This document shows, piece after piece, positions 1 to 28,841 of a stretch of DNA of 28,841 nt; positions within the stretch are counted from its first letter, which is position 1, and each line of letters opens with the position of its first letter. Both the position numbers and the translations under genes were made by a program. Source of the stretch: Campylobacterota bacterium (lineage in GTDB: Bacteria > Campylobacterota > Campylobacteria > Campylobacterales > Sulfurovaceae); assembly GCA_034722955.1 (NCBI GenBank), contig JAYEOM010000137.1:1-28841 (forward strand). Direction: 5' to 3'. Under the pieces are notes generated by a model. It saw only the letters and a program-made list of their open reading frames with translations, was not told where the DNA came from and searched no databases.

Positions 1-1392
1 TCTAAGGATGAAACCTTTTCTAGATGTCCAGAACTCTGGTAATGTATGTTGTAATTTAATATCAGCTGGCTTTGGATAAGCAGCAGTATGACAAAATGAT
101 TGCATAGTCATATCAGCACCAAAAGAGAGTGCAGCAAGCTCTTTGACTTCATCTCTAGTCATAGGTCCAGTTGTATCTTGAGAACCTACTGTAGTAGCTA
201 TTGGCTCACAGTACATACCAGGCTTCACACCCTCAACACCACAAGCTTTTCCTAGCATTTTTTGAGCTAGCGTATATCCAGCACCATCATCTTCAGGCTG
301 TGCAGGAACTATGAAGATATCTCCCGCATCCATACCTAAAGCTTCTCTAGCTTTTGCAGTCAAACCTTTACCGATGATAAGTGGGATACGACCCCCCGCT
401 CTCATCTCATCAGGTAGCGTGTTTGGAGATAGTTCAAATTCAGATACAACTTTACCATCTTTTTCTATTACTCCCTCAATTGGTTTAACAGTAATAACAT
501 CACCAGTCTCTAAGTCACCTACTGGAGCTTGGATTGGTAAACATCCTGAATCTTCTGCTGTATTAAAGAAGATTGGAGCGATAATATCACCAATAACCAT
601 ACCACCAGTTCTTTTACCAGGAATACCATCAATATCAACACCCATGTGCCACTGAACAGAGTTAATCCCTGATTTTCTACTAGATCCAGTACCTACAACA
701 TCACCAACATATACTAAAGGGTGACCTTTTGCTTTAAGCTCTTCCATTGTTGGAAGTGGATTGTCCATTCTGTTTATCAAAAATGAGTTAGCATGTAAAG
801 GGATATCTGCTCTTGTAAATGCTTCGGAAGCTGGAGATAAATCATCTGTGTTTGTTTCACCTGGTATTTTATATACAGTTACTGTAGATTCAGCAGCTAT
901 TGGTGCTTTGTTTGTAAACCACTCAGCATTTGCCCAAGACTCGATAATCTCTTTTGCCAAAGCGTTACCATCATCCATCAATGCTTTCACATCATTGAAT
1001 GAATCATAAACCAATAGAGTATTTTTCAACTCATTTGCAGCAGCGTCAGCTACATCACCACCTAATTTAAGTGCTTCAACCAACGGAGTAACATTAAATC
1101 CACCAAGCATTTTTCCTAGGATAGTACATGCTTTTACTGCATCAATAGTTTCACAAGATACGCTACCTTGAACTACATCATTCAAAAATGCTGCTTTAAC
1201 ATACGCAGCATCATCAACACCTGCTGGGATTTTGTTTTCAAACATATCCATAACAAAATCTGCTTCAACGACTGGAGATGCCTTTAATAATTCAACTAAA
1301 TCAGCAACTTGCTCTGCTGTTAAGGCTAAAGGTGGAACACCTAGCTCTGCTCTCTCTTGTGTGTGTGCTTTATAATTTGCAACTAATGACAT
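1..1392 (-). CDS. acnB: Aconitate hydratase B (5' part; runs off the window start)
   Basis: Not in the ORF track. Manual translation from ATG at 1392 gives MSLVANYKAHTQERAELGVPPLALTAEQVADLVELLK...GETNTDDLSPA...DIPLHA...GDVVGTGSSRKS...SQDTTGPMTRDE, which are AcnB motifs. AGGAG RBS upstream. Confidence 0.96.
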   Translation of the reverse strand, partial: MSLVANYKAHTQERAELGVPPLALTAEQVADLVELLKASPVVEADFVMDMFENKIPAGVDDAAYVKAAFLNDVVQGSVSCETIDAVKACTILGKMLGGFNVTPLVEALKLGGDVADAAANELKNTLLVYDSFNDVKALMDDGNALAKEIIESWANAEWFTNKAPIAAESTVTVYKIPGETNTDDLSPASEAFTRADIPLHANSFLINRMDNPLPTMEELKAKGHPLVYVGDVVGTGSSRKSGINSVQWHMGVDIDGIPGKRTGGMVIGDIIAPIFFNTAEDSGCLPIQAPVGDLETGDVITVKPIEGVIEKDGKVVSEFELSPNTLPDEMRAGGRIPLIIGKGLTAKAREALGMDAGDIFIVPAQPEDDGAGYTLAQKMLGKACGVEGVKPGMYCEPIATTVGSQDTTGPMTRDEVKELAALSFGADMTMQSFCHTAAYPKPADIKLQHTLPEFWTSRKGFILR

Positions 1393-1525
1393 AAAGTCTC
1401 CTACTAATTAAAATAATTTTGTGACAATATAATAGCTAAAATGGCAGAAAAAAAAGTTTAAATAGTTAGGAGATAAAAATAGTTATTTTTGATGTATCGG
1501 ATAGTTACAGGTAAAATAAAATCTC

Positions 1526-3766
1526 TTACAAGATCTCTCGATTGCCTTTGTTGTTGGGTGCACTAAGTATACCTGTTTTCTCTAGCTGATCTATAATATT
1601 TGCCGACCTGTTGTAGCCTATCTGTAGTCTCCTCTGAAGATAGGATATCGATGTTTTTTTATCACTTATGATTATCTCTTTTGCTTGGGTATAGAGTGGA
1701 TCAAGATCTCCGCTACTCTCTACTCCTGCAGCACTCCCATCGGCACTGCCTGCCTCTAGATAGCTCTCATCATACTCTGGATCTCTCTGTGCTTTGAGAA
1801 ACTCTACAACCTTCTCTATCTCCTCTTCGGTATTCCACGGGGCATGCAGTCTTACTAAACCTGTCGCACCAGGAGGGGTGAAGAGTGCATCACCACGCCC
1901 TAGAAGTGACTCTGCACCCATCGCATCCAGGATTACCTTGGAGTCTATTCGCTGTCCTACACGATAACTGAGTCTTGATGGGAGATTTGCCTTGATCAAT
2001 CCTGTCACTACATCTACACTTGGTCGCTGTGTAGCCACTACTAGATGTATCCCGGCAGCACGAGCCATCTGAGCTAACCTAGCGATAGAGTACTCTACCT
2101 CTTTACCGCCATTCATCATCAAATCAGCCAATTCATCGATAACAATAACGATAAAAGGCATAGATTCTCCATCCTCTTTTTTCACCTTATCATTATAGTT
2201 ATCGATATTTTTCACCCTATTGTCCGCCATAAGCTTATAACGCTGCTCCATCTCTAGAACCATATTTGCCAAAGCTGCTATAGCCTTTTTGGGCTCGATG
2301 ATGACAGGTGTCAGCAGGTGTGGGATATCATTATATATAGAAAACTCCAGCATCTTTGGATCGATCAATATAAGCTTGAGATGGTCAGGGTCATTACGAT
2401 AGAGTAGAGAGAGAAGCATGGCATTGATCCCTACTGATTTACCGCTGCCTGTTGTACCTGCTATCAAGAGATGTGGTAGCTTTTTCAAATCTGTCACAAA
2501 TGGTTTGCCCACTATATCTTTGCCCAATGCTATCGTCAATGGTGACTTGGACTCTCTGAAAAGATCACTCTCAAGTATATCTCTCAGGTAGATAGTATCG
2601 AAGGTATCATTGGGTATCTCTATACCGACCACATCTCGTCCTGGTATTGGAGCTTGGATACGGATAGTCTCTGCACTCAGTGCCATTGCCAAATCATCCT
2701 GAAGACTTAAGATCTTGGAGACTTTGACATTGGGTGCTGGCTTGAACTCAAAAGTAGTTACCAGAGGACCAGAGTAAGTTCTGACTACATCACCCTCTAT
2801 CTTGAAGCGACCCAATTTGTCCAGTAGTTCACCAATCTTTCTATCTATCTCTACCTCATTTATCTTTTTGGATACTCTGATAGCCTTTTTCAGAAAATCC
2901 ATCTTTGGAAGTTTGAAATTTTTGGGTTTATCTACTTTGCCCTTCTCTAATGCATTGAGTATTTTAGAGTTCTCCTCTAACTCATCAACGATCTGGACAT
3001 TATGATTGGAGGAGAGAGTCTGGTCTGCTTTGGCTTCTAACTCCGAAATCTCATCCAAAACAGGCTCTTTTGCCTTCTCTGTATCTTTGCTGACAGTTTC
3101 TGCATGACCTTTGTCATCAGTGCTCTGAGTCTCGATGCTCTTTTTTCTCTTTTGTACTCTTTTTCGTTTAGGAGCAGGCTTGGAAGTTCTCGTTTTTGCC
3201 TTGCTCTCATCAAGAGATGGCATCAACACATCATCGTATGCGGATCTAAAAGGGTTGGAAAAGATCTTTTTTATCATATTGCTAAGCGGTTCAAATGATA
3301 TCTTCGGGAGTGAGGAACTCTCTCTTGAAGATCGTCTCTCTATCAGAGAGTAAAAACTAAAATCATCATCTACAACCAATACGAGTGAAAGTATAAGTGT
3401 CATAAACCAAAAGAGCCACACTCCTGCCTTCCCTATATAAGGTAGTAAAAAAGTAGATATTTCATCTGAGAGCATACCGCTAGCCGGTGGATCAAAGATC
3501 AAGGCAGGCAAGATTATCATAGAGACAAAAAATAGCAACCAACCCACATAAAAGTCAAGTTGTTTAGCAAATGCAGGGCGTTTATATATCTTATATAGAG
3601 GATAAAATAGAATAAAGACATTGATATAGGCTAGGTAACCAAAGAGTTTGATATTGGTACTCCCAACAATACTACCTATATTTCCTGCCAATTTTGTATC
3701 TTGAAAAATCGTTGAAAATGCCAAATAGATAAAAACAATAGAAAGAATAATAATCACAACTTTCAA
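1526..3766 (-). CDS. ftsK: DNA translocase FtsK
   Basis: N-terminal TM segments, Walker A in PHLLIAGTTGSGKS, IDELADLMM, ATQRPSVDV, gamma domain LQRRLQIGYNRSA. TTG start with GAGGAG RBS. Confidence 0.97.
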   Translation of the reverse strand: MKVVIIILSIVFIYLAFSTIFQDTKLAGNIGSIVGSTNIKLFGYLAYINVFILFYPLYKIYKRPAFAKQLDFYVGWLLFFVSMIILPALIFDPPASGMLSDEISTFLLPYIGKAGVWLFWFMTLILSLVLVVDDDFSFYSLIERRSSRESSSLPKISFEPLSNMIKKIFSNPFRSAYDDVLMPSLDESKAKTRTSKPAPKRKRVQKRKKSIETQSTDDKGHAETVSKDTEKAKEPVLDEISELEAKADQTLSSNHNVQIVDELEENSKILNALEKGKVDKPKNFKLPKMDFLKKAIRVSKKINEVEIDRKIGELLDKLGRFKIEGDVVRTYSGPLVTTFEFKPAPNVKVSKILSLQDDLAMALSAETIRIQAPIPGRDVVGIEIPNDTFDTIYLRDILESDLFRESKSPLTIALGKDIVGKPFVTDLKKLPHLLIAGTTGSGKSVGINAMLLSLLYRNDPDHLKLILIDPKMLEFSIYNDIPHLLTPVIIEPKKAIAALANMVLEMEQRYKLMADNRVKNIDNYNDKVKKEDGESMPFIVIVIDELADLMMNGGKEVEYSIARLAQMARAAGIHLVVATQRPSVDVVTGLIKANLPSRLSYRVGQRIDSKVILDAMGAESLLGRGDALFTPPGATGLVRLHAPWNTEEEIEKVVEFLKAQRDPEYDESYLEAGSADGSAAGVESSGDLDPLYTQAKEIIISDKKTSISYLQRRLQIGYNRSANIIDQLEKTGILSAPNNKGNREIL

Positions 3767-3792
3767 ACAATCTCCTCATTTTATTTTTTAAT

Positions 3793-3801
3793 ATTATAAC
3801 A
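3793..3801 (-). promoter_or_regulatory. Extended -10 promoter (TGTTATAAT) for ftsK
   Basis: Perfect TGnTATAAT on the minus strand about 26 nt upstream of the ftsK start. Confidence 0.65.
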
Positions 3802-3873
3802 AATTAATCTAAGGAGGCTTTGAATTATATCTAATATGAGATATAATTCTCAACAACTAGCAAAGGATACAAG

Positions 3874-4146
3874 ATGACAAAAGCAGAATTTATAGTAAAA
3901 GTAGCAAAAAAAAGTGGTCTCTCCCAAAAAGATAGCAACGAGGTGATACAAGCAGCACTAGAGACTCTCTCCGAGCTTCTTAAAGAGAGAGACTCTATTA
4001 GCTTTATAGGATTTGGCTCTTTTTCTACTGTAGAAAAAGCAGCTAGAGATGTGAGAATCCCATCTAGCGGCAAGATAGTCAGCGTACCTGCTAAGGTAGC
4101 TGTCAAATTTAAAGTTGGTAAAGCTCTCAAAGAGTCAGTAGAGTAA
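3874..4146 (+). CDS. hup: HU family histone-like DNA-binding protein
   Basis: 90 aa, MTKAEF...ISFIGFGSF...RIPSSG...KFKVGKALKE. AAGGA RBS. Confidence 0.93.
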   Translation: MTKAEFIVKVAKKSGLSQKDSNEVIQAALETLSELLKERDSISFIGFGSFSTVEKAARDVRIPSSGKIVSVPAKVAVKFKVGKALKESVE

Positions 4147-4225
4147 TTTGGACTTTTTTATTATGGTTTAACTTAATGTTAAGGTTACAGTGAGTATTAT
4201 GCCACTCACATTTCACAATGTCTAT

Positions 4226-4310
4226 GCCGCAGTGATGGAACTGGTAGACTTGGTAGACTCAAAATCTTCTGCCTTCGGGCGTGGCGGTTCGAATCCGCCC
4301 TGCGGTACCA
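4226..4310 (+). tRNA. tRNA-Leu (CAA), long variable arm, with two stem mismatches
   Basis: Acceptor GCCGCAG/CTGCGGT, discriminator A plus CCA, anticodon loop CTCAAAA (CAA at 4260-4262), variable arm GCC-TTCG-GGC, T-arm GGCGG-TTCGAAT-CCGCC. Confidence 0.9.
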
Positions 4311-4369
4311 TTTTATAATAACTTCGGCAGTTTGCTAAAGATATTTGATTTAAATATTGCCTTTAAAAT

Positions 4370-4446
<77 letters not shown>

Positions 4447-4474
4447 TTTATATGTAATACTCTTCGATATAGGT

Positions 4475-4549
4475 GCGGGCGTAGCTCAGCGGTAGAGCAT
4501 AACCTTGCCAAGGTTAGGGTCGACGGTTCGATCCCGTTCGCCCGCTCCA
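4475..4549 (+). tRNA. tRNA-Gly (GCC)
   Basis: GCGGGCG/CGCCCGC acceptor, anticodon arm TAACC-TTGCCAA-GGTTA, TTCGAT T-loop, encoded CCA. Confidence 0.97.
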
Positions 4550-4672
4550 TATTTTCTCTCATCATCTCATAAAGTACAAATAGATATAATAAATTAACGA
4601 TAGAGCTTCGATAAACAGAATGAAGCTAAAAGAGATTTGGGTGTTGAAAAATAATACAATTAGGAAAAACCT

Positions 4673-4768
4673 ATGGACAGATATAAACTAAACAGAGTTC
4701 TCAGAAGCCATATGCGGCAAATCCACACTTATGGATTATCAACAACTGAGATCTTGGTTGAGGGGTAG
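4673..4768 (+). CDS. Candidate 31-aa small ORF / leader peptide (MDRYKLNRVLRSHMRQIHTYGLSTTEILVEG)
   Basis: AGGA at 4662-4665, ATG at 4673, TAG at 4766-4768, ending 9 nt before the next gene. TATAAT at 4585-4590 upstream. Confidence 0.4.
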   Translation: MDRYKLNRVLRSHMRQIHTYGLSTTEILVEG

Positions 4769-4777
4769 TTCTACTCA

Positions 4778-5524
4778 ATGAATAAAAAACAGAGCCTATT
4801 AGATCCTCCCTCAACAGACTTCTCTATGCTCGACTATGAGTGTGCCTACCTTCCTGAGAAGAAGGTTCGTATGAATTATAAATATGTACCCAATGCCAGT
4901 AAGGCTTTTTCTACGGCAGTTATACATCGAGGATGGAGACGATTTGGCAAATACTATTTTCATCCTATATGCGAAGGGTGCAATGAGTGCAAAAGTATCC
5001 GTATCAATGTAGATGAGTATCACTATACAAAATCTCAAAGACGCACTATAAAACGAAACAAAGAGACTAAAATCATCATCCAGAAACCAACACTAACGCA
5101 AGCTCATGTCGATCTATACAATAAATACCATGCCTACAAACATGGCAAAGATGAGTGGAAATTTATGGAAATTTCACAAAGAGAGTATAATGAAAACTTT
5201 GTTGATGGTGCTCAAGATTTTGGTAAAGAGGTTCTCTATATTAGAGATGAAAAGTTGATCGGTGTTGATCTTATAGATATACTAGATGATGGTATTTCAT
5301 CTATCTACTTCTACTATGACCCCGACTACAATAGACTATCCCTAGGAACATACTCTCTGCTATATCAAATCAACCTTGCTAACATTCTCGATCTCAAATG
5401 GGTATACTTGGGCTATTGGGTTGATGGATGCAAAGCTTTTGCCTATAAACCCAATTTTCAACCTCAAGAGCTACTCGATGGCTTTCCCGCTATAACAGAA
5501 AAGGCAGATTGGAACCTTACATAA
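4778..5524 (+). CDS. ate: ATE/Bpt-family aminoacyl-tRNA--protein transferase (arginyltransferase-like; Asp/Glu leucyltransferase family)
   Basis: CAYLP, GWRRFG, CxxCxxC, SSIYFYYDPD, SLGTYSLL and YLGYWV motifs of the ATE_N/ATE_C domains. Confidence 0.92.
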   Translation: MNKKQSLLDPPSTDFSMLDYECAYLPEKKVRMNYKYVPNASKAFSTAVIHRGWRRFGKYYFHPICEGCNECKSIRINVDEYHYTKSQRRTIKRNKETKIIIQKPTLTQAHVDLYNKYHAYKHGKDEWKFMEISQREYNENFVDGAQDFGKEVLYIRDEKLIGVDLIDILDDGISSIYFYYDPDYNRLSLGTYSLLYQINLANILDLKWVYLGYWVDGCKAFAYKPNFQPQELLDGFPAITEKADWNLT

Positions 5525-5529
5525 AATTA

Positions 5530-5538
5530 TGGTAGAAT
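5530..5538 (+). promoter_or_regulatory. Extended -10 promoter (TGGTAGAAT) for the GGDEF gene
   Basis: TGnTAGAAT about 35 nt upstream of ATG 5573. Confidence 0.5.
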
Positions 5539-5572
5539 ATCAAATAATTTAAAATAAGGGGTAGAAACTGCT

Positions 5573-7189
5573 ATGCGTCATTTTATTATACTGTTGCTAT
5601 TGACTCTCCTACCTACGCTCCTGCTCTCTAATATTTCAAAATCATCTTACTTTATCGAGAAAGAGAGTAACATATCTACTAAAATCATCATGGATAATGA
5701 AGATGAACTTTTTTCCAGTGACCCTGCTCTCTTGGTAGAAGCTATATCACCAAACACTACACTATGGGTCAAAGAGACTCTATCAAATAAACATCTTTTT
5801 CATGCATCGATACTAGGTACTACTACACGCCATGAAAATGGTCAAGAGATCTTTTATCGTCTACAAAATCCTTCACTAAGCCTCCTGATCAATCTAGATT
5901 CACTTATAGGTTCAGAGACTCAAAGTTATCTTTTGGCATGGATCAGCGGCAATGCATTTTACTATGGGATGATACTCCTTTTGCTCTTCTACACTATCTT
6001 TTTCAGTTTTATCTTTAACCACAAGAGCTTTCGATACTATCTCTATTTTCATATTGCACTTATCATTCTGCTACTAGATACAGATGGATGGCTACAGAAG
6101 ATCATATGGTTAGATTACCCATCACTGAGTTCAACCACAACTCCTATAGAGATGGTCATCACTACCTCATTTATGATACTATTCTCTAGAAAACTTCTCT
6201 CTACCAAACACTCACTAAAAGTGCTTGACACTATATTGATCTTGTTTAATGCAATTATTATCTCATCTCTGTTGCTATTTTTCTTTATGCCTATAGAGTT
6301 CACTATGCAGGTCATCTTGATGCTCTCACTTGTTATCACTAGTATAATTTTTATAGCAGTACTCTATATGTTTGTGGCTAGGAAAACAAAAAGTCAAACA
6401 TATTACCTGATCGCTTGGATGTCGCTGCTTATAGCGATGGTGATCGAATATTTAAGATATATGGGGTATATTCCATCCAATATAGTCACAATACTTCTAC
6501 TAAAGATTGTACTCTTCTTTGAACTTCTTATCGTTTCAACTATGACCATATCGCAACGCTTCTCATATTTGGAAGCAGAACAAAAAAATATTAAAGCTCT
6601 TGCAAAAGAGAGTGAACATGCACTATCACAAAAGAAGTTTGATACAAAAAATCTTCAAAAAAAGCATGATCTCCTAAACAAACTAGCAGGTACAGATAGC
6701 TTGACAGGTCTTGTAAATAGGCGAGAATTTTTTAACACTTCTGAATCACTCATCTTCCGATCAAAAAACAATTTTACCCCTTACGCCTTGATGATGTTAG
6801 ATCTCGACCATTTTAAAAATGTCAATGATACTTATGGTCATGACATAGGAGATGTTGTACTCAAAGATGTAACACATGCTATCAACAATCAAACGCGTCC
6901 AGATGATGTCTTTGGACGGATTGGTGGTGAAGAGTTTGCTATCTATATGCCTGATATCACCTCTGAAGAGGCAGAAGCTATAGCCAATAAGTTTTGTAAG
7001 ATTGTTAGAGAATTAGTTATAGATGCAGGAGTAGAGACCATCACTGTCACCATGAGTGTAGGTCTTGTGACGGATTCAAATCGTGAATTTACACTCTCTG
7101 AACTTATGAAATCTAGTGATGTAGCTCTATATGAAGCCAAAAAAACCGGTAGAGATCGTGTTGTAACAGTCGAAGGACTTCCTAGATAG
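5573..7189 (+). CDS. Membrane diguanylate cyclase (7TM-DISM receptor + GGDEF)
   Basis: Signal peptide, about 7 hydrophobic segments, coiled linker, TDSLTGLVNRR, DLDHFKNVNDTYGHDIGD, I-site RPDD and GGEEF active site. Confidence 0.92.
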   Translation: MRHFIILLLLTLLPTLLLSNISKSSYFIEKESNISTKIIMDNEDELFSSDPALLVEAISPNTTLWVKETLSNKHLFHASILGTTTRHENGQEIFYRLQNPSLSLLINLDSLIGSETQSYLLAWISGNAFYYGMILLLLFYTIFFSFIFNHKSFRYYLYFHIALIILLLDTDGWLQKIIWLDYPSLSSTTTPIEMVITTSFMILFSRKLLSTKHSLKVLDTILILFNAIIISSLLLFFFMPIEFTMQVILMLSLVITSIIFIAVLYMFVARKTKSQTYYLIAWMSLLIAMVIEYLRYMGYIPSNIVTILLLKIVLFFELLIVSTMTISQRFSYLEAEQKNIKALAKESEHALSQKKFDTKNLQKKHDLLNKLAGTDSLTGLVNRREFFNTSESLIFRSKNNFTPYALMMLDLDHFKNVNDTYGHDIGDVVLKDVTHAINNQTRPDDVFGRIGGEEFAIYMPDITSEEAEAIANKFCKIVRELVIDAGVETITVTMSVGLVTDSNREFTLSELMKSSDVALYEAKKTGRDRVVTVEGLPR

Positions 7190-7215
7190 TATGATATATC
7201 TTGGGTATCTTCAGC

Positions 7216-9264
7216 TTAGATAGAGATCTCTTTGATATCTGCAATATCCCTAAAAGTTCTATAGATAGAACCGATCATATGTTGTCTATTTCTCTGCAAC
7301 TCTTCATCTTCAATATTTACCATGACCTTGTCAAAATAGATATCAAGCTCCAGCTTAAGAGCAAACAGTGCTTCTAGACGGCTATGATAATCATCGTATG
7401 ATCTGTTGATGACTCTCTCGTAGGCATTGTAGAGGCTCACCTCTGCATCCTCTTCAAATAGAGTCGTATCTATTGTCAAGAGAGTATTCAAATCAAGATC
7501 CTTTGAGATATTGGCTACACGCTTAAAGGTACTGAACTGCTCCTTGAAAGTATGGCTAGATACGATCCTTTCAAGTGCGGAGACTTTTTTGGCGATCTCA
7601 TTAATATCTCTCTCACCAGAAGAGAGCACTGCGGATATAACTGATGGGTTGGCATCCAGTGATTTGTTGATACGCTCTACAATGAAATCTTTTAGTTTCA
7701 CTATATCAAAAGCTGCATACCTCTCTTTGAGCAGATCGAGTATCTCATCGATCTCAAAAGAGAGATCATATGTAGTCACGATACGAATGATACCATTGAC
7801 AGCTCGTCTCAAGGCAAAAGGATCTTTTGAACCAGTAGGGATCTTGCCGATACTAAAAAGACCTAAAAGTGTATCTAGCTTGATCGACATCGCAACAATA
7901 GAGGAGAATATAGAGCTGGGCAGCTCTGCACCCTCACCCACTGGCATATACTGCTCCTTTATAGCAGTATATACCAGAGGATCTTCACCTAAAGCTTTGG
8001 CATAATAGTAACCCATCAACCCTTGTAACTCTGTAAATTCATAAACCATTTCACTTGTGAGGTCTGCTTTTGCCAGCTTGACAGCTCTATCTATCAATAT
8101 CTCAAGATCTGCACTATTGACCCCTGTCTCTTTTTCGACCTGATCTATATAGCGTGTCAGTAGACGAATAGCGATATCACTCTCACGAAGTATCTTCTCA
8201 TGCAGAGAACCCAATCCATCCATAAACTGAATCTTCTCCAATCCATCTATAGATAAACCTCTTCTCAAGTCATTATAGTAAAAAAACATTCCATCTGCCA
8301 ATCTAGGCTTTAATACACGCTCATTTCCTGCTATGACTTTACTATAATCCTCAGTAAAAGCATTACTAACAACAACAAATTTATTGGAGAGTGCAGCCCC
8401 TTCATAGACTGCAAAATAACGCTGATGCTCCTTCATAGAGGTGATGATCACTTCGGGAGGAAGCTCAAGAAAACTCTCGTCAAAACTTCCAAGAAGTGCT
8501 TTTGGATTTTCAGTGATAGCTACTATCTCAGATAGTAGAGCTTGATCTCTCTCTATCTTGATACTGTTTGTCTCCTCAAGTAGATCAAATTGTGCCAATA
8601 TCTTCGCTTCTCTCTCTGATGGATAGAGTGTAACCGCCCCATCCTGCAAGAGTTTATCATAGAGATCAATACGCTCTACCTCAACAGGATCGAAATCCAC
8701 CATACGATGTACAAAAGTTTTAGTACTGCTCTCTACACCAAATAGTTCAACTGCCACAGACTCATCACCTAGTCGCACCTGAAGCCAACGAATAGGACGG
8801 ATAAACTCATCACTGCCACTTCCCCAACGCATCATCTTTCCAAATGCCATAGACTCTATCCAACTGCTCAGCATCTCTTGGAGTAGCTCTGAGGTCTCTC
8901 TACCCTCCTCCTCTCTCTTGAAGTATAATACCTCTCGACCTCCATTATCTGCACGCTCCAATCTCTCGAATGGAACACCGCATTTTCTGGCAAATCCCTC
9001 ACCGGCTTTAGTCACTTCACCATCTCTCAAAGCTGCAGATACAGGAGGACCCATCAACTCAACAGTACGATCCTCTTGTTTTATAAGCATAGCTTTATGC
9101 TTTAACACCAATCTTCTAGGTGTATAGATAAATTCAAAATCTGTATTCAATTGGTAGGATTTAAGTATATTTTTCCAAGACTTCTCAATACTGTTAACTA
9201 TCTTTAGTAGTGGTATCGCTGGGAGCTCTTCTACGCCGATCTCTATAAGCATGGGTTGTGTCAT
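7216..9264 (-). CDS. glyS: Glycine--tRNA ligase beta subunit
   Basis: LIEIGVEELPA, TPRRL, FIRPIRW, GNERVLKPRLADG, EFTELQG, PTGSKDPFALRR. Confidence 0.97.
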   Translation of the reverse strand: MTQPMLIEIGVEELPAIPLLKIVNSIEKSWKNILKSYQLNTDFEFIYTPRRLVLKHKAMLIKQEDRTVELMGPPVSAALRDGEVTKAGEGFARKCGVPFERLERADNGGREVLYFKREEEGRETSELLQEMLSSWIESMAFGKMMRWGSGSDEFIRPIRWLQVRLGDESVAVELFGVESSTKTFVHRMVDFDPVEVERIDLYDKLLQDGAVTLYPSEREAKILAQFDLLEETNSIKIERDQALLSEIVAITENPKALLGSFDESFLELPPEVIITSMKEHQRYFAVYEGAALSNKFVVVSNAFTEDYSKVIAGNERVLKPRLADGMFFYYNDLRRGLSIDGLEKIQFMDGLGSLHEKILRESDIAIRLLTRYIDQVEKETGVNSADLEILIDRAVKLAKADLTSEMVYEFTELQGLMGYYYAKALGEDPLVYTAIKEQYMPVGEGAELPSSIFSSIVAMSIKLDTLLGLFSIGKIPTGSKDPFALRRAVNGIIRIVTTYDLSFEIDEILDLLKERYAAFDIVKLKDFIVERINKSLDANPSVISAVLSSGERDINEIAKKVSALERIVSSHTFKEQFSTFKRVANISKDLDLNTLLTIDTTLFEEDAEVSLYNAYERVINRSYDDYHSRLEALFALKLELDIYFDKVMVNIEDEELQRNRQHMIGSIYRTFRDIADIKEISI

Positions 9265-9340
9265 CTGTAATAATCCTATATTTAAGTCCTATGATTTTAT
9301 CTAATCTTAGGTAAATAGGTGGTTAACTGCTACTCTCCAC

Positions 9341-9490
9341 CTACTCATCTTCCTTCTCATACTCATCCAACATATCCATCCTCTCTCCTCTATCGTTAAA
9401 CTTACTACGATAGTAGTTTCTGATAATAGCAAATGTCATGATAGAAAAAAGTATCATAGCTATAATATAAAGTATATCTCCTATAGTCAC
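9341..9490 (-). CDS. 49-aa single-pass membrane protein (MTIGDILYIIAMILFSIMTFAIIRNYYRSKFNDRGERMDMLDEYEKEDE)
   Basis: Below the ORF-track cutoff. GTG start at 9490 with AGGAG RBS directly after the trmL stop, TAG at 9341-9343. Hydrophobic N-terminus followed by a charged tail. Confidence 0.75.
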   Translation of the reverse strand: MTIGDILYIIAMILFSIMTFAIIRNYYRSKFNDRGERMDMLDEYEKEDE

Positions 9491-9500
9491 TATCTCTCCT

Positions 9501-9995
9501 TTAGTTTAGGGTAGCCTTATTGGCTATCGTGATCTTCTCAAATCCATCATAGTTTTGACGAAGTGCCTCATAGGTCACTATACCGACACTGACACCAAGG
9601 TTGAGACTTCTTCCGGCACCACCCATAGGGATAGTGATACATCTAGATGGATTTTCTAGCAGTACTCTCTCATCTATCCCTTTGGTCTCAGAACCAAATA
9701 GAATATAGTCATCTTTTTCAAACAGGGTATCAAAATAGAGTCTATCTGTTTTGGTAGTCGCTAAATGTGTATGCTCATCTATGGGGTGTTGATCCAAAAA
9801 TTCTTCAAAGTTATCCCATACAATGAGCTTGAGCTTATCCCAATAGTCCAATCCTGCTCTCTTGACTGCTTTGTCATCTATATCAAATCCTAGAGGTTTG
9901 ATGAGATGCAGAGTCGCATCAAGATTGACACAGAGGCGACCAATTGTGCCTGTATTGGGTGGGATTTGTGGATTTACAAGTACTATATTGAACAT
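9501..9995 (-). CDS. trmL: tRNA (cytidine/uridine(34)-2'-O)-methyltransferase
   Basis: IVLVNPQIPPNTGTIGR, KRAGLDYW, FGSETKG and RSLNL SPOUT motifs. Confidence 0.95.
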   Translation of the reverse strand: MFNIVLVNPQIPPNTGTIGRLCVNLDATLHLIKPLGFDIDDKAVKRAGLDYWDKLKLIVWDNFEEFLDQHPIDEHTHLATTKTDRLYFDTLFEKDDYILFGSETKGIDERVLLENPSRCITIPMGGAGRSLNLGVSVGIVTYEALRQNYDGFEKITIANKATLN

Positions 9996-10002
9996 AATCG
10001 AC

Positions 10003-10839
10003 CTAAAATACTATCGTTTTATTGCCATTGACAAAAACACGGTCATTTAGTACAAGAGAGAGTGCTCTAGCCAAAACTATCTTCTCCACATCCTGCCCTG
10101 CTCTCTGCATATCCCTCCACTCTAGGCGGTGGTTGACAGGTATGACATCTTGTGATATGATCGGACCCTCGTCTAGGTCTGTTGTAACATAGTGTGCTGT
10201 AGCCCCTATGATCTTGACACCTCTGGCATGAGCCTGCTTGTATGGATTGGCTCCGATAAATGCCGGTAGAAAAGAGTGGTGTATATTGATGATCTGTTCA
10301 GGATATTGATGGACAAAATCTGCACTTAGAATCCTCATATATTTAGCCAAAACTATATAATCAAACTCTAACCCTCTAAGCACATCAAGTATATCCTCTT
10401 CATGCTCTTCTCTCTCCAGATCATCAGATGGTATATAGATAAAAGGTATATCAAAACGACGAGTCAAATCTCTGAGATTATCACGGTTGGAGATCACTGC
10501 TTCGATATCTGCTTCAAGTTCACCAGCTACCCAACGAATCAAAATATCACCTAGACAGTGTGACTCCTTTGTTGCCATCAAAACTATTTTTTTTGGTTGT
10601 GGCTCAATCACTCTGATATGTGCATCGTCCGGAGCTATCGATAGAAGCTCTTGATATAGTTCATCTGCATCAAACAGACCACTCACAACACTACGCATAA
10701 AAAACTTATCTCTCTCTTTATCCACAAACTCACGGTTATTGTCTATATTTAGACCACGATCATAAAAGACCTTGCTAAAATGATAAACCAAACCCATAGC
10801 ATCTCTACAATCGATCAATACACGCGCTCTTTTTACCAT
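10003..10839 (-). CDS. purU: Formyltetrahydrofolate deformylase
   Basis: N-terminal ACT domain, KESHCLGD, LAKYMRIL, INIHHSFLPAFIGANPY, GATAHYVT. Confidence 0.96.
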   Translation of the reverse strand: MVKRARVLIDCRDAMGLVYHFSKVFYDRGLNIDNNREFVDKERDKFFMRSVVSGLFDADELYQELLSIAPDDAHIRVIEPQPKKIVLMATKESHCLGDILIRWVAGELEADIEAVISNRDNLRDLTRRFDIPFIYIPSDDLEREEHEEDILDVLRGLEFDYIVLAKYMRILSADFVHQYPEQIINIHHSFLPAFIGANPYKQAHARGVKIIGATAHYVTTDLDEGPIISQDVIPVNHRLEWRDMQRAGQDVEKIVLARALSLVLNDRVFVNGNKTIVF

Positions 10840-10866
10840 TGATTATCCAACTTTGCTTTTTTTGAC

Positions 10867-10875
10867 ATTATACCA
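10867..10875 (-). promoter_or_regulatory. Extended -10 promoter (TGGTATAAT) for purU-trmL
   Basis: Perfect TGnTATAAT on the minus strand about 27 nt upstream of the purU ATG. Confidence 0.65.
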
Positions 10876-10892
10876 AATACCGATTTAAGTCT

Positions 10893-11150
10893 CTATTTAG
10901 CTCTCTCTTCTGCTCTTTGTGACATACCGCTCTGGAGAGGTTTTTTTGGGGTTTGAGCTGCAGGTTTAGTTGATAAAAATCCACCCGGAGGTCCCTCTGG
11001 TCCCCCAGTGTTATCAGCCATAGCACTTATAGGTTTCGATAACTGTCCCAGTGTCATCAATACTGGTGCAGAGTAGGCTAGTTTTTTGATGAAAATACGC
11101 CGTGAGAGGGTAGGATCCACTCTGCTATGCTTATTGTTACTATTTTTCAT
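10893..11150 (-). CDS. 85-aa peptide with twin-arginine signal and lasso-leader-like motif
   Basis: SRRIFIKK, YSAPVLMTLG, AMA|D putative cleavage site and a Gly/Pro-rich tail. AGGA RBS; overlaps the upstream gene by 11 nt. Confidence 0.8.
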   Translation of the reverse strand: MKNSNNKHSRVDPTLSRRIFIKKLAYSAPVLMTLGQLSKPISAMADNTGGPEGPPGGFLSTKPAAQTPKKPLQSGMSQRAEERAK

Positions 11151-12381
11151 TACTATAGTCCTGCTCTATCATAGGTGGTCTGCTTAGGTCAAATAACCCT
11201 GCACTCTTTGACTTCATTATCTTTGCATCTTTCTGAAGTGCTCTTGCCTGAAGCGTAGACAATCTGCTCACTGTTTCTGATACGGTTACCTGAGTTGTCT
11301 GAACTACCCACTCAAAGTCACGCTCTTTTTGACCACTCATATTGAAAGTATAAATCTGCACCTTACCGTTAACTAGAGCAGGAATCTCTACTCCATTGCT
11401 GGAGTCTACCAACTTCATCTGCTTTATAAGTGGGTTGGTTGTGGATTGATATTCACTATATCGTGTGCGATTCTGCTGATCTACATATGGACTCAAGAGA
11501 TATATCCCACGCCAAGTTAAAAGAATAGTGGCACTACTATCATCTGTCTTTACCGTAAATCTCCAACGATCTTCCGATCTTGGACTGTAAGAGTGGAAAT
11601 TTACTTTATAGTTCCCAGCCGCAACTCCATCGGGATTGACAAAAATGATATCTATATAACTTCCGCCAAAGGGATCGAGTGCTTTGAGTGTATATCTGCT
11701 AACGACATCATCTCCCTCCAGCTCTCCCAACTGTGTACTCTCTGTTTTCATTCCTCTAGCAGGGTTCTCTGCAATAAGTCTGATATACCAGTTTGATGGC
11801 TTAGGCTCTGGTGTTGGGGAGTATGGTCTATCTGAGGGCTCAGAAGGATCTGGTCCCAATCCATACTTGAAGAGTGCCTCAGCTACACTATAAGGATCTG
11901 CTGTGATACCACTCATGATATCCCTAGCATCATCTATGTCATTCATGCCTGCGTTGGCAAAAGCCAAACCTACTATGGTTTTATTATCCAAGATAACTGC
12001 ATCATCTCCCAATGCACCATTGATAACTGCCAAGATAAATATATCCCTAGAGATTGAGCCAGAGTCAAGCTCTGTCAACCAATATGCGACTCCAGCCTTA
12101 TCGCCTGAACGGTTAAATAGATTTCGGTATACCGCCTCTATGAACCTCTCATTACTATAATCTTCCGGATATAGTGCCTTAGTCTCCTTCTGGTCGAAAA
12201 AGCTCTGAGCGATCTCCTCTAGTGTAAGCTTGGAGTCATTGAGCCAATACTCTAGACCATCTGCATCAGGTGCACGATCAAAAGTAGCGATATATAGTTT
12301 GACGACACTCTCTCTCTCGGGAGTTGTTGCATATAGAGAGAGAGTAAAAAATAGTATCAATATCATAAGTTTTTTTAACAT
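11140..12381 (-). CDS. Exported DUF4214 (S-layer anchor-like) domain protein with Pro-rich linker and uncharacterised C-terminal domain
   Basis: Sec signal (..SLYA|T). VVKLYIATFDRAPDADGLEYW...FIEAVYRNLFNR..D.AGVAYW is typical of DUF4214/RsaA N-terminus. PDPSEPSDRPYSPTPEPKP linker. AAGGAG RBS. Confidence 0.8.
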   Translation of the reverse strand: MLKKLMILILFFTLSLYATTPERESVVKLYIATFDRAPDADGLEYWLNDSKLTLEEIAQSFFDQKETKALYPEDYSNERFIEAVYRNLFNRSGDKAGVAYWLTELDSGSISRDIFILAVINGALGDDAVILDNKTIVGLAFANAGMNDIDDARDIMSGITADPYSVAEALFKYGLGPDPSEPSDRPYSPTPEPKPSNWYIRLIAENPARGMKTESTQLGELEGDDVVSRYTLKALDPFGGSYIDIIFVNPDGVAAGNYKVNFHSYSPRSEDRWRFTVKTDDSSATILLTWRGIYLLSPYVDQQNRTRYSEYQSTTNPLIKQMKLVDSSNGVEIPALVNGKVQIYTFNMSGQKERDFEWVVQTTQVTVSETVSRLSTLQARALQKDAKIMKSKSAGLFDLSRPPMIEQDYSNEK

Positions 12382-12391
12382 CTTAACTCCT

Positions 12392-14284
12392 TTACTCTTG
12401 AGGTATCAACAGTTTGACTGTTCTGTTTTTTGTAGGACCATGTAGTTCGACCCAAAATCCTTTGAAGGGTACCAGCTTGCACTCACCCGGAGTAACATCA
12501 TCACAGGTGATATAGGAGTTACTCTTGTCTGTTCCTGTACCGTTGTAGAGCCATATCTGTTTGCTGGCATACCCTGCTGCATCAGCAGCACTGGGAGTGT
12601 AAGCTACTCCATCTATGAGAAATCTGCAATCAGACCAGTTGACAGGCACCCTCACCCCTATAAAGCCACTCATATTATAACGATATGGTCCTGTACCATC
12701 ATCAAAATCATTTGTAACAGATCTCAAATCTATCTCAACACAAGCATCAGCAGTACAGGCACCGCTTGTCGAATCATAATCAACAGTCGATGCACCACTT
12801 ACATACCACTCGCTATAGAGTTTGCTTCCTAGCCAATAGCCCTGTCCAAACTCAAGAGGATCACTTAATCCCAGTGATAGATAACTGCTGCTGTTGTCAG
12901 TAGAGCTATATGTTCGCTTATAGACTACCCAGTCTGTACCGATACTCCCACTCATATCATCACCAAATATATCATCAACTGTCAACGGCGTAGTCCGACT
13001 ATCTGCCGGGATGCCTACTAGATCCCAACTATCTGCAGTGATAGATGATCCGTCACACGCTCTGCACTCTCTTGAGGTTCCATCATAGTTGAGACCACTA
13101 TTTTCATTGTTATAGATAGTACTTATTTCACTTGAACTCAAAGCACGATGCCAAATCTTTACCTCATCTATATTTCCCTCCCATCGATCATCTATAGAGC
13201 TTCCTGCGATATCATCTCCTATTGAGACAGCGAGTGCTCCAGGTGAATAGCTACTCTGTGCTTGGATATCGACAAGTACTCCATTTTTGTAGATACGAAT
13301 TGTATTTCCATTATAAGTTCCTACGATATGAGTCCATGTACGACTTGAGAGTGATGCTCTTGCATAAGTACCAAAATGTCCAACAAAAAAATCGATATTT
13401 GATTTTGACTTCTCTTTGTGCACAAGTCCCCATCCATCACTCCAGCTATCATCACTAGATTTAATAACTGCTGCCATCCACTTGTTGCTATTGTGTCGAT
13501 AGAGCCATGCAGAGACACTAAATGGCTCACCGCTTCCTATATCAACTTCTGCTGCTGTACTGTTGGGATAGTAGACAGCATCACTCTTGTTGGGATCACT
13601 ATAAGTGTTTACAAAGTTACCTGCACGACAAATCTTATATATGGATGGTATATTGTTAGCTTTATTGCGAGATTGTGCATCTAGACCATTGCCTGAGCTA
13701 TCTTTGACATCATCTGTCATACCATTGGCACCACCCAGCCAATAACACTCATCCATCCGAAAGTCAACTTGCAAATCACTCCCTATAGGTGGTGGAGGTG
13801 AGCCATAGATATGCAGTATAGCATAGTTAAAATTCCCTTTATCTTTAGCAGTATCATCACAAATTTCAAGTCTCCAAGAACCATATCCATCTTCAGTGTC
13901 AAATAGACTTAGTGGTGATTCCGGTCTACGCTCTACCATAGCTGTATGAGCACTCGTATCATCCACTATAGATATAGCTGCAGAGTCATTGAACTCTACA
14001 TATAGATTATCTGCACTTCCGCCATTGTCACTAGTCAAATCAACAGAGGCACCCTCTGGAGAGTAGAGAGTAACATCTAAGTCAGCTCTATATGGATGAG
14101 TGATATTTACCTCTATTATAATATCTGTCACGATACTCGATGATGTCATCTCAAATATCTTATCAATACACTTCTTATCTTTTATTTCTTCAGAATCATC
14201 ATTTAATATTGTTGTTACACCTGCAACTATCTGTAGAGTAAAAATATAGATTATGAAACCTATGCCAATGATAAATCTACCCAT
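12392..14284 (-). CDS. Exported protein: proprotein-convertase P-domain + LamG-like jellyroll + uncharacterised Cys/Trp-containing C-terminal domain
   Basis: Signal peptide; ITHPYRADLDVTLYSPEG...GSWRLEICD (P-domain); FSVSAW...WTHIVGTYNG..IRIYKNG...GNIDEVKIWHRALS (LamG_3). AAGGAG RBS. Confidence 0.8.
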   Translation of the reverse strand: MGRFIIGIGFIIYIFTLQIVAGVTTILNDDSEEIKDKKCIDKIFEMTSSSIVTDIIIEVNITHPYRADLDVTLYSPEGASVDLTSDNGGSADNLYVEFNDSAAISIVDDTSAHTAMVERRPESPLSLFDTEDGYGSWRLEICDDTAKDKGNFNYAILHIYGSPPPPIGSDLQVDFRMDECYWLGGANGMTDDVKDSSGNGLDAQSRNKANNIPSIYKICRAGNFVNTYSDPNKSDAVYYPNSTAAEVDIGSGEPFSVSAWLYRHNSNKWMAAVIKSSDDSWSDGWGLVHKEKSKSNIDFFVGHFGTYARASLSSRTWTHIVGTYNGNTIRIYKNGVLVDIQAQSSYSPGALAVSIGDDIAGSSIDDRWEGNIDEVKIWHRALSSSEISTIYNNENSGLNYDGTSRECRACDGSSITADSWDLVGIPADSRTTPLTVDDIFGDDMSGSIGTDWVVYKRTYSSTDNSSSYLSLGLSDPLEFGQGYWLGSKLYSEWYVSGASTVDYDSTSGACTADACVEIDLRSVTNDFDDGTGPYRYNMSGFIGVRVPVNWSDCRFLIDGVAYTPSAADAAGYASKQIWLYNGTGTDKSNSYITCDDVTPGECKLVPFKGFWVELHGPTKNRTVKLLIPQE

Positions 14285-14382
14285 TCTCTTCTCCTTTCTA
14301 CTTCTAATAAATCAACTCCTATACATTATGCTACACAAAATATACTTAAAATAAATTAAATCCTCTATTGAAAAAAATTTTA

Positions 14383-14391
14383 TGTTATAAT
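14383..14391 (+). promoter_or_regulatory. Extended -10 promoter (TGTTATAAT) for wzc
   Basis: Perfect TGnTATAAT about 37 nt upstream of the wzc ATG; GAGG RBS. Confidence 0.6.
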
Positions 14392-14428
14392 AATGTTATT
14401 TAAATTAATTTTATATATGAGGTTGTAG

Positions 14429-16681
14429 ATGAACGGGACTAAAGACAACAGCAGTGAGATGGACTTCAAAGAGATCATCTCTGTCCTATCAAAATATAAA
14501 GCAATGATCATCTCTATAGCTATTTTATTTATCATTTTATCTGCTATTTTTGCCTATCTAAGACCAAGTATTTACCAATCAAGCACCCTGCTGAAAATTG
14601 ACCCTAGAGGCAGCAACTATCAGCAATATGATCTTATGTCAGTCTCCATGGGGTATGGTGGCAATATTTTGGATGATGAGATTGTTATTTTGCAGACCAA
14701 AGAGACTGCCAATAGAGCACTCAAATACCTTGATCTAGGAACTAGATACTTTGTCAATAAAAACTTCAAAACTTATGAACTATACAAGGATTCCCCTTTT
14801 GTGGTCACCTACGAGAGGATGGATCCTATGCTTGAGGGGAGACTTTTTGAGTTATCTCCTTTAGATGATGAGAGATTTAGACTTAAAATTAAACTGCCCA
14901 ATAGAGAGTATGATCAGATACACTACTACTCAAAAGAGATAGAGACTCCTAGATTTACACTAAATATAGAAAAAATCTATCCTTTGAGCGACAGAGAGTA
15001 TACCTTCTCCATAGAGCCAAACGAGACAATGGGTGGTATGATCTTAAGTGGTTTGTCAGCCTCTGCTTATACAAAATCAGGAAATATCATACAGCTAAAT
15101 TTTAGAGATCAAGTTCCACTGCGTGCCAAAGATATACTCGATGCTATCGCTAAAGCATATGTCGATAGTCGCCTTGAACTCAAATCTGAGGGGGCTAAAA
15201 GAAAGCTATATTTTATAGATTTACAACTCAAAAAAATCAACAAAACTCTACAAGGCTCTTCTGATAAACTGCAAGATTACAAAGTGACCAATACAGTAGT
15301 AAACTTAGACAATAAAGTACTATTGACAAGTACCAAGATCAGTGCACTAGAGAGTAGAATGTATGAGATCGATATGCATGGTGACCTCCTGAATAACATC
15401 CTTATGCATATCAAAAGCAACAGAGATATAAAGGGTATCAATATGGGTTCTATGCAAAACTTGAGCCCTGTTATAACAGGGCTTGTCAATCAAATCCAAA
15501 CAGCTACATCACAACTCGATACTCTCTCTGTCAACTATACCAAAGCTCATCCTGATGCAATAAAGATAAGAAAACGCTTAACATCACTCAAGAGCTCTCT
15601 AGAGGATGCTATCAACAACTCTATACGCATCCTTGAGAAGCGTAAACTGCTACTTGGTGAAGTGATAGCAGAGCAGGAAGAGAGACTCAAAAGCCTGCCC
15701 GAACAGGAGCAGGAGCTAGAGAAGCTAACACGCAACTTTATCGTAAATGAGAAGATATACTCTATGCTTCTTGAGGAGAGAGCAGAGACCTCTATCATAG
15801 AGTCATCAGCTGTCTCTGACACTAGAGTTATAAATAGTGCTTATATACCAAGCATCGCCTCAACACCAAAAAGAAAACTGATAGTAGCCATAGGATTTGT
15901 ACTAGGATTGATATTGGGTATTGCATTGGCTTTCTTGAGGTACATTCTGGATACAACTATCACTACTATAGAGGATATAGAGAGTCTCACAACTATCCCA
16001 ATCTATGGTGCCATTCCGCATATAAACTCCAAACAGAGTGTCGCCAACTATAAAGAGTCGATGCGTGCTATATGGATAAATTTAGAATTTTCAAATATAA
16101 ATAAGGGTTCTATGCTGTTAACATTTACCTCCTCTGTTGCCGGAGAGGGTAAAAGCATGGCTATTTCACAGCTAGGTAAGACTATCTCTAGGAGTCACAA
16201 ATCTGCTATTATTATCGACCTAGATATGAGAAAAGCAACACTGCACAAGGTATTTGGACTATCCAATGATATCGGAGCTAGCACACTGCTCTCTGGACAA
16301 GATAGTCTCAATGATGTAGTACAAGATAGTTTATATGATCAACTCCAAGTCATTACCAGTGGACCAAAACCACCTAACCCTACAGAGCTAATCATGGCAG
16401 GCAAACTTGATCTCATCATCAAAGAGCTCAAAAAGGAGTATGACTATATACTCTTGGACTCCCCTCCTGTAGGGCTTGTAGCTGATGCCTTAAAGATTAT
16501 GCATATGTCAGATATCACAATATTTATGATAAAGTCCAACTTCTCAAAAAAAGAGTTCATTAAAAATATCAACAGTTTTATAGAACATGAAGATATAAAT
16601 ATAGGTATTATTGTCAATGATCTAGAGGAAAATAGGTATTATGGGTATGGGTACGGATATGGAGGGTATGGAGATTATTGA
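14429..16681 (+). CDS. wzc: Polysaccharide co-polymerase / BY tyrosine autokinase (Wzc/GumC family)
   Basis: Wzz-type N-terminus with TM, coiled periplasmic region, second TM, Walker A SSVAGEGKS, A' IIIDLDMRK, Walker B ILLDSPP, C-terminal Tyr cluster RYYGYGYGYGGYGDY. Confidence 0.93.
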   Translation: MNGTKDNSSEMDFKEIISVLSKYKAMIISIAILFIILSAIFAYLRPSIYQSSTLLKIDPRGSNYQQYDLMSVSMGYGGNILDDEIVILQTKETANRALKYLDLGTRYFVNKNFKTYELYKDSPFVVTYERMDPMLEGRLFELSPLDDERFRLKIKLPNREYDQIHYYSKEIETPRFTLNIEKIYPLSDREYTFSIEPNETMGGMILSGLSASAYTKSGNIIQLNFRDQVPLRAKDILDAIAKAYVDSRLELKSEGAKRKLYFIDLQLKKINKTLQGSSDKLQDYKVTNTVVNLDNKVLLTSTKISALESRMYEIDMHGDLLNNILMHIKSNRDIKGINMGSMQNLSPVITGLVNQIQTATSQLDTLSVNYTKAHPDAIKIRKRLTSLKSSLEDAINNSIRILEKRKLLLGEVIAEQEERLKSLPEQEQELEKLTRNFIVNEKIYSMLLEERAETSIIESSAVSDTRVINSAYIPSIASTPKRKLIVAIGFVLGLILGIALAFLRYILDTTITTIEDIESLTTIPIYGAIPHINSKQSVANYKESMRAIWINLEFSNINKGSMLLTFTSSVAGEGKSMAISQLGKTISRSHKSAIIIDLDMRKATLHKVFGLSNDIGASTLLSGQDSLNDVVQDSLYDQLQVITSGPKPPNPTELIMAGKLDLIIKELKKEYDYILLDSPPVGLVADALKIMHMSDITIFMIKSNFSKKEFIKNINSFIEHEDINIGIIVNDLEENRYYGYGYGYGGYGDY

Positions 16682-16702
16682 CAGATCTATCATACTGTTT
16701 TC

Positions 16703-16716
16703 GGGACTTTAGTCCC
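16703..16716. terminator. GC-rich hairpin between convergent wzc and leuB
   Basis: GGGAC-TTTA-GTCCC palindrome in the 53-bp gap. No clean adjacent U-tract on either strand. Confidence 0.35.
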
Positions 16717-16734
16717 TGCTCCAAAAAAGATATT

Positions 16735-17805
16735 TTATTTTGAAGCGTAGTCAGCTATGATATCGCCCATCTCTGAACAAGTCACTATCTCTTTAGCATC
16801 ATAGTCACCTATATCAGCTGTACGATAGCCATCACGAAGTGCTTTTTTGATAGCATCATCAACTTTGTCTGCAGCATCACACTCACCAAGAGCATATCTA
16901 AGCATCATACTTGCACTTGAGATGGTAGCTAGTGGGTTGGCTATACCTTGACCTGCAATATCAGGTGCAGAGCCATGTATAGGCTCAAAAAGACCTACAC
17001 CTCTACCTGTACTAGCACTAGGGAGCAGACCTATAGATCCACTAAGCATACTGGCCGCATCTGAGAGTATATCACCAAAGATGTTACCAGTCAAAATCAC
17101 ACCAAACTGCCTGGGATCACGGATGAGTTGCATCGCAGCATTGTCTACATACATATGAGAGAGTTCAACTTCAGGATACTCAAGAGCCATCTTCTCTACT
17201 GTTTCACGCCAAAACTGACTCACTTCAAGTACATTTGCTTTATCTACAGAACAGATCCTCTTCTCCCTTTTCATAGCTATATCAAATGCTACTTTAGCGA
17301 TGCGCTCTACCTCTTCTCTGGTATAAACCATAGTATTATAAGCTCTATCCTCTAGCATCTCTCTTGGTTGACCAAAGTATATACCACCTGTAAGTTCACG
17401 AACCACCATGATATCAACACCCTCGATCACTGATGCTTTAAGTGATGATGCATTGACAAGTTCATCATAAACAGTAGCAGGACGGAGATTGGCAAAAGTA
17501 CCCATCTCTTTACGCAAACCAAGCAGTCCACTCTCTGGTCTCAAGTGTCTCTCTAGATTATCCCATTTTGGTCCGCCGATAGCACCAAATAGTACTGAAT
17601 CACACTTTTTTACCCCTTGGATAGTCTCATCAGGAAGCGGGACACCAGTCTCATCTATAGCAGAACCACCCAAAAGAAACTCTGTATATTTCAGATTAAA
17701 GCCTTGAGCTACAGAGATGGCATCCAAAACCTTAATCGCCTCATCCACAATCTCTGGACCAATACCATCACCTTTGATGACACCGATTTTATAACTTTTA
17801 CTCAT
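16735..17805 (-). CDS. leuB: 3-isopropylmalate dehydrogenase
   Basis: [45 protein letters not shown]. Confidence 0.97.
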
Positions 17806-17808
17806 GAA

Positions 17809-18309
17809 TTATCCTTTACTTTTTTGACTTGCGATCTCATTTTTGGCAAACTCTATGAGTCCACCTGCATCGACTAACTCTTGCATAAATTCAGGAATCG
17901 GAGCAAACTGATAAGTTTCTGCTTGTGTGATGTTGATAATCACACCTGCATCCATATCCACTTTGACAACATCACCCTCATCTATCTTGGCCGACTCTTC
18001 CAATTCAAAGATAGGAAGTCCCATATTAAATGCATTACGATAAAAAATTCTCGCAAATGTCGGTGCAATGACAGCATTGACACCTGCAGCTTTGAGTGCA
18101 ATAGGGGCGTGTTCACGACTGCTGCCACAGCCGAAGTTTTCACCGGCTACGATGATATCTCCTACCTGCATCTTCTCTACAAATGAAGGATCTGCATCCT
18201 CCATCACATGTTTTGCCAACTCTTCTGCATCACTAGTATTGAGATATCTTGCTGCGATGATCAAATCTGTATCGATATTGTCACCAAATTTCCAAACATT
18301 ACCTTGCAA
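17809..18309 (-). CDS. leuD: 3-isopropylmalate dehydratase small subunit (short LeuD/HacB type)
   Basis: WKFGDNIDTD, NFGCGSSREHA, FARIFYRNA. TTG start with AAGGA RBS; adjacent to leuB. Confidence 0.93.
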   Translation of the reverse strand: MQGNVWKFGDNIDTDLIIAARYLNTSDAEELAKHVMEDADPSFVEKMQVGDIIVAGENFGCGSSREHAPIALKAAGVNAVIAPTFARIFYRNAFNMGLPIFELEESAKIDEGDVVKVDMDAGVIINITQAETYQFAPIPEFMQELVDAGGLIEFAKNEIASQKSKG

Positions 18310-18464
18310 ATCAATTCCTTTTTTAATGGTAAAACGATCATTACCACAAAGTTAATTTTTCGCATTTTAGCTAAAAAGTTGAAAATAAACAAATTTTACT
18401 GCTATTTTACAACAAAAAGAGAAAGTATTTCGGTATAATCCTTTTCTAATATTTACTTGCAATT

Positions 18465-18489
18465 AGAGACCAAGCAGAGACCAAGCAGA
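18465..18489 (+). repeat. 11-bp tandem duplication (AGAGACCAAGC x2 + AGA) in the rpoD leader
   Basis: Copies at 18465-18475 and 18476-18486, downstream of TATAAT at 18434-18439. Confidence 0.85.
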
Positions 18490-18528
18490 AAGTGATGCTT
18501 GTATCCTAAAAACACAAGGACCTCATTT

Positions 18529-20373
18529 ATGGCAGCAAAAGATAGTATCAAACGAACAGAAGAGCTCTTCAGTGTCAAGAAAAAGGGTGATGTTATAACC
18601 TTTGAGAATATTGCAAAAGAGTATAATAAACAGATTACTGCATCTCAAGCAAAAAAGATCAAAACCTATTCTGAAAAATACAATATTAAGATGATTTCAG
18701 CTTCTGAATATGCCAAATATCTCTCTGCCAAAGAGGCAAAAAGACGAGAAGCCTCTAGAAAAAAGATGACAGAGAACAACTTGGATGAGGAGTTTGACTT
18801 CACCAAAGAGAAAGAGCTGCTTGAGTGGAGCCGTAGTGACAGTCCTGTGCGTATGTATCTTCGTGAAATGGGTAAAATCCCTCTCCTCACCAAAGAGGAG
18901 GAGGTGTATCTCAGTAAACAGATCGAAGAGGGTGAAGATGTTATCATCGATGCTATATGCTCTGTGCCATACCTCATAGACTACATCATCAACTATCGTG
19001 AACCTCTTCTAAACAGAGAACGGCGCGTAAAGGAGCTCTTCAAGAGCTTTGAGGATGCCGGCAATAGTGATGATAGTGATGGAGATGAAGAGGTTAGTGA
19101 CAGCAGTGAATCTGCCAAAGACAACAAACGCGTCAAGCAAGTTGTCGATAGCTTCAAACTGCTTGAAAAAAATAAAAAAGAGTGGATGAGAGCAAGAGAA
19201 GAACTTCATAAACTCCAAGATAGTGATACAGATGATAACGCCATTATCCATGAAAGGCTAAAGATAGCCTTCAGAAAAGAGCAGCTCAAAAATGCACTGC
19301 TTGATCTAGGTCCTACTAGTAAACTGATCAATGAACTAGTCAAAGCGATGGAGACAGCACTCAAGAGTGATGACTCTTTTGACAAAGAGCTCAAACGACT
19401 AGAGTATAAACTTCCGCTGTTTAACGATATACTCAAAGCAAATCACCAAAAAATTCTTGACAATATTATCAAGATGAATAAAGAGGATATATCCAACTCT
19501 GTCCCTGAGACTACAATGGTCAGCACTTATGTTGAGATCAAAAAACTCTTTGAGACACGCGAAGCTAGTAAAGATAGTTTCGACCTTGATCCCGCAAAAC
19601 TTGAAGAGATCCTCAATCAGATCCGTCAAGGTAAAGCTCAAAGTGAAAAAGCTAAAACCAGAATGGCAAAATCAAATCTTAGACTTGTCGTCTCTATAGC
19701 CAAACGATATACCAATCGCGGACTCCCTTTCCTAGATCTGATACAGGAGGGAAATATTGGTTTGATGAAAGCTGTTGATAAGTTTGAATACCAAAAGGGT
19801 TATAAATTTTCTACCTACGCAACATGGTGGATTCGCCAAGCTATCTCTAGAGCTATTGCCGATCAGGCACGCACAATCCGTATCCCGATCCATATGATAG
19901 AGACGATCAATCGTATCAACAAAATCATCAGAAAATATCTCCAAGAGACAGGTAAAGAGCCCGATATAGATACTATAGCAAAAGAGGTTGGTCTCTCTGT
20001 CGATAAGGTCAAAAATGTCATCAAGATCACAAAAGAACCAGTCTCACTAGAGACACCTGTCGGAGATGAGGATGATGGAAGATTTGGTGATTTCATAGAG
20101 GACAAAGATACTCTCAGTCCTACAGATGTAGTCCTAAAAGATGACTTAAACAACCAGATCGACGAGGTACTTGATCAGCTCAACGAGAGAGAGAAAGCTG
20201 TAGTTCGTATGCGATTTGGTCTTTTGGATGACGAGAGTGATCGCACCCTCGAAGAGATAGGCAAAGCACTCAATGTCACAAGAGAACGAGTTAGACAGAT
20301 AGAGTCCTCAGCGATAAAAAAACTCAAACATCCAAAAGTTGGACGAAAACTTAAAAACTATATAGAGGAGTAG
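18529..20373 (+). CDS. rpoD: RNA polymerase primary sigma factor
   Basis: [38 protein letters not shown], region 4 [19 protein letters not shown]. Start moved from the TTG at 18499 to the ATG at 18529, which has AAGGA at 18516-18520. Confidence 0.97.
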
Positions 20374-20398
20374 TTAATAGTTTTGTTGACTATTAGTC

Positions 20399-20459
20399 GA
20401 GGTCAGGTATCGACTGTTTCATTCAGCTACGCTTCACAAAACACTCAACACCAGACCCC
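20399..20459. repeat. Degenerate ~61-bp inverted-repeat element (REP/MITE-like)
   Basis: Arm GAGGTCAGGTATCGACTGTTT (20399-20419) versus arm AAACACTCAACACCAGACCCC (20439-20459): 16 of 21 positions complementary. Confidence 0.55.
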
Positions 20460-20486
20460 TAGTATCTATAAATAGAGAGGTGAACC

Positions 20487-21242
20487 ATGTCCAAACCGAA
20501 AATATTTGCCCTTATCATAGGTACAGAGATACTCAATCGCCGCAGGATAGACAAACATTTTGATTTTGTCTCTAGTACAGTAGCCTCCTATGGTCAAAAA
20601 CTCTCTGGTTCACTTATCATAGAGGATGATCCCGCACTGATAGTGCAGACGCTTCGTTTTCTATCATCTCAACCCAATGCTATCATCTTTAGTTTTGGAG
20701 GTATCGGCTCTACTCCAGATGACTATACACGCAAGTGTGCGGCTATCGCACTGAGGGATGGACAACTGCATACACACCCTCAAGCCAAGACAATCATAGA
20801 GGAGAGACTAGGCAAAGATGCTTATCCACACCCTATCATGATGGCAGAGTTGCCAAAAGGTGCAGAACTTCTGTATAATCCTATCAACAATATGCCTGCC
20901 TTCTCACTGGATGAACGCTACTTTTTTATGCCTGGATTTCCTGAGATGAGTCATCCTATGGTAACAGAGATACTAGAGAGACTATTTGAGACCAAAGAGA
21001 GTTATCATAGATATACCATGACAGCACTATGCAGAGAGAATGAACTCATCGATGTGATGAGGCAGATGCCCCAAAGTGTAGAGTTCTCATCCCTTCCCAA
21101 GCTCTACAGCGATGGGTGGAGAGTCTCCATATCTGTTGCATCTCATGATGACAAAGAGGCAAAGAGAGCATTTCAAATGTATATCGATAGAGTAGAAGAT
21201 CAAGCAATCCCCTACTCTTTGATAGATGAATCCAACTATTAA
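20487..21242 (+). CDS. CinA-like molybdopterin-binding-domain protein (no PncC domain)
   Basis: IIGTEIL, GGIGSTPDDYT, NP..MPAF, MPGFPEM; only 251 aa. Confidence 0.85.
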   Translation: MSKPKIFALIIGTEILNRRRIDKHFDFVSSTVASYGQKLSGSLIIEDDPALIVQTLRFLSSQPNAIIFSFGGIGSTPDDYTRKCAAIALRDGQLHTHPQAKTIIEERLGKDAYPHPIMMAELPKGAELLYNPINNMPAFSLDERYFFMPGFPEMSHPMVTEILERLFETKESYHRYTMTALCRENELIDVMRQMPQSVEFSSLPKLYSDGWRVSISVASHDDKEAKRAFQMYIDRVEDQAIPYSLIDESNY

Positions 21243-21254
21243 GTATCTAAAACT

Positions 21255-22439
21255 TTGAGCTATATCGATACACTAAAACACCCTATCATAGGTAGACTTT
21301 CACTTATCCAGCTGATATCCTATTTTGGAACTTGGTTTTCTCAAGTTGCTATCTTCTCTATGCTGGTTGCCTACGGAGCAGATGAGGTGACGATAGCACT
21401 TGTTGCGGCTATGGGGATGCTCCCTGCTGTTGTGTTGGCACCTGTTATTGGGATCATAATAGATCGCATTCCCTTCAAAAAACTGATGATGATACTACTC
21501 ATCATAGAGATAGTGATAACACTATCTTTTATACTGATCGACTCTTTAGAGTATGTTTGGGTATTGATGATCTTGATCTTCATCCGTTCATCTGCTGCCT
21601 CTATGCTATTCTCGGCAGAGATGGCACTCTTCCCCAAAATACTAAAAGGCAAAATGCTCAAAAACACCAATGAGATACACTCTATCATCTGGTCACTCTG
21701 CTACGCTTCTGGGATGGCAGTGGGTGGATTGGCGACCTACTATATGGGATTTGACACTGCTTTTCTCATAGATGCACTTCTCTACACTATAGCTCTGTTT
21801 ATCCTGCTTGGACTTCAACTATCCCTAGATCAGGAGATCCATCGTGACTCCAACTGGGTGATGTTCAAAGAGGGATTTGCCTACTTTTTATCACATAAAA
21901 AAATCATACATCTCGTACTCCTGCATGCAGCACTAGGTTTTACCTCTTTCGATGCACTGGTCACACTATTGGCAGATTTTGACTACAAAGAGATCATAGC
22001 TGTCCCACTGGCTATCGGGTGGATGAATGCCACGCGTGCAGTTGCACTGATGATCGGTCCATTTTTTGTCACAAATATTATCAACAAAAAGACTCTACAC
22101 TACTTTTTCATACTTGAGGGGTTGGGGATCATACTATGGTCACAGCTACAGTTCAACTTCTATCTGGGTCTCATTGGACTCTTTGCCGCAGGCTTCTTCA
22201 CCACAACTCTATGGTCATACACCTATCTACTCATCCAAGAGGAGATCAATCCTAGATTTATGGGTCGTGTCATCTCCTATAATGATATGTTTTTTATGCT
22301 TGTCAATGTCTTTGTAGCACTCTTTATAGGTTATGGTGCAGAGTGGGGATTGAGTCTGGAGAGTATTACTATTATTTTAGGGATGGGGTTCATAGCAACA
22401 GCTGGATACTATAGATGGTTTCAAAAGCACTATCTCTAA
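21255..22439 (+). CDS. MFS transporter (H+ antiporter-like)
   Basis: About 12 hydrophobic segments, GIIIDR motif A, P.FMGRV.S. The TTG start is uncertain because no clear RBS is visible. Confidence 0.88.
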   Translation: MSYIDTLKHPIIGRLSLIQLISYFGTWFSQVAIFSMLVAYGADEVTIALVAAMGMLPAVVLAPVIGIIIDRIPFKKLMMILLIIEIVITLSFILIDSLEYVWVLMILIFIRSSAASMLFSAEMALFPKILKGKMLKNTNEIHSIIWSLCYASGMAVGGLATYYMGFDTAFLIDALLYTIALFILLGLQLSLDQEIHRDSNWVMFKEGFAYFLSHKKIIHLVLLHAALGFTSFDALVTLLADFDYKEIIAVPLAIGWMNATRAVALMIGPFFVTNIINKKTLHYFFILEGLGIILWSQLQFNFYLGLIGLFAAGFFTTTLWSYTYLLIQEEINPRFMGRVISYNDMFFMLVNVFVALFIGYGAEWGLSLESITIILGMGFIATAGYYRWFQKHYL

Positions 22440-22466
22440 CGAATCTTTCCAGCCAAAATTTAGTAT

Positions 22467-23519
22467 CTATATGGTTTTATTGCTAACACTATCTTCTCTT
22501 CTCTTCATACGCATTTTATGTTTTGCCACCTCTCTCATATCGGCATCACTGTCACTCTCATCAACGATCTCAACACCCAATATAGTCTCAACACAATCCT
22601 CTAGTGTCACAATACCTTCAGTCTGATCATAGCTGTCAAGCACCAAAAACATATGCTCTTTTTTCTTTATAAAGAGGTCTAGTGCTACTGAAACAGGAAT
22701 ATTTTCATTGATCTTAAAAATAATTTTTTGAATACTTTTCAGTTGTACACTATCATCAATGAGTGCCTCTTTGAAAATTTTCTTTGTCATCACCATACCT
22801 GTAATATTTTCAATATTTCCATCATATACAGGTACTCTTGAGAATTTAAAAATCTCCTCTTCATTATACATGATATCTTTGATGGTTCGACTACCATCCA
22901 AGCCGAATACTACGGTTCGAGGGGTGAGTATCTTATCTACTTTTATCCTGTCTAGTAGCAAAATATTCTCTATGATATCAGACTCTTTCTCATCCAATAC
23001 ACCTTCATCTTCACTCATGAGTGTACTCTCGATAAGTTCGGCTTTAGTGAGACTCGTATGCTCATCAAGTTTTTTGATACGATTTGTTACAAAAAGTGTC
23101 ATCAGTATGATGGGGTATGTTATCCAGATAAAAAATCTTATCACATAGCTAGCGACAGGTGCTAGAGACTTCCAGTGGGTCGCCCCTATTGTCTTGGGAA
23201 TAATCTCTGAAATAAACAAAATAGCGAATGTAAGTACAATAGAGACATAAAATACAGCACCCGTACCATAAATACTCTCTGCTTGTGCCCCGACAGCAGC
23301 TGCACCAAGTGTATTGGCAATGGTATTTAGGATCAAGATAGATGCTATCGATTTATTGATACCTATCTTCTGGGCTCTCAAGAGTGCCCCAGCACGAGGA
23401 CTATCTTTTTCCAGTACTGAGACATAAGCCATATTGACTGAGAGCAGAACAGACTCCAAAACAGAGCAGATGAACGATATCATTACGGCTAGCGTAAAAT
23501 ATAGAATTAATAGATCCAT
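22467..23519 (-). CDS. CNNM/DUF21 + CBS-pair membrane protein (CorB/TlyC-like)
   Basis: SFICSVLES, ILILNTIAN, EIIPKTIG, TPR, FSRVPVY, GIVTLEDCVE. Confidence 0.9.
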   Translation of the reverse strand: MDLLILYFTLAVMISFICSVLESVLLSVNMAYVSVLEKDSPRAGALLRAQKIGINKSIASILILNTIANTLGAAAVGAQAESIYGTGAVFYVSIVLTFAILFISEIIPKTIGATHWKSLAPVASYVIRFFIWITYPIILMTLFVTNRIKKLDEHTSLTKAELIESTLMSEDEGVLDEKESDIIENILLLDRIKVDKILTPRTVVFGLDGSRTIKDIMYNEEEIFKFSRVPVYDGNIENITGMVMTKKIFKEALIDDSVQLKSIQKIIFKINENIPVSVALDLFIKKKEHMFLVLDSYDQTEGIVTLEDCVETILGVEIVDESDSDADMREVAKHKMRMKRREDSVSNKTI

Positions 23520-23581
23520 TGTGTGTAAACTTATCCTTTAGAATTTAGAGTTAAAATCGTGTCCGATTGAAATAAAACAGT

Positions 23582-23590
23582 AGTATATCA
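23582..23590 (-). promoter_or_regulatory. Extended -10 promoter (TGATATACT) for the CNNM gene
   Basis: TGnTATACT on the minus strand about 62 nt upstream of the start. Confidence 0.4.
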
Positions 23591-23741
23591 AAAATATTAA
23601 AAATTATAGAGAATAGTTTAAAAATACAAAGTCAACAACCTTTATATAAGATTTGGGTAAAATATCTTTCAAAAATTCGGGGCAATCTCTGAGGTCTCTT
23701 CTATTCCTCAAATCCCCCTCGATAAAGTATAGGATATACCA

Positions 23742-26375
23742 ATGTTTACAAGCATCACAAAGATTTTTAGTTCTGCCAATGACAAGACAGTCAAAAGATA
23801 TCTCAAGAGAGCCAAACTTATCAATCAACTAGAGTCAACCTATGAGGTGATGAGTGATGAGGAGCTACAAGCCTCTTTTTCTACACTCAGATCAGCAGTA
23901 TATGATGGAGAGAAATCTCTCGATGATGTCCTCAATGACTCTTTTGCTATCACTAGAGAAGCATCCAAGAGAGTCTTGGGATTACGCCATTACGATGTAC
24001 AGTTAGTAGGAGGGATGGTGCTAAATGACTGCGACATTGCCGAGATGAAAACAGGTGAGGGTAAGACCCTAGTAGCAACCCTCGCTGTATGCCTCAATGC
24101 TATGAGAGGAAAAGGTGTCCATGTTATAACAGTCAATGATTATCTAGCGAGTCGTGATGCCCAAGAGATGGGTGTGCTTTATGAGTTTCTAGGATATAGT
24201 GTTGGCTGTATCACTGCCGATGTACATGATGAGATGAGTCGAAAAGCTCAATACGCTTCAGATATCGTCTATGGTACAAATAATGAGTATGGATTTGACT
24301 ATCTTCGTGACAATATGAAAGTCCGTGAAGATGAAAAGGTACAGAGAGAGCACTACTATGCTATCGTCGATGAAGTGGACTCCATCCTCATCGATGAGGC
24401 ACGAACGCCACTTATCATCTCAGGACCTACACAGAGAGATGCCAACCACTATCCAAAAGCCAATGCCATAGCCATACAGATGGAAAAGGGTGAAAAGGGG
24501 GAGACAAAAGCAGGTGAACCAGAGGTCACAACAGGTGACTTTATCGTAGATGAAAAAAACAGAACTATCGTAATGACAGAACAGGGACTTGAAAAAGCAC
24601 AAGATCTTTTTGAGGTGGAAAATCTCTATAGCCTCGAAAATGCTGTCCTATCGCACCATCTTGACCAAGCCCTAAAAGCACAATATCTTTTTGAAAAAGA
24701 TGTAGATTATGTAGTCAATAACAATGAAGTTGTTATAGTTGATGAGTTTACAGGTCGTCTATCTGAGGGACGACGCTATAGCGAAGGACTGCACCAAGCT
24801 CTCGAAGCAAAAGAGGGTGTAGAGATCCAGGAGGAGTCACAGACACTAGCAGAGATCACTTACCAAAACTACTTTAGGCACTACGAGAAGCTTGCGGGTA
24901 TGACAGGAACAGCACAGACAGAGGCGACAGAGTTTGCACAGATTTACAGCTTGGATGTTGTCTCTATCCCTACCAACCTTCCGCTTATCAGGTTTGACAA
25001 AAACGACCTCATATACAATACTGAGAAAGAGAAACTAGATGCAGTTGTAGCTAAAGTCAAAGAGTTGCACAAAAAAGGGCAGCCCGTCCTCATCGGAACA
25101 GCCTCTATCGAAAAGAGTGAAATGATCGATGCCCGTCTCAAAAAAGAGAAGATCCCTCACAATATGCTCAATGCCAAAAATCATGAACAAGAGGCACAGA
25201 TCATTATGGATGCAGGTCAACAGGCAGCTGTGACAGTCGCTACCAATATGGCAGGAAGGGGTGTGGATATCAAGATAGATGACAGAGTCCGCAACCTTGG
25301 TGGTCTCTATATCCTCGGTACAGAACGCCATGAGAGTCGTAGAATAGACAACCAGCTAAGAGGACGGAGTGGTCGTCAGGGTGATGCTGGTGAGAGTCAG
25401 TTTTATCTCAGTCTCGATGACAATCTTTTGCGTATCTTTGGTGGAGACAAGATCAGAAACATTATGAATAAACTTGGCGTTGAAGAGGGTGAATTTATCG
25501 ACTCCAAAATCGTCACTAGAAGTGTCGAAAAGGCACAGAAGAAAGTCGAAAATATGCACTACGAATCAAGAAAAAATATTCTTGAGTATGATGATGTTGC
25601 AAACCACCAACGAAAAGCGATCTATGCCTTTAGAAATCAACTACTCGATCCTGAGTATGATATGGCATCAAAGATCAAAGAGAATAGAGCAGAGTACCTC
25701 AATAACCATATGTTTGAGTGTGAAATCTTTGATGGTGCCCCGCAAGAGGACTACAATCTAGAAAAACTCACCGCTATGATCAAGGAGGAGTTGACTATTG
25801 AGATCGATACAACAATACTAGAGAACAAAGAGCAAAATGAGATTTTTGATACTATCACAGAGATACTTGAAAATCAGTATGAAGATAAGATGTCTGCTAT
25901 CCATCCTGATCATCGTGCAGAGATAGAGAGTGTCCTATACCTCAGAGTTCTAGATCCTGAGTGGAGAGATCACCTATATGAGATGGATGTACTCAAGACA
26001 GGTATCGGGCTGAGAGGGTATAACCAGAAAGATCCACTCACTGAGTACAAGCAGGATAGCTACAAACTTTTCCAAGACCTGATAGTGCGTATCAAATTTG
26101 AAGCGATCAAGATACTCCATCTTGTTCAGTTTGATTTTGGCAGTCAAGAGGAGGAGGAGCAAGCAGTAGAAGAGATCAAAAATGAACTTGAAACATCAGT
26201 AGAGGAGACCACTCTCAATCAATCTTTTGAAGAGGGTGCGATCAATGATCAAGTTACAAAGCCTATCACCGGTACAAAAAAACCAAAACGAAATGATCCT
26301 TGTCCTTGCGGAAGTGGCAAAAAATACAAAAATTGCTGCGGCAGAAGCGGACCAAAAAAAGGACTGCTTGCCTAA
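23742..26375 (+). CDS. secA: Preprotein translocase ATPase SecA
   Basis: [53 protein letters not shown] motif [17 protein letters not shown]. Confidence 0.98.
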
Positions 26376-27590
26376 ATGAGTAGGAGTACCCCTGATAGAC
26401 GACTGATCTATAAAATCATCCGACACTATCTTCGTTATGACAAGGACAATCCCTTTATCTTTGTCTCAGCACTCTTGGCATTTTTTGGGATTGCAGCAGG
26501 GGTTATGGTGCTGATGGTCGCTATGGGGATTATGAATGGAACACAAAAAGAGTTTGCTCAGAGACTCTTTGTGATGAACTATCCACTCACCATACTTCCC
26601 ATGGATGAGGATGTCGTCAACGATACACTTATAGTGAAACTTAAAGAGCAGTTTCCGCATTTACAATTTAGCCCCTACTACTCAACTCAAGTTATTACCA
26701 AAAATGATGGATTTGTGCAGGGAAGCCTTCTCTATGGTATAGATTTTGCACAAGAGAGCCGTATCAATCCGGTATTTGCCAAAGCCAAAGGTCAAAATAG
26801 CAGTAGATTCAAAGTGGTCATAGGTGACTCTCTTGCCAATGATATGAATGCATACCAAGATGATAAAGTAACACTCTACTTCTCCGAGCAGCAGGCGATC
26901 GGGTTTGGGACTATGCCGCTTCAAAAACGCTTTGTTATCGATGCTATATTTGACTCGGGACTCAATGCATATGATAAAGCTATCATGTATACAACACTAG
27001 AGGCATTTGAAAAACTTCTCAAACGCAAAAAAGGTTTTTATGATGGCTTGCATATCTTTACTGATGAGCCTCTAGAAGAGATAGATGCCATACGAAAAGC
27101 TCTGCCTGAGACCATCATCATAGAGGGATGGTGGCAACAAAATGGCAGTTTTTTTGCAGCTATGGAGATGGAGAAAAAAGCCCTTTTTCTAGTACTGCTC
27201 TTGATCATTCTCGTTGCTTCACTCAATATCATCTCTTCACTCTTGATGACTGTGATGAGCAGGAGAAGTGAAATAGCTCTTATGCGTACTCTAGGAGCAA
27301 CAAAAAATGAGATCAAAGGTATATTCTTTCGTTTGGGTGTGATCATAGGTATAGGAGGTATTATCGCAGGTACACTGCTGGGAGTTTTGGGTATATGGCT
27401 ATTGAAAACTTTTGATATCATCTCTCTGCCCGCCGATGTATACGGAACTAGTAAACTCCCTGTAGAACTCACGATGAGTGATTTTGGACTGATCATACTA
27501 GGTACAACTATCATTATCCTCCTCTCCTCTCTATATCCTGCCAAAAAAGCAGCCCAGACGGATCCTCTGCATGTATTGAGAAATGAGTAG
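26376..27590 (+). CDS. Lipoprotein-releasing ABC transporter permease (LolC/E/LolF family)
   Basis: GIAAGV..L.VAMGIMNG, AMEMEKK, LNIISSL, EIALMRTLGA, YPAKKAA..DP...LRNE. Abuts secA. Confidence 0.9.
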   Translation: MSRSTPDRRLIYKIIRHYLRYDKDNPFIFVSALLAFFGIAAGVMVLMVAMGIMNGTQKEFAQRLFVMNYPLTILPMDEDVVNDTLIVKLKEQFPHLQFSPYYSTQVITKNDGFVQGSLLYGIDFAQESRINPVFAKAKGQNSSRFKVVIGDSLANDMNAYQDDKVTLYFSEQQAIGFGTMPLQKRFVIDAIFDSGLNAYDKAIMYTTLEAFEKLLKRKKGFYDGLHIFTDEPLEEIDAIRKALPETIIIEGWWQQNGSFFAAMEMEKKALFLVLLLIILVASLNIISSLLMTVMSRRSEIALMRTLGATKNEIKGIFFRLGVIIGIGGIIAGTLLGVLGIWLLKTFDIISLPADVYGTSKLPVELTMSDFGLIILGTTIIILLSSLYPAKKAAQTDPLHVLRNE

Positions 27591-27596
27591 TTAGGA

Positions 27597-28841
27597 TTAT
27601 CTCTTCTTGTTTTTTAATTTTGAAGGAATATCAAGGGTTCTCTGAATCATCTTGAAAGGTAGAGTCAGTGTATCTTTGATTGGGCTTATTTTGACTCTTG
27701 GATTATCTAGAGTGCCAGAGATATGAAGTCCTATTGTTATGATACTTTTCTTTTCACCAGCCAATACATATCCTACTACCGGTAGACTACCCAATATCTG
27801 TCCTACAGGTTTAGCAGCTTGGATTGCCAAGTCAATATTGACTTTTTTTGTATCTAGATCGATCACACCATCTCCGGATATTGTAGCAGACCCTCCCTCT
27901 ATCAGTACAGAATCAAAGTGAAGTTTTTTATTATTTAAAATTGTGAACTCTATAGTACCTCTCTTTATCTTAAATCCTCTACTGCTAAACCCTGGAGAGT
28001 TTAGTGTTGCAAGTGCCGGAATGGTATTGATAAATGCCAAAGCATTATTGTATGCTTTAAAGTTACTCATCACTCCACCATCCAAAGTGATCACACCTTT
28101 CATCTTTTTTTTAGGTATGCCAGACATCATAACAGAGTATCGTCCTCTCTGAAGACCATCAAAATTGATCAAAGGGTGCAGCATTTTATCATGGATGCGA
28201 TCTGCCCTGATCTCTAATTTTGTTTTTCTCTTTCTAACTGTAACCGCGTCAGATCCTAATGTACCTCTAAAGTAAAAATCACCGCCTGGTAAAATATCCA
28301 AATCATATCTATCAGTCAAAAGCTTATGTGTATCATATCTCAAGGTACTCTTTTTGGCGATAACCTTTATCTTTTGTGATATACCACTATCACTATCTGA
28401 GCGATTTTTCTGATCCTTATCGACCGTTTCAAAATACTGTTTTAGATCAAGATTGAGGTGATTGAGTTTGACTGTAGATGTACTGGAATTAAATACAAAA
28501 CGATCCTGGAATGCTTTTAAGATCAAATTATCTTTCGAAAAATAGCCATCTATAGGTATCTGAGTCAAACAAGCTGAATCCTTTTCATAAATAAAGCAGT
28601 CATATCGTTTAAGTAACCCTTGAAATGTATAACGCTTATAGTTATCTGTCTGGATCTTCAGATTCCCACCATCAAGAGTAAGTGGTAAATTTTTTAGACT
28701 TCTCTTGATCTTGGATAGATCTCTCATATTTATCACTGCTGATCCATTTTTCTGAGAGATATTGATCGATGTTTTCAGTGTAGGCATAGAGATCTTTATA
28801 CTATTTTTATACTCTATCTTCATAGGAAGTTTACTCTTTTT
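27597..28841 (-). CDS. AsmA/YhdP-like protein, C-terminal part (start lies beyond the window)
   Basis: Frame is open to the window edge (KKSKLP precedes M28823). AsmA_2-like C-terminus ISGDG.IDL....LPVVGYVL.G.....ISGTLDNP.V. Confidence 0.8.
   Translation of the reverse strand, partial: KKSKLPMKIEYKNSIKISMPTLKTSINISQKNGSAVINMRDLSKIKRSLKNLPLTLDGGNLKIQTDNYKRYTFQGLLKRYDCFIYEKDSACLTQIPIDGYFSKDNLILKAFQDRFVFNSSTSTVKLNHLNLDLKQYFETVDKDQKNRSDSDSGISQKIKVIAKKSTLRYDTHKLLTDRYDLDILPGGDFYFRGTLGSDAVTVRKRKTKLEIRADRIHDKMLHPLINFDGLQRGRYSVMMSGIPKKKMKGVITLDGGVMSNFKAYNNALAFINTIPALATLNSPGFSSRGFKIKRGTIEFTILNNKKLHFDSVLIEGGSATISGDGVIDLDTKKVNIDLAIQAAKPVGQILGSLPVVGYVLAGEKKSIITIGLHISGTLDNPRVKISPIKDTLTLPFKMIQRTLDIPSKLKNKKR

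Follow-up and report, generated by a model that had tools for sequence, protein, structure and literature searches.

An 85-aa peptide with a combined twin-arginine and lasso-type leader as candidate precursor of a linear, Tat-exported phosphopeptide in Campylobacterota

The last gene of a three-gene operon in a 28,841-nt stretch of DNA from a Campylobacterota bacterium (GenBank assembly GCA_034722955.1, contig JAYEOM010000137.1; the whole stretch is called the window) was found to encode an 85-aa peptide, P0001, in which a twin-arginine signal and a lasso-type leader motif share one N-terminal segment. We propose with moderate confidence that P0001 is the precursor of a linear, lasso-related phosphopeptide RiPP exported by Tat. 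For the peptide family as a whole, a mechanism in which the peptide is presented by an RRE, modified by a kinase and exported by Tat is considered likely; that the P0001 copy is still processed in its own genome is held with slightly less confidence than the assignment of P0001. Relatives of P0001 are accompanied by a kinase, a nucleotidyltransferase and an RRE chaperone; decoration in the cell, followed by export, is therefore probable for the peptides of this family. The following features were assigned in the window:

10893..11150, minus strand: precursor peptide gene P0001, 85 aa, last gene of the three-gene operon
11082..11105, minus strand: twin-arginine motif S16-K23, with R17 and R18 invariant in the family alignment
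11046..11075, minus strand: putative lasso-type RRE-binding motif Y26-x-x-P29-x-L31...G35, within the hydrophobic region of the signal
11016..11036, minus strand: c-region K39-P40-I41...A43-x-A45 with predicted signal peptidase I site
10896..11015, minus strand: predicted mature peptide D46-K85, 40 aa, Pro/Gly-rich
11007-11009, minus strand: Thr48, mature position 3, candidate phosphorylation site
11140..12381, minus strand: secreted partner, 413 aa, with DUF4214 domains, a conserved beta-rich C-terminal domain and an F-D-L-x-x-P-P tail
12392..14284, minus strand: secreted surface protein, 630 aa, with P_proprotein, Laminin_G_3 and a conserved beta-rich C-terminal domain
14429..16681, plus strand: Wzc-like polysaccharide chain-length regulator/tyrosine kinase, divergent from the P0001 operon

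The operon, in which the 630-aa protein and the 413-aa protein precede P0001, is set among housekeeping genes. The P0001 ORF has AGGA 8 nt 5′ of its ATG and overlaps the upstream gene by 11 nt. In nine out of nine comparisons with homologues pN/pS (uncorrected, 37 codons) was 0.28–0.50, which argues that P0001 is a real coding gene; judged from these substitutions, the segment is under purifying selection. A promoter and terminator scan of positions 10700–11400 detected one promoter-like site, downstream of the P0001 ORF and before purU, and no terminator-like sites.

The motifs that a sequence-only reading of this DNA had pointed out were all present in the translated ORF: S16-R17-R18-I19-F20-I21-K22-K23 as twin-arginine motif, Y26-x-x-P29-x-L31-x-x-x-G35 as lasso-leader motif, and A43-M44-A45 before D46 as cleavage site, leaving 40 residues (D46-K85). 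The joint Tat and YxxPxLxxxG pattern matched only P0001 among 50,612 six-frame stretches of the genome, in which the Tat pattern alone gave six matches and YxxPxLxxxG alone 12. That reading had also found the canonical GxxxxxT to be missing, and the lasso Thr(-2) position, which in lassos is rarely taken by Ile or Val instead, is indeed Ile41 in P0001, though the same position (Y+15) is Thr in 123 of 251 homologues. The signal of P0001 has the three parts of a Tat signal: the twin-arginine motif comes first, a stretch of moderate hydrophobicity follows (Kyte-Doolittle mean 1.05 for 15 residues; 1.39 for the family), and K/R-P stands before AxA. No Pfam or NCBIfam model matched P0001, nor did the Tat-signal model TIGR01409; no paralogue was found in its own genome, and the nearest clusters in a protein atlas were unnamed hypothetical proteins.

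A search with a profile of eight sequences (E ≤ 0.001) gave a family of 395 clusters at 50% identity, with lengths of 52–120 aa in 148 of 150 clusters among the matches listed; named homologues belonged to Sulfurovum and Nitratifractor. Weak phylum-wide matches in frames of 440–630 aa were ordinary Tat enzymes and were dropped from the family. Of 152 stored family proteins, 146 were placed in the alignment and two long ones were dropped, while the four unplaced proteins also show the motif. In a 132-member alignment R17, R18, and P29 were invariant and F20, K22, K23, Y26, G35, P40, and A45 were conserved in at least 90% (consensus RRxFLKKAxYxAPxLIxLGxLxKPxxAxA), and both motifs were kept among members less than 50% identical; as the family sets were picked by a motif-bearing profile or filter (RR, F, KK, and [YW]xxP for the set of 251 homologues), conservation at those positions is circular, and only that at other positions is not. 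Pro at Y+14 was present in 242 and Ala at Y+19 in 235 of the 251 homologues. A scan with the pattern RxFLKKAAY, in which the Pro is not demanded, gave 31 loci; nine Sulfurovum-type loci were already in the family set, and among the 22 examined Pro was found at Y+3 in 21, the exception being an 867-aa protein. Two Tat-signal models of the NCBIfam scan matched 40 (TIGR01409) and 21 of the 132 members at E ≤ 0.1, all weakly, and the TIGR01409 cut-off (16.7) was exceeded by one distant family member (17.6). In a check against lasso-leader models, as had been proposed earlier, the lasso-precursor model NF033528 weakly matched nine of 132 members at E ≤ 0.1, and P0001 itself was unmatched.

The family leader was shown to align ungapped and in register with eight canonical lasso-type precursors from the P0001 genome and from related ones (hhalign probability 71%, score 27.1; none of 60 column shuffles came above 14.1), with Y26, P29, and L31 of P0001 at the lasso −17, −14, and −12 positions. 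The best solved-structure relative of the family RRE was the lasso protein TbiB1 (E 2.7e-19). Modelling of the RRE with the peptide, also proposed earlier, placed the leader above its controls (0.48 compared to 0.00 for the best of three), a result that was graded weak and may be due to likeness, since a similar complex has already been solved. Runs agreed in at least 92% of contacts with a partner pLDDT of at least 55; the mark was reached by 116 of 157 solved pairs and two of 215 mismatched pairs in the benchmark, with only 18 of the solved pairs, plus both mismatches, at ≤0.60.

The tail of the family peptides is hypervariable and Gly- and Pro-rich, with a median of 17 aa in the 251 homologues compared to 40 aa in P0001, and mostly ends in P, F, W, or G, not in Ser. 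Ser or Thr occurred in mature positions 1–3 in 167 of 251 homologues (shuffled mean 99, maximum 121 in 500 shuffles), and all eight gammaproteobacterial and Vicinamibacteria members have Ser at Y+19, the register of Ser3 targeted by BsfK. Together these two observations make Thr48 a candidate site in P0001, where it lies at Y+22 and not at Y+18/19.

No cyclase, B2 peptidase, or PqqD gene is present in the window, as noted before, and the window contains neither a kinase, nor an NTP_transf_5 gene, nor a SipW-like peptidase or MsbA-like exporter. The genome search suggested in the sequence-only reading recovered the enzymes elsewhere in the assembly (G000, 140 contigs), together with a TatC gene:

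G000 C124:25746-26018: stand-alone lasso-B1-type RRE/PqqD, lone, apart from the lasso cluster
G000 C39:14667-16950: ABC and B2 genes (B2: NF033537, 93.6 bits, cut-off 33)
G000 C19:3578-3769 (L024:675-866): canonical lasso precursor with Gly1, Asp8 and C-terminal Ser; Asn-synthase-like cyclase on the same contig
G000 C38:826-3631: two HprK-like kinases behind the lasso cyclase; C38 joins C19 by a 127-nt overlap
G000 C27, EPS locus: NTP_transf_5 gene

The EPS locus also holds a second copy of the Wzc-like gene, 35% identical to that of the window. With an RRE in the genome and Y, P, and G conserved in the family, an ordinary h-region in a genome devoid of RRE proteins, the outcome that would have spoken against the motif, was not what was found. 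The lasso cluster appears complete (coordinates include C19:3777 onward) and also contains a Peptidase_C25 protein and a thioredoxin-fold gene. Two short ORFs between the lasso cyclase and the kinases (C38:261-780) resemble a toxin-antitoxin pair by eye.

Both kinases of this genome keep the BsfK spacing of His, Lys-Ser, and Asp-Asp, with Ala replacing the first Gly, and no third kinase was found in the genome at E ≤ 0.01. In kinase trees (quick IQ-TREE and FastTree, with long-branch warnings) they grouped with lasso-cluster kinases, outside the clade (support 99–100) of the family's peptide-adjacent kinases. With both kinases located in a lasso cluster elsewhere in the assembly, the P0001 copy may be served in trans or may be orphaned. 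Orphaning, which we regard as rather improbable, would mean that P0001 is a long-tail copy whose cognate kinase is gone and which either leaves the cell without modification or has been retained only as a small accessory for the two surface proteins. It is in line with the lack of a kinase of the peptide-adjacent clade in this genome, with the position outside that clade of the kinases found in two other long-tail carriers (G473 and G457), and with the length of the P0001 tail compared to the family median. On the other hand, Y26, P29, L31, and G35 are intact in a segment under purifying selection, one of the two kinases grouped with the peptide-adjacent Arcobacteraceae kinases (support 91), the lasso cluster has two kinases for the one precursor found, and the assembly is split over many contigs. 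By FastTree the peptide-adjacent kinases of Arcobacteraceae and Sulfurimonadaceae grouped with one of the two lasso kinase clades (support 88–91), which speaks against an absolute split.

The gene neighbourhoods of 51 peptide copies in 48 loci, many on contigs that end early, were compared. A kinase was located within 5 kb of 36 copies, PqqD within 6 kb of 17, Wzc near nine, a cyclase near four and B2 within 8 kb of three. Long-tail copies had a kinase within 5 kb in four of nine cases compared to 32 of 42 short-tail copies, and Wzc was found within 4 kb of six of the nine. Besides, a profile search covered 21 distant loci from Sulfurimonadaceae, Arcobacteraceae, Thermodesulfobacteriota, Gammaproteobacteria, and one Vicinamibacteria, one of the 21 being a short contig labelled Paenisporosarcina. 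Kinase genes were found in 18 of these loci, PqqD in 15, NTP_transf_5 in 12, and Wzc in 11, and neither B2 nor a cyclase in any. Likewise, among 88 Pfam-scanned proteins from 16 of the distant loci there was no B2, cyclase, SipW-like peptidase, or MsbA-like exporter, while glycosyltransferases, a flippase, Wzy-type genes, and export genes were detected. In Arcobacteraceae, Sulfurimonadaceae, and Gammaproteobacteria the peptide, kinase, PqqD, and nucleotidyltransferase form a cassette within polysaccharide loci, in which no cyclase or leader peptidase was found.

A direct comparison between leader types was possible for two cassettes with the same surface proteins. The peptide of G401 (L114:8916-9095) combines a leader of the lasso type with Gly1, Asp8, and the tail end PSDPGGW, and its cassette adjoins cyclase, B2, and ABC genes; the peptide of G032 (L015:9900-10076) has a Tat-type leader and a tail ending PPSDPSGW, and the kinases of both cassettes are sisters (support 99–100). 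This shows that either leader type can take the other's place on a single cassette; the direction does not follow from the comparison. Two cyclase-like genes, together with precursors of both the YxxP and the WxxP type, were seen in several lasso clusters (L113, L115, L119, L126, and L127), in some cases beside a subtilase gene.

The neighbourhoods also bear on the possibility that the leader is an ordinary Tat signal in front of a short passenger of structural function. The YxxP would then merely belong to the hydrophobic region, and the RRE, kinase, and nucleotidyltransferase would act on another target of the polysaccharide locus. Small peptides with Tat signals have a precedent in model TIGR02811; the peptide adjoins a surface-protein or partner gene in 42 of 51 copies compared to a kinase in 26, and the tails of peptide and partner co-vary in the presence of an FGxPP-like motif (2×2 table: 5, 3, 1, 27). 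We nevertheless consider this reading improbable, as [YW]xxP was absent from all 14 ordinary Tat signals compared (mostly homologues of one another), the lasso register of the family extends to the frequent Thr at Y+15, and the peptide stays beside kinase and PqqD in distant phyla, where the surface-protein pair was present in only two of the 21 loci.

It had also been suggested that the peptide is a signal donor; it would bind a folded partner that has no signal, either a neighbour or the RRE itself, and take this partner along through Tat. Tat cargo is usually folded, the passenger is tiny, and an RRE is a small folded binder without a signal of its own. This claim found no support and is even less probable than the previous one: both neighbours (413 and 630 aa) have N-terminal signals of their own, hydrophobic or of lipoprotein type (by eye), the tail is hypervariable, and RRE binding would be expected to cover the hydrophobic region needed by Tat.

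Co-occurrence was analysed in 131 family genomes with a completeness of 90% or more, of which 29 were carriers (weak long-frame matches dropped) and 102 were non-carriers; carrier genomes are kin, and the counts are thus not independent trials. The HprK-like kinase was present in all 29 carriers compared to 18 of 102 non-carriers, the lasso-type RRE/PqqD in 28 compared to 34, and the B2 peptidase in 12 compared to 18. The difference persisted within genus g4 (kinase in 21 of 21 carriers and 16 of 40 non-carriers; PqqD in 21 of 21 and 22 of 40). The peptide was carried by 17 of 19 kinase genomes without B2, and B2 is present in 16 of the 18 genomes that have the kinase and lack the peptide; taken with the 29 carriers, the kinase accompanies either a lasso or a Tat-type peptide in 45 of 47 genomes. 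The peptide-less kinase genomes that were looked at have canonical lasso clusters at the same ribA-rsmG site. In related genomes, one chromosomal site holds lasso or Tat-type precursors with near-identical RREs; derivation of one type from the other thereby becomes testable.

It is very improbable that P0001 is itself a true lasso precursor, with B2 cleaving after S42 and the C19 cyclase closing the ring in trans, and this reading was rejected: a B2 well above its cut-off and an Asn-synthase-like cyclase are in the genome, and Ile(-2) is accepted in BsfA (PMC10368454), but core positions 7–9 are G49-G50-P51 without a ring Asp/Glu (found there in only 57 of 251 homologues), B2 and cyclase do not travel with the peptide, the closed genome G032 has three peptide copies and three kinases with no B2 match, and the C19 cyclase has its own canonical precursor.

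The mechanism proposed for P0001 as a linear precursor would give one N-terminal segment two jobs, RRE docking and Tat signalling. In the cytoplasm, the C124 RRE would bind Y26-x-x-P29-x-L31 and the following strand, as the motif, the presence of the RRE and the weak complex model suggest. The RRE would then present the peptide to an HprK-like kinase, and a Ser or Thr just past the leader would be phosphorylated by analogy with BsfK and LppK, most likely Thr48 in P0001. The target of BsfK is an internal Ser located 19 residues beyond the leader Tyr; the kinase accepts Thr and is strongly stimulated by its RRE, and phosphorylation survived mutation of Y, P, and L in the leader (PMC10368454). 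LppK polyphosphorylates Ser3 (Tyr+18) on a linear peptide, which is cut by a signal-peptidase homologue, and did not accept Thr (PMC13381572). The phosphate may then be extended by an NTP_transf_5 enzyme, which would add a sugar or nucleotide, as a nucleotidyltransferase adds hexose to phosphate in pseudomycoidin (PMC8498205). On release by the RRE, the twin-arginine motif would engage Tat, and signal peptidase I would cut after A45, replacing a dedicated leader peptidase and ABC exporter; going by its neighbourhood, the product probably has its role on the cell surface, together with the polysaccharide and the surface proteins encoded alongside it.

Tat exports post-translationally, leaving time for modification, and chaperones can mask Tat signals. 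In the genome of P0001 all enzymes would act in trans, and a point against the mechanism is that the lasso and P0001 would have to share the single C124 RRE. LPP and paeninodin use separate RREs (PMC13381572). Thus, the earlier view of P0001 as an EPS-linked RiPP-like precursor, modified in trans and exported, is supported for the family by conservation, neighbourhood, and co-occurrence, while it is less sure for the P0001 copy, for which the kinases lie in a lasso cluster and outside the peptide-flanking clade.

Among known systems, the LPP system of Bacillota (LppA/B/K/S/N/D; Popov et al., 2026, PMC13381572) shares several traits with the family: a linear precursor in which a variable tail follows a conserved YxxP leader; an RRE as a discrete protein, a kinase resembling HprK, and an NTP transferase without cyclase, which in the genome of P0001 are present on other contigs; and signal-peptidase-type cleavage (predicted for the P0001 family) and capsule loci, often beside lasso clusters. 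The phosphorylated Ser or polyphosphorylated Ser just after the LPP leader has a possible counterpart in the positional enrichment of Ser/Thr seen in the family sequences. LPP differs in having a dedicated SipW-like peptidase and MsbA-like exporter (PMC13381572), neither of which was found among the scanned neighbours of the P0001 family, in its leader YxxPxVLxHQxIxFETxxS (PMC13381572), a consensus that the full Tat signal of the family does not follow, and in being described as Bacillota-restricted (PMC13381572), whereas the family has hosts in Campylobacterota, Gammaproteobacteria, and others. The terms “twin-arginine,” “Tat,” and “signal peptide” occur zero times in the main text of that paper (PMC13381572).

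The phosphorylated lassos (BsfK/BsfB1 of bsf, PMC10368454; the paeninodin kinase; pseudomycoidin, PMC8498205) share the YxxPxL register, a B1-type RRE, NTP_transf_5, and an HprK-like kinase with the same H...K-S...DD spacing, which in BsfK targets an internal Ser at Y+19 (PMC10368454). Unlike these, the family has no ring acceptor, no dependence on B2 and cyclase, and no C-terminal Ser, and it has a Tat signal in place of ABC export. As neither the LPP leader consensus nor the lasso ring and B2 link apply, the P0001 family works like LPP and the phosphorylated lassos and is a member of neither. The HPr-rel-A system (kinase TIGR04352, PqqD TIGR04353) is likewise a cassette of kinase, PqqD, and nucleotidyltransferase with function unassigned. 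TIGR04352 was the best NCBIfam match of most family kinases (best 84.6 compared to the cut-off of 200 bits, for kinases from genomes other than G000); the TIGR04353 cut-off was passed by one of seven PqqDs, the G000 PqqD had no listed match to it, and NCBIfam contains no precursor model that the family peptides pass. With Tat signals (TIGR01409) and small Tat targets (TIGR02811) the family shares the twin-arginine motif, moderate hydrophobicity, a basic residue before AxA, and a very short passenger; it differs from plain Tat signals by the invariant YxxP...G inside the signal and the linkage to RiPP tailoring genes.

No description of a hybrid Tat-signal/RRE precursor was found in a literature search largely without subscription papers. 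The family provides a candidate substrate for the kinase/RRE/nucleotidyltransferase cassette that recurs in polysaccharide loci of several phyla with its product unassigned, and the reading of P0001 predicts a testable residue. If correct, linear phosphopeptide RiPPs would extend beyond Bacillota, and one leader would serve both enzyme recruitment and Tat export. Only tentatively, and with clearly less confidence, we suggest that the family is a RiPP class that is widespread and so far undescribed, and that its Tat signal would have arisen from a lasso leader: the RRE might act as an export-proofreading chaperone until the peptide is phosphorylated and glycosylated or nucleotidylated, a housekeeping signal peptidase might remove the leader, the exported phosphoglycopeptide might prime or tether surface polysaccharide or the surface-protein pair, and lasso- and Tat-type leaders might be swapped on the same cassette, as in G401 and G032.

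In some Sulfurimonadaceae loci (L165:7983-9129, L158, L170, and L173) two or three peptide genes stand in tandem; their leaders are the same, while their tails are unrelated. The genes for the surface protein and its partner were nearly always paired, with N-terminal passengers varying between LamG, P-domain, H-lectin, and FG-GAP. Models of the beta-rich domains of the pair in the window (11143-11808 and 12395-13099) had pLDDT values of 90 and 88; fold searches gave best Z values of 5.2 and 5.4, and Foldseek returned nothing at E ≤ 0.001. The C-terminal tail of partner proteins is F-D-L-x-x-P-P or F-G-L-P-P, and that of small neighbours of 127–139 aa is K-F-G-E-P-P (window 11140-11200; L015:10298-10717; L114:12770-13153). 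Peptides with FGxPP tend to adjoin partners with FGLPP, and these tails may represent a shared binding motif or shared descent.
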